DNA of 63,924 nucleotides, the filler included, from Salisapilia sapeloensis CBS 127946 (lineage: Eukaryota; Protista; Oomycota), in the NCBI GenBank assembly GCA_023334545.1. It is 14 parts of 14 records of this genome, joined end to end, with 100 filler letters (N's around TTAATTAATTAA, not from the genome) between each part and the next. Parts side by side here need not be neighbours in the genome. Positions count along the whole stretch, not along the records: positions 7,077 to 12,365 come from JAADVB010000627.1; 13 more parts are not named here. One strand, written 5' to 3'. Under the pieces are notes generated by a model. That model was not told the DNA's origin and searched no databases. It saw only the letters and a program-made list of their open reading frames with translations. The translations under genes and the position numbers were made by a program. Below are positions 1 through 63,924 of the stretch, in pieces. Numbering within the stretch: position 1 is the first letter of the stretch; every line of letters begins with the position of its first letter.

Positions 1-136
1 CACTTTGTACACCGACGATATGCCAATTCGAATACCGAGGTATGCGCATATAAGCACTGCCATCCCGGATAACAGGTAACGCTTGCCGTCACTCTAGTTG
101 CTCCAGTTTCGAGTTTGCTTCCTCCTCATCACTTCC

Positions 137-1066
137 ATGACATCTTTGACATGTTTCTTAATATGCCTTTGGCTGACATCTTTCGTCTCCGACTGTATCG
201 CGCTTGGAGCCAACTTCCATGGCTCATACAATACTTCCACTCCACTCGATCTGAATATGTCGACAGCAGAAGAAAATCGTATCACGAACGGGAGAACGGT
301 TGCTTTTACTGGCGAGGCTACAAACGTGGTTCTCGTAAGACCCCTATACAAATCTGCGAAAACTGGAAGCTGTACTGGTTGCCTAGTATCTCCCAATGCT
401 GTTGTGACTGCCGCACATTGCGTCCCGAAGAGAAAAGATCGGAAGAAGGAGAAGACCCCATCAATCTATGTGACTGTCGGTACAAAGTTTCAGGATAACC
501 TCGATCGTAGAGGACAAAATATAGGTGTGCAAGAGGTGCATTTGCATCAAAATTATGGTAGACACCCGTTTCGAAACGATATCGCTGTTCTCAGGCTGAA
601 GCGGAATGTGCCTTACCCAGAAAACCACAACTACATGCAACTTGGCAGTCGTCATGGAAACTACTTCGATACCACTGGGAAAGCAGAAATCTATGGTTGG
701 GGAATGACTGCCCCTAATTCAGTTGGGTCGAACGAGCTTCTCCGAGGCGTTGGAGTAAGCATCATCGATGTCGGGGTATGTAGAAGACGCTTCGAAACGT
801 GGTGGACACAGTTGACCTGGTGGGCCAGGAAGTATAGAATACAGGACCACGACCTTTGCGTAGAAGGAACAAACCTGCAACGAGCCTGCAAAGGCGACAG
901 TGGTGGGCCCTTACTTCAAGATCACAAATTAGTTGGTATAGTGTCCTGGGGCAGGGAGCCTTGTCTTCCAGACCTTTTAAATGTCTACACCAACGTCAGT
1001 ACTGTTTGGGACTTCATTAATGATGCGGCCGAGCTTGGTCTGGATGGTAGTGGTAGCGGTGATTGA
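137..1066 (+). CDS. Secreted trypsin-like serine protease (S1A), catalytic triad intact
   Basis: First ATG at 137 gives a hydrophobic signal peptide (MTSLTCFLICLWLTSFVSDCIALG). Activation site R|ITNG is the IVGG equivalent. Motifs TAAHC, NDIAVLRL, CKGDSGGPL, GIVSWG, NVYTNVS. No introns. Confidence 0.93.
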   Translation: MTSLTCFLICLWLTSFVSDCIALGANFHGSYNTSTPLDLNMSTAEENRITNGRTVAFTGEATNVVLVRPLYKSAKTGSCTGCLVSPNAVVTAAHCVPKRKDRKKEKTPSIYVTVGTKFQDNLDRRGQNIGVQEVHLHQNYGRHPFRNDIAVLRLKRNVPYPENHNYMQLGSRHGNYFDTTGKAEIYGWGMTAPNSVGSNELLRGVGVSIIDVGVCRRRFETWWTQLTWWARKYRIQDHDLCVEGTNLQRACKGDSGGPLLQDHKLVGIVSWGREPCLPDLLNVYTNVSTVWDFINDAAELGLDGSGSGD

Positions 1067-1180
1067 GCATCGTACTTTAAAAGCCTAGGGTGATTGGGTC
1101 GATTCATGAACTAGAAGTTAAAATATTTTTATCGTTGTCTTTTTAAATGGAACAAGTAATTGCCTGGCTATCTTAAAAAT

Positions 1181-2701
1181 CTAGGCGGATTCGCTGACAC
1201 TTACTGTGTTCTTATCGAGGTTCAAGAGGATGTTGTTATGCTTGTTTGCCACCATCATCTCTGCCAAAAGGCTGTTTGAGCTGTTTCCAGTCAAAACGGC
1301 CTTGTCGTTGGATGCGAGTGCTTCTAATACATCGAGTTGGTGCATCTTAATCTCGTGCATGCGATACTGCTCAAGGTGTTTCGCCGCATCACCCTCCGCC
1401 TCTGCAATGATTTCCTTTGCTTTAGCTTCAGCAACCATTTCGATCTCTTGCATCTCGGCAACTAGTTCGGTGTTGGTAGCTTCTTTTTCAGCGGCTAATA
1501 GTTGCACTTCTGCATCACACTTGGCACTAATTTCGGTCGATATTTTCGCAGTCTCGGCTTGGATCTCTTCAATCTTCAAGTCACAGTCCACTTGAATTCG
1601 GTTCAGTTTTACTTTCGTCTCTTGCTCAATTTCTTCTTCAATGACCCAAGTTTGTGTACTCGCCATATCCACCTCTTTCTGGATCTCAGCACACTTTGCT
1701 TTCCCTCGCTGCTCTTCTTCCATCAACATCATCTTACGGGACAGCTTAGTCGTATCCATTTCCTCCTTGTACTGGAGCATTTGCATATCCGATTTCTGCT
1801 TCATAGTTTCTTCCTTTATCGAGCTTAAATGCGTTGTCCGGCTCTGCATCTGCTCTTGGAACACTGAGGGCAGACGAACATTGGTGATAGCAACGCTGTG
1901 AATTTGAACACCAAAGCGGTTAAACTGGTTGTTCAAGTTGTTTCGAATATCTTCTGTGATGTAGTAGCCGTCTTTCTTGTCCGAGCTATCAGCGTCAAAA
2001 TCGATCACTTTGGTGTTCTCTTTCTTTACATCACCTTCCTCTCTCTGGTACACCGGTGCAGTGTCGTCGCTATTTGTGTCTTCACCATTTTCACCAGTAA
2101 TCTCGTCCAAGTTTCCAGTCTCGAATTGGTTTTTTAATGTACCATCGCGGAGCTTGTACACCTCAGTGTGATTCACACTTCGAGCTAACGACCGAACAGC
2201 TTCTTCTTGTGCAGCGCGCAATTGGACATCCAGTCCATTCGGTCCTAGCTCGTACACAAATTTGCGCACTAGGCCAGGGTCTTCGCCTTTGGAGGCATCT
2301 CCCATGATGCGTAGCACTAGACAAATGTCGATTTCCACCGACACATTATCTCTTGTCTTGCATCCCTTCACAGGTGTTTCAAAAACGATGAATTGCTTCG
2401 TGATCAATTGGGAGACCTTCGTGAGCAGTCCAGCGGAGTGAATACCAGCCGGCCAAACTGCACTAGCCGAGCCGTGCTTAATATAATCGACGTCACTCCC
2501 ATTTGTTTGCACGAGAGCGTAACAACCTTCCGGAATTCGAATATATGGTGCCAACAAACTGCGCCGAGGCATCACCATCAAAATGGTCTGCCCTTTATTG
2601 CAAGCACCCAATATACGATTTGCCGAGTCAACACTGGAGGCGTTGACACAAAGAAGGGAGGTGGGAGTCACACTGCCACTTGGGATAAAGTTGTCATTCA
2701 T
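1181..2701 (-). CDS. SPFH/Band 7 (stomatin/flotillin-like) protein with long C-terminal coiled coil
   Basis: 506-aa intronless ORF: FETPVKGCKTRDNVSVEIDI...KFVYELG...QEEAVRSLAR...NRFGVQIHSVAITNVRLP, then an A/E-rich heptad region. Confidence 0.85.
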   Translation of the reverse strand: MNDNFIPSGSVTPTSLLCVNASSVDSANRILGACNKGQTILMVMPRRSLLAPYIRIPEGCYALVQTNGSDVDYIKHGSASAVWPAGIHSAGLLTKVSQLITKQFIVFETPVKGCKTRDNVSVEIDICLVLRIMGDASKGEDPGLVRKFVYELGPNGLDVQLRAAQEEAVRSLARSVNHTEVYKLRDGTLKNQFETGNLDEITGENGEDTNSDDTAPVYQREEGDVKKENTKVIDFDADSSDKKDGYYITEDIRNNLNNQFNRFGVQIHSVAITNVRLPSVFQEQMQSRTTHLSSIKEETMKQKSDMQMLQYKEEMDTTKLSRKMMLMEEEQRGKAKCAEIQKEVDMASTQTWVIEEEIEQETKVKLNRIQVDCDLKIEEIQAETAKISTEISAKCDAEVQLLAAEKEATNTELVAEMQEIEMVAEAKAKEIIAEAEGDAAKHLEQYRMHEIKMHQLDVLEALASNDKAVLTGNSSNSLLAEMMVANKHNNILLNLDKNTVSVSESA

Positions 2702-2811
2702 TGCAGCTTCGAGGTGTAGTCAGAGAAGTTCTGATCAAAAGTAATAGTGAGTAGTGGACACTGGAAGACGAATTTGATTAACGTGTAATGAGGAATTATC
2801 ACAGAAAGAAT

Positions 2812-2950
2812 ATCCAGTGTCCCGGAACACGTGCTTGTACCCATACTTGCCTTGCTGCATGTACCCAAGTCAAGCGGTACCCATGCCTCAAGACACTTTA
2901 TCCTTTAAAATCCAGTGACCCGGAACACGTGCTTGTACCCAAACTCGCCT
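2812..2950. repeat. 41-bp direct repeat (2812-2852 and 2910-2950) in a bidirectional promoter
   Basis: atccagtgtcccggaacacgtgcttgtacccatacttgcct vs atccagtgacccggaacacgtgcttgtacccaaactcgcct, 3 mismatches; each copy contains CACGTG and GTACCCA. Confidence 0.9.
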
Positions 2951-3268
2951 CAGGCGATCTCGGTGATGTAGCATAGATGTCAGTAAAAGTCAGACTAGTG
3001 TACTGGCTCGATCTTGATTCTCTGTCCAACGGAGCAAGCTGGATTTTTACGTTTCTGCTCATCGACTAATCCAGATGGGCATGGATATATCTTCTCCAGT
3101 ATGGCTACGCCGGGTCTCTGGATGATATATGGGTACAAGTCGACGCTTGAGAAGAATATTGTCTTTTGGATCCACTTTTCAACCCAAATGAAGTTGCAGG
3201 TGTTCTTAAATTGTCACTTTTGAAATCTCATCAAGTACAAACAATCTCTATCCTCTACTCCAACAGCA

Positions 3269-3905
3269 ATGACAAACCGATACAACCGCCTAGTTCAAAT
3301 GAACGTTTCCAGACCTATGAAGGGTAATACTCCTTTGTCTATCTTTGTGTAATGACCCAGTGGAGATAACCGTGTTTGCTTTATTAGCCCTTAAAGTGTT
3401 TAATGAGAAAGTGAGCGATGGCCAAATCCCACTCGTACTTACGCCATACCGTCGTCGCTCATCGTATTTTCACCTCTTCATGCAAATTCCCTCCGGAGTG
3501 TACGCTTATGTTCTTTTCATTCCTGATTGCCTTTTCATATTTACCAAATATGCACAGTTGGGTTCTCAAACAGAAGTGGACAGCACACAACGGCATGGTT
3601 GATCCTGGCATGAAGGCATTCTGGCCAGGATGGTACCGAGTCAGCCATATCGTAACGCGACAGACAATCTCCTACTCAGTAAGACTGATCGTAGGCTGGA
3701 AAACCATGATCCTTTAGAGCTAATTTACTTGCTCACTCTGTAGAACCCTGTCAGGGAATGCCCAACTAGCGATAACGTAATGATAGACATCGACGTATCT
3801 ATCAGTCTCCAAATTGGTCCGAATGAAGAAGACGTGGTCAAGTTTGTGTACACTTTGGGAGCTAATCGTTTGGACGAGTGGCTGTACAGTATCACACAAG
3901 AGTCG
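3269..3905 (+). CDS. Second SPFH/Band 7 paralog, 3 introns, truncated at contig end
   Basis: Manual splicing gives MTNRYNRLVQMNVSRPMKALKVFNEKVSDGQIPLVL...MQIPSGVWVLKQKW...YRVSHIVTRQTISYSNPVRECPTSDNVMIDIDVSI...KFVYTLGANRLDEWL, collinear with the 1181-2701 protein. Confidence 0.8.
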
Positions 3906-4005
3906 NNNNNNNNNNNNNNNNNNNNNNNNNNNNNNNNNNNNNNNNNNNNTTAATTAATTAANNNNNNNNNNNNNNNNNNNNNNNNNNNNNNNNNNNNNNN
4001 NNNNN
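3906..4005. other. Artificial contig linker (first of 13)
   Basis: N44-TTAATTAATTAA-N44 (stops in all six frames). Also at 5017, 6977, 12366, 25224, 28103, 30551, 31801, 37609, 49444, 59100, 61405 and 62715, each 100 nt. Confidence 0.99.
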
Positions 4006-4322
4006 AAGAGGTCATCCATACTGCTCGAGCTCGTCCCATTACCGACGATGATTCGAGGCATTTGCCATCCCGCACTATCGGTGTAAGAATCTTTCACCAC
4101 GCGCCGAGATGGGTGTCGCTCACGGTACATGGTCACATTATTGGATGTCTTGATAGGCTTCCAACGTTTGTTATCCATTTCCCGAGGTACTGAACGATCG
4201 AACTTTTGATAGTGCCTGAGTGCTTCGTGTACGAGTATCATGGCGATATGCTTGCAATCAGCCTTCTTCGCATCCGAGAGATCGAAGCCCTCATATGCAT
4301 CTGCATCCCACTGCGTCGCCAT
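4006..4322 (-). CDS. 5' fragment of oomycete START-like(+FYVE) family protein
   Basis: MATQW...FDLSDAKKADCKHIAMILVHEALRHY...RWKPIKTSNNVTMYRER aligns with the N-terminus of the 54244-55437 protein; runs into the linker. Confidence 0.7.
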
Positions 4323-5116
4323 GATCTTGAAATCGGTGGCAGCGTGCAAGTATATGAATGGATTCAAGATGCGCTGTCAATTCTTCAGGCGGAGACGATG
4401 CAGCGGGAAACGATTCTGGCGTACTTCATAAGCCGTCACTTCTGTCAAATTGGACTTACGTTCCCTAGGTATTCTAGCAGTACTCGGTCAGAAAATGGTC
4501 AAGGTAGCTAAAACTCGTAGGATCGTGAAAGTTTCAAATGCTATCTCAATCTTATTTAGTGCTTGCTCTCAAAGTGCCTGGGAAACAACGCACGTGTTAA
4601 TAAGGCAGCGTTGTTGGTGTAGGCTATTCTACTATAATATGCGTTTAGGATCAAGCGGTAGTGACTCCAACTATTAAAATAAAAATGCAAATGACGTTGG
4701 CGAAATGTAGGAAGATTGGGATGTAGGGTATTGAAGATGATCGTCCCAGGTAACGAGCAAGCGATGTTCCACTCTGCCGATCACTTGATGCTCTCCCCTT
4801 CTACGACAGCGACCGTCTATGTAACTTCCGAGGGAAATGAAGTCAAGCCTGAATGACAAAACGAGAGTCAATAGTGGTATCTCCAACCAGGTTACCGGTA
4901 ATCCATTTCCTTTGGGCTCAGTGGAAGCCTGAAGTCAGGGTAATTATGGCGCGCTCATCGCTATATTGAACATTTAAACACGCAAGGATAAGCTATATGT
5001 GGAAAATGATAATAAGNNNNNNNNNNNNNNNNNNNNNNNNNNNNNNNNNNNNNNNNNNNNTTAATTAATTAANNNNNNNNNNNNNNNNNNNNNNNNNNNN
5101 NNNNNNNNNNNNNNNN

Positions 5117-5437
5117 GAAGTGGTCATCCAGCTCTCCGCTGATCACGTCATCGGCGGCGCGCATGATGCCTTCGGCCACCGCCTTGTCCATCTTGCCCTG
5201 CTGCATGTTGTACCTCGCCGCAGTCTTCTTGATGATACCAAAAGCCTTGATCACCGGCAACGGCATGCGCTCGCGAGGACCGCCGATGGGGAAGTTCTGC
5301 AAACTGCGCTGCGTCTGCGCACCCCAGTACTTGGTGCTGTCGACCTGGACCTCGCCAATCGAATCCGTCTCCGTTCTCGTTGCCATCGTTCGAGCTGAAA
5401 TCGTTTTACGTGCGACGAGAGACCTCCACACGTGCAC
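5117..5437 (-). CDS. fumC: Class II fumarate hydratase, 5' fragment
   Basis: RTETDSIGEVQV...YWGAQTQRSLQNFPIG...MPLPVIKAFGIIKK...LDDHF. First in-frame ATG at 5386; a presequence-like in-frame extension runs up to GTG 5437. Confidence 0.93.
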
Positions 5438-8400
5438 GTCCCTTTTATGCTCATGGCGTAACTACCATCCTCTATCAACTCAACATCCCATCACTTGAAG
5501 TGACGAAGTGACATGAGTCTTATTCCTGTAAAAGTAGTTCTACATCAATAGGATACAGTATACGAGTACATCCAGTAGACAACTTCTGTAATTTTTATGA
5601 GCATGATGTATGTGGTGACCGTTCCTGAAGATGTAGCATCTAGTTTTATTCACTGTAAACATATTCGGCATGTATGGCTACTTCTGCACTTTCAGACATA
5701 TTCATTCATCTTGTAAATAAGATCTGTATTCTATTGTCTATTACACGACGCCAACATATACACAAGCTTTAAGAATTGTGGGCAATCGTCTTTGAAGGGC
5801 AGCAACCTTCTTACGAAGAAACCGAGTGCTCCTTGTCACTGCCTTTAGTGATATAAAGAAAACCTCTTGTAGATGTCAAATTTTATAGCTCGCAGCTTGG
5901 ATAGTACGAGAAAGTTAACAACATATACTACTCAAGTGAAACTGCTAATATCGTCGATAGACATCCTAATAGCTCTTTAGCGTTCTGCATCAAGCTATTT
6001 GCATACATGGGATACAAATTATATTGAGCTGTGGCTGCAGCACGGTATCAAAGGCAATAGGTAAGTTGGCTTCGCAAGGAATAAATCTTACACCAGATCG
6101 GGTACTCTACCACGTTTCATCATATCTCTTATGCTAGTAGATAGGAACCTGTTGATGCAAAAGACAAATCGATACAAATCGAAGATGTAGGCTTTATAGT
6201 AGTAGAAGCATTTATAAGAGCTCACAGCTCAAGTATCTATGCTAGAGCGGCATGATGACATCAACGCTTTCAAATTTTGATGAAGGTGGTCAAATATAAC
6301 CAGAATGAGGAAAGACAGCATACAACGCTCTAGCATCCTTCGTGACAGCAAACGGACAGCATACACTGTCAGCGTGTTTACAACAGCAGAGCATGTCTAG
6401 AAGCATATTTGGCCATGGACACTCGAGCAAATCTAATATGCTAGTGGTGAGCTCTTATGCCGAGCTGACTGCTATCCAGAACGAAATGCTGGTGACACGA
6501 CAAAGCTTAAACAATGCGAAGCATTGAAGACACGTGAATAAGTAGTTCACACTCTTTTGTTTTGCTATCACTTTTTCCTGTGGACTGTTGTCGAATCCCT
6601 GTACATGACTCCTATTAACTACAAGCATTTGCTTGTTATATATATAAGTAAGAATATTACACCACAAACCTTCACATTGGATAAATTAATACAATTCTGT
6701 ACAGCAAGCAGAGCAATATTAAAAGACAACATCATATGTGTGTTAAAGCCAACGATCAATATAGCGGTTTCTATCTGTAAACTTGCGTATGCTGCCAGAT
6801 CGTGCAAACCTTTATCGAACACATTTTAATTGAAATTCTATGGCAAACGTTAACACATCTAACACTATAAGCGATGAAATCAACCATACTGCTTTAAATC
6901 GTATCTTTAGAGCCTTATTTTTCAAACAAACTACCGCTTGTACCAACAAAAGCATAATCAAATTCGGTGACTTTAANNNNNNNNNNNNNNNNNNNNNNNN
7001 NNNNNNNNNNNNNNNNNNNNTTAATTAATTAANNNNNNNNNNNNNNNNNNNNNNNNNNNNNNNNNNNNNNNNNNNNCCAAGCAGGAAGGTCAAACAAGGC
7101 AGCCTCAAGCACAGTAAGACTGGCTATTCTAAACGTACACGAAAAGGAAGCATGTACTCACTGCGAATTTGAATGGGACGCGTGCACTCGGCAATTCGAG
7201 AAGCATCCAAGCATCCCAACCCGGAGATCATGAGATGGGGCAGGTAGCTTCAAGTGCGACATAGCCGGCGCTACCGCAGCCGATGACGAGCGTACGCAAG
7301 TTGAAGGCACGATGGCGGATGCCGCCACGCTTCGATATGGTGTCGCGATGTGCTACTCGACTGAGCAAGTCTCACCGGCGAGGACGTGGGCGCTCCGATA
7401 GCTTTGATGTTTCGCGTATGCACAAGTAGACCAAGGCACTTTGCCGAGAAAATGTACACGTATCTTTGTTGTGGAAACCTCGCCATCCGTATCTCGTTCC
7501 TTTAGCTATACGAATGACTTTTGTTAGTTGTATCTAGTTTCCTTCATTATGCCAACCTTTCGCTCTGCTTTCGGAAGGGAGCGTACCACATCGTCCACTG
7601 CAAAGCGACTTGAAGCCAGGTTTCCGTCGTATCCGCACTGCCTCCACGATCATCGCGAATTCCACGGGGGATGCTGCTCTTCTACATCCAAACGAGTCAC
7701 GACGAACAACCTACCTGCGTACACTGGATGAGTCACCACAGCTGAGTCAGCTCCCACAGCGCCGCCCGCTTCAGCATGCACTTCAACACACACCCTCCGC
7801 GCTACCAACCCGAACAGCGTAGACCGCATCCACTTCCTGTTAGCTCAAAAATGACACGTGTATTCACTTTCGGACTCGTGGAGGCTTTGAACAGCCTCTA
7901 CTGCTGTGCTGCTCGTCACTCGCCCAGTGTCCACAGCGAGTGACACCAGCGCTCTTGTAGACACTACTCACGACAGCACAAAGCGTGAGTCAGGGCCGGT
8001 GCACCCGTCCAGTCTCGCGCTCCTCGATTACATGACATGACCCGTCTCGAGCACTCCTGTCCAGCATTTCTCGTCCATCGGATCGTCCGGTACGCCGACC
8101 ATTATCGTTTCCTAGCTCACGACGAACACCAGGTGCCTCAACCGATAGACGGCGACGGGCGGAAACCCACGTGCTGCGTCCTCTCACTACGTGTCTTCTA
8201 GTGCAAGTGGTTTCCGATAGGCTTCATCACGACCGACAGTTCGTACCGCATCACTCTCTCGAGCCGCTGATCCTCATCCATTCGGAGCTTCACGAAGCTT
8301 ACACCAGCACAAAAACACGCCACCACCCTTGCTTCGATACTCAGAGTACCACTCTTCCGCCTTTCGTCTGCACCAGGGAGGGAGGTCAGAGCAAGCGTGA

Positions 8401-10530
8401 AGCTGGCATCGTCCGTGGACTTCTCACCAACTTCTTATCATCCATCGGAACGCACCGAGTAATCCGGTGCCAGCCTCACGTTCAAATACACGAACGGCTT
8501 GCCACTGCCGTCGCTCTTCGCTAGGCGCCCGTCACCCTGAAGGACTCCTGCAGTCCACAAGATGGGATCGTAGTCGTCTCTCCGTGGTGCGCGACTGCAT
8601 GCTTGTCAAAGGAGCGGTCGGTGGACCCCGTCTCGGCTGTGGCCTTGGCAACGACGAGTGTGGCGCATTGGGTCTCGCTAGACCTGGAGACGGATGCACA
8701 GACCATGGCACGCGCAGAACTCCTGGCATCAGCGTCACCCCACAATCTCCGCACCGACGGACAAGCTGCGCCAGACAGCGCCCGATCCAGAATTTCGTTC
8801 GCGCGTCACCATTTGGCACGCGGCCTTCATACGGAGATGCACCTCGACAGCAGAATTTCGTGTCAAAAGTATCTTGACGGCGCGGCTACTTCAGTTCGAA
8901 CTTCATTCCCGTACCATACGTCCAAAGCCGATAAGCCGGCACCAGCTCGACTTTGTCCGGACGAGACCTTTGATTCGGAGGCAGTTCGACGTTTATGTAC
9001 CATCCATCCATAATAAGACCCTCGCACCGGCAGATTTCACGCAAGCCGTACACCGGACTAGAACTGCGTGCCGGAAATACACGACTCGGAGCCTGCCGAG
9101 GTTACCGCTGCAATCCAGAAACCGAATTCGGCGATGACTACTGGCACGAGTTTACAACGGAACATTTCTCGCGTTCGGCCAATACACTAACGCAACATCT
9201 GAATCAACAGCGCAAATGTCTACCGGCGTTCATCTAATCCACAGCCACCGTTGAAGCCCCATGAAGGCCGATCCTTCCGCGAACAACCTTCGCAGACACA
9301 CACGAAAAATCTGGGCGGTACCGGCTTGGTACTCATCCACTTGTCGTCAACCGCGCCGAACGCCGACGTCACCTGCCAGGTGCGTTAACTCGAGAGCGTT
9401 CACGAAGCACCTTGAAGAGCCGTGGATGGAAGAGGAAACCGCCCGCCGTTCTCCCGTGTTCACCATCGCCTCTATACGCATTTCCATCAGCGATCCGGAC
9501 CCGGTTCTTGGATCAACCGACGTTGGCGCGACTTCCATCGATGACCGCTTCAGGGATTCTGATCTCGTGCCTTTTTCTTCCTCAGCCATCGCTCAGTCGG
9601 AGCTCGCGCCTCGGCCAAGTCCGCGTGTGCGAGCGAGCGTGAGAGTAGCTCCGCGACGCTACGATCGCGTTCGTTTTATACGAGTCGAAGAGCTGAAGTT
9701 TGCGTTCTTGCAGGAAAACGGCCGCTTCAACATGGCTACGAGTTTATGCATCAGATCGGGGATCCTCGGATGTTTTGGAGGGAGCGATCAGCTCATTGCA
9801 CAATAGGCAATCGCAGAGGCGTGGACACCTAGACGAGCAAAAGGATTCCGGCTCGCACTCGCCCCAGACGACGCAGCTCGCTCGCCTCGCATTTATGAAA
9901 ATTCGGTCCGAATTTTTGAAATTTTCACCAGGCTGTGAAATGCTGCAACTCGCGCAACACTGAACAGAAGACACTGATACAAGTACACTCGCTCGGTCCG
10001 ATGTGTGTGTACACTGGCGCCAACGGGAAGGAGAAACGCGGCGCCCACGACTTGATCTCAGATTGGTGTAAAGGACCGCCGGGTGCCAGCTCAGCCACCC
10101 AGAAGGCTTGCAAAGGCGGTGGCTCCCCCACCCGAGCGCCCATCCTGTGCTGGAGGATACCACCATGTGGCCGTCTGCTCTCGCGCCTGACTTGGTCTGA
10201 GTATGTGCTTTAACAAAGACACCGGTGCCCAGGTCGTCGTGTCGGTTGGACGTCTCGGAACACCGCGCCGCCGATACGATGGGACAGACGCGCGTATACT
10301 CTACGACAGTCAAGTCATAAAAAGGTAAAAAGTTTCCGGGGAAATCGAAAAATTGACACCAGCTGTTCCGATACAAATTCCGAGTCGACTCGAGGATGTT
10401 GAAGAGCTCGGACGAAAAAAGGCTCTCGGCGATCATTTTCTTTTCACACCTCTCGGACGCAAGCGACGCCGTGATCCTCCACTAGCACTTTAGTTTGCAC
10501 CGGATCCGCTTCCTTTGACCATCCACCCAC

Positions 10531-12276
10531 ATGTACAACCGGGCTTTCCCACACGCAGGCGCGGCCGAGCCAGTCATGGTGCGCAGCCCTCGTGTCGACG
10601 ACAGCGCCGCGTTCCCGCACGCCAAGGAGCAGCGCTACACGCCCTACTCGACGGCTCCGATGCACCGGAGGCGGCCCAGCAGCACGCAGCTCCCGTCCGA
10701 CTCGCTCCAGTCCCTCGCATCGCTCGAGGCAGCGAGCAGTTTCGGCGCCGGGAGCACCGACAGCAGCGGACACGACTCGTCTTCGCCGTCAGACAGGAAG
10801 CTGCCGCAGAAAGAAGGACAGGCACTGCCAGGCGTGTCGGCGCTGCTGCGAGCCGCAGTGCCGAGCGCTTCGCCGGACCGAGCGGACGTCCCGGAAGCCA
10901 ACATGACGCCCGTGATGAACCAGACGTACGCCGTGGACCCGTGGAAGGCTGCGGCGGCGCAGACCGAGAGTCCGTCGGACGCGGCCTCCGTCGCGTACAT
11001 GCAGCCTCCGCGGTCGGCGGAAGCGTACCCTTCGTATCAGAACCAGTTTTCCCAGTGGCGTCCGCAAGGTCCACCGACGAGAGTCACGAGGGCGCAGTCG
11101 TACCACGACGATGACCCGCAGTACGCCTTCGCGCAACCCCCGGCAGCCCCTTCGCGCGCGCCAGCCAGAGCGCGACACGCTCGGCACTTTTCGGACGGCG
11201 CGCTCGTCTTCCAGCCGTTCGCAGTCTCGGACCACCAGCGGCAGTCGTCATATCAGGACAGCGACCTCTTGGCACACGCGCAACGCTCCTACAGCCTCGA
11301 CAGCTCGGACAGCAGCGGCGCGGGCGAAGCGCCAGTGGCCGACAACCAGACGCAGACGCCCAAGAACTCTCGGTATCTGCGCGAGATGGACCGTCGGAAC
11401 ATCATCTCGCGCATCGATCAGGGCGAGAAGCAGGCTGCGCTGGCCAAGGAGTATCAGGTCAGTCGCGCGGCCATCTGCAACTTGAACAAGCACCGGGACG
11501 AGGTCATCGCGCGCAAGGGCGAGAACCCGATGGCCAAGCACCCGAAGAAGCCTCGGTCGAAGACGGGTCGGAGCAAGGCCAAGTCGTCGAGTAAGGCCCA
11601 GTCTCCGGTGCTCACGTCCCAGAAGGAGGTGTCTGCCGGTCCTGGCATCCACGAGCTCCGGTCGCGCTCCGTGGCGCTGCTGCTGACGTCTCTGCGCAAT
11701 CCGGAGACGAGTCTGGCTGAGTTCCAGCGCTGCAGCGAGAGGCTGATGCGACTACTAGTGGAAGAGGCGCTGGCACTAGTGCCGATGCGACAGGTGCCGG
11801 TGTCGTCGGAGGAAGCAGTCAAGTCGGACGGAGTGGGCAGCAAGCACCCTCCGTTGGGCGTGTCGATGGAGCAGCAGCAGGTCGGCGGGTGTCCGATGCT
11901 CCGCGTCTTCCACGAGCTGGAGCCGGAGCAGCCGACGGGTTTCATCTCGCCGACGGAATGGCAGCTTCCTGGAGGACTGCAGAGCCACAACGTCTTCCTC
12001 TTGAGCGAGATGTTCCAGTCGGGCGAAGAGCTGTGTCGAGTGGTGCAGCAGCTTCTGGAGCGAGGCGTGACGCAGGACAAGATCCTGGTCGTGTCGCTGT
12101 TCACGCTGCCGGACGCCGTCTCGTTCCTCCACGCCCACTTCCCCCACGTCCGCGTCGTGACGTCTCAGATGGTCCAGTTCGGCCGCGACGACAGTCGTCC
12201 GGACTTTTCCCTGTCCGACGTGGACACCGTGTCGCATCGGTTCCAATACGTCTACGCGACTCGACAGACCGTCTAG
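10531..12276 (+). CDS. Disordered N-terminus + CENP-B/psq-type HTH + degenerate uracil phosphoribosyltransferase-fold domain
   Basis: 581 aa, intronless, GC-rich. HTH near 11371-11520 (RYLREMDRRNIISRIDQGEKQAALAKEYQVSRAAICNLNKHRDEV). UPRTase-like near 11641-12255 (LLTSLRNPETSLAEFQRCSERLMRLLVEEAL; LLERGVTQDKILVVSL; FPHVRVVT). Confidence 0.82.
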   Translation: MYNRAFPHAGAAEPVMVRSPRVDDSAAFPHAKEQRYTPYSTAPMHRRRPSSTQLPSDSLQSLASLEAASSFGAGSTDSSGHDSSSPSDRKLPQKEGQALPGVSALLRAAVPSASPDRADVPEANMTPVMNQTYAVDPWKAAAAQTESPSDAASVAYMQPPRSAEAYPSYQNQFSQWRPQGPPTRVTRAQSYHDDDPQYAFAQPPAAPSRAPARARHARHFSDGALVFQPFAVSDHQRQSSYQDSDLLAHAQRSYSLDSSDSSGAGEAPVADNQTQTPKNSRYLREMDRRNIISRIDQGEKQAALAKEYQVSRAAICNLNKHRDEVIARKGENPMAKHPKKPRSKTGRSKAKSSSKAQSPVLTSQKEVSAGPGIHELRSRSVALLLTSLRNPETSLAEFQRCSERLMRLLVEEALALVPMRQVPVSSEEAVKSDGVGSKHPPLGVSMEQQQVGGCPMLRVFHELEPEQPTGFISPTEWQLPGGLQSHNVFLLSEMFQSGEELCRVVQQLLERGVTQDKILVVSLFTLPDAVSFLHAHFPHVRVVTSQMVQFGRDDSRPDFSLSDVDTVSHRFQYVYATRQTV

Positions 12277-12465
12277 ACGTCGTAGCGTCCAACGTAGCGT
12301 GCCCTTGCATATTTATGCGAAAACATTCTCACGACCACTAAACACAAATACATCTCCGATAAAAGNNNNNNNNNNNNNNNNNNNNNNNNNNNNNNNNNNN
12401 NNNNNNNNNTTAATTAATTAANNNNNNNNNNNNNNNNNNNNNNNNNNNNNNNNNNNNNNNNNNNN

Positions 12466-12606
12466 TAAGCTACATTTCCATACTAAACAGATCCATTCAA
12501 GTAACGTGTGCATGACAAAGGTGGAGGAAAAGGACGAGCCATGGGACTTTGACAGTCTTTTAAATGAGGTCTCCCAGGAGCTGCAAAAGGACATGGAGGA
12601 GAAAGA
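12466..12606. repeat. 141-bp perfect inverted repeat with 25083-25223 (both ends of the same contig)
   Basis: The first 141 nt of the contig are the exact reverse complement of the last 141 nt; weak similarity continues about 30 nt inward. Confidence 0.95.
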
Positions 12607-12634
12607 AGATGCACAAAGGGCTGACATCGCCTAG
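12521..12634 (+). CDS. IFT43: Last exon of IFT43-like intraflagellar transport protein, copy A
   Basis: After a putative acceptor (...gacaaag): VEEKDEPWDFDSLLNEVSQELQKDMEEKEDAQRADIA*, which resembles the IFT43 C-terminal motif E.D..WDWD.LF.EVS.E. Confidence 0.55.
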   Translation: MEEKDEPWDFDSLLNEVSQELQKDMEEKEDAQRADIA

Positions 12635-12794
12635 GTCTTTATCGTGATCAGGAATAAACTGCATTTGGGTCTAAATGTAGATACAGCATTAAATATTTAT
12701 TACGTTTAATAGCACAAGAAGAAAAGAATTCAATGTATTTTATTTGTGGCATTAAGTGGAGAACAGCAGATCTGGACAAAACCAATCGATTGCC

Positions 12795-13904
12795 ATGGTG
12801 ACTACGAGGCGCAGTGCTGCTCTGGCGGAGCAGAAGTCCAAGACTGCCAATGCTGTCGATCCAAGTGCTTCCAAGAAGTCAGTGCGGTCGTCCAAGCGGA
12901 ACAGCGTAAATAGCAAAAAGCCGGTGACTAGAGCAAAGAAAGCAAAGCCAGTAGAGAAGCCGTCCGATGATGAAGCCTCGGACAGTGATGCGAACAAGGA
13001 AGAAGAGAATTCTGTTGCTCAGAAAAGCTTCGCCTCGAATGAAGAACAAAACGAGCAGGTGGACAGTGACGAAGAAGAGGATGCAGATGCACAAGTGACT
13101 ACAAACGAAAGGGAAGACGCAGAGGACAGTTCAGATGAGCCACAAGAGGAGAAAGATGACAAATCCGAGAGTGAAGGTGAAGCCGAAGAGAATCCCGCTT
13201 CGGACGAAGAGGAGCTTAACGCCGCTGAGGACCAAGAAGAGGGCACAATGGATGCCGTTGGGTTCGGTGACGCCATGAGCAAGATTCTTGGCCAGAATGT
13301 CAACACGGATGCTCCTCCGATTCTGGCGAAGCGTACGACAGCTCGGATGCGTGAAATTCAGAGCGAACGAAAGGAGGCAAAGACAGCCAAGATGAGTGCT
13401 GCTGAGAAACGTCAGCAGGAACGGAAAGAGATGGTCATCCCAGACCACACGACATTGGCTCAGGACCGAAAATTGCGCTCTATCGCGACAAAAGGTGTAG
13501 TCGCACTGTTCAACGCTATCGAGAAGCACCAGCATCATCGTGGCAAGTCGACGCAGAAGAAGGAGGAAGCAGGTAATTTCCTTACGATGATGTGTATGAT
13601 ATGTTTGACTGAAGGTTGTTTGAAAATAGTCAAGGAGATGAGCAAGGAGAGCTTTTTGGGCCTGCTCAAGGGCCAAAAATCTGCTGAAAAGGAGCCTTCA
13701 AAGGACAAAAGCTCGTGGTCGGTGCTGCAGGACGACTTTATGATGGACGCAAAGATGAAAGACTGGGACGGTCCGACGGTGAGCAAGAAGCGCAAGTCCA
13801 ACAAGGCCGCAGCAGACGTAGACGAAGAGGAGTCCTGGAGACAGATAGAAGACATGGATAGTGACGAGGAGCCGGCGAAGCGCGCGAAAAAGAGCGTTCA
13901 ATAA
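12795..13904 (+). CDS. RRP15: Rrp15 family pre-rRNA processing protein, one intron (13573-13629)
   Basis: Basic/acidic low-complexity N-terminus, then AMSKIL...PILAK...DRKLRSIATKGVVALFNAIEKHQ and KEMSKESFL...WSVLQDDFMM. Confidence 0.85.
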   Translation: MVTTRRSAALAEQKSKTANAVDPSASKKSVRSSKRNSVNSKKPVTRAKKAKPVEKPSDDEASDSDANKEEENSVAQKSFASNEEQNEQVDSDEEEDADAQVTTNEREDAEDSSDEPQEEKDDKSESEGEAEENPASDEEELNAAEDQEEGTMDAVGFGDAMSKILGQNVNTDAPPILAKRTTARMREIQSERKEAKTAKMSAAEKRQQERKEMVIPDHTTLAQDRKLRSIATKGVVALFNAIEKHQHHRGKSTQKKEEAGNFLTMMCMICLTEGCLKIVKEMSKESFLGLLKGQKSAEKEPSKDKSSWSVLQDDFMMDAKMKDWDGPTVSKKRKSNKAAADVDEEESWRQIEDMDSDEEPAKRAKKSVQ

Positions 13905-14388
13905 ATTTGTTTGCATACACCTTTTCAAGATGTCTGTGGCATGCTGTGTGTTTTGCCGACAAGAAGATGTCGTTTGAGTGCCATCGTAGGACTCGCGGTC
14001 GTCCGCCATAGTAAAATCCAGTGAACTTTCTGCCACGAACTAGATTTGTAACACATCGGTTGTAAATTGGTGTACTCTTTCGGAAATAAAAAGACACGAT
14101 CGACGAAGGGTAGAAGGCAAAAAAGTACGAGAACGCGCTCGGCAGCAGTCGGGCTGATAGAGAAGCGTGCGTCCTTTGACTTTTTGCATTTGTCCCACGT
14201 GTGTCTGTCCGTCTCTCTGACATTCGCGCAGACGCTCGGTTGCCACTAGATCAGGCGCTGACATTTTCCTTCTTTGCTTTCCACATATCAACTCGAGGCA
14301 CTTTGGACGTCTTTTCTTACATCAGGTATCCTGTCACAAGCTTCGAGTTTGCCATATCTGTCTCTATACTCACGTGCATACAGTTCGG

Positions 14389-17300
14389 ATGGTCAGTTAC
14401 GCCTCCAGTACGTCCGCCGAGGAGGAACTCTTCATGTCGCGTGCTCGGCACATGCCGTCTCAGGCCGGGATGGACGACGGCATGGACGACGTGTGGATCC
14501 AGTCGTCGAACCGCCGGAGGTGCGAGCGACCTGATTCACCGGACTTTGCTCCGTCCTCGTCGTCCTCGTCCTCCAACTTTAACTTTGATCCATCCGTGTC
14601 CAACATCAGTGACAAGTTCCCGTCGAGCCCGACGAACTTGAATGACTCGGGCTCTGGGTACGAGTTCTCGCGTCATTTCCACTGGAAGTCTGCCCCTACA
14701 CCGGTGGAGCAGAACGACTTGCCTGGACCGATGGAGAACATGTCCAAGTCCTATGATGCTGCCAGTCTTTTTGATCGTAGCGCCATGGACGGCATGCACC
14801 AGAGTGACGTTCGACCGAAAATCACACCACAGCGTCCGAATCGTAGTGCTAGTACGACGCAGAATGTCAGTAGTGACGACGCCACTCGTACACGTAGTAA
14901 TTCGTTCTTTGTTCCGGACGCAGATGCTTCCTTTAGTATTGGTATAAGTGACAAGAGTTCGTACGAAAAGAGTGGACGTCGACAATCCTTTCGCATGGCC
15001 AAGATGGATCGAGAGAAAGGTCTCGGGAGGAGGAACACGATGGATCCAGCAGCCATGTCGTGGAAAGACCAGACGACCCAGCCGACGCATGAAAGTTCGA
15101 TGGAGAATCAGGACACGCCCATGGCGTCCCCCGTGAAAAGCACATTTACAGGCACAGCACTCGGCCAGGAGAAACGTACAGAGGTGTCCATGGATGAGGA
15201 GCAGGACGGCGTGTCGAGACGATCGGCCGTCCAGTCGTTCCAAAAGGCGTTTGGTAATACTCCCTTTGACATCCCCAACACTTTCTCTACCGGCGTCGCG
15301 TCTCCAAAAGCCAAGCGGAAGACACGAACAGGTATGTTTAGCAACGGTCGACGAGCGAATCGGAGTCCGTTGAAGCCCATTTCGGAGAAGAGTCCGCCCA
15401 TTGCACCTGCCGTTGCTTTTGACGTCAAGAGCTCCCCGATGGAGACAGAGCCTACAGTCTCTGGACAAGGCACTCAGTCCTCTCCGATTACTTTTAGCGA
15501 TTCTCCGGTCCAAGTAGTGGAGAAGGACGAAGACATTCAAGCTGCGTTAGGCATCCCACCTCCATCCAGCACGAAATCCAGTCGCACCTTTCGCCATGCT
15601 TCGAAGAAGAAGAGCTCTCGCACCAAACCTTCTCGTAACGTAACGAGTGAACGTGCGGATCCTCGGCCGTTTGCTTTTGTACCGACAGAGCAAGAGGAGA
15701 AACCCGCACGTCGCATCCTTCGTGCGAACTCTGTTAAATCCAAAGGACCAGAGTGGACGGAGCTGAAGAAACTAGGAGGCAAGGCGTACCAGCAGCGAGA
15801 GTACGTTGACGCGGCAGACTTGTATCGACAGAGCTTGACGGTCTTGGAGAACAAGATGGAGACTGATCCAGACAGCGTGACGAGATCGTTAAAACAGGAT
15901 AAAGCCAAGCTCCACTCGAATCGAGCAGCAGCGTTGATGATGCTCATGCAGCTGTCGGAGGCGCAGCGAGAGGCAGAGCGATCGATCGAAGAGGACGAGC
16001 AGTACACTCGAGCGCACTTGCGTCTAGCGAGGATCCACGTGCTGCAGGGAGAAGTCGTGGGCGCGAGGGAGAGTCTAGCCAAGTGTCGTCAGTGGGCAAG
16101 CAAGGTGCCTTCATCTGTAGATGCGAACGACCAGGCGAGTATGAACAAAGTGCAGTTGAGCGTCGAGTCTCTGTCCGGTTTCTTGGCAGAAGTCAAGTGG
16201 GCGACAGACGTCCAGGACCACGCGACGGCGCTGCAGTTTCTCGAAAAGGCGCTGGTGATCTCTCCTTGCTCGAGATCGTTCCAGGTGCAGAAAGCAGAGC
16301 TCTTGATCGAGCAAAAGGAGTACGTGCAAGTCGTTCAGTACTGCGACTCGATTTTGAATAGGCATCGAGCGCATAATCAGAAGCTGCATCGACCGAATGG
16401 GGCGCTAGGAGAAGTCGAGCGTCCCGATGACGAGAGCAGTGGGTTGGATACGGAGGACGGGGAAAAGGTGGATCGAGAGGAGATTGGTATCTTGGGTATC
16501 GACCTCAGTCTCTTCCGAAGCACGTCGTTGTACTATCAAAACAAGGTGGAGGATGCCATGAAGCTTTTGAATGCCCTAGAGCTCGTGGCGCCTTGTAGTG
16601 CCAAGGTCATCCGAGTGAAGCATCGGTGGCAGGACATGCAGTCGTCTAAGCAGCAAGCGAACGAATTGTACAAGCAAGGAGAGTTCCAAAAAGCAGTCAC
16701 CATGTATTCTCAGGCGCTGCATCTGGACCCGATGCACGACGAGTACTGCGCTGTCATTTACTGCAATCGAGCCGCTGCCTTGATGTGTCTCAAGCGCTAC
16801 CACTCCGCTCTCTTGGACTGCGACGAAGCGCTGCAGCGTAAGCCTCGATACGTCAAGGCTCGATTACGTCGCGCGAGATGCTACGTCGCGACTGGCAAGT
16901 ACGAGAAGGCTGTGGGTGACTTTGACGCGTACTTGGAAGCAGACGTGTATCTGGATCGACGAAAGCGGATGGATATCGAGAGAGAGAAGGAGACGGCGCG
17001 CAAGTGCTGGATGGACGAGCGAGAGCACTTGAGACATCGGCGAGAGGAACGGCGAAGACAGAGTGCGCGCAAGTCGAGATTCGCGTGGGAAGGAACAAAG
17101 CAGTTTGATCCGAACGCGTCCTACTTTTTCCACGAAAGTCAGCGACAGCGAGCGCCGTATCGACCGAGGGTTGAGCGAAAGCAGACGCTGTATGACGTGC
17201 TTGGTGTCAAGCGAGACGCGACTTCTGCGCAGATTAAGAAACAGTATCGAAAGCTAGCTCTACAGCACCATCCAGGTAGATTTTCTCGGTGTATTCATAA

Positions 17301-17440
17301 TTGTTTAGAGTCTCATGTCTGAAGTAGATAAGAAAAGGGACGGCGTGGAAGTGGACGAGGAACTGTTCAAGGCCATGACGGCGGCATATACGGTGCTATC
17401 TGACGACGTGAAGCGAGCGCAGTACGACCGACAGCTATAG
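14389..17440 (+). CDS. TPR + C-terminal J-domain co-chaperone (DNAJC7/TPR2-like) with long disordered N-terminus
   Basis: TPR motifs (KAYQQREYVDAADLY, LHSNRAAALM, YCNRAAALM, KARLRRARC). The J-domain TLYDVLGV...QYRKLALQHHP|DK is completed by splicing intron 17276-17327. Stop at 17440. Confidence 0.88.
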
Positions 17441-17492
17441 TTGCACGGATGGCATCTCTAGATAGGCAATTTTACTTTGGGAAGAGGAACTT

Positions 17493-18191
17493 TTATTTGG
17501 CATGCAGATGACGATAAAACGATTGAATGACAGGCTGCATGTACAGCGTCTTGCGCACACGACGTTTGGACGAGAGGTATTCCTGCGTTTCTTTCAGTCC
17601 CATCTTGCGGTTGTACAGGAGCCAGCAAAATGCGATGGCTGCGGCACGGCCGTTGCCGGATTTGCAGTGGACGTATGTTCGGACGCCGGAAGAGGCCTTG
17701 TCCTCGATAAACTCCATCGCAGCCTTGATGTCGTCCAGAGATGGTTCTGTGTGGTCCTATGATACAAAGAATCAGCCTAAGCTTTAAAATGGTGGATTTG
17801 GTGGACGTACGACGGTGGGGAGACATAGCTGTTGAATGCCCAACTTTCGGTACTGGGCAACGGGACCGCTGTACTCGTCACACATGTTGATGACGGCACG
17901 CACGCCTCGAGCGTAGAGCTGGCTAACGTGGCCGCAGATTGCCATGGGTGCAGCTCCGAGCATCAAGTGCGAGTCGACGAGTACATAGTACTGATCCCGT
18001 CTGCTCCAGTACGTGAATGGCATCGTCGGGTAGAAGGCTAGTCTACCTACGACTCTCGCCACGGGTTTCGGAAGCTTATGACATTGGTACGCTGCATAGA
18101 TGAGTCCTATGGAAGCTACTACAAAAGGCCATCGAGGAACTTGATCAGGAACGAGCACAAGCGCTCTGTCAAGTACGCTGGAGCTGGTCAT
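17493..18191 (-). CDS. Dual-specificity phosphatase, PTPMT1-like, one intron (17757-17810)
   Basis: LMLGAAP...GVRAVINMCDEY...LPTV|DHTEP...YVHCKSGNGRAA (CX5R); N-terminal hydrophobic segment. Confidence 0.85.
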
Positions 18192-18301
18192 TCGCACTTG
18201 TTTCGACTCTTGTCAAAAGTTGCTAAAAATACACACCAAATGCACTAATTTTAAAAGAATGAACCAGGTCTATCTAAGAAATTGAAAAAAAGAATGCGAA
18301 A

Positions 18302-19477
18302 TTAATTGCTAACTGCCTGCAGCGCCTTGGCCGTGTACTCTGGCGACACGTCGTCGTACTCTTGCAGCAGATAGTTGGACGAATTGCGTTGAAGAAATTT
18401 GATAAAGTCCTGTAGACGGGAGGCCACAGGCTCCCGTTCCCGCTCTAGCATCGGCGCCGAGTTGACCAGCAGCGGCAGACGGACTATGGAAAAGATAAGC
18501 TCTGTGCTGTCTCAAAAGTAGAAGTATACGTACCAAATAGACGAAGAAGATGCTCTGCACCATATAACTGACTCATGGGTGTGTCCGGATGGTCTTCGCA
18601 TAGACTGTCGTACTGCGGGCGCTCCATGCGATACAGCAAGAGAGCTCCCAGCGCCTTGTCAAAGTACTCTTGCACGCCCTCCATAATGTTCTTCACATTC
18701 TATTGTCAAAAGGTGTTAGTTTTAAAGTAAGAGAGTTTCGTACATCGAATGTACCTGGTACTCCCGTTCATCCTTCTTGTCGTCACTCTTGACCTTGTCC
18801 GCTTTCGATTCCAAATAGGCTTTAATGATCTATTCCAGCAGTTCAAAAATGAATCTTCGAAGTGCCCTTGGAGGATTACATACCTGATCAACGTTGGGCT
18901 TTCTGGGTAGAGGAACGAGCTTGACTGGCTCATGACTCAGTCTTCTCCAGTCTTCGACGAGATGCTTTTTCAAGACGAACGGCATTTGAAGTGCCATCCG
19001 CTTCTCCCCACTTCCTCTTTCTTCCTCTGTCGGCAAGTCGTGCTCCTCCGTCGCCATCTCTGTATCACGCTTTAACTTTTGAAACGGACTCTGCTTGATG
19101 CTCTTATTGCTCTTGGCTGCTCCGCCAGGATGGATGCGTTTCCCCTTCTTCTTCTTCCGCTCCGTTTCCTGTGCTAGAATCTTGCTCTTTAATTCCTGCT
19201 GCAGTTTTCGCGTCTCAGCATTCACAGGTTCCAGTCTGTCGATCGTGACCCATTCATCCCACTTGGCATTCCACTTTTGGTAATGCAAGTAGTAGCTGAC
19301 CGTCGACGCTGTCGGCGCGTCTTTCGCGGACGCCGTGGACTTTTGTTTTTTCAGGGCTTTACTGGACTTGACGCCAGTGCCGTCATCGATCTTGCGGATT
19401 TTGGCGTCGTACAGCATGCCGCAGTGGTAGGCCAAGACGAGGTCATCGACGTTCGGAGCAAAGGTCTTGGGCGCCAT
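18302..19477 (-). CDS. MRG family (MRG15/Eaf3-like) chromo-barrel + MRG domain protein, 3 introns
   Basis: VLAYHCGMLYDAKI...YYLHYQKWNAKWDEWV; LKKHLVEDW...LPRKPNV; GVQEYFDKALGALLLYRMERPQY...YGAEHLLRLFVRLP. Confidence 0.9.
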
Positions 19478-19713
19478 CTCTTCCCGTTTGACGCTGGTGC
19501 CAAATGGTGTCGTCTCCGATCGGATTATTCTGAGACAGAACGTAGAGTTGAGACGGTTGGGTGTGAAGTGAAGATAAGTGAAGTGGCGATAAAGACAAGA
19601 CTTGTGATATCGACAAAGCGCGAGGTGGGTTCGACGACGTAGTGGACGGACCGACTGGAGCCTGTGACTCGGTGTACGTGATAGAAAGTAAATTAGGAAC
19701 AAGACGGTAGAGT

Positions 19714-20614
19714 ATGGAATCAAGTATCGAGCGAGAGCGGCCGGAGACGCCGACTGGACAGCCTGTACGTAGTGCCTACTAATCGTTTCGACTGTCCTTG
19801 GTGTCGATGATATCTGAATGCGATGCATGTAGGAATTAAAAAAAGCTAAGGTCGACCCTCAAGTCACTCAGGTATAGATTGTACTTGTATTTGTTAAAAT
19901 CCTATCTTTGTGTCATCAATGTAATAGGCATCAAAGGATGAAATGACGACGACGACGACGACGGATGGAACGAAAGAGGAGGAGGCACCAAAGGAGGAGA
20001 TTACCAAGGAGGAAGAGACGTCGACTTCGAAAGACGCGTTGGCAACAGGCGGCTTTGGTGGCTTTGCGACCAAATCCTCTGGCTTCCAGTCGTTTGCAAA
20101 CTCTTCTGGCTTTAGTACATTTAGCTCTTTCCAATCTTCTTCGGAAGGATTTGGAACGACTGTAAGCAGCAACACTTCCGAGGCCACACCTAAGAAAAAG
20201 GACAAAGAGAGTGTCCAGCTAAAGCCAACGGAAGTTGCGAACGGCGAAGAGGATGAAAAAATTGTCTTGGAACAACGAGCCAAGTTATACCGATTCGACG
20301 GGAAAGATTATCGGGAAGTCGGGGTAGGACCCATGCGGCTTCTAAAGAGTAAGCAAGATGGCGCTTCTCGAATCGTGATGCGCCGAGAGTCCCATCCGAG
20401 AGGTCCAGGCCTGGTGCTCATCCTGAACATTCGCATGAGTGCGTGTGTGGCAGTAGATGAAAAGACGGAGAAGTCGATGCTGCTGACGTTTGTGGACAAA
20501 AAGGAGGGCGAGGATGAAGTCAAACCAGTGACTTACTTGGTCCGAGTGGGCGAAGCCGAGCACCTGTCGAAGCTCAAGGAGCAGATTGAGCTCCACGCTC
20601 CTGAAAAGAAATAG
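19714..20614 (+). CDS. Ran-binding domain protein (RanBP1/Yrb2/Nup50-like), two 5' introns
   Basis: Spliced N-terminus MESSIERERPETPTGQP|ELKKAKVDPQVTQ|ASKDE; F/G/S-rich segment; RanBD EVANGEEDEKIVLEQRAKLYRF...EVGVGPMRL...RIVMRRE...LILN. Confidence 0.82.
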
Positions 20615-21722
20615 AAGCTTTCTCTTTTCTTAGATCTGCGTCATGTGGTTGCGTCATGGTATTTTAAGGTGTTAATTCTGCGCTTTTAGACGAAATACAG
20701 CAGATGCATTGACTGGAGCAGCTCGCTCGGCCATCGAGTGGCGATGGGGTGAATCACTTTTGAATTCTTCCCGCCGGGGAGAATGCCTTCGACCGACCGA
20801 CGCTTGTTGCCTTGTCCAATGGACCAACTTGTGAGAGTGCAATGATGAGATTGTGTGCTGATGGCTTGTACCAACTAGCCGTGAAGAGTACAATTTTTTA
20901 TAACACTATCACCCATAAGTTGAGCACTTGAATCTACAGGAGGGAGGATGACTTCATACTTTGGTCCGTGTTCTTGATTCGCGTCATCGCGATGAAATCA
21001 ACTCAAAGTACTGACCTCGACAACGGTATTTGTATATGTTTGTATACGACGCTTCCGATTCACGCCGACAGGATGCAAATGGGATTGTCCGGTGGTGATT
21101 GTATGGAAGCTAAAGTGTTTGGCAAACTTACTACGGATTCCTCTTCCGACATAGCAAGTGGGTAAATACCGACTACTGTGAGATGAAGAGGAGTCAACAT
21201 AGTGGCCAACACTCTGTATATCTACGACGCTTTTGTTGATGATATGAATTCTCATGCACCACTCTGAAAGGAGTCAATCTTTCATGAGGATAACCAATCA
21301 CCAATTTAATCAGATGAAACAAAAGGCCAGAGGCGATATGTCTATATGTCCAATTGATTGCTACGGATTAAAACAGTTATTCAACTTATCAACTGAATAC
21401 CCTTTTACAACCATGTTGATCGATACACCTGTGTTTATGAAGCAATCGACATTATTTCATATGAGAAGAGTGATGACAACCTTAGGATTCCCCTTCATGA
21501 CCGCTTCGGCGAACTGATGAATAATCCGCAAGTGATTGCCCTGACTTCTTCTGCATATACTTTTTTTCTTGGGAGCGATGATTTAATCTTATCCATACAC
21601 AGACCTGTTCTGAAACACCATGTAGATATCGGACTAACATGCATCACCATATGAGCTCCCGTTTCAATTCCAATACACTTTGCCTTTCATACTACTTCCA
21701 GACTTGGGTTCAGTTCTATTGC

Positions 21723-24242
21723 TTAGCTTTCATTCGGTACGTCGGCCGGTGGAGTGCTGACGGGCGACGCGGTACTCACGGCACTCCCGCTTGCGGCACT
21801 CGGTCCGTTCACACTTGTCCTGCTCAGTCGATGCGCGGCCAAGGCTTCCAACACCAACGTCCTTGCGCGCTGGTAGTCCAGCGGGTCGAGCGAGTAAAGC
21901 TCCTCTGGCAGCTTCTGGGCCTCATCTCGCGTCGGGCAAAAGCCGCCAAAGTCCGACGACTTCCACACGAGGTTCCCCACTTCACTCTTCACCTGTTCCA
22001 TCTCAGCGGCAGGTAACGTCCTCTGCGCCATCTTGAGCAGTTCATAGCTCTGGATGGCGAACCGCAAGGACTCGAGTCGTAGCGTCTCGACGGGGTATCC
22101 GTCGTGTCCAGGCAGGACAAAGTACATGTCTCCCACCTTCCAATTGGGCGCTCTCCACCGGAGACTGCGCCATGGCTCTGCCGGCCAGAGACAGTAGTTC
22201 CATCGTAAGAAGCCGTCGAGCTGTAGAAAGTAGGTGAGGAAGCCCACGAGCTCCCCTTCCACGAGTGGTGACGACACAAACTGGTTCGGATACGCCGGTC
22301 CGCAGCAGACGTACCAGCACAACTTTCCTTTCTGTTCTCGAACGAGCTGATGCACTCGATTCGTCGCATTCACGTCGAGACATACGAGCGGGAGCAACGG
22401 AACGTAGTCTACGACTTGCGGCGGTGCGAAACGGAAAAAGTCAAAGTGGTTGATGGCGACTTTGACCTGGAAGCGCGGAGCAGCGCGTTGGAAGAACTGC
22501 ATCTGGGCGTAGAATACCGATAGGACGTTCGGTTCGTCTGCACACACACGGACATTGTCCACGACGCCCAGTTCGACGCAGTGGTCGTGGAGCAACGCGA
22601 GGAAGCGCTCGACTTCCTCCAGCTTCCGGAGGTAGCGCACACGCTGCGTCGTTCGATTGACGCAACGGATGCGCCATCCGTCGATGGACGGCAGTGTCGA
22701 TGCCTCTCCATTCTGTCGGGACGTGCCAGAGCTCGTGGACGAGTGGGATTGGTAGACGGAGTTGTTCACAGGTCCGTCGAAACCGTTGGCAGCATCGACC
22801 CATATGGAGAGCAGTCCAAATATCTCAATCTCCTTGTCCATGCCAAAGGACGACGCCAGTGCAAGCAGTCGATCAAAGTTTGTAAAATCGATCTGAATCC
22901 GATCGCTCGTGTCACTTTCGTACACGTCTAAGATGGCGTGTTCAAACAGTGCCGAAGGGTAGTCTGTCTCGGAGTAGCACTGCTGTCCAGCCCACGGCAT
23001 CTCGGTCGCGACGACCGTCACGCACTTTTGACCAAGCTCTGACAGAGGTTGGAAGTAGTGCTCGATCAACTCAAAGTGACGGTCGCTCCACAGAGATGCG
23101 CTGTGGATACGAGCGATGGACGTCAGGTGCTGCCATAAGTCCAGGTGGAAACCCCAGTTGCGAGGAGACGGGAGTTGGACGTTCACGACGCGAAGCTGGA
23201 CGCTTCCCTTCCACGACAGCTCTTCGTCTCGAAAGCCTGGCGGCTGTGTGAACACTCGCACTGGGATCTCGTACACGCCTTCAGGTACGTCCATCCCGAC
23301 ACGGAGACGCAAGTAGACTGCGTGTCGTCTGGCAACCGCAGGAGAATACCCTCTCTTGTCCAAGTACTCCATCCGCGTCGCTCCTGTTTCGTCCTGCACG
23401 CCGCCGACAACAAAGCTCTCACACTTGATAGAAACAGGGACAAAGGTGGTGTCGACGTGGACACGAGCACGAGGAGCGTGTCCTTGCGGCACGAACCAGT
23501 TGGCTAGATCTGTGGACAATAAAAAAGGTTTGTTCGAACGAAAGCGTAGTTGCACGCCTGTCACTTCATTCTGTCCGGACACGAGGTGGACACCTGGGTC
23601 CAAGTTGCCACTCGGCTGTTCACTTTCCTTTGGTACGTGGCTGGCTGCCCACGGCAGTTTGCGAGACTTGGATGCTGGTTTAAACCCATTCGGTTCAGCC
23701 ACAGGACTCTCTTCCTCTTCATACTCCTCTTCATCTTCGTCGTCGTCCTGGTGGTCGTACATGTCCTGCACTCGGAACTGGTTCTGACCGCCATAGTAGT
23801 CATCCATGACTGACTTGGCCATCGCAGGCGCAAACCCTGTCTGTAACCACATCTCCGGAAGCTTCCAACGACGCTTTCGTTTCGGAGTGGGTATGCTGGT
23901 CGTGAGGTCGTCGTCACGACGACCGAGAGCTGTGAATTCTAACTGCTGTTCACCATCGGTGACCAATTCAGGAAACGTTTCTTCCGGACTTACTGATAAG
24001 TTGGTTGTAGGTGACGGAGCGCCCAAGACCTCGTCCGAAATGGTCGGGCGGATCGGCTCGACGTACTCTTGCACGGCGTCCACGGCCTCTGCTATCTCGG
24101 CCGATGAGCTAGACGACATGCTTTCATCGTCAGACATACTTTCATCCGCTCGATCCGGTCGATTCGACGGAGCCGTATCAGATGACTGCGTTGGTGTTGC
24201 AGGCGGTGAGCGTGCAGGTGAGTTCGGGATACTGTCTGTCAT
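21723..24242 (-). CDS. DUF4091 / GH123-like glycoside hydrolase with acidic disordered N-terminal extension
   Basis: Intronless 839 aa: FHLDLWQH...LWSDRHFELI...LGQKCVTV...PW; DFTNFDR; CADEP; WYVCC; GFLRWNYCLWP; GDMYFVLPG; LRLESLRFAIQSYE. Confidence 0.78.
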   Translation of the reverse strand: MTDSIPNSPARSPPATPTQSSDTAPSNRPDRADESMSDDESMSSSSSAEIAEAVDAVQEYVEPIRPTISDEVLGAPSPTTNLSVSPEETFPELVTDGEQQLEFTALGRRDDDLTTSIPTPKRKRRWKLPEMWLQTGFAPAMAKSVMDDYYGGQNQFRVQDMYDHQDDDEDEEEYEEEESPVAEPNGFKPASKSRKLPWAASHVPKESEQPSGNLDPGVHLVSGQNEVTGVQLRFRSNKPFLLSTDLANWFVPQGHAPRARVHVDTTFVPVSIKCESFVVGGVQDETGATRMEYLDKRGYSPAVARRHAVYLRLRVGMDVPEGVYEIPVRVFTQPPGFRDEELSWKGSVQLRVVNVQLPSPRNWGFHLDLWQHLTSIARIHSASLWSDRHFELIEHYFQPLSELGQKCVTVVATEMPWAGQQCYSETDYPSALFEHAILDVYESDTSDRIQIDFTNFDRLLALASSFGMDKEIEIFGLLSIWVDAANGFDGPVNNSVYQSHSSTSSGTSRQNGEASTLPSIDGWRIRCVNRTTQRVRYLRKLEEVERFLALLHDHCVELGVVDNVRVCADEPNVLSVFYAQMQFFQRAAPRFQVKVAINHFDFFRFAPPQVVDYVPLLPLVCLDVNATNRVHQLVREQKGKLCWYVCCGPAYPNQFVSSPLVEGELVGFLTYFLQLDGFLRWNYCLWPAEPWRSLRWRAPNWKVGDMYFVLPGHDGYPVETLRLESLRFAIQSYELLKMAQRTLPAAEMEQVKSEVGNLVWKSSDFGGFCPTRDEAQKLPEELYSLDPLDYQRARTLVLEALAAHRLSRTSVNGPSAASGSAVSTASPVSTPPADVPNES

Positions 24243-24515
24243 GACTCCCTTGAATAAATCTTAATTTGCAATTAAACCTTGCAAATCTGAGGTTCCAAGT
24301 ATCTTGTATACTTTCGCCACTAGACAAGGTACTATTTGCCAAGAGCTGATGCTGAGCAGAGTCACGTCTCGCGTCCAAGACACACCGAGGTCCTAGTATA
24401 CGAATGAAAATGGCTTTTGGAGTCAAATTGGCAGGCGAAAATTTTGATGTCACAATTAACAGCTAGCTAGCATGAGTCATCCTGTTACGACCTGATCCAC
24501 CCGACAGAAGACAAG

Positions 24516-25001
24516 ATGGTGCTCTATGTGCTCTACGTCAAGGCCGATCTGGAGAATGTTGGACAGTTGAAGGCGCCGGAGCATCACCAGTGGTGCCTGG
24601 ATGTCAAGCAGCCCACTAGTGAGGAAGTGCGTAAAGGCGTGTTCGTGTCGGATGAGGAGGTCATCGATGTGGCTGGCGGTCGCGGAGAAGTCCACTTTAC
24701 GCTCAAGTGGCCCGGAGCGAAGACCGCTGCTCAGCTCTCGGTCGTTCGTGACGTGAAAAAACTGACTCGGGTGGTCACTGGAGACGATTCGGGGGAGTAC
24801 GTGCCTTTCGTCGGCTTTGAATGCCGAGGACTGGAGCCGTATGCGTGGTATCCAGAGGGAGGATACACCGTCGTGTCGGAAGGCGAGACGGCCGTCTTTA
24901 GAGACGTGGACTTATCCGATGACTGGGCAGATTACGACGAAGAAGGCGAGCAGTCCGTTGGTATCTACCAAGTCGAGCACAAGTTCCAAGTGCACAAGTA
25001 A
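24516..25001 (+). CDS. DUF866/UPF0587 (CZIB/C1orf123-like) protein lacking both CxxC motifs
   Basis: LYVKADLENV, GGRG, FECRGLEP, DLSDDWADYDEEGEQSVGIY match the family; CxxC positions read KQPTSEE and KWPGAKT. Confidence 0.85.
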   Translation: MVLYVLYVKADLENVGQLKAPEHHQWCLDVKQPTSEEVRKGVFVSDEEVIDVAGGRGEVHFTLKWPGAKTAAQLSVVRDVKKLTRVVTGDDSGEYVPFVGFECRGLEPYAWYPEGGYTVVSEGETAVFRDVDLSDDWADYDEEGEQSVGIYQVEHKFQVHK

Positions 25002-25072
25002 TCAAAGTCCAACAGGCACTATTTTTAGCTTGCGATAGTCGCAAAGTCTTCTCCTTAGGCTGTCATTATGCT

Positions 25073-25168
25073 TCATGCACTATCTTTCTCCTCCATGTCC
25101 TTTTGCAGCTCCTGGGAGACCTCATTTAAAAGACTGTCAAAGTCCCATGGCTCGTCCTTTTCCTCCAC
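25073..25168 (-). CDS. IFT43: Last exon of IFT43-like protein, copy B
   Basis: Identical to copy A through DMEEK, then ends DSA*. Confidence 0.55.
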   Translation of the reverse strand: MEEKDEPWDFDSLLNEVSQELQKDMEEKDSA

Positions 25169-25323
25169 CTTTGTCATGCACACGTTACTTGAATGGATCT
25201 GTTTAGTATGGAAATGTAGCTTANNNNNNNNNNNNNNNNNNNNNNNNNNNNNNNNNNNNNNNNNNNNTTAATTAATTAANNNNNNNNNNNNNNNNNNNNN
25301 NNNNNNNNNNNNNNNNNNNNNNN

Positions 25324-25464
25324 GCTGGATCAAGAGGACGCTGTACTCGACCTCCTCGGCGTTCCATCGGCCTTTGCGAGGTTTACAGATGTAGGTGAAG
25401 ATACTGCCTGGTTCAAAGCCCTGGCGGAAGAAGGTGGTGGCCCAGTCGACTTCTCCGTTGCGAT
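25324..25464. repeat. 141-bp perfect inverted repeat with 27962-28102 (both ends of the same contig)
   Basis: Exact reverse complement; identity ends abruptly at ...TTC (T/C)AT CGC AAC. Confidence 0.95.
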
Positions 25465-25981
25465 AGAAACACAGTTGCTCGGAGCGAAGATGAGCTTTCG
25501 AACGCAAGATCTGCGTCAGTACCGACTTTCGACCGCTGGATCTTGTGCCAGCATACGTCAAAGGTGGTGCTTTGGACACCTGCATCAAGCACGCGAGTGG
25601 TTTCGGTCGATACGCATTCGCGAACGGGACAGGAGGCGAGAGACATGCCTGGCTTCTCTCCACCTGCTGTGCCCAAGGCGACCACGGCACTACATGCCGA
25701 TCTCTATCTTCGCCCTCGATACTTTCCGAGCTGTCCATGCCACTCCAACTAGCAGCACTAGTTGATGTACTCGTGTCGCTCACGGGAGACAGATGGCGAC
25801 TCGTAGACAGCATATCGGTCGTCCGTTGGAGCTTCATCGAAGGGACATCCTTCTCTTCTAGAGACGGAAAGCGGCGCTTGAGGGCGGTTCGAAGGCTCGG
25901 GAGCGTATTGGATGCGTCTGATGGCTGTAGCACAGGTGCCGGTGGGAATCGGGGGAGTCGTTGGATGGAAGTGGATGTCAT
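25324..25981 (-). CDS. Oomycete Myb-like HTH family protein, copy A (3'-truncated)
   Basis: S/P-rich N-terminus, then VDWATTFFRQGFEPGSIFTYICKPRKGRWNAEEVEYSVLLIQ (stramenopile RKG.W..EE..Y...LI motif). Confidence 0.65.
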
Positions 25982-27420
25982 GGAGATCTAGCAAAGGGCT
26001 ACTGTTCGTACTCAAATTTCCCGTTCGTCTCGTTTTCTACTAGCGCACGTGAGAAAGTCGTAATATCCTGACAATGGGTCGCCTCATACAATGCGCAGGT
26101 GAGCTCGAGAACGGGATAACGTTTCTAGCCCTTCCATTTTTCATGCTCTGATCTTTTGGATCGCATGCAATAACGTTGAAGGAAAGTTTTCTTCTCTGAT
26201 TCTTGGTGCTAGGTGTCCTAACATCGAAAGCCTCCGATAAGACGACGTAACGTCCTTCGATGGAAGATCCCACGACGTTTGTCTCTCCCTCGTATGCGTG
26301 TAGTGTTTTGTGTCTAGAAGGAAACAGACAGGTAAAAAGCTTGGCTCTCGCGAAAGATGTGGTTAGCAGTAGAAGAGTGCTAGATCGATAGCTGTGCATG
26401 CGTTCCTCTAATTTAAGTTATGATGCCGGAATGCCCGTTGCGTCGAATCAGGGACCCTGTCCCACCAAACGGAGGTCTTTCCCGTAGAGAGTTAAAATCG
26501 AGGATGCGCCTTTGCACTCGCCTCTGTAACAATTTGTTTGGCAATGGGTCCAACTCTGTTTCGTTTATAAGTAGCTTAATCTTAACAGTTGCTGTCAAAT
26601 AGGAGGAGCAAAGGCAGGTTGCTCGTGGTAAAGCCACGTACAAAGGTGAGAATGAGAGGCGAGACTTAAGCAGATGAGAGCAGAAGGAAGAAACCATAAG
26701 AGAGTACTCGAATTCGAACTCAAGGCTTCTATTTCGCTCCTGACTGTCTACTTTTATCGCATATTTCTATTTCTGGCAAGCCTTAAAGCTATAAATGGAC
26801 GTAAGTTGGTTAGTAGAACTACTTGTCTGCTTAGGCTAAAGCGAGTGTATATGTTAACGGCTAGGGATAGACAAAAGCCGCTAAATGCTAATTTATCTAC
26901 GATTTCCATGCCACGGGAGCGACTAGGCTCGTGTTCATATCGCAGGCCTTCAATCTCTGGATTACATGGCCAGGCTAGAGACCGAGGGACGTATCGAACC
27001 ATCTACGTCTTAATACCACTGCAAACACTGTTGAAAGCCCACTTCACTCGTTGCCGCATGTGCTCGTATGTTCGTGAGCGCCTTCAAACGGCGTTGGCAT
27101 CTTCGTGAGACTATGTAGGGTACACAATCTGTATGAGCTCCTATCCTTGTTTGGCGCTGAATTTGTCCAGCTCAAGTCGTTTCAGCGTGCGATCCGTTGG
27201 TTTTTTATAGCGAAGCGAGTGTTCGGCCGCATGCGTCGGCCATTTATCATTCTACCGAGCGCACCACAAGCATCTCGGAGCATCATTATCGATCGTTGTG
27301 TCGACGGTTACAAGTACGATTGATAGCCGGGCAGAAGAAAACGCTTTTTCATTCTCTTTGATCGACTCTACCCGAGAGCCACAAGGATACAAGAGTGCTT
27401 GAGATCATAGGCTCAATCGG

Positions 27421-28102
27421 ATGAAGTGGCTGCACGAACAACCAAACAGCAGATACCAAACGCCACAGCGTCCCGATCGACCGACGATGTCTTCAAGTCT
27501 TCAGTTCGGAAACCAGTTATTACAGAGACTCCCGAGTCTCCGTGTTGTGCTCAAACGTCGCTTCCCGTCGCAAGAGGAGAGGTACGTTCCTCCCATGAAG
27601 CTCCAGCGGACGGTCGATATGCTGTCTGCAAGCCACCAACTATCTCCTAGGAGTGACACGAGTACTTCCGTTGGTACTGCCAACCGTGATGAGATGGACA
27701 ACTATGAAGCAAGTGGGTATGTAAGGAGAAATTACCAACCGGTGTCGTGGGCACCGTGGGCACCTCCACCGGAAAAGAGTCCAAAGTCCGTCTCTCCTCC
27801 AGTCTCCGCTGCAAACCTGCCGGAGTCAAAAGAGTGTATGTCTGACACACCGACGTCGCCACTGAAAACAGACGACGAGATGCTGCTTAGTCTCGACGTG
27901 TCGCCTGCAGTCCGGTTGATCTACACCAAGGGACTTCTCGTCCGCGAGAGACTTTCGTTCCATCGCAACGGAGAAGTCGACTGGGCCACCACCTTCTTCC
28001 GCCAGGGCTTTGAACCAGGCAGTATCTTCACCTACATCTGTAAACCTCGCAAAGGCCGATGGAACGCCGAGGAGGTCGAGTACAGCGTCCTCTTGATCCA
28101 GC
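27421..28102 (+). CDS. Oomycete Myb-like HTH family protein, copy B (3'-truncated)
   Basis: Paralog of copy A (LPSLR..LKRRFPS.EE..VP.MKLQRT.DMLS...LSP.SDTSTS shared); Inr-like TTCATTCTC near 27348. Confidence 0.65.
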
Positions 28103-28204
28103 NNNNNNNNNNNNNNNNNNNNNNNNNNNNNNNNNNNNNNNNNNNNTTAATTAATTAANNNNNNNNNNNNNNNNNNNNNNNNNNNNNNNNNNNNNNNNNN
28201 NNAC

Positions 28205-28450
28205 GAGTTCCACATTGGTCTCTTGACGCTGACCACGGATGGAAGCGAGCCCAAAATGGCCGCAGAGCAAGACATCCTGTCCTACAATGGTGTGTCCATT
28301 GAAACATCGGCTCCCTCTGAATCGTCTGCTCCTGTTTCCAATGTTGGAAACCAAGAGAGCGCTCAAAGCGAAACGATGGGTGAAGCGAGCGAAGAAGAAG
28401 AGCCTGTCAAGACGCCGACCGCAGAGGCTTCAACTGCGGATGAAGGGTAA
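28205..28450 (+). CDS. 3' end of a probable secreted protein (possibly a glycoside hydrolase) with S/T/E/P-rich tail
   Basis: Open from the contig start: EFHIGLLTLTTDGSEPKMAAEQ resembles the last strand/helix of clan-A GH barrels (HFGL...DG.PK.A), followed by a linker-like tail. Confidence 0.4.
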   Translation, partial: EFHIGLLTLTTDGSEPKMAAEQDILSYNGVSIETSAPSESSAPVSNVGNQESAQSETMGEASEEEEPVKTPTAEASTADEG

Positions 28451-28559
28451 ACAGAGTCACCAACTGTGACTCCGACGCCGGCACCGAACACGTCTGCTCC
28501 GAGCAAGTGCAAGAGTCGCGTTTAAATACAGCTGGATGCTCTATATGCCTAACTGGACA

Positions 28560-29520
28560 AATGTTGCCCGCATGAAACTTGTGGGCAACTTCGCAACATC
28601 GATCTAGGCCACATCTTCGTGTTTTGTCCAGCAGCGCACCGTCTAAAGGAAGCCTTCCAACGCAGATGGTGTGAGCTAGGCATGGAGCAAACTAATTTCA
28701 TTAACGCGGTTTTCTCATTGACACTCCGCACCTTCCCACGCGAAGTATTGAATTTAGCGCCCGAAATGAATCTACTAACGACCGAAGTGATTGCAGATAT
28801 CAATGAGCTGGTCACGGGCATCCTAGGCAAATGATGGGCGGGCGGAGCAGCAACAATGCTTCACGCGATCTGGAGATGGAGAACAGACCACTTTAGTGAT
28901 GATTCACCAACAAATGAGAATGTACAAATGGCTCGAATGCATTATCGCTTACGAAAATGCTATACGAATATTCTATACACATTTCCACAGTACAAAATCA
29001 CTCAGGTTCATCGCTTAGCACTCTGCACGATTCACAGAGTGCTGCTAGGTCAGCAATTTACACCCAGTCATCTACCACCACAGCACAGTGACAAATATGT
29101 CATGTTTATCACTGGTGTCGTTGAGGGAACTAAAGCAAGTGGTGGCATTGGAGTGGTTATCGTAAAGTTGAGTGCAGCCACTACAACGGCTCAGGTCTGT
29201 TGGGCCACAGGTCAGTCTGCCAACACTGATCAACCCATCACCATTTTCGGACTACTTCACCAGGGCTTTTATCTTGGAATCCAAACTTGTATTGCTCGCG
29301 ACTGGGGACCTTTGCACGTCGCCACCGAGTCGAATGCTATTATTTTCCAATACTCACGACGTAAGCCACTTCGAAGAAAGCATCTTCGTAATGCTTTCCG
29401 GACATGTTTGCGCTTAGCAGACACTCACAAGGTTGTCTCTTGAACTGCCACTGCCAAGACCTATAATGAGGCTGCGTATCGGCTTGCAGCCGACGCGCAC
29501 AAGGTTCAAGCGTTGATCAC
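28560..29520 (+). mobile_element. Degenerate non-LTR (L1-like) retrotransposon 3' part: CCHC knuckle + RNase H-like domain
   Basis: CPHETC...LGHIFVFCPAA, HAIWRWR, then YVMFITG...SGGIGVVIV...GPLHVATESNAII...RLAD...*...YNEAAYRLA; stops and loss of catalytic acids. Confidence 0.65.
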
Positions 29521-30129
29521 GATTGATCTACAAATAGTTGGAGTCCAAGTTCCGATGCCAAACTCGCTCAATCCAATCGTTGGGGGGGATCTTAGCCGAT
29601 GGTTAGAGCTCACGGACAATGGAGATGTAGAGCGTAGGCCAACCTAAAGATTATGCGTAATGAACGGCGGAGCCAGTGTGACGGCACATAAATAGCGTGT
29701 GCTGTGAAGGACATTAGACATCGTAAATAACTCGACGTCAATGTACCTCATTTCAAAATCAAAATGAACAAACAAAGCCTTTGATTTGGAAGAGTGTAGT
29801 GTTGATATTTGATTGTCTAAAGGCTGGCTTCATTTGCGGCTGGGCCAAGCTCATCTGTGCTTTCAAATGATTGATTAGCAGCAGCAGTGTCTGTTGTTGA
29901 GGCAGTTTCTTACAATGAGTTACTAGGTGTGAGAATATTATCTTGAGCTGATGCATAGTTGGTGTCATTGTCACATTCGAAAACTCTGTCACGAATAGTA
30001 TTATTCGCATTAACAAATACTGGGGTCGTTCTCGCAACGATCGTAGCTGATTCGAGCATTTCGCTAATGTTTTGTTAGTTGTGCCGTGAAAACTGGCACC
30101 GCCGGACAGGATCAGCATCCGATACATTA

Positions 30130-30550
30130 AATAGTTCGGTCCAAGCCATCTCATTTAATATATCATTCTATTATTACATAGATTTAGCAACTAAGAACGA
30201 TGCTTTATATCGCATCTATCGAAATTTTGTTTCCTTTGCTGCTGCAATTGCAACCTTGCTGCCTATTGGACGCTTGGATTGATCGCTCTCATCATATTCA
30301 TCGGTTGATACGCTCTCGAAAGTGTGCTTGTTGATAGGCTGAGGTTTCCATGTCTCTTTTGACGAAAATAGCTCATATGCACTCATAAACACTAATTGAG
30401 TCTTATGCCGTGCTTCTTACATTTTCATTGCACCATGCATTTTCTCGGCATCCGTAGTGCCGCTTTCGTTAAGTTTATTTTTCATCGAGACATAGCCTGA
30501 AAACCGTCCAGCTTCTCGGTTGATGTCAACTTATCTACTTTTGATTGCTG
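30130..30550 (-). mobile_element. PIF/Harbinger-type Myb-like/NAM-associated ORF relic
   Basis: Single frame with stops: AIKSR*VDINREAGRFSGY...NESGTTD...AMKM*...VFMSAYELF...TWK...KRPIGSKVA; stops fall where W and Y are expected. Confidence 0.6.
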
Positions 30551-31900
30551 NNNNNNNNNNNNNNNNNNNNNNNNNNNNNNNNNNNNNNNNNNNNTTAATT
30601 AATTAANNNNNNNNNNNNNNNNNNNNNNNNNNNNNNNNNNNNNNNNNNNNACCAGAGTATGCCGACAACGAGGTAGCGATCTTGAGTCAACCACCAAAAC
30701 CTTTGTTTTTCAAGATTCCAATTTTAGCATCTATGGATAGAACGCACTCCAAAGTGCCTAATAAGATGGTTTAGAGTCTCTACATGTCATCTCTTGCCTC
30801 ATGAGAGCTCACTGGAAGATCTATCCGTACTTTCAAGTATCTCCACTTGAAGTTTGTAGGAACGCACCTCAAGCTTGAACGCGAAAGGTCAGAGCATCGG
30901 AAGTGGAAGCTCACGAATAGATTGACGACATAGCGAGTACGTATAGCGTGCTTTTGACACCCTTGGAGAAATATAAAAGAGCTCTTTTATGCTGTCTACT
31001 TGTTGACGACTCCAGATCAGTCTCGCAATGTCCTCTTCGTCTCAAAGGAAGCCGTTTTGGGCCGCCAGATCTCCGTATATGGTGACGTTCATATCGCCCA
31101 CGCATCATGAGGATGCGCTATAGGTTTCTATTTGATGGCTTGATTTCAGTTCAAATAGAAACTCGCCAGTAATGGCCATCGCAGCAATGCCTCCGTCCTC
31201 GCAGATACCCATTCCATCTTCTCATCGACTGCGAAAGCCAAGACGACCTATGGTTTCGTCTTAAGCTCGTATACGATATCGAGCTATTTTGCTTTTGCTT
31301 GACCACCACCCTGCATGTACATAACGCGTTAATCTCGAAGGCATCGTTCAAAGACGTTTCTGTATGTACTCCAGTGTCGACAGCATATCTGTTCAGGAAT
31401 ACATTTTCATGTATTTTCTCAAGAGTAAACAATGAATGAATTAGGCCGTGGTAACGCTGAGTACCGATTCCCGACCATTGGGAATTCGCATATTGTCATT
31501 CTATTCATGGCAATCGAATCGGCAAAGTCTGCGGTAGTTGAAAATTGCAGGTTTTACTTTGCCACTTGTCGTTGGAAACCAAACATATCACTACAATAAA
31601 ACTTCCCCGCCGAACGAGGAGTACAAAGGCAAGTGATCAGCGTTGCCAATGGACACGCCGCTTCATACTCTTGGTCTAAATTGCCTCTCGAGCTCCGTCC
31701 TCTGTTATAAGTGAGGTTTCCATTGCTATGCTCGCTGTATCACGATCTGTGTGAAAGCTGCAACATGCAGATGACGTTCTTGGAGCGAATTGGGCCTGGA
31801 NNNNNNNNNNNNNNNNNNNNNNNNNNNNNNNNNNNNNNNNNNNNTTAATTAATTAANNNNNNNNNNNNNNNNNNNNNNNNNNNNNNNNNNNNNNNNNNNN

Positions 31901-32060
31901 CCTCCACCTCGTAAACGAATGTGGGCGTATCTTCCGTCTCCGCGACACCATCCGTGCCTTGCAGAGCAATAGCAGAGTCGTTGGATTCCAAAGAGTAAAT
32001 CTGGCCTTGTCCTTGGTTGACAAAGTACCCGTTGTTCCATAGCACTTGAAAGAGAACTAG
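31901..32060 (-). pseudogene. Orphan fragment of a GH6 paralog (end of catalytic domain + tail)
   Basis: LFQVLWNNGYFVNQG matches FFKQLWDNGYFVQDE of the adjacent GH6; upstream in-frame stop and no 5' part. Confidence 0.5.
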
Positions 32061-32250
32061 AGTAAATCAACTTCGATCAAATGTTTCATACATCAAGCGC
32101 AAGACAACGGTCATAAAGAAAGCAGGAATAAAAAACGAAGTAGCTCGTTTGTCTCCTCTACACTACATCTAGAGGGAACACCTTTGCTTGAAGGTGCGAA
32201 TGAACAAACGCTCGTCAGTACAGGGCGTTGGATTCGATCCTGTCTTATAT

Positions 32251-34074
32251 TTACAGCACCACCGACGCTCCATGAGGTCGTGTTAGCGCTACGATATACT
32301 CGGCATTGCCCACAGGTGTTCTCTCACCATCTCCCAGTGGTTCTTCCTCCTTTTGCTTCGAGTGACGGAAGACAGCCGCACCGATCACAGCAGCCACCAC
32401 GGCAGCAGCGCCGATGAGACCAGCGATAGCTCCACCTCCGAACGAAGCATCCGATTCGTGGCCACTTGTCTGAGTGTTAGCTGCATGCACACCCGTCGAA
32501 GAGGACTCCACTTTACCCTCGCCATACGCCGCATCCTCACCAATATCGCTTTCGATAGGTCCTGGTGTCGGTGCAGGTGTTGCGTCCATCGACGAAGGAC
32601 TCTCCGTTGGTGCAGGTGTAGCATCCATTGCTGAAGGACTCTCCGTTGGGGCATCCGTCGCGGCAGGAGTGGATGGAGGGGACGGAGGTGATGGTGTGTT
32701 CGAGTCATTCTTCTCAGGTGGGAACTGCGGGTCACAGTCCTTGCCATGGGCCGGAGCACTAGTCGCTGGTGCAGTGGTAACTGGCGCCTCCGTCACAGGA
32801 TGTGTGGTAGCGGGAGCAGGAGCAGGCGTCGCTAGCGGAGTGGTTGGAGCAGGTGTGGAGGCTGGACCAGAAGTGGCAGGAGCGTCCGTGTACTCATTGC
32901 TCGTCGACGTATCGTAATCGGATGCCGGAGGAGACGGCGCAGTAGAAGGTGCTGCCGTCGGTGCGCTCGTCGGAGTTGCAGTAGGCGTCTGAGGAGGGTT
33001 GGACGGAGCTGCGGTGGGCGTGTCCTGAGGGCTAGACGGAGCAGGTGTAGGATAGCTACCACCAGCTCCGATGGCTGGAGCTCCTTCGTCCTGGACAAAG
33101 TATCCATTGTCCCAAAGCTGCTTGAAGAAGTCAGGATAGAATTGGCCGGCCGGAGGTGCGTTGTTGGACATGGCGTCTTTACTCTCAACGCACTGTCCAT
33201 CGCTCTCTCCAGGCACCTTGGCCCAGACAAAGTAGTCCAAGTTGTCGTACCCAGTATCGTCCGTTGGTGGGTGACCGATGCCACCGAAGTTGGCGTTGCA
33301 CCACTCATCACTATCCGGTTGCTGGTTATAGTTCCGTGAAGTATCCACGATGCACCCGATTTCACTACTGTCACCACCAGCAGCAGCATATGCGTCTTTA
33401 AACGTTTGACAGTCGGTCGACATCTGCGCGTTCGGACGGTAGTTGGACGTATTCAAGGTAATGCCCTTGACCTTGCACCCAGAAGTGTCCACAAGGTCTT
33501 TCATGGCGCTCGCGACGGCAGCCGTCTGGTCGTCGCCAGTGAGCGTCCAGTATCCGACATCCGCGTACACGTCAGCGTTCGGGTTCGACGACGTGAGGAC
33601 TTGGAGGCCTGCAGCCATGTTCTCCAAGTATCCGGACTGCTTGGCACAGTCATCCTTGGCCAGAAGACCAATTGCATCCGGCTCGAAAATGTACACGACC
33701 GGTCTATCGCCAACAGCGTCGGCGAGCCCTTGTAGGAAGGAGACGTACTGCTGCTGATTCTGATTCACGCCATTGTTCGAGTATCCGGCCGCACAGTCCT
33801 TGTTTGGTAACCCGTAGACAACGATGGTAATGTGGTGCGATGGGTCCGTACAGGTCGAGAGGAGACTCTCGACGGAAGATTCGTGACCTCCGTTGTCAGT
33901 GTACCAGGTAGCAATTCCTTGACTGGCTACCGTTTTCAAGGCATTGGCTAGCTCTGCGTCCTGCGCCATGGCATTGACATAGGAGCCAGGATCACAGGAA
34001 CAAAAGGTGGCAGCAGTGGAAGCTGCACCGAGAGCGATCGTCGCGAAAACAATTTTAGAAAACGCTCGGAGCAT
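32251..34074 (-). CDS. GH6 cellulase, type I membrane protein (signal peptide, GH6, S/T/P stalk, TM, short tail)
   Basis: ATG 34074 (Inr-like CTCATTATCC just upstream) gives MLRAFSKIVFATIALGAASTAA. Motifs VVYGLPNKDC, FEPDAIG, VDTSRN, WCN, WAKVPGESDG. TM GAIAGLIGAAAVVAAVIGAAVF. Confidence 0.92.
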   Translation of the reverse strand: MLRAFSKIVFATIALGAASTAATFCSCDPGSYVNAMAQDAELANALKTVASQGIATWYTDNGGHESSVESLLSTCTDPSHHITIVVYGLPNKDCAAGYSNNGVNQNQQQYVSFLQGLADAVGDRPVVYIFEPDAIGLLAKDDCAKQSGYLENMAAGLQVLTSSNPNADVYADVGYWTLTGDDQTAAVASAMKDLVDTSGCKVKGITLNTSNYRPNAQMSTDCQTFKDAYAAAGGDSSEIGCIVDTSRNYNQQPDSDEWCNANFGGIGHPPTDDTGYDNLDYFVWAKVPGESDGQCVESKDAMSNNAPPAGQFYPDFFKQLWDNGYFVQDEGAPAIGAGGSYPTPAPSSPQDTPTAAPSNPPQTPTATPTSAPTAAPSTAPSPPASDYDTSTSNEYTDAPATSGPASTPAPTTPLATPAPAPATTHPVTEAPVTTAPATSAPAHGKDCDPQFPPEKNDSNTPSPPSPPSTPAATDAPTESPSAMDATPAPTESPSSMDATPAPTPGPIESDIGEDAAYGEGKVESSSTGVHAANTQTSGHESDASFGGGAIAGLIGAAAVVAAVIGAAVFRHSKQKEEEPLGDGERTPVGNAEYIVALTRPHGASVVL

Positions 34075-34528
34075 CGGCTTTGGAGGTAGACAGTCGAAAG
34101 GATAATGAGGCAGCGAAAAGCTCTGCCATGCATTTACTAGGTGCTGACGTCTGTCATCCTGTCGACTGAGGGAAGGCTGATCCGAGGCCAAGTCGGAGTA
34201 GTACGCTTGCACTTGACTTGACTATGCTGACGCAACCCACGGTTCCTTCTATCGCTACGTTGTATCGGATGCCATTCTTTTCCGACAATCGAAGTTCCAC
34301 CCCCATACGATTCTGCGGCACGAAACGAGTATCCAGCGAGAAGCCCTAGACCAGGATTTGCCGGTGACCAGGTCAAGTCCGAATGTTGCCCGTCCGGATG
34401 TTGCGCCTCGAATGTCGCTCGTCTAAATGTTGGTTGCGAGTTTTCTAAACGTAACAATTATTCTGAACGTAACCGTTCATTTCAGTTAAGTGGATTTGAA
34501 AAGGTCACCACTCGTTTTGATATCAAGC

Positions 34529-35514
34529 ATGTTGCGCTGGATGCGATTGACGCAGCGACCGGCGCTAGCCGATGCGACGCGCCACTTTGCATCGAAGCCG
34601 AAGCGTGGAAAGAACGCTCAGCAGAAAGCCGCGCGGAAGCGGCCAGTTGAACGGGAAACGCCAACACGTCAGAACTACCTGGTGCAGCCGCCAGTGGACG
34701 ATGGCAAGAAGTGGCGCATTCTTAGCGCTGCAATTGTCGAGCGGCTGCCGGTAGTCCAGCCAGACATCAAGGACTGGGAAATGGATATGGATGTAGTCAA
34801 GCACGAGATCAGTCTTCGGGAGGATGAAGTAGGATTTTCGTTGTGCTTAGAGTGGCTAGTTTGAGTTATTTACGCCCTATGTTTTAAAATAGCAATTGGA
34901 AGATGGATTCTGGTTTATGGAGCCAGGCGAGCGTCAGATTCCACCGGAGGAAACACCTTGGCCGAACGAGGAACAGGACCCAGAGGAGCTCATTGGAGCC
35001 GGATACCCCGTCGCACCTCGAGAAACGGAAGACGGTACGCCCAACTCCCACTCTTGTCTCGTTAACGTGACTAAAAATCGAATTAGACCATAACGATAAC
35101 CGCAAGTCGTTGAACCGGGCCTTGAAGGGCCGTGTCTTCCTCCTCACCCAGACATCTCTTCCGAATCACTCGAACTCTTCGCCGCAATGGTTCTTCCCGG
35201 TTGGCGAGAAATTGGACGAGGAAAAGATGAGGGATGCTGCTGTGCGTCACGCGAACGAATTCTGTGGGACGGACTTGCAGCTCTATCCTGTCGGCAACGC
35301 TCCCATCGGATACATTTCGTACGAGCACGACGACGCCAAAGAAGATGGTTTCGATGGCACGAAGGTCTTCTTCTACAAGAGCCAAGTGGTCGAAGGTGAC
35401 GTGGCATTAAACACGGACAAGGCACAGGACTACTGGTGGGTGACGCAAGAGGAACTGAAGGAGTATTTGGATGCCGAGATCGGTTCGTACGTCAAGAAGA
35501 TTGTGCCGCCGTAA
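34529..35514 (+). CDS. MRPL46: Mitochondrial ribosomal protein mL46, two introns
   Basis: Presequence (RHFAS); ILSAAIVERLPVV; PRETED|DHNDNRKSLNRAL...VFLL...WFFP...VGNAPIG...KVFFYKSQ...DYWWVTQEEL. Confidence 0.85.
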
Positions 35515-35574
35515 GTCAGAGGAAAAAGAGAGTTACTACTGTGGACAACGCAGTCGTTAGAAGCCAATTTGTGT

Positions 35575-36530
35575 TTACGTCTCTCGATTGAATAGCGGAT
35601 GATTAGATCGACCGACGCGAACGCCAGTCTCGGACGAATCCTTGTCCTGGACGATGACATTGCGTCGACTTTCGGTCGCAGCAGACCGCTTCGCATCCGG
35701 TGCACTCTTCCGTTGTCGAAGACCAGTGGTCCATGTGTCAATTTCCGATCGATCTGACTCTGGGAACTGCAGTCGATGGCGAGATATGCGTTCTAAAATT
35801 GTTTTCACACTAGCCTTGGCCCATGTAACGTCAAGCTTTTTGTACAATATCCGAAGCACAGGCATGAGGACATGAGCGCGTTCCTCCTTGACGCTTTCGT
35901 CTTCTTCCTTTGGCTTATCTGAGTCTGTTCGCAAGAAGGATTCTGGTAGTTCACCACATTGTTCTGTTATTTTGCTCTGGACTTGTCGACAGCACTTGAC
36001 AAAGTGGTAGGTATCGTCTGTCGTGAGCAAGTCGTATGATGTGATACCGAAAAAATACCATGTATCCATTTGCTTTTGGTAGTGAGGTAGAACGGTAGCA
36101 ATTTGGAGTGACTGGAGCTTTTCTGTAATTTGATGCAGCTCTTTCGTACCAGCCCAAGAAGCAGATTTATCCTTTACTAATGATTTGAATGTCTCAAGCA
36201 CTTGCTCTAGCTCTTGTGGATTGGAAGCAGACGAATCTAAAAGCTGGCAAAAGAGTCGACTAGCTTTTGGCAGCTTACTGTCATTACGCTATAGTTAACG
36301 TCAGTATTTGCGCTATCAAAGAGAAATTACGAGGTAGTATGGACCATGTGCTTGTCGAGCCGAAATAGAGTTGTGGCAAAACTCTTTTCTTTCGGCGTAT
36401 CAGTCTTTTGTTTTTTAGTCACTTGTTCCTGTACATCTAAATTGTGATTTTCGCTGCTTTCTGAAGCTCCTCGCTTCTTCGTATCGTCCTGAGAGCCCTT
36501 CGGCGCCGGTACACCAGCATACAAGTCCAT
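35575..36530 (-). CDS. Conserved hypothetical helical protein, one intron
   Basis: Spliced LDKHM|RNDSKLPKASRLFCQLL; DTWYFFGITSYDLLTTDDTYHFVK; WAKASVKTIL; globular composition. Confidence 0.7.
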
Positions 36531-36729
36531 TTTCTGCTTCGTTGCGATGAATCGTGTCTGTATTTCATTATCTCCGTCCAATTTTTATATCAAATATATT
36601 ATATATGTCCAAATATTATGAAATAGAAGTCCGACAAAATAATATCTTTATCATATAAATTTATTGTTCAGATCAGACGTAATATATTGAACAGCTTGAA
36701 GTTCATCAGCCAGAGTACACGTAGCGCTA

Positions 36730-37374
36730 ATGGAGACCGAGAGAACCGGTTTACACCCACTCGCAGTGGCAGTAGGCGTCGTATGCATACTCGTGCTCAT
36801 TGTCGTCGTCACTGCTTCCTCCTATCGGAAGCAGCAAGTCCAGTTGATGGCGAGACAGCTCATTAATAGCAAAAACTCCCCCTTTGCATCCGATCCAAAG
36901 GCACAGAACACCGCCAGTGCACTCCCGGGCTTTGCTCGTAATGCTGCCGAGAGCGGAAACACCCGCGTCATCAAGCGATGGGTCACTTCTCCACACACAG
37001 ACGTAGATGCCTGTAGTAACACCAACCTAACGGCCCTTCACTACGCCACGAAAAATGGCCACAACGACTGCGTTCGCCTCCTGCTGCAGTCCCATGCTGA
37101 TCCGAATCGCCAGACACCACAGTACCACACACCACTGCATCTAGCTGCCCTTGGAGGCCACGCAGTCAGTCTGAAGCAGCTTCTTGATAACAACGCTGAT
37201 CCTTTCCTCGAGGACGGCGAAGGGAACACGCCGTTGGACTTGGCGGAGAAGGCCGACAACGTCGGATGCGCTCGCTTGTTGCAACGAGCAATGGCCAAGG
37301 CAGCCGTCCAGGAGGATGTAGGTGGAAAGAGTGAGACGAAATTACGCGCTTCTCGCGCCGAAAACGCAGTTTAA
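36730..37374 (+). CDS. N-terminally membrane-anchored ankyrin-repeat protein
   Basis: TM LAVAVGVVCILVLIVVVTAS; ankyrin motifs TALHYATKNGHNDCVRLLL, TPLHLAALGGH, GNTPLDLA. Confidence 0.88.
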   Translation: METERTGLHPLAVAVGVVCILVLIVVVTASSYRKQQVQLMARQLINSKNSPFASDPKAQNTASALPGFARNAAESGNTRVIKRWVTSPHTDVDACSNTNLTALHYATKNGHNDCVRLLLQSHADPNRQTPQYHTPLHLAALGGHAVSLKQLLDNNADPFLEDGEGNTPLDLAEKADNVGCARLLQRAMAKAAVQEDVGGKSETKLRASRAENAV

Positions 37375-37421
37375 AAGCAAAGTAGATCAAAACTTCCATG
37401 TCTTTTGGCTCGAATACACGT

Positions 37422-37608
37422 CTAGAGTTTGGCTCTGTTGCCGTTGGTCTTGGACACGGAAGCGAGGGCGGCGAGCAGGACGTCGATGTCCTCATGCCTG
37501 TTGAAGGCGTGGAGCACGACGCGGACGCGCTCTTCGCCCTCGGGGACGGTCGGCGGGCGGATCGGCACGGCCTTGATCCTCCTCTGGCGGAGCTGCCTCA
37601 GCACGCGC
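37422..37608 (-). CDS. bioF: 3' end of 8-amino-7-oxononanoate synthase (biotin pathway)
   Basis: IKAVPIRPPTVPEGEERVRVVLHAFN...IDVLL. Confidence 0.8.
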
Positions 37609-37708
37609 NNNNNNNNNNNNNNNNNNNNNNNNNNNNNNNNNNNNNNNNNNNNTTAATTAATTAANNNNNNNNNNNNNNNNNNNNNNNNNNNNNNNNNNNN
37701 NNNNNNNN

Positions 37709-38104
37709 CATGCCCATGCAGCGCCAGTGCAAGCGGCGTGTGTGCTACCGTTGGCTCAAAAACGAGGTTTCGCGTCCTCGAACAGCCAAAATGCGACCAA
37801 TATCGACGCGTCCCAACCTGTTCCGCCACTCTCAAGTCCACTCGACCCACCTGCGATGACTCCAGGAGCACTTGAAAGTGCAACGGCTGCAGCAAATAGC
37901 TCTGGAGATGCATCCACCGTCGTGCAAGGCATCCAGCATGGCATTAAATCCTTCCTTGATGATTTTTCACTTTCATGGGAATTGGCTGATTGCTGTTCGT
38001 TGTGTCAATTGAGCATATACCATGTCCATGCTTTTAACCTATCTAACGAGCAAATAGCGCAAAGTTTGTATGTATTTAATTTATCCTGTTGGGTCTACTG
38101 TTGA
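37709..38104 (+). CDS. Uncertain 5'-truncated ORF, mitochondrial presequence-like start
   Basis: Open from the contig start; KRGFASS then a P/A/S-rich segment; the 3' third does not look protein-like. Confidence 0.3.
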   Translation, partial: HAHAAPVQAACVLPLAQKRGFASSNSQNATNIDASQPVPPLSSPLDPPAMTPGALESATAAANSSGDASTVVQGIQHGIKSFLDDFSLSWELADCCSLCQLSIYHVHAFNLSNEQIAQSLYVFNLSCWVYC

Positions 38105-40366
38105 TACATCTGCAATTGGGTTGGAGGTATCAATAGATCGTCGTTTACAGGTGCAGACAGATACTGCTTCAACAATTCCTTTAGCTGCATATTTTGACTC
38201 TGCAACGCTTCAACTTCATCGAGCTTATCCTTACGTTGACGTAATGCTTGATGGTACGATTCAAGAGCTCTTTCCAATGTCCTCATAACACGATGCGTTC
38301 TTTCTGGAATTACACTTTGTGTAGCTTTCCAGAACTTCTTTTCCACCTCTTTCTCTTCTTCAGGAATCTTCATCCCTGGTGCATTGTTCCCTTTGGAAGT
38401 AGACGTGGTCGCGTCAGTGATGGAATTTCTACTAGCTTTACGAAGTAACCTCCCCATGGACATCGTACGCTTCATCTCATTTAGATCCTATGGTTATAGG
38501 TGTTAGTAAACGCAATGAGATAGTCATGAGATATTGTACCTCCACAAATTGCTTGATAACACGGATAACATTTTCTGGTTGAATGAGCAAACCATACTTG
38601 GCAGCCATTTCTTTCTGTTGCCAGTGAATCGTTTCATCCTCATCTTGTTCTGAAGCTGCATTTGCTCCATGAATTTCATCATCTGCGTGTGGGTCTTGGA
38701 AAAACAACTTCATCAACTGGTTTATATCGCTCTCGTTTTCTACGCCCAGTGTCTTCATGATTGCATCAGCTTTCACAAGAGCAGCTTCATCGTTTGGCAG
38801 ATCCTCCAGAGCTTTCTGGATGTTGCTGCTCACTAGAAAACCTGCCTCCGATGCGATCATACGGAGCATGTACTTAAGTTTGGCACTAGATATTTTTCTT
38901 ACTACTTGATCTTCCTCTTCCTCATCCATTCCAAACCCATCACTTCGAGCACTGTTTTCTTGACCTTCTCCCATGTTTGGCTTTACTCTGTCGATTCCTT
39001 CGATGTTCGTACTACCGTCCATGTTATCTTTTTGATTCGAGGTAGGAAACCTACCGTCAGTACGATGATCTTTCCATTGCTGAATCGACTTGGCTGGAGG
39101 CACCCAAGTTAAACCGAGGAATTGTTCATGCACAACTCGATCTGCTTTGAGCAATTTGTCTAGTTTCTCAGAAATTTCTTCTTCATGCATCGCCCAGACT
39201 TCTCCATATTGCTCTCTATCTTTTGTTTCGAAGTGCCTGTACTTCTTCTGCAAGTCCCTATACTGCTTTGTGACTCTACGAAAGTCTTCCGTTAGCTCTT
39301 GATTCTTCTGTTGATCACGAGCCTCCGTTTGGTTGTATCTGGATAGAAGCGCATTTAACGTGTCTTTCAATCTAGCCAACTTCCTCTTCTGCTGAGCTAA
39401 TGTTGCTGAGTTTTCCATATCGCGTTCAGTCAGGACGCGATAATTGTACTCGAGTTTCTCTGTATTAAGCTGATACGTTGCTCTCATCTCTTCTAGCTGC
39501 TGCTCTAGCGTCTGGATATTGGTCTCCAACTTGATCTTTAGATCACTATACTTTTCATGACCTTTAACACGCAGCTCTTCAATGTCCTGTACATACTGCT
39601 CCTCTCGCTTTTGTTTATTCTCCATTGCTTCCAGCTCCATTTCGCGACGCCTATCAAATAGTGCATCAATCTCACTTTTATTGCTCGCAAGGAGCTCATC
39701 CCTCTCTTTCATAAAGGCATCTTCGATTTGGTTTAACTCTCGTTCGTACGATTCCTCCATCTCACGATATTGATCATTCATTCGACTCACTAGCTGCTCA
39801 ATGTCTTCCGACTGACGTTTGAGTGCGTTGACATATTCCTCATCTTTTGACTTTAATTGTAGTTGGAACTCTCGAATCACACTATCTTTCGATGCCAATA
39901 TATCCTCACAAGCTTTCTGTTGGACCTCCAACTCGTCATGTAACTCCTGTGGCATGTTCAGCGCAAATAACTCTGACCAACGCATTTCGATTGCCGCGTT
40001 TGATGTTCCACTCGTTGTCGCTTCTTGTTGAATACGTTGGACTCGACGATGTCTGCGGTCCTCTTCTTCTAATCGACGACTATACTCGGCGCCATCAGCA
40101 GCGACACGAACGTCCGTGACTTTCTCAATACTGGTGCTTTTGCTATGATCCAATGAACCTAGGCTCTCTGCAACTTGCTGCTGTCCTTGACGCAGTTGAC
40201 TTGACTCGGATCCATTATTGTTGCTGCCGCGCTTCCCGTTAGCTGTTGCTAATCGCTCATTCTCCCTAGCAGCTTTCTCCGCAACACGCTGACGACGTGT
40301 CTGAATCCTTGCCTCTCGGGCATTTGTAGATTCATGCAAGCTACCTGTATTCCCTTTCCCATCCAT
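38095..40366 (-). CDS. DRC1: Dynein regulatory complex subunit 1 (NYD-SP28 family), one intron (~38488-38539)
   Basis: REARIQTRRQR; QLKSKDEEYVNALKRQSEDI; LETNIQTLEQQLEEMRATYQLNTEKLEYNYRVL; C-terminal FWK...LERALESYHQAL...LKQYL...LLIPPTQ. Confidence 0.92.
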
Positions 40367-40678
40367 CGCTATTTCTTGTTGGCAATTACTCTACAGCAAA
40401 CAATGCAATTCATGCAACGAATAGACACGAAACCAATTCGCGGTCGTTTCATCTTTTCTAGTAGATTTCCATTCATTTATTTGTTCATTCAATTAGCTAG
40501 CACTAGTCTTTTATTTCGTTGCAAGGAAGGATGCACGCTAGGACACGATAAGTATTCTACCAAAGACAAGCGAGGACCATGTCGCTTCGTCCAAGTTACC
40601 ACAACATTACCAAATTACCAAACGTAATTATTGTGGTCCACATTATGCATGAAGACAAAATAAAACGCGAATAAATCG

Positions 40679-41173
40679 ATGGAGGAATTAGACGCGTCGA
40701 GTGTCGGCACGACCGCTTCCCATGCGCCAAGTACGCAAGTACGGAGCAAGTCCGGTCAGCAACTTCTTCATGAGCTCCTTGCACTTGCCTACCAAGTGTT
40801 TGAAGAAGCCAAGCACATCAATTTGAAGGCTCCATTGCGTCCAAGCTCCAAGCTGTTCACACCTGCTGCCAATGTACAAGTGAACGTAAATTCTCCAGCA
40901 CCTACAGGAAATGAATCGCCTCAAGATGAAAATGCAGAGACGTCGAATGGGTCTGCTGCTATGGTGACTTCTACAAGTAGCTCCCAGCCTGTGATCCCGT
41001 ACAGTCCAGAAGAGATACAGGATTCATATACCAAAATGGATGCTTTAAAGAATCAGTACATGAAGATTAGCGGAGAATTGTCAGAGCTACTGAAAAAAGA
41101 TGGTTCCATCCATGCACCCAATGGCGCAGCTCCCACTGCTACCGATGGATCCAACTCACAAGTACCTTCATAA
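40679..41173 (+). CDS. Hypothetical protein (two helices separated by a low-complexity linker)
   Basis: 164-aa ATG ORF, head-to-head with DRC1; no motif recognised. Confidence 0.65.
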   Translation: MEELDASSVGTTASHAPSTQVRSKSGQQLLHELLALAYQVFEEAKHINLKAPLRPSSKLFTPAANVQVNVNSPAPTGNESPQDENAETSNGSAAMVTSTSSSQPVIPYSPEEIQDSYTKMDALKNQYMKISGELSELLKKDGSIHAPNGAAPTATDGSNSQVPS

Positions 41174-41630
41174 AATTAATTTAAAATTGGTGCAGTGCTA
41201 ATTTATTTTCTTGTTAGGACACGACAGCAAAGCTTTTGGAGCGAAGGAATCAACTCCGCAAAGTAACCTATTTGACAAACACTAAGTACTTTTTGTCTAA
41301 CAAAACCTATAGGAAGTGTACGAACGAAATGTCGTGATGAAAGGATTAATTGATCGACTGCGACAGCTGCAGGCTTCGATCCGTATCCTCAACGGTGGTC
41401 GAGCCTACGCACCAAACGTCGTCATGGAATCCATATAAATCGTACACCCATGTATCCACAATGGCCATGTTTCACTTTGATTCTTCTCCCGTATCTTTCG
41501 CAAAATTAAAAATCTTTTTTCAGATCGATACTATTCTTCGTCTCACTATAAAAACATCCTTTGCTTCTCTTCAAGATACCTTGGGCATTCCATAAATCCA
41601 GCGCGATAACCTTGCTTCAACTTCTCTTTC

Positions 41631-41646
41631 GCTCATTCCGCAATTT
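41631..41646 (+). promoter_or_regulatory. Oomycete Inr+FPR core promoter
   Basis: GCTCATTCCGCAATTT matches the consensus GCTCATTYYNCAWTTT exactly, 39 nt upstream of ATG 41685. Confidence 0.85.
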
Positions 41647-41684
41647 GCCGCCGAGAGAACAAGCAACTAGACGAACTAAAGAAG

Positions 41685-42032
41685 ATGGTACCGACACCAC
41701 AGTACGTGAAAGGCATGCGTGTGAGCAACACGACATCCCACAAGCTCAAGCTCACCGCCCACTACGGCGGAGAGGATATGCCCAACGTGACGGACACGCA
41801 AGAGCTCGACCCGCACCAAAGCCTTGTCTTTCCGGAAAAGATCGTCAACATGGAAAACATGCAGCTCGTGAACCCTGTGATTGCGCTAGAGGTCGAGTCG
41901 CTCACTGGCGGCTTGTCTACTTACCGCTACGAGCCTTCGGTAAAAACGATCGTCAACGAGCTGCATGTCAAGGTCGGTGCGGACGACAGCCAGAACGCAT
42001 TGCAGGTTACTCCTCATGAAGAGCAGCAGTAA
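41685..42032 (+). CDS. Small beta-rich hypothetical protein
   Basis: 115-aa intronless ORF with high GC3, directly downstream of a perfect Inr+FPR; no signal peptide. Confidence 0.75.
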   Translation: MVPTPQYVKGMRVSNTTSHKLKLTAHYGGEDMPNVTDTQELDPHQSLVFPEKIVNMENMQLVNPVIALEVESLTGGLSTYRYEPSVKTIVNELHVKVGADDSQNALQVTPHEEQQ

Positions 42033-42128
42033 AGTTAAGTTGGAGAGAACAAGACACATACCTTTTTACCCTTAAACCGATAACGTATATTTCCGGGAAA
42101 TCAAATGCACAAACGAAGCTGTAGGAGA

Positions 42129-43835
42129 TCAGACGATGGGTGTTTCATCGGAATCTCTTGGTGATCGACTGTACACGACGAACGAGCCATTCCGAGGCTC
42201 ATTTCGTTCTTCGAGAAGAGCTAAAGGTGGAGTCTGTGGTGCTTGATGGTAGCTTGATGCATCCTCCGCGCTTGCCTTGTTCTCCGGTGTGTGCGCAACG
42301 ACATCGTAGACTTTGTCACTATTCCAATTACCTCCTAACTGCACGTGCCTACCAAAGCCTCTTGTAGGTTCCGCCTGGACAGTCTTCTCCCGTGGCTGTG
42401 CATCGACCGCATAATCTGCACCTACGGGCGTCTTTGCTTCCCCACTACGAGAGCTAACAACGTCCAGGTCGTCATCCACCTCTGCTTCAATCTCTGCCGC
42501 CGTCGCCGGGTCGTCTGCTCTATATGCCGTGTTATCGGTCTGACGCTTCGCTTTGTCGGCATTCGCACCATCCTTGCTACACATGCGAAGGTACAACTTG
42601 TACCACCATGGTCGAAAGTCCTATGACAAGCGCGTCAGTATCGCTAGCAAGAGCATCGAGGCCAACCTCCTACATGGGAGGTCGCCACTTTCGAACAAGC
42701 TTGTCTTCATCATGAAGCTGCTTCATACAGAGGTTGAACACGTACAAGATTCTCGCGATCACGTTGCATCCGTTGCTTTCGCTTCCGGACAATGTAGTCG
42801 TACGTCGTCAAGTTCTCAATACCTATCATCTTGATAAGCATCTAATGTATGAGAGATTATAGTCGACAGCATACAGAGCTGGAAATGGAAGAGAGCGAGC
42901 TGCATGATCATAAAGCACCATGGCACGAGGATAACAAGCATCACGATGTGGATGACACGGAGGGCGATAATAGACACATTGTAGTCGTCATCTGTACAAA
43001 GTCCAGACTCGGAGTCTTTGTTGATGCTACAACCATATCCGGATGCAGCTACATGCACATACTAAGTCCACGTCGCTAACAATAGTCGACTACATACGTA
43101 CATCGATGGCGAATGGTGTCTTTATCTGTGTAGCTAGTGACGAGGAGGTAGATCCCAACTGCAATCTGCAATGCCAGCATGGCTGATGCCGTCACAACTG
43201 ATGTCAAAAAGTATCTAAGCGCACTTGAGTCAGTCCTGAGGTCATGTAGTGCAGTTGATAAAGCAGTACCGATAGTTTTTAGCTCCAACGCAATTGTTCA
43301 GCCACTTGCAATGGTGGTCAAAGACCGCGACGCACTTGTTGCATAGACGACAATGCCGACTCTCTTGTCGTCTACATGACGTTTGAGTACTCGATGGTTG
43401 CATGTGTCGATAAGATACACGTACACGAATCGCATGCAGACGTTACAATATTCATTCCGATCATCCATTCGAGCGTCTTCCACCGCAGTCGACTATCGCA
43501 CATGATGACTTTGTGATCTAGTCGTGGAGGTGTATGCAAAAGACGTACATAAGGCTCGAGGATCCAGTCGTCTGCAGGGTTCGTCCCGGTGCAAATGGCT
43601 GTCGCGTATACCATGACGATGCAAATGAGCGTATAGACCTGCTTGAAATAAATCATCGTTTCATAGAGAATAGAAAACGAGTGCATACGATGGTCGCAAT
43701 GTAGGCTGCATACACGTTGAGTATAGGCGTGTAGAAAGCGTAAAACATGGTCGCGATGATTGGGAAGACGACCCACGTCGCGAGTTGGAGTGCGTGAAAG
43801 GGTACTTCCCACCCGTTTGTACGCTGGGCACCCAT
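42129..43835 (-). CDS. DHHC palmitoyltransferase (ZDHHC1/11-like), multi-exon
   Basis: [17 protein letters not shown]; spliced YCNVCMRFV|[34 protein letters not shown]; ENLTTYDYI. Confidence 0.9.
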
Positions 43836-44195
43836 CCTACTTGCTCACGCTCTTCTTTTGCTATATACAGATACTTAGTCTACGTAGGAAGTTTCAGTGT
43901 TGAGTCATGTGGCAGATACCTAGACAAGTCGATGGAATGAGTACGGAGATAGGAAAGAAGTGCTGAACTGGTATTGCCGCTTGGGCTTGAGACAATTCAC
44001 AATCAAACTGGTCAGGGGCAAAGAGCAAGTGATTGTACCGAGCGTGTACCACCGTTTCGAATGTGCAAGACGGGAAACTTAATGAAAATGTTATTTTAGA
44101 GAGTGTCTAATCGCGAGTCGTTTCGTTCAATTGTCCTAGGAATACAATCGTTCTTGTTCTACCTTTCGGCGGATCGGACTTTCGATCGCGGCATC

Positions 44196-45007
44196 ATGGA
44201 CTCTGGTACGACGCTGTCTTTCTTCACCGTATACTAACAGCTGACGTTAAGTTGTGTAGCAAATCAACCGGAGAGCGTTGACACGAATCTCTTTGAAGAT
44301 GAGATCCTGGTCACTTCGACTATGGATGAAAATTCCGAGGTACTTGAATAACCTTGTGATTAAAAGATCGCTGGAAGTGATCGTTGGAGATAGGAAAGTA
44401 AATTCGATGAGATGATTGGAGCTCTGCAAGACATTTTGATGGACGACAGATTCATCGAGATGCAGAAGGCTTTCTGCGATCAACATTGCGGTAAGGTCTC
44501 TTCGACCATCTATCCGACTGTTCTTCATTCCAGTCATTAGAAATATTTGAAGATGCAACGGAAAATAAACTAAGCTACACGCCCTTGTTCGAGCAGTATC
44601 AGACACTCATCGGTATCTATTCGACATCCGAATACTTGTAGACTTGCCATGATACTTATGAAGATATAGAATCCTTCATCGAGCATCAAATGATGCAAAA
44701 ACTAGAGGTAGATCACATGCAGTATCTTGTGCTGTATCATGGACTAGAATGTACCACGTAGCATTTCTCGATGGAAGAGCTCGGGAGACAAATGGAGGAG
44801 CACGAAGGTAATCCACTTACGAACAGCGACATCTGACTCGATCATCTGAACATCTTTTTTATAGATGAGATTCCACAAGATGTTATCGATGTCCTCATGG
44901 GCTGCTCCGACTTTGACGAATTTAAAGGTCTAATGCTTTCCCACAAGCAGAATGAAGCACCTCAGTTCGAAATTACTGGAGACGCCATTGCCGTCGGACC
45001 ACAGTAG
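44196..45007 (+). CDS. ARL2BP: ARL2-binding protein (BART domain), about 6 introns; absent from the ORF track
   Basis: Manual splicing: KFDEMIGALQDILMDDRF...FCDQHC|EIFEDATENKLSYTPLFEQYQTLI|ESFIE...|FSMEEL...|DEIPQDVIDVLMGCSDFDEFKGLMLSHK. Confidence 0.85.
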
Positions 45008-45066
45008 ACAACAAGCACAAGTCATAAGAAATAAAAGTATCCTTGCGAAGTATGCTATTGCTAATG

Positions 45067-46607
45067 CTATCTTATCGTATACGTATGAAAATCTGCTTCT
45101 TCGCACACAGTATCCAGCTACATGATGGCGCATTTGGAGCCGCAGGAGCAATTGGAAACCTGCTTGAACACAGCCTCCTCATCGGATGAACGTTGCAACC
45201 GAGTACCGGCACCGGTGTAGTCAGCGTTCATCCCGTCCACCTGAGTAGCAGGACGATCCAAAATGTAATGTCCGCTGATTTGACTAGTCTCGAGAGGAAT
45301 GCTTGCATTGTCTTCTTCGCCTTCTTTCAATTGAGTGCTTTCATTGTTTTCTGGAAGTGCATAACGCTCGGATGCGCTTCTTTCATGATGACCATCTTGT
45401 TCGACCTCCACTAGCATGCTTTCCATCGCTGCGTTGACATCCGTATCAACCGAGTTCTTGCTAAAGTTACCATTTGTATCCTGATCGTCTTCCGACGCTT
45501 TTGGTAACACACCTTGCTCAGACGTATTTTGGTCGCTGTGGTTACTGCTAAAGTCAGTTCCAAGCTCTTTGTCGAGCATTTCGGACGGATCGCCTTGGCT
45601 CCCAACGGTGCTAAACTCCACGGTCGGATTACTTCGAACGGATCTCTGGGACGCGACGGTCGATGTCTCGATATTGTCCTCTGTTTCCGAGAGTTCAACT
45701 GCCTGTGGCTGAGCTATAAAGTCTTGAATCTTCTCTGCACCAAGTCGACTCGAGCTGATCCTCTCTAGCGCAATCTCGACCTAGTCAAAATATATCTATT
45801 CAAGAAACTTGGTTAGATGTAGAATAAGGAATACCTCTTGGTTTGAAAAGTCCCGCATTCTAGCTTCATCCTGTTGATCACTTCTCACTGAATCGTCTGT
45901 CTTTGTGAAAGCCATAAAGTGTTGCAGGCAAAAGAGGACCTAATGTCAATCCAGGTAAGCAGAATAAGTATACAGAGATACGTCGATAAGAAGGACGTAC
46001 TTGAACCATGTCGGTTCCTTCGTACAGATCATCCGTGCAGAAGAGAGAGAGATCATTCATACCCACACTGCACATATAGTTAAGCTATAGTGAAAGCCAT
46101 CGACAGAAATATTATTATAGTACGCTTTGCATCGACGAAGGAATAGAGAGATGTTTTCTCTTTCTTTCCAAGGCGCCATGCGGAACGAGTAGTTTCGACT
46201 AATCGGATTAGCCCCGCTCGATCCCTTTGAAGTCGGGTAGATCTTTTCAATCTATGACCAGGGTGAGCGTTGGTTGTCAAATTAATAGTATGAGAGCTTA
46301 CGAGTTCTCGGAGAACTACTCCGGACTTGAGAACTTGGTACAGATCACTCGATTCAAAGTTGCGGTCGAGCATTCCTTCCAACCACCTGATGACTTCCTA
46401 TTCATGCGTGTAAACTTTCATATCCTTACTTTCTCTGTAAAAGAAGCTGACCTCTTGTCGCTTTAAAAATTCCATTGCAAGCCCTTTGTCACTGGCCCAT
46501 TTAGCCGATAGCGACAGCGTCCGCTGTTCCTTTCGCCCGATTGGACTGCGAGGTGCTGAGACCTGTTCGGGTTCTTGCATGTTGTTATCCAAAGGAAAAG
46601 ACTCCAT
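45067..46607 (-). CDS. Calponin-homology (CH) domain protein with acidic disordered C-terminus, multi-exon
   Basis: EVIRWLEGML...LKSGVVLREL|IEKI...KERENISLFLRRCKA|VGMNDLSLFCTDDLYEGTDMVQV. Confidence 0.75.
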
Positions 46608-46874
46608 AACGTCTACTGCCACTTTTACGATTCCGTTGCTGGACGAGTGGTAACTAGCTCTGATGTTGTGAAGACTTTTGTGATGGAAAGTTACGAAGTC
46701 TATGTCCCTTTTTCTTGTTGTTGAGATAAAATAGATTGAAATAGTGAGCTTGTCTCGTTCGTTAAAGGAGAAGAGAAAATAGAAACGGAATGACTCAATT
46801 CGCATCCGTTTTGCGATATGCGTTAGATAGTGCTTTCAATCAAAGTTTATATGCTGCTATTGACTCGTCTAGCT

Positions 46875-47294
46875 CTACATGAATGACAGCGACGCGTTCT
46901 TAATCTCTTGTGTTAGACTGCGCATAAAGAGTGTGCTATTGATGGTTGTAATAGATTCTGGTAGTCGGAGTGTCGGTTGCTCAATGCCGAGGGTTAGCAG
47001 TGCTTGGTCATACTGCTCTGTCGTAATGTATCCTCGATTCGTAATATCAAAAGCAGCAAACATCGCTTCTAAATCTTCTTCTGTGAAAAACGGCCTATGC
47101 ATACGATTCGACTTTGCTTCCTTCATCTCCTTGAGCTTGGTGATCAAAAACTTTCGCGGATCCTTCGGTCGTTGAAAGAGCAACTCCGTGCCAAGTCCTT
47201 CAAACAATTCTTTGATACCATGCGTTTTCATGTACATCTCCGTGCGGACTTTTGGATCATTTAAACTCGCGTTCGTAGCGTCTACCTCTGGCAT
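46875..47294 (-). CDS. EFCAB10: EFCAB10-like (RIIa-type docking domain + EF-hand)
   Basis: YMKTHGIKELFEGLGTELLFQRPKDPRKFLI; FTEEDLEAMFAAFDITNRGYIT. Confidence 0.8.
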   Translation of the reverse strand: MPEVDATNASLNDPKVRTEMYMKTHGIKELFEGLGTELLFQRPKDPRKFLITKLKEMKEAKSNRMHRPFFTEEDLEAMFAAFDITNRGYITTEQYDQALLTLGIEQPTLRLPESITTINSTLFMRSLTQEIKNASLSFM

Positions 47295-47421
47295 CTTGCT
47301 CCTAGTCTAGAAAGCGGTATGAGCTAGGAGGATGAAACGGAGGGCTGCATCGTTATCAGTTACGCGTCTCTTGAAGATCGCATGGCTTCCACCTTATAAA
47401 CCAACCAATCACTTTCTGGTA

Positions 47422-48717
47422 ATGAGCATGTCGAGTCGGACTAGCGACGCCATGCAGACGCAGCAGAAGACATTACGGGTCGTTGCAGGCACTTATTCCG
47501 GCCTGCTATACGGATGGGAATACAATCCGGTCGTTGAAAATGCTAGCATGAAGCTTACGTTTGGCTATGCAGCCCACCTCGAATGTATCAAGAGCGTATC
47601 GCTCATGAAGGCTCGAGGCGGACGTACACTGCTTTCTGGTGGCAACGACGAATCGATCAAGTACATATTCAATACCCAATTGCAATACAACTAGAATGAA
47701 GCGTACTAATCGATGTATACTAGAATTTATAACGTGGACAAGCGAGTCGAAGTAGGCACATTGATGGAACAGACAGGTGCCATCACGAGCTTGGATGCTT
47801 TTAGTCACAGCCACGTCCTAAGTGGAAGTGCTGACAATTCTATTTGTATTTGGCGAGTCTCAGACTGGAACTGCCTGCATATCCTAGGTGGACACAAGGG
47901 GGAGATCAATTCCTTGGCTGTGCATCCGAGTGGTAAGCTGGCATTTTCCGTCGCAAGAGATAAGACGCTACGTATGTGGAACCTCGTTAAAGGTCGTAGT
48001 GCCTACATCCGTCGGTTAGAGAAAGAAGCCATGCAGGTGCTCATTAGTCCAGAAGGTAGCAAGTACGCATTATGCTTCGGCAGATCGATCTCGGTCTTTA
48101 GTACTGCTAATGCCGAAAGCATCGGTACTATCGAACACAAGTCCACGATGCAATGTTGTGCCTTTGTGGGAGAAAACCACATCGTCACGGGCGGAGACGA
48201 CCGGAAGTTATCGATTTGGCAGACCAATGGTAGACTAGTAGCTCGCGTAGGCCATAGCGACTTGACTGCTCGAGTTCGATGTGTGGAAACCGTGGAAAGA
48301 GATGGTCAGGAGTGGCCTTGGATCGTTTTAGCGACGTCCAATGGCACGGTTCAAGTGTGGGACGTTCAAGATTTTACCTTTGATGAGCAGAATGCCGAAG
48401 AAACGAACGCCGGCGTGGAGCCGGTGCAGTCTGTGGCGTTGCACAGTAGCCCTCGAATCACATGTTTGACTGCTTGCTTAATTGATTCGGAAGCTTCGGA
48501 TAAAGTTTCCACTAAGGTTCCGCGTGATGAGACTGAGGCAGAAGTTGTGGAGGAACCACAAGAAGCGCATGCTTCAAGTGGAGCGCACGTAGTTGTGGAA
48601 GTAGAAGGGGAGGAAGCTGAAAAGCCGTCGAAGAGACGTGCTCGTGGTAAGAGTCGTGGGCGGAAGCGAAAGGCACTAGACAGCGTTTGGAAGACGAGCA
48701 AACAGTACAAAGAATAA
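47422..48717 (+). CDS. PAK1IP1: PAK1IP1/Mak11 WD40 ribosome biogenesis factor, one intron
   Basis: VVAGTY..LLYG; LLSGGNDESIK|IYN; GHKGEINSLAVHPSGKLAFSVARDKTLRMWNLVKGR. Confidence 0.9.
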
Positions 48718-48939
48718 AGCTTTAATCTTGATGACAAGTTGTTTCGACAGAAGTTCCGATCGTTGCGTTGCAACCACAGCTGGATGTCCAAGAGCCATCT
48801 TGTTGAGACTTTCCTGCCTGAAATCAAGTATGTAGAGGATTGCTGGCATGTAATGGCTGACGTGTCAAGGATTTAATCAGGTTCGAATATCAACCTAGCA
48901 CCACTTGTGCTTTTTCAGCAAACCACAAAAAGCTGAGCG

Positions 48940-49443
48940 ATGGGTAACGCAGGCGTGGAGTACACGTCTGGCCAAGCCATGGTTCGGATGGGGTCCCAGG
49001 CTCTACATGCTGACGTCGCAAGCAAGATGGAAACCGCGTTGGGAAAGCCATTTCCAAGTGTCGAAGTGCGCTTTGAGAACCTTTCTCTGACCGCGGACAT
49101 TACTACTGCACGTGAGCAGTTGGGTGACGAGGATGAGGGCACGAACGGAACGTCGGAACTGCCAACGATTCCGAATGCGTTGCGAAAGGGACTGAAAGGG
49201 ATCTCTGCCAAGAAACACAAAGTCCGAAAGCACATTCTCAAGGATGTGACGGGCTCCTTCCGTCCGGGGACCATGACGCTCGTCATCGGACCTGGTGGAT
49301 CAGGCAAGTCTGCGCTTTTGAAAGTCCTCAGTGGCCGCTTCCCGATGGACAAGTCGACCAACATGACTGGAAACGTGTCGTACAACGGACTCCAGCACGG
49401 CAATATTCGGCACAAGCTGCCTCGCTTTGTCTCCTATGTGCCG
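48940..49443 (+). CDS. Full-size ABCG/PDR transporter, 5' fragment
   Basis: ASKMETALGKPFPSVEVRFENLSL; KHILKDVTGSFRPGTMTLVIGPGGSGKSALLKVLSGRF; VSYNG. Confidence 0.92.
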
Positions 49444-49543
49444 NNNNNNNNNNNNNNNNNNNNNNNNNNNNNNNNNNNNNNNNNNNNTTAATTAATTAAN
49501 NNNNNNNNNNNNNNNNNNNNNNNNNNNNNNNNNNNNNNNNNNN

Positions 49544-52159
49544 ACTGTACGGATCCATGCCGGACGTCGGCTCATCCAGGAAGACGAGCGTGCTGTCTCC
49601 CAATAACGAGATGGCCACACTCAGCTTGCGCTTCATGCCTCCCGACAGCTCCGTCGACAGCACATTCACCTTTTCGGTTAGTCCCACCTCCTTAATTTGC
49701 TTTGCGATGATTGCGTCTAGCGCTTCTTTTCGGTATCCTTTAACCTTTCCAAAGAACTCCAAGTGCTCTCGCACCGTCAGGTCTGGATATAGGACGTCGT
49801 GCTGGAAACATAGACCGAGCGACTGGCGAATCTCGTCCATGTCTCGAGTCAATGTCAGTCCGTTAAAGTAAGCATCACCTCGTGATGGCGCTGTCATACC
49901 CGTTAGCATGGAGATCAAGGTGGTTTTGCCTGCTCCGTTGTGACCGAGTAGACACGTGATCTGGTTCTTGTACATGACAAGATCGACCTTTTTAACAGCC
50001 ACTTTCTTTCCTCCAGGAACTTTAAAAGACTTTCTCAGTCCTTGAATCGACATAACTTTTCCGGCTTGCTCCTGTTCTTTCATTTCATGGGTTACTGCTT
50101 CGAAATTGGCGTGGTGATCAGTGCTGTGACTCGCGTCGGCTACAGAACTGTTGGTGGACTGCGGCATAACGACTCCTTGTCTATGGCTACGCCAGTACGA
50201 CGGAGAGAAGGGGAAGTACCATTTCAACGTGACTCCATAGTCTTTCGGTAGCACGCGTTCGAGGTACATACCAATCAGAGTGTACAGTGCGGCGTCAAAG
50301 AAACACATCCAGATTACAGAGTTAAAACGAGTATTTTCGATAAGCTCACTGGCATTGTCAAAGTTTATACCTTGGCCCGTGGCTTCCAAGTCGGCAAGGA
50401 CACCTACGCCAAGAGATAGTGCCACCGGTGAAAAGACGCTGAGTACATTCCGTGCTCCTTCAGATGTATTAACCGTCACTGTCGCGGATACATTGTACAT
50501 GACGAAAAACACGACCATCCCAACGTACGCACCAGTGCGAGACTTGTTGAAGATAGTACTGACGAGATATCCGTAGGCGAGTACCGTCAGTCCGAAAGCG
50601 AAGAAAAACACGAAGATCAAGAACATGTTGCTACTGACAAATAAGCCAGCTTGACCTCCAATCGCTTGCAAAATTGATGCAAAGAAGATGATGATCATGT
50701 ATGTAATATACCACGAAAAGATAATTGCGTTCTCTCTGACTCCAAGTATCTTCATGAACTCACGCATACGAGTCTCTTTTTCAACGATGAAAACAACCAG
50801 TATGCGAGAGGTCAGATACAAATAAGAGAGCATGAAGACGAGAGCAAACACATTCGACACGCTATCGTAGAAATCTGACGTAACATACTTGTCGATTGGA
50901 AACGGAGCAACTGTCGAGCCAAGGTAAGGCTGTGGAGCTTGTCGAAGTGGCTTTAGCAGTTGCTGTTTCTCCGTCTTGGAAAGGAGAGAAATGAAAGATA
51001 GATCTTCAAGTAGCGTAACATTGGCCTGGTTAGCGAGCGTCTGAATAGTTGCGCCTATAAGTGCATCTTTCTCTAAAGACCCAAGTAATGCGTCATCAAC
51101 TTCAGAATTTGCTTCAGCAACAGCATCATCTCGTTGGCATACACTGGTTGTTGACTGTGTATCGGCGTTCCACTCCGGCATACAATTCACAAATCGACTA
51201 ACAAGCGTTTGAAGTGTCATAAAGCCTGTAAGCGCATATCGCGGGTAATACAAAGAGGAGATAGACTTCTGGACTTGGGAAAGGTATGGTGGATCTCCAC
51301 CTGTGCGTGGAATTGCACCTGGCATACCTCTCCGACCAACCGTCGAGTTTAACCGGATCGAATATTCGATGTTGGTATACGTTCCAATGTTCTTATCCTC
51401 TGGGATGTCATTAAAAACGATACCACCATAGATCTTTGGATTGTCCACACCAACGCCGTATGAACTTCCTGAAACATACTCTTCAAAAGCTTTGTCGGAG
51501 TCGAAAAAAACTACACTGTCTGCTAGAGACGGTAGTGTCAGACCAAGACCGGTCATCTTTAGGATCGTAGTTCGAGGATACCATTCTTCCATCGTCTTCA
51601 TAAAATAACTGCGCGTAAAAGCATTATCTGGAGCAATGGCGATTTTGTACGGAGAAACTTTGTCTTTGCATTCTTCTGGTACTCGGTACAACGAGGATGC
51701 ATTAGTTGACACACGCCCTTCTACCAGGATGCCCTTTTGACAGGCCATAGACTCGTTCTTTGTCAACTCGTCCATCCGAACGGCATTCGCGAGAGATTGA
51801 GCATTGAGAAACAAAAGCAGACCTGGAATCGATGTCTCCGTTTGGTAAAAAACGGGTAACTTTGTCCCTGGAAACAACGCGTTTCCAATCTGATCCTCGA
51901 TCGTGTACAAATTGTACGAAGTCCCAGTTAGCTCATCATTTGCACTTGGAGCGCTTGTACTCCATCCAGAAGGAACCGTCACATCATCCGTCAGGTGCTT
52001 TAGGCCTCCCAGAAGAACAATAAAAGCCATAGGGACGATCAGCTCGAGGCAAGTATTTATATAATGTCGCTTCTTGAGAATCCAATTCTTGCAAAGCAAT
52101 GTCTTGATAAACTCAAACATTGTTCGGCGTGACGCCAGTCCCGATACAGGAACTGGCAT
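49544..52159 (-). CDS. ABCA transporter, 5' half (TMD1 to NBD1)
   Basis: LLCKNWILKKRH; IVEKETRMREFMKILGV; LLGHNGAGKTT; LSGGMKRKLSVAI; VFLDEPTSGMDPYS. Confidence 0.95.
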
Positions 52160-52399
52160 GGCGATGTCGTTTACTTGCTTTGACTTCAAGTCGAGACTTC
52201 AGTTGCGAAAAGGTTGATTAGAAGCCGCAGATTTTAAAGTGGGGCGAGGTGGCTGTGTTGACAAATCTGTTCGTTTCAAGATTCCAGTAAAAATACAAAA
52301 TCATAGAAACGGATTGAGAAACGTTTCGTCCATTGCACGTCATGATATTCCTGGCCTTCTAACAGGATGAAGGCAGCCAAGTCGACTTTTTAGATTCAG

Positions 52400-53150
52400 G
52401 TTGCTGTATTTTATGCAAAGTAATACCGCAGTGAGAGGATTCGTTTTTCATCAATTTGGGGAAGTAGTACTGGATCTGGGCGGCAGTCGGGTGATCTTCC
52501 GGGCTATCCGGGAGACACTTGTCTGCCAAGGACTGAATGCATTGAGAACATGATTCTGCCAATAACGGACGAAGTCTGCCTGAGGATATCGTATTTGCGA
52601 GATACAGTACACCTCGCGCATGACTATCGTCTCGAACAACGACGTAGTATGGAAGCTCATGCGTCGATAGCTCCGTGAATATGGCGCCGAATAAATACAT
52701 ATCACAGACTTGCATGTAGTGTCCTTCTTCCCTCATAATATCTTGAGCCATACACACACCGATATCAGACATCACGCAACCAACATTAGGCAGTGTTAAA
52801 ATGGTGACACAAGCTACTTTCTAGTCTTTCAAAGATAGACATACTTTTCACTCCTCCATGTCTAGATATGGGCTCGCTAGATGAGCATTCTTGATCCAAT
52901 ATACTCATCTAGAAATGGAATAGAATACCTCATCGCTGCGAGTTTGATCTTTTCGTCTACTGCAAACTAGATTTTATACCCTGAAACCCCAATACAAAAT
53001 CCATTTTTCATAACTTCGTAAATATTGTGCAAACTTCGGGTGCCTAAGTTACCACTGACATTTGTTCATCTCGAAAAATATTTGGTGATGTAAGTCCACT
53101 AGCCCTCAACTGCTTGATAGTTACAAGGTCGCGACCGTTCATACGTCAAT
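52400..53150 (-). pseudogene. Degenerate TKL protein kinase
   Basis: NGRDLVTIKQL...RHPKF (subdomains I-IV, frameshifted and stopped); CMAQDIM...CDMYLFGAIFTELSTHELPY...GRLR...HPTAAQI (degenerate APE and DxxSFG). Confidence 0.6.
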
Positions 53151-54243
53151 GGATGTCTTTGTCTTACTCTGGCCTACGTAATAGAAGCCCTTTCTTTGTC
53201 ATGGACGCCACGTAGTCTCCACCTTGTTCCTGTATTGCTTCGAAGGGACAAAGCAAAGTCAGCACTGACGCAAGATGCTAACGGGCATGCAACACGACCG
53301 AGCCTTTATTTTAGTGAAGGCATTCATCTTCACAGAATCCAAAAGGTCGAAGTTTAGCAGGTTATAACACATTACTATCTTTGTTCGACAATAACAACGT
53401 TGTGCGTCGCTGGGGCCAACAGTTTGTCAAGAGAAACTTCGTAATTGACCAAAAAGATAAGTCAGATGCGAATGCAGCATAAGAATGGATCCAGCTGCTG
53501 CACCTCTGTGTAGTCGATCATGTCATCGCACGCGCGGTTGCAGGTGTTGCGGTCGCAACTTCGTCATATCGGATGCATTTAGAATCGCCAAGTACATTCC
53601 CGTGCTGCCGTTAGACATTCGGCCGTAAAGCACACCTACCGTTCATCGAAGATTTTGTTGTGAGCTAAACGACAGTGCCAATAGAACTTCTTTACTTGTT
53701 TATAGAACTTGTTCCAGCATACGATGTCTATAAACACCGAGTACGACATGAACTAAAAACCTTTAAGCAATTGCGCAGCCTCTGAGTAGTTTACGATACA
53801 GACAATCGTTGGGAGATGTCTCTTATTCAAAACCAGATGCCATTACCGCGAGGTAGCTGAAGTTCCAGCTTTCAGTGAGCTTTACTCATTGCTTTCCCGT
53901 GTAGACCCCAGAGGTGTCAAGTATCCCACGCATCAGTTGTGGAATGGTTAAAGTCATCAGAAATGAGTTTTAAAACCATTCGTTCATTGAGCTCATGCTA
54001 GATATTTTCATTAGCAACAAGAATAACAACAATAACAACAATAACAACGACAATGTTTCCCATCTACCGTGAGTATCCCGAGGTATTTGCATCTCAGCTT
54101 GCATTGAGCGATCGAGCTGTATTTGATGGCGTCCCTTGCGAGTAATCCCTTTCAATTGGCAACATAACGCTTTGGTTCTATTTCTTGGTCATCTATGATA
54201 CCTCATTCTTTCTGTTTCTCGATACCCCACACACACGAGCACA

Positions 54244-55437
54244 ATGACCAATTCCGATAGTATGTACTCGAGTCCATTTTCGCCAATAAACCTGTCCAAG
54301 GAGGAAAAAGACCAGCTCAGCCGCTATGCAGAAGACTTGGTGCAATCTCACCTCCGAGCGTACGAAGACTATCTCAACAAATCTGGCGAAAATTTGAGCG
54401 ATAAAACTAAATGGAGGCAAATCCGTCAAGTCGAGAACGTTCATGTGCATGAAAACCGTCCAGATGTCAGTCTTTGGAGCAAATTCTTCAGCAAAGACCA
54501 CAAGCCAGACCCCAAAGCCGATCCGACCGATGAAACGGAAGGGATAGTTGACATGAGAGGCACCGGTACTATCAATGGTACTTTGGATGATTTCATGAAT
54601 GGAGCAACATCAACTTCACTTGAAGACTTTCGATTAAAGTCTTCATACGTCGAAGACAACAGTAAGAGAATGTGCATTCTCTTACCGGTTAAACCAGCGA
54701 CACCGGATAACCCTTATGAAACACTCGTTATCAAATACCGGTCGCTCAACTTCGACGGTCTAATCAACTACGTTGTCAAAGATCTGGATTTTGTCTTCAT
54801 AGACTACTCGGGCATTCGCAAGCTTCCCAACGGTGAAAGGGTAGGCTTCCTGCTCGCGCATAGCATCAGCTTCCCTTCCACATCACCCCTCGATAGCGCT
54901 TCGAGGAGTAAGATTGCATTGTGCTACATGGCACGGCAAAAAAGTGAAGGTGTACTGGAAGTATATACTCGAGGAATGGCGGAATCGCCGAGTAAGATTT
55001 GGCGTCCAGTCGTATCGAGTGTTTACAGCAAATTGATCGCGAACACAACGGCTCGGCATGTCGAATGCGGCATCATGAAAAAGCTAAGTTGGCTAGTGCA
55101 CTTGCGGAGTAAGGAGACGCGACATCCGGATGGTTCAAAGGACAGTTGTACAGTTTGTAGTTCCAAGCTACGATCAAGCGCGAAAGCCTGTCGTCTCTGC
55201 TATCGTTCGCTCTGCAGCAGTTGCCAAGTAAAGAAGTCCATGTTTGTGATCAATCCGGATGACCAATTGACCAAGATGAGTATGGTCTTTTGCTCGCCAT
55301 GTTTATGCGAAGCCGTGCGCATGGATGCCGGAGCACTGAGAGGTGATGAAATTCGAGCCAAGATGAGCATGGACGCGTCGTCGGCCCATATGTCTGCCTT
55401 TTTAGCTCAAAACTCCTCATTCAGCAGCTCATCGTAG
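54244..55437 (+). CDS. Oomycete START-like + FYVE-like zinc finger protein
   Basis: KWRQIR, GTINGTLDDFMNG, DLDFVFIDYSG, GERVGFLLAHSISFP; CTVC...CRLC...CSSC...FCSPC; Inr-like CTCATTCTT at 54202. Confidence 0.85.
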   Translation: MTNSDSMYSSPFSPINLSKEEKDQLSRYAEDLVQSHLRAYEDYLNKSGENLSDKTKWRQIRQVENVHVHENRPDVSLWSKFFSKDHKPDPKADPTDETEGIVDMRGTGTINGTLDDFMNGATSTSLEDFRLKSSYVEDNSKRMCILLPVKPATPDNPYETLVIKYRSLNFDGLINYVVKDLDFVFIDYSGIRKLPNGERVGFLLAHSISFPSTSPLDSASRSKIALCYMARQKSEGVLEVYTRGMAESPSKIWRPVVSSVYSKLIANTTARHVECGIMKKLSWLVHLRSKETRHPDGSKDSCTVCSSKLRSSAKACRLCYRSLCSSCQVKKSMFVINPDDQLTKMSMVFCSPCLCEAVRMDAGALRGDEIRAKMSMDASSAHMSAFLAQNSSFSSSS

Positions 55438-55899
55438 CCGAAACATGGATAGTGCCAACGTTTGTGTTCATGAAGCGTCAAATTGTCTTTTGCGTGAACG
55501 TAACTGCACACGTGCAGAAACTTGGAGATATCTACATACATCACAGTAAAGATGGTACATCCGGCTCACTTAATGTCGTATCGACAGAATCTATGAGCAC
55601 GCTATCGATGGATGCCTTAAAGACTTCAAATAAAATACAATGGAAAGTTCCCTAGAGTTCAGAATGCTAGACAGTCAATCGTTTACTCCTTTAGCGTCGC
55701 AATACACGCACATGCTCTCATGCTTGCGGTGTACCCTTTTACATGGTGACGCTTAGCAGTTCCTTTATCATGAAAGCCAAGCTGCTGATTAATTTCCAGG
55801 CATTCATCATGTAAGTTCCATGCCAAGTAGTGTGTTAGCTTGATTTTGTGAAATAGCTTGATGTATGGGAGCAGCGGAAGTTTAGTAGCACCCAATGAT

Positions 55900-58348
55900 A
55901 AAAGTAGTCTGGCTATACGGTTACATTGCCAGCTTGCATCATTATCGAATTTTCAAAAGCTGATCTATCCTTGCTTTGGTTTCGATTAACATTCTTGGAG
56001 ATTCGACTTTGTACTTCTTGTAGCCTCATTTTCGATCAGACTCACTATAATACGGTCTCTCTTGCAATATTCGCCAAAGCTTTTTGAATGAGAAGCGCAT
56101 CTGTAGATGATCGACCGCGTGTGCTTCCAACTTTTCAGAGTATCTCCTTCCGATGATATAAAATCGAATGACTCGAACACCGACGCTACATATGTGAGCT
56201 TCCAAGACGATTTTGCCGACTTTAGCACCTCCTAATGAAGCTCAATTACCAGCAAGTAAAAATTTCGTCGTGATAGATCCCACAATTCCAACAGAAATAT
56301 CTTTTGTGCAGTTTTCAAAGATACAGTCTTGATCTACCGATGCTTGACATACCATCGCCGATCCTCTTCGTCACTTTATTGAGGCCTCGCTCAGGCTGGC
56401 AAAACACTAACATACAAGCTTAGCTGACCGCCTTGTAAGCAATGCTAGGATGCAATCTGAAAAGTTTATGAAGATTTGCTTTATAAATACCTCGACAGTA
56501 TCCCAATACGCCATATACGAGTTTCCTCTTTCGCTTTCTTTGACAGCGTGTATCATGTCGAAACAAGTATCTGCATCGGATATAGCTAACTGTATCTCAA
56601 GCACACAGCGTTTCCGACGAACGATTGACAATGTTTCCACTTGCTCTGCTTTTGTTGGCTTAACATATAAAAACGCCTCGCGATCATTATACATTTGTCT
56701 ATATTTACAGGACTTCATCACTGCCTGACAAGTAGCTATGTAGCTTGGCTTGTCGTAAAGCCGCCGCTTTGTCTTCCAAACTATACAATCGAAACTGCTT
56801 CCACTTTTCCATGCGTTCGTGTAGTACTGAGAATACAACTTTAGTTTACAGCCGATCATGAGTTAAAAGTAAACATTTCAACACTACCGTCAAGCCGTCG
56901 GTGTCTAGTAAGCTTCCGGAACAGCTTCTTTCTTATGCGTCGTATAATCAAAACATGCTAGACGGGATAGCAAAATAGATACTTTAGCATCGTATGTATC
57001 ATCAAATCATGACAATGATAGTCTAGGTCGATACATACGCGAAAGTATGCCATTATCCTTGCTTTAAGAATCATGTTGTAGTGTCTCTCACTGCGTTTTA
57101 TAGCCGCATTCTCACTATAGCATTCAATTTAGTTGGAAATGGCAACTGGAAATCTAGATAAAGCATTCAATGCAAACGGACATGAAAAGCCAGGATGTCC
57201 AATAAAGTTTCCAAGACATGAACGTCTTCAACATGGTGCTTCGCTTGTAGTGCTTGCAAGCCAGTACCTTTATCTTTTCCATACGCTGATTCACAGCAAT
57301 GTTGCGAGATAAGTTGCCCAGCACCTTTCCTACCGATACCTTACGAAACTGTTGGTCGGCTTGCCTCTTCATGCGACAAACTAGCGCAAAGATGACCCAT
57401 CGACGAAACCGCTTTCGAGGCTCATTTTGCTTCCACCTTTGAATAGAATCCATCATACGAACCTTGATAAGCTCCTTTTTGACCCGCTCGTTCGAATCGA
57501 CGTACTGCTCCCGATAATACTCCAGTCGCGTGTCATCTTGTAACCTCGACCAGCATTGCACGCGAAATTCTTTTAAAAGCTCAGGCTGTTTCTCTATGAC
57601 ATCGATAAGCTTACCAGAGACGCATACACACACGAGTGTACTTACTGATGTAATCATGGAATTGCTTTTCAGATATTAACTCCGTATTAGTGCTATCCGT
57701 AAGTTGCTCAACATAAGGAAGGATCTTCTTTTCACTCGCTCGGCCTTCACAAGCTGTCATCAGAATTAGCGATAGCTCACTCGACTTCTTTACACCGCAT
57801 GTTGTCGATGCATAAATGTCAAATAGCCGCATGAACATATCCAGAGGATCATTTCGCCAATGCACTTGGATACTCAACGCAGAGCAAATCTCACGGTAAT
57901 CTGCCAACAATGACGTGGCCTGCTGGAAAGACTCAAACACTTTGCGAAGAACAGGTTCCAATGGTGGGCTCGAGCAGTCCAACCTCGTAGCAGAATAGAA
58001 GACTGCTTGGAACTGGGATAGCGATACAGCAGGATTGACAAAACGCGTTCGACAGACCCGCATCAGATCCTCAAACCAGATCGATTTGGTCGCTTTCATC
58101 TCGTTCGCAATGGCATGATAAAACCGCCGGACATGCGTCCATCTCGTATGGAAAGCAAAATGATGATTTTGATGAATTCTAATCATATTGGATTGCAGCA
58201 GCTTCAAGTTCTCCTTTAAAAGCAAATCATCTCGTCTATCTTTCACTCTCCAGCTATCCCATCGTTCATCATTGTCGACTCTAGTCGGTGTAGCTGCCTT
58301 CGACAAAGGTGACAAGTCCGACCTTGAAACCTTTCTTTGATTCTTCAT
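55900..58348 (-). CDS. Large multi-exon EF-hand-like + Sfi1-like repeat / coiled-coil protein (3' end approximate)
   Basis: DYREICSALS...MFMRLFDIY; RFRRW, ACKHYKRSTMLKTFMSWK, SERHYNMILK; ORF pieces 57611-58348, 57154-57657 and 56407-56859 separated by GT-AG segments. Confidence 0.55.
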
Positions 58349-58687
58349 TCTAGAGCCTACTCGATAGCAATATTAATACTCTGACTTGAAACGCCTTCTC
58401 TAAGGTAATCAAAGTACAAATCATTATGCTGCATCTTCCTCACCAATACTCCCTCCCCGTAGCGAAGGTCTCCCTCCTGCATCTCATTTTACCTTCAATT
58501 CCCTACATAAGCCTACAAGAAAGCATCCGAAGGCATATCGGGTAGCTTAAAGACCGTCTAATCTGCTATTAAACGACACGAATCAACCATCGAAAACCAC
58601 ATACGAAATCCAAGAAATTCAAACATGTATTGAAGAGGTAAACAATCAACTAGCCTGACATCACCTCTTCATCACGTGCCATGCAGT

Positions 58688-59099
58688 CTATTTGTTGTAA
58701 ACACCACGAGCAACACCTTGCTCTTCCTCTTGTTGGCTCGCGAAGGAGTTGAAGATCTGCTCCAGCGTCGTCTGGGACACCGAGTACTCCTTGATGTTCA
58801 TCTCCGTCTTGATGTCCTCCACCAGCGCAAAGACCTTGGACAGCTTGAGCTCATTATGCTCCAGATCCTTGAGCTTAAACCGACAAAAGTCGTTCTGGCG
58901 CTCCATGACGATCACGCCGTCCTTGCCGAACTCGTTCTCGAGGTACGTCAGCAGGGCGTCGAAGCGCGTCTCTTCGATGCACCACGAGTAGAAGGCTCTC
59001 GCGCGGACGTATCCGTCTCGTTCCAGAGCCGCCGCCAAGTTGTAGCCGGTGGCGTGCGTCGACGTGAGTCGTTCGGCGTACTCTTCGTGTCCAAAGTGG
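58688..59099 (-). CDS. ABCA transporter, 3' end
   Basis: LSKVFALVEDIKTEMNIKEYSVSQTTLEQIFNSFASQQEEE. Confidence 0.9.
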
Positions 59100-60107
59100 N
59101 NNNNNNNNNNNNNNNNNNNNNNNNNNNNNNNNNNNNNNNNNNNTTAATTAATTAANNNNNNNNNNNNNNNNNNNNNNNNNNNNNNNNNNNNNNNNNNNNA
59201 ATGCATAAGCGAGTGTTCTATACTGCCCATTGAGATGCGAATTCATATTCTTGGTTTGTCTATGTCTTCGTCTCTAATGCGATTAGGAAGAAAAGATCTT
59301 GGAGAAGACTTCAAGTCGCACTTGGTTCTCGGCATGTGCACATTTGAAAAAGCGCGCGAAAGACTTGGTGAGCTCTTCGCTTTACTTGCGCTAGTGAGCT
59401 CTTCGCTACTATTTCGGAACAGGCATAGTACAGTGGTGGGCGAAATAGTTGAGCGACATTGTGACTTATACTGTTCTATGTCCCACTGAAATGGCGAAGA
59501 GCTCAATGTCGCAAGTAAAGCGAACGATACTTCAACCTGAATGACTTCCGATGATACGCTCGACAATATTCCCGCCAAAGCGTGACAGAGGAGCGGACAA
59601 TACACGTGGATAGATAGGAATAGGGAGATGGATAGCAACGTAATAGTAGGATGAACCGCCAAAGACTTGGCCATTGATTTTTATTGCAGTTTTTGCATGT
59701 TTGTTTTCACGATGCCAATAATGCTTTGCATAATACCCGAGTTTCTGCTCAACAAACACAACCTTTTCTATTCTTGCTTACTTTTGGTTCTGCTACTAGG
59801 TTGACTTATAGACAAACTATCAATTTGCCCTCAAATAGTATCCTCATTTATAAGCTCCCTCCATTATGGCCATGATACATGGATATCGATGTAATACGTG
59901 TCATGAAATTAGGAGTAGTGGTTTTCTCCAGTATATAGTTGACACTTTGCACACCTATGTGGCTGAAACTACTTTAAAAGCGAGATCTTATAGCTGACAA
60001 GACTCTACTTTTGCTGATCGATCGGTTCATCATGCCATTCAGCGAGCTACAAATAGAAATAATCCAGAGAAACTCAATCACGGTAGACACCCCCAATACT
60101 CACTGAA

Positions 60108-61404
60108 ATGCAGACCTCTACACCATTAAGCGAGAAACTTACTAAGCTGGAAAGGTTAAGAAGAATCTGGCGACTCTTTCAAGTATCTCGTAAAGGTGCA
60201 TACTCTGTGGAGGCAGTGCAGGCGTTTCGAGAGTACTCTACAAAGTCATGGATAAAGAGCTTCGGTCTCCTTCTTGCAGTACCGCTACCTGCAGTCATAC
60301 TCATGATTGGTCAAGAGTGCATTCCGCTTGCATCTCCGAACGCAGGGTGGAAGGCGAATTACAACTTCTACACTCGTCTCTCTGGGTTTCTATTCATCTG
60401 TCACGTCTGCTGTGATATCCAGCTTATCGGTACACATTCCGGAGAGTTCATATCGCCACGGGCTATCCTTTTCACATCTACCATAGCGACAGCGACACAG
60501 ACAGGATTTTCTGTGCTCTGTAGCGATGGATGGATGTTCCCTATCCCATTCTGCCTCCTGATCGTGACGATAATAGGAGCACTGTTCATTACGTTATTAA
60601 TCCTTTACATCTCTACGCAGCACAACTTGTCAGATACCATGGCCTACGGCACATTTGCGAAAACGACCGTCATGTTGCTGCTAGCACAATCTGCGTTGCT
60701 AGTCGTGTATCCAGCTTTCTCGGCGGTGTTTATCAGGCTTGAAGGATTGAAGCAAGCTGCGTTCGTACTTGTGCTTCCGATTATCAAAGTCGTCATGAAA
60801 AACTTAATCGCAAACCTTTTCGTCTCGATGCCAAAAGACATTGTCCACACGACCGTTTTCTCTGTGGAGCTATTTAATGCATTCTACGTCTCCATGTCGA
60901 TGCAGACTGCCGTGTCATTGTGGGCTACTGTGATGCTTATCGCATTCGATGCCCTCAATTCGATGTGGTCGCTCTATTCGATACAGCAAGCGTCTCAGAA
61001 AGTACTGAAGCTGCAAAATAAGGTAGAGAATCGTGAGCACAAGGACCTGCTGTCCATGGTGCTTCAATATGCTCTACAGCTATCGAATGCATCACTTGCA
61101 AGTGGAAAGCAAACACCAAAGGAGGTGGAAAGAGTTAAGAAAAGTAAGGTATCTCCTGAGCCTACAGAAAAGCCCAAGGGTCTTGTCAAAGGTAAACTAT
61201 ATACTTCTTGGCATACAACGAAAGAGACCACTGTCATTCCATTTTCACCGACGACGCGTGAAGTGACGAGAAACAAGCTCGAACTGTTTCATCCGAGTGG
61301 CCGCAGCAAGTTGAGTAGTGAAGACCAGGTGATCATGACAGACAATGACAAATCTATGCTCTTACAGGAAGCACAATCTCTGCTCTTTAGATGCGAATAC
61401 TTGG
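60108..61404 (+). CDS. Oomycete-family multi-pass membrane protein of unknown function (3'-truncated)
   Basis: GAYSVEAV, CIPLASPNAGWKANY, VYPAFSAVF, FVLVLPIIK, VFSVELFNAFY, LLFRCEY; about 9-10 hydrophobic segments. Confidence 0.8.
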
Positions 61405-61504
61405 NNNNNNNNNNNNNNNNNNNNNNNNNNNNNNNNNNNNNNNNNNNNTTAATTAATTAANNNNNNNNNNNNNNNNNNNNNNNNNNNNNNNNNNNNNNNN
61501 NNNN

Positions 61505-62714
61505 GTCCGTCCTTCTTGTAGCTGAACTGGACGTCCTGGAACTGGATGTCTCCGTTCGTCGGCCACTCGACCGGGGGGTCGATCACCAGCGCCTTCTCAC
61601 TCCCTTCCGGTTCGATTGAAGCATACTCCAGCACTCGTTCAGGACAAACCATACTGATCTCGATGTGAGCCCATCGCTGCACTAGCTCTCCGAGACCCTG
61701 GTCGACGCTAAGAGCATACGTAAACGCGACACCAACAAGTCCGGGAGAAAGGATGCCACGCAGGAAGAAGAGTCCGGATAAGACAAGAATGATAACACCG
61801 CAGCTGATGAACTGCATCCTCATCTCGAACCAGACATTGACAATCACGGATCCGATCCACGCACGACTGTTCTTTTCCATGAGCTTATCCCCAGCCATGA
61901 TCGTACGATCTGCACAGTCTTTACCATAGGCACGAATCACAGCAGAGCCTTCATCTGCTTGAGAACAATAGCTTAGTGCAGGAGAAGTCGTAGTTCGCAT
62001 CAGTCTCGAGATCTCTCGAGAAGGTGCGAGGAAGAACTGACCGATCTTGAGGTACACGTAGGTGATCGGTATGATGAAGATGCCGACGTACTGGATGATG
62101 TACAGTGCAGTGACAAGTTGGAAGATCGAAACAGATCCACTTGCGAGGAGACTACCGAATTCGAAGAGCAAGCTCAGATCGATCTGACTGATATCATCCG
62201 AGTAGCGAGTAAGGATACGTCCAATCGGGTTGCTATCGAAGAAAGCGAGTGGGGCGTGGAGTAGAGAGTGGGTCATGTGCTCAAAGAGGCGCTTGCCAGA
62301 ATGGAGTTGAGCGAAAGCAGTCGCAAACGACCGTGCTGCCACCATACATGAGGCGGCAAAGCCCAGTAGAGCGTAGATCTGCATGTTGTATAGCGTCTCG
62401 GTCGGTTCATCAGCAGTCAGGTTCTCGTCTGTCCAGTGGCTCATCCACAAGTCGCTTCCGATCTTAAATGCCTGCCACAACCCCAAAATGAGTCCCATGA
62501 CTATCGCGAGTTTGAACCCACCGACAGCGTGGAAGAACTGCAAGAAAACTTCCTTGGACACACGTCCATCTTCTCGCTCCTCTTCTACTGTAAATTGACC
62601 GCTCGGAGGACTGCTTTCCACTTCTCCATCCGCTTCCGATCTCACACTCACCGATGAGCTCGGAGGCGTAGGCGAGAGATAGTGCGAACGACGATGCTCC
62701 AGGTCCGAACGAGA
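61505..62714 (-). CDS. ABCC/MRP transporter internal fragment (TMD2 to start of NBD2)
   Basis: EEEREDGRVS; APLAFFDSNPIGRILTRYSDD; MVCPERVLEY; WPTNGDIQFQDVQFSY; open across the whole contig. Confidence 0.93.
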
Positions 62715-62815
62715 NNNNNNNNNNNNNNNNNNNNNNNNNNNNNNNNNNNNNNNNNNNNTTAATTAATTAANNNNNNNNNNNNNNNNNNNNNNNNNNNNNN
62801 NNNNNNNNNNNNNNC

Positions 62816-62983
62816 GACTTTGCCCTGTTACAGCTGGTCGCCATCGGTCGTGTGGAAATTCAATTATCCACAGGTGAAAACGATGAAATGGAAGAGCTTG
62901 CTAAGGCCTGTGTAAGCTTGGATCCTTCGGTGAGACCGACTGCTGCAAAGGTGCTATACACCATTCATGAGCTGGTAAAGTAG
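62816..62983 (+). CDS. TKL protein kinase, 3' end
   Basis: DFALLQLVAIGRVEI...LAKACVSLDPSVRPTAAKVLY...*. Confidence 0.8.
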   Translation, partial: DFALLQLVAIGRVEIQLSTGENDEMEELAKACVSLDPSVRPTAAKVLYTIHELVK

Positions 62984-63221
62984 GGACTGCAGATGTGCGT
63001 TTACTGCAAAGTCCGTGATTGAGTATAGTTAAGAAAATAAATGCTGTACGAACGGGGCGTTTCGTTTGATTGATAGGATGCATAATAGAAAATTACTTTT
63101 TTAACTCGAATGAATACTAATACATTTGCGTGCCATCTGCCATCTTTGATGTCTCGCACTTTTAGCTCATGCAATTTCGTATATTCACGGGTAAATGTAT
63201 AATATTAATAGCGAAGCATAT

Positions 63222-63313
63222 CCCGATCAAAAGTAAATTTTTTTGGGTCCTATGTGGTCCTTACCGTATCGGATCAAGGACTATATAGGACCACAAATAA
63301 ATTCTACCCGATC
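63222..63313. repeat. Imperfect hairpin flanked by a 7-bp direct repeat (CCCGATC)
   Basis: GTCCTATGTGGTCCTT-13 nt-AAGGACTATATAGGAC (14/16 paired); CCCGATC at 63222-63228 and 63307-63313. Confidence 0.5.
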
Positions 63314-63924
63314 GAAGCATGTAGTGGTGTGTAGTCGACCTATTTTCCTATTAAATTAAGGTAGACGTAGAATAGACTTTTAAAGTTTAATATACTTCCA
63401 ACCTTTACCACAACAAAACTTTCCAATTGAGCTGTAAAATTTACTCTGCCTTAGCAAGCGTTCATTAAAATGTCGCAAATGGAGTAGTGCTTAACGAATA
63501 TAACTAGCTCTTCATAAATTTCACTGTCTTACACTGTCATTTTATTATTCTTACTGCATAGCTCAGCATCCGAGCATGACAAGCCGCTCGTGGAGCGAGC
63601 GACAACAGCTAGTACGATACACAGAAAGCAGTAGACAATAGCATCATATTAATTGCTCCTCTGAAAAAAACTAAATCCTAAAAGAGCAAATCCAACTTCA
63701 CATCAGCTTTAACATTCAAGTATCACGTTTCTTTCTGCCCTCCATCCTACAGCGGTTACCTCATGCTGGCGAAGTTGCAGCTTAGTCATCTTCAGCCACG
63801 CCAGTTACCGACCACGCTCTTGATTGTTGAGGGAAAGCTCCGAGATGCTACCCCTCCATACATTCTCAATCATCGTATTCAACTCATCTCCATCCTCCGC
63901 AGCACCTTGTGCGGAGGCATCTTC

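What the first reader, a model, noticed from the sequence alone, without database searches (positions are those of the whole stretch)
10531..12276. HTH fused to a dead UPRTase: candidate nucleotide-sensing transcription factor
Architecture: about 280 aa of S/P/A/Q-rich disorder (activation-domain-like), a CENP-B/psq HTH (a fold shared with pogo/Tc5 transposases), a basic NLS-like linker (KHPKKPRSKTGRSKAK), then a UPRTase fold. The UPRTase N-terminal helices that form the oligomer interface are well kept (TSLRNPET...F....ERLMRLLVEEAL). Every catalytic signature is eroded: RAG becomes QQQ, the PRPP loop LLDPMxATG becomes LLSEMFQSG, and the uracil-binding YIxPGLGDFGDRY is gone. Bacteria repurposed PRTase folds as regulators (PurR: HTH+PRTase; PyrR: UPRTase-like). 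This looks like an independent eukaryotic version, possibly built from a domesticated transposase DNA-binding domain, that could sense GTP/PRPP/UMP, oligomerise, or hetero-oligomerise with true UPRT. Function is inferred; I cannot check whether it has been described.
Basis: partly seen in the sequence, partly recalled or inferred. Interest (0 to 1): 0.75.

Follow-up and report, generated by a model that had tools for sequence, protein, structure and literature searches.

The report
Oomycete HTH fused to dead UPRTase
One intron-less gene encodes a DNA-binding helix-turn-helix joined to a uracil phosphoribosyltransferase fold that has lost its catalytic residues; it belongs to a conserved family, seen so far only in oomycetes and with no study found, that databases often mislabel as the enzyme.

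Summary
Window 10531-12276 (+) is one uninterrupted 581-aa CDS. It has a disordered S/P/A/Q-rich N-terminus, a CENP-B_N/psq-like three-helix HTH (aa 278-339), a basic linker, and a UPRTase fold (aa 373-581; Pfam E 8e-21). The closest solved structure is Toxoplasma gondii UPRT.

The enzyme signatures are gone. Both PRPP-binding arginines are missing, the DPxxATGGS loop reads SEMFQSGEE, and a helix replaces the C-terminal uracil/catalytic-Asp loop. NCBIfam UPRT equivalog scores lie far below cut-off.

It is not a one-off. More than 120 proteins share the architecture, and every named one is from an oomycete, with several paralogs per genome. This HTH subtype occurs almost only with the UPRT-like domain. 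In Phytophthora orthologs the dead domain is under purifying selection (dN/dS 0.05-0.24).

A homodimer is predicted through the conserved N-terminal helices, where the family's invariant residues concentrate.

Best reading: a dimeric sequence-specific DNA-binding regulator that uses the dead UPRTase as its dimerisation scaffold. Ligand sensing, as in bacterial PurR or archaeal GfcR, is possible but unsupported, because the former pocket is poorly conserved. I saw no sign of a transposase origin and found no paper on the family. RNA evidence was inconclusive.

The parts
10531..12276 (+). Complete intron-less CDS of the 581-aa HTH + UPRTase-like protein, including the stop codon at 12274-12276
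   Evidence: ORF list. GC3 is 0.83 in one phase throughout. A relative's 1998-nt contig spans 10368-12353 with only one 3-nt indel inside the ORF.
10531..11361 (+). N-terminal low-complexity, probably disordered region (aa 1-277). It varies in length and cannot be aligned across homologs.
   Evidence: 57% S/P/A/Q/T/G and 15% hydrophobic, with coding-type GC3 of 0.81. No Pfam family. Homolog N-termini range from 37 to about 440 aa.
10825..10848 (+). Conserved short linear motif LPGVSALL (aa 99-106) inside the disordered region
   Evidence: The motif LP..[SAT]..L occurs in 35 of 74 family N-termini, against 1.9 expected from shuffles. It is present from Albugo to Phytophthora.
11362..11547 (+). 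CENP-B_N/psq-like helix-turn-helix block (aa 278-339), the most conserved part of the family. It ends in the near-invariant AKHPKK motif.
   Evidence: 13 invariant and 25 nearly invariant columns fall in aa 278-339. Helices at aa 285-296, 301-307, 312-320 and 322-327 have pLDDT 91-97. Pfam HTH_23, HTH_7 and CENP-B_N across the family. Fold matches 2elh and 1hlv. dN/dS 0.05-0.06.
11548..11646 (+). Basic, low-confidence linker (aa 340-372; PRSKTGRSKAKSSSK...). It is NLS-like by composition only.
   Evidence: pLDDT 45-57. It is variable in the family. dN/dS is about 0.46-0.49 in the unsaturated Phytophthora pairs.
11647..12273 (+). UPRTase-fold pseudo-enzyme domain (aa 373-581)
   Evidence: Pfam PF14681 at E 7.9e-21. 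Foldseek match to T. gondii UPRT 1jlr at E 3.6e-16 and to C. albicans Fur1 7rh8. pLDDT is mostly above 90. dN/dS 0.05-0.24.
11662..11787 (+). N-terminal helices of the UPRT-like domain (aa 378-419), the core of the predicted homodimer interface. It contains the near-invariant R400, R404, E411 and L414.
   Evidence: Interface residues from the complex prediction. Six of the 13 nearly invariant residues fall among the 28 interface residues of 211, hypergeometric p = 0.003.
11872..11889 (+). Degenerate 'RAG' site (aa 448-453, QQQVGG). The PRPP-binding Arg is lost.
   Evidence: Profile alignment to five solved UPRTs. The Arg column has 0 R among 62 family members.
11992..12036 (+). Degenerate PRPP/5-phosphate loop (aa 488-502). 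It reads VFLLSEMFQSGEELC where true UPRTs have VMLLDPMCATAGSVC.
12169..12273 (+). C-terminal 35 residues (aa 547-581). They replace the uracil-binding/catalytic GLGDxGD hood with a family-specific helix (R570-x4-Y575).
   Evidence: Pfam and PDB alignments stop at aa 546. The model has a helix at aa 561-577. R570 is conserved in 54 of 62 members.

Best explanation
The gene encodes a member of a conserved protein family, seen so far only in oomycetes. In it a CENP-B_N/psq-like three-helix HTH is tethered by a flexible basic linker to a UPRTase fold that can no longer make UMP.

The most likely mechanism has three parts:
- The dead UPRTase keeps the dimer interface of its enzyme ancestors and serves as a dimerisation scaffold. 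It brings two HTH domains together so that the protein binds specific, probably two-part or palindromic, DNA sites in the nucleus and regulates transcription or chromatin.
- The variable disordered N-terminus, with its conserved LPG[LIV]S[SA][ML]L motif, recruits partner proteins.
- Paralogs within a genome diversify this function.

Shown here: the architecture, loss of the catalytic signatures, family-wide conservation, purifying selection, and the fold.

Predicted only: the homodimer.

Inferred: DNA binding, nuclear location and a regulatory role.
For: **One gene.** There is a single CDS with one codon phase.

**Conserved fusion.** The HTH block and the UPRT-like block co-occur in 80 of 80 aligned homologs. 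An HTH-only search returned 120 hits, nearly all carrying PF14681.

**HTH.**
- It is the most conserved part of the family, with 13 invariant columns and dN/dS 0.05-0.06.
- It is modelled at pLDDT above 90.
- It is closest in fold to Dan psq/CENP-B_N and to DNA-bound CENP-B.
- Other P. infestans CENPB/Psq HTH proteins bind defined DNA motifs on protein-binding microarrays, some of them palindromic (PMC11267843).

**Catalytic death.**
- The RAG Arg is absent in 62 of 62 members.
- In this protein the flexible-loop region has no Arg.
- The PRPP loop is degenerate.
- The C-terminal loop that carries the catalytic Asp is replaced. The residue roles come from PMC3570474.
- NCBIfam UPRT equivalogs score 31.8 against a cut-off of 114, and 26.9 against 208.

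**Selection.** dN/dS of the UPRT-like domain is 0.05 for P. infestans-P. cactorum (dS 0.38) and 0.235 for P. sojae-P. ramorum (dS 0.55).

**Dimer.**
- The ipSAE score is 0.55, against 0.01 for the best of 3 controls.
- The three runs agree in at least 86% of their contacts, and the partner's pLDDT is at least 80.
- In microbes the pass mark was reached by 21 of 30 proteins solved as pairs of one chain and by 0 of 23 solved as single chains.
- In eukaryotes it was reached by 17 of 29 and 0 of 30, but by only 1 of the 7 with no older solved relative.
- The interface is enriched in the family's invariant residues, p = 0.003.
- T. gondii UPRT is itself a dimer in solution (PMC3570474).
Against: - No experiment on any member was found, so DNA binding, nuclear localisation and dimerisation are untested.
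- The Pfam HTH hits in this protein are below threshold, and the fold-search E-values for the HTH are weak.
- The dimer prediction may be 'from memory', because UPRT dimers have been solved.
- A pure scaffold role does not obviously explain why a whole 210-residue fold stays under strong constraint. It also leaves unexplained the partial retention of an Asp plus a Ser/Thr-rich loop in most paralogs (D in 43 and S/T in 52 of 62 members).
- RNA evidence for a single transcript is only suggestive: the library type of the runs is guessed.
Confidence: 0.6

Rival explanations
1. Metabolite-responsive transcription factor. The dead UPRTase still binds a small phosphorylated ligand (a nucleotide, PRPP, UMP/UTP, GTP or a sugar phosphate). 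Ligand binding changes oligomeric state or HTH geometry, as in bacterial PurR and archaeal GfcR. This extends the best explanation rather than excluding it.
For: - Two independent precedents exist: PurR senses PRPP, and GfcR senses sugar phosphates through the retained Ser/Thr phosphate loop (PMC10838023).
- In T. gondii UPRT, GTP drives the change from dimer to tetramer (PMC3570474).
- Most family members keep the loop Asp (43 D plus 8 E of 62) and a Ser/Thr at the Thr position (52 of 62).
- The whole fold is under purifying selection.
Against: - Both PRPP-binding arginines and the uracil loop are gone.
- Acidic residues occupy the Gly position of the phosphate loop in 34 of 62 members.
- This protein has Ser for the Asp and reads Q-S-G-E-E.
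- The positions conserved in at least 70% of members are mostly hydrophobic core or interface, not pocket residues.
- PurR and GfcR, by contrast, keep the PRPP motif.
Confidence: 0.2
2. Chromatin or centromere-type DNA-binding protein, or a transposon-derived factor. The CENP-B-like HTH binds repeats or structural DNA rather than promoters, and the gene descends from a pogo/Tc-type transposase.
For: - The HTH resembles the CENP-B N-terminal domain and transposase or resolvase HTHs: Pfam CENP-B_N, HTH_23, HTH_28, HTH_29 and HTH_7, and the fold hits include IstA transposase.
- One family member is annotated 'reverse transcriptase, partial', probably a fused gene model.
Against: - No DDE or other transposase domain is present.
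- The HTH-only search found no transposase, only the same architecture.
- The gene sits in conserved synteny in four Phytophthora species, next to RRM_1 and Vps26 genes.
- Purifying selection and the absence of repeats around it also argue against this.
- The motifs bound by P. infestans CENPB proteins are not enriched at centromeres (PMC11267843).
Confidence: 0.12
3. It is still a working, if unusual, uracil phosphoribosyltransferase, as many database records name it.
For: The Pfam UPRTase domain scores above its gathering cut-off. JGI and NCBI name many homologs 'uracil phosphoribosyltransferase'.
Against: - All catalytic and substrate-binding signatures are absent.
- NCBIfam equivalog scores are far below their cut-offs.
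- The alignments end before the catalytic-Asp loop.
Confidence: 0.03
4. Gene-model artefact: two neighbouring genes, an HTH protein and a UPRT-like protein, are read through as one ORF.
For: No verified RNA data exist for this locus.
Against: - The frame is continuous with uniform GC3 and no stop.
- The fusion is conserved in all homologs across genera, and the P. ramorum and P. cactorum models are intron-less.
- A relative's 2.0-kb contig covers just the whole ORF plus short flanks.
Confidence: 0.02

Closest known systems
Uracil phosphoribosyltransferase of eukaryotic type (Toxoplasma gondii UPRT 1upf/1bd3/1jlr; Candida albicans Fur1 7rh8)
   Same: The fold is the same: Foldseek E 3.6e-16 and TM-score by target 0.66-0.74. 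The family profile matches at E 1e-33. The N-terminal helices and the dimer-forming surface are kept.
   Different: - It has no RAG Arg, no flexible-loop Arg, a degenerate DPxxATGGS loop, and no C-terminal uracil/catalytic-Asp loop.
- It scores below the NCBIfam equivalog cut-offs.
- It carries an N-terminal HTH and a long disordered region that the enzymes lack.
Bacillus subtilis / Lactococcus lactis PurR (HTH + PRT-like domain, PRPP-responsive repressor)
   Same: The design principle is the same: an N-terminal HTH fused to a non-catalytic PRT-fold domain, thought to derive from an enzyme (PMC10838023).
   Different: - The DNA-binding domain differs: winged helix in PurR, CENP-B_N/psq-like three-helix here.
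- The PRT subfamily differs.
- PurR keeps the PRPP motif and senses PRPP, whereas here the motif is eroded.
- PurR is bacterial and this protein is eukaryotic.
- No sequence relationship beyond the PRT fold was detected. PurR did not appear among the PDB sequence hits.
Haloferax volcanii GfcR (HTH + orotate-PRT-like domain, sugar-phosphate-responsive activator)
   Same: It is an HTH fused to a catalytically inactive PRT domain that lost the pyrophosphate contacts. This shows that such fusions work as transcription factors (PMC10838023).
   Different: - GfcR derives from OPRT (PyrE), not UPRT.
- It keeps the Ser/Thr 5-phosphate loop used for effector binding.
- It is archaeal and small, without a disordered N-terminus.
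Oomycete CENPB / Pipsqueak HTH transcription factors (P. infestans PITG_06978, PITG_00015 and others)
   Same: The broad HTH class is the same and so is the lineage. Those proteins bind defined motifs (TAACA core; GTTAAC/GTTTAAC palindromes) on protein-binding microarrays (PMC11267843).
   Different: Those proteins have no UPRT-like domain. The P. infestans ortholog of this gene (PITG_11803) is not among the proteins tested there, and no held paper mentions it.
PyrR (bacterial UPRT-like attenuation protein)
   Same: It is a PRT-fold protein of pyrimidine metabolism used as a regulator (own knowledge; it is named as a PRT-family regulator in PMC10838023).
   Different: PyrR binds RNA, has no HTH, and retains UPRT activity and a nucleotide-binding site.

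Membership tests
Uracil phosphoribosyltransferase, functional enzyme (EC 2.4.2.9; NCBIfam TIGR01091 / NF001097 equivalogs) | Score at or above the curated equivalog cut-off | tested here: not met
   NF001097 scores 31.8 bits against a cut-off of 114. TIGR01091 scores 26.9 against 208.35. The P. sojae and Albugo homologs also fall below.
Uracil phosphoribosyltransferase, functional enzyme | PRPP-binding Arg of the RAG motif (MtUPRT Arg77) | tested here: not met
   The aligned column holds Q in the window protein and no R among 62 family members. The residue's role comes from PMC3570474.
Uracil phosphoribosyltransferase, functional enzyme | Flexible-loop Arg (MtUPRT Arg102; the R of QRDE/ARDE) | tested here: not met
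   The aligned window segment GFISPTEWQLPGG contains no Arg or Lys.
Uracil phosphoribosyltransferase, functional enzyme | PRPP/5-phosphate loop D-P-x-x-A-T-G/A-G-S, including the catalytically important Pro | tested here: not met
   The window reads S-E-M-F-Q-S-G-E-E. In the family, Pro is present in 3 of 62 members and the Gly position is E or D in 34 of 62.
Uracil phosphoribosyltransferase, functional enzyme | C-terminal uracil-binding loop with the catalytic Asp (GLGDxGD; MtUPRT Asp198) | tested here: not met
   Pfam and PDB alignments end at aa 546. The remaining 35 residues have no such motif and are modelled as a helix.
Pfam UPRTase domain (PF14681) / type I PRT fold | Score above the gathering cut-off, and a matching fold | tested here: met
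   74.9 bits against a cut-off of 27. Foldseek matches UPRT structures at E 1e-12 to 4e-16.
CENP-B_N / psq-type HTH (PF04218; PROSITE HTH_PSQ) | Score above the Pfam gathering cut-off | tested here: not met
   The window protein scores 13.5-14.6 bits against a cut-off of 21.2. 17 of 62 family members hit at E below 0.1, best 7.6e-6. Some homologs are named 'HTH psq-type domain-containing protein' by UniProt.
CENP-B_N / psq-type HTH | Three-helix HTH fold closest to solved psq/CENP-B N-terminal domains | tested here: inconclusive
   The top two Foldseek matches are 2elh (Dan; probability 0.99, TM 0.61) and 1hlv (CENP-B bound to DNA; rmsd 1.4 A over 53 columns). Their E-values are 0.07-0.24, and generic HTHs follow closely.
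PurR/GfcR-type HTH-PRT transcription regulators | N-terminal HTH fused to a non-catalytic PRT domain | tested here: met
   This is a shared architecture only, not common descent.
PurR/GfcR-type HTH-PRT transcription regulators | Retained PRPP/5-phosphate-binding motif used for effector sensing | tested here: not met
   The motif is eroded. PurR and GfcR conserve it (PMC10838023).
PurR/GfcR-type HTH-PRT transcription regulators | Effector-modulated binding to promoter DNA | not testable with these tools
   This needs EMSA or DAP-seq together with ligand assays.
pogo/Tc1-type transposase or a domesticated derivative | DDE catalytic domain, or detectable transposase relatives of the HTH | tested here: not met
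   No DDE family was found in Pfam. The HTH-only search returned 120 hits, none a transposase. That search is word-based and limited to proteins of 320-1017 aa, so distant relatives could be missed.

The most novel reading that the evidence does not exclude
This is a third, independent invention of the 'HTH + dead phosphoribosyltransferase' metabolite-sensing transcription factor, after bacterial PurR and archaeal GfcR, and the first in eukaryotes. The eroded UPRT pocket has been retuned to a new small-molecule effector, and the paralog family forms an oomycete-specific metabolite-to-transcription signalling system.
Probability: 0.2. Interest if true: 0.8.

Novelty: new variant of a known kind. 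Interest (0 to 1): 0.55.

Why it matters
- **Convergent design.** If the reading is right, oomycetes, which include the Phytophthora, Pythium, Plasmopara and Albugo pathogens, carry a lineage-specific family of DNA-binding regulators built on a pseudo-enzyme. This would be a eukaryotic convergence on the design of PurR and GfcR. There are about 3-8 paralogs per genome.
- **Gap in the literature.** The family does not appear in the oomycete transcription-factor literature that I could search.
- **Mis-annotation.** Many genome records label these genes 'uracil phosphoribosyltransferase'. That would inflate pyrimidine-salvage gene counts in metabolic reconstructions. It also matters for any use of UPRT-based tools such as 5-FU or 4-thiouracil tagging in these organisms.
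- **Research and control interest.** The near-invariant 62-residue HTH block and the apparent restriction to oomycetes make the family a clean target for functional genomics, and possibly for control.

Tried and rejected
**Calls that failed or found nothing**
- The RNA test was inconclusive. All runs that hold the locus have a guessed library type and are kept only as contigs. They therefore cannot show a transcript, its ends or its strand.
- I could not compute dN/dS against the roughly 95%-identical relative (organism B). Read laying lists only 40 of its 310 differences and allows a single call.
- The two Schumacher papers on T. gondii UPRT (PMC117517, PMC1170660) are not held. I therefore did not map GTP-site residues.
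- Literature searches for the family found nothing. The terms were UPRTase + Phytophthora, PITG_11803, UPRT + pseudoenzyme, and UPRT/oomycete/HTH.

**Readings rejected**
- A missing 3' exon carrying the uracil loop. The family's conserved C-terminal RxxxxY helix aligns to the window's last residues just before the stop.
- Genes in the 3.4 kb upstream, including the 230-aa minus-strand ORF at 9744-10436. There is no Pfam hit, no codon periodicity, no Rfam family and no tandem repeat.
- The long antisense ORFs inside the CDS (for example 11454-12104 on the minus strand). They are by-products of GC3-rich coding.

**Not run**
- The exhaustive representative-library search, on cost grounds. 'Oomycete-only' therefore rests on three word-indexed searches and the ESM Atlas cluster taxa.
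- The source organism was not identified. In the family tree the protein is a lone branch in a basal polytomy, outside the named Phytophthora, Pythium, Globisporangium, Lagenidium and Albugo groups.
Full report
**What is in the sequence.**
- The piece 7077-12365 holds one convincing gene, the ORF 10531-12276 on the + strand, 581 aa.
- Its ATG is the first possible start; an in-frame TGA ends at 10518.
- GC at third codon positions is 0.81, 0.87, 0.78 and 0.82 in the N-terminal, HTH, linker and UPRT-like segments, always in the same phase.
- The 3.4 kb upstream shows no periodicity (0.48-0.66 in every phase), no Pfam hit in any ORF, no Rfam family and no tandem repeat.
- So this is a single intron-less CDS with a long non-coding stretch upstream.

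**Domains.**
- Pfam places a UPRTase domain (PF14681) at aa 379-546: E 7.9e-21, 74.9 bits against a cut-off of 27, covering only profile positions 5-181 of 206.
- The best solved relatives are T. gondii UPRT (E 1.6e-12) and C. albicans Fur1. With a family profile the T. gondii match rises to E 1e-33.
- An AlphaFold2 model of aa 272-581, built on 62 aligned sequences, has mean pLDDT 86. It shows a four-helix N-terminal bundle, a low-confidence linker and a compact alpha/beta domain.
- Foldseek matches that domain to UPRT structures at E 1e-12 to 4e-16.
- The HTH scores below Pfam thresholds in this protein (CENP-B_N E 0.06, HTH_23 0.08).
- Across the family, HTH_23 is hit in 56 of 62 members, HTH_7 in 41 and CENP-B_N in 17, best E 7.6e-6.
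- Folded alone, the HTH is closest to the psq/CENP-B_N domain of Drosophila Dan (2elh) and to DNA-bound CENP-B (1hlv, 1.4 A over 53 columns). Pax paired domains and the IstA transposase HTH follow. The Foldseek E-values are weak, 0.07 and above.
- 'CENP-B_N/psq-like HTH' is therefore a fair label, but strict membership is not proven.
- Residues 1-277 are 57% S/P/A/Q/T/G with no family match.

**The enzyme is dead.** I aligned the family profile to five solved UPRTs and counted residues per column.
- The Arg of the RAG motif faces Q448. No member of 62 has Arg in that column.
- The flexible-loop Arg (QRDE/ARDE) faces the window segment GFISPTEWQLPGG, which contains no basic residue.
- The PRPP loop VMLLDPMCATAGS reads VFLLSEMFQSGEE. 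In the family, Pro survives in 3 of 62 members, the Gly position is Glu or Asp in 34 of 62, and the Asp is kept in 43 of 62 but not in this protein.
- Every alignment stops at aa 546. The last 35 residues are modelled as a helix instead of the GLGDxGD loop.
- According to PMC3570474, the two arginines bind PRPP (one also acts in catalysis), and the Asp of the C-terminal loop is catalytic.
- The NCBIfam UPRT equivalogs score 31.8 against 114 and 26.9 against 208.
- The C-terminus is complete: the family's conserved RxxxxY helix aligns to RFQYVY just before the stop.

**It is a family, not an accident.**
- Three word-indexed searches gave 89, 92 and 120 hits.
- Every named hit is from an oomycete: Phytophthora, Nothophytophthora, Plasmopara, Pythium, Globisporangium, Lagenidium or Albugo. 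No hit is named Saprolegnia or Aphanomyces.
- The nearest ESM Atlas cluster is 'HTH psq-type domain-containing protein' (UPRTase 100%, CENP-B_N 62%), with 52 members, all Oomycota.
- All 80 aligned homologs have both the HTH block and the UPRT-like block.
- The HTH-only search recovered almost only proteins carrying PF14681 and no transposase.
- Genomes hold several paralogs, some in tandem. Examples are P. oligandrum 010809/010810 and a second copy 6.6 kb downstream in P. sojae.
- The window protein is 43-53% identical to the others over the core. In the tree it sits alone in a basal polytomy. Its source organism is unidentified.

**Constraint.**
- The HTH block (aa 278-339) carries 13 invariant and 25 nearly invariant columns.
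- I took four Phytophthora orthologs from their genomic loci and computed Nei-Gojobori dN/dS for the two pairs with unsaturated dS.

| Region | P. infestans-P. cactorum | P. sojae-P. ramorum |
|---|---|---|
| dS over the UPRT-like domain | 0.38 | 0.55 |
| HTH, dN/dS | 0.05 | 0.06 |
| Linker, dN/dS | 0.46 | 0.49 |
| UPRT-like domain, dN/dS | 0.05 | 0.235 |

- The pseudo-enzyme domain is therefore under purifying selection.
- In a roughly 95%-identical relative (organism B), a 1998-nt contig covers 10368-12353 with 88 substitutions. It has only one 3-nt indel inside the ORF.
- In the same relative, 7078-8953 differs at 168 positions with many indels that are not multiples of three.
- That contig brackets the ORF neatly and carries adapter remnants at its ends. 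However, the library type is only guessed and contigs cannot show transcripts, so I count this as suggestive only.

**How it probably works.**
- A homodimer of aa 371-581 scored ipSAE 0.55, against 0.01 for the best of three controls. The runs agree in at least 86% of contacts and pLDDT is at least 80.
- In microbes the pass mark was reached by 21 of 30 proteins solved as pairs of one chain and by 0 of 23 solved as single chains. In eukaryotes it was 17 of 29 and 0 of 30, but only 1 of the 7 without an older solved relative. The pass may therefore reflect memory of solved UPRT dimers.
- The interface comprises aa 378-390, 400-419, 434-437 and 463-465. It contains 6 of the domain's 13 nearly invariant residues (R400, R404, L408, E411, L414, P465), hypergeometric p = 0.003.
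- Positions conserved elsewhere in the domain are mostly hydrophobic core. A family-specific E-P-x-x-P-T-G motif touches the partner's arginines.
- Few polar residues of the old active site are conserved.
- T. gondii UPRT is itself a dimer (PMC3570474).
- Other oomycete CENPB/Psq HTH proteins bind defined, partly palindromic motifs (PMC11267843).
- My best reading, at confidence 0.6, is that the dead UPRTase is mainly a dimerisation scaffold. It presents two highly constrained HTHs to DNA, with the disordered N-terminus as the effector arm.
- That arm carries a conserved LPG[LIV]S[SA][ML]L motif, found in 35 of 74 family members against 1.9 expected.

**Rivals.**
- Ligand sensing in the manner of PurR or GfcR (PMC10838023) remains possible at about 0.2. 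Most paralogs keep the loop Asp and a Ser/Thr-rich loop. But the arginines and the uracil loop are gone, acidic residues fill the phosphate loop, and PurR and GfcR keep the motif that is lost here.
- A chromatin or transposon-derived role (about 0.12) lacks support. There is no DDE domain and no transposase relative. The gene sits in conserved synteny next to RRM_1 and Vps26 genes in four Phytophthora species.
- Residual enzyme activity (0.03) and a two-gene artefact (0.02) are unlikely.

**Known or new.**
- Databases already hold the family, under the names 'Phosphoribosyltransferase domain-containing protein', 'HTH psq-type domain-containing protein' and, wrongly, 'uracil phosphoribosyltransferase'.
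- I found no paper that describes it.
- The P. infestans ortholog PITG_11803 is not among the proteins tested in the 2024 binding-specificity study.
- The design has bacterial and archaeal precedents, so I rate it a new variant of a known kind: a eukaryotic, UPRT-derived, psq-like-HTH version with an eroded pocket.

**Limits.**
- No verified RNA data were available.
- No exhaustive search was run outside the word-indexed database.
- The source organism is unknown.
- All functional statements beyond fold, motif loss, conservation and selection are inference.

Noticed in passing
window 10825-10848 (aa 99-106, LPGVSALL): A short linear motif, LPG[LIV]S[SA][ML]L, is conserved inside the otherwise unalignable disordered N-termini. 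It occurs in 35 of 74 family members, from Albugo to Phytophthora, against 1.9 expected from shuffles. It may be a docking site for a partner protein.
   Followed up: partly
window 7077-10530: About 3.4 kb upstream of the gene has no coding periodicity, no Pfam or Rfam match and no tandem repeat. In a roughly 95%-identical relative, the part 7078-9135 is about 9% diverged with many indels that are not multiples of three, including a 30-nt insertion and a 174-nt replacement near 8953-8960. Its nature is unknown; it could be a long intergenic region or a decayed element.
   Followed up: partly
window 10368-12353 (relative's contig, run X6): In organism B a 1998-nt contig with adapter remnants at its ends covers just the ORF plus 163 nt upstream and 77 nt downstream. 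Its depth differs from that of neighbouring contigs, and a gap is left at 10283-10367. It looks like an mRNA-sized unit, but the run's library type is only guessed.
   Followed up: no
L001 15760-17066 (Phytophthora sojae): A second HTH + UPRT-like paralog lies 6.6 kb downstream of the ortholog. Its reading frame is split between two overlapping ORFs, meaning an intron or a frameshift. Tandem pairs also occur in Pythium oligandrum (010809/010810), Pythium insidiosum (002560/002561) and Globisporangium polare (13192/13193).
   Followed up: partly
P0055 (Phytophthora sojae PHYSODRAFT_344412): This 529-aa family member carries two copies of the HTH block, near aa 65-125 and aa 470-520, flanking a truncated UPRT-like stretch. 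It is either a rearranged paralog or a merged gene model.
   Followed up: no
L001-L004 (Phytophthora sojae, P. infestans, P. ramorum, P. cactorum): Synteny downstream of the ortholog is conserved: an unnamed minus-strand gene, then an RRM_1 protein gene, then Vps26. P. ramorum has two extra genes in between. This argues that the gene is a stable chromosomal resident rather than a mobile one.
   Followed up: partly
database records of homologs: Many homologs are named 'uracil phosphoribosyltransferase' by JGI and NCBI, although the family lacks the catalytic residues and scores far below the NCBIfam equivalog cut-offs. This is probably a systematic mis-annotation in oomycete genomes.
   Followed up: partly
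window 10574-11074 (-), 11454-12104 (-), 11776-12246 (-): Long antisense ORFs of 156-216 aa lie inside the CDS. Their GC-rich position matches the sense-strand third codon position, so they are by-products of GC3-rich coding and not genes.
   Followed up: yes
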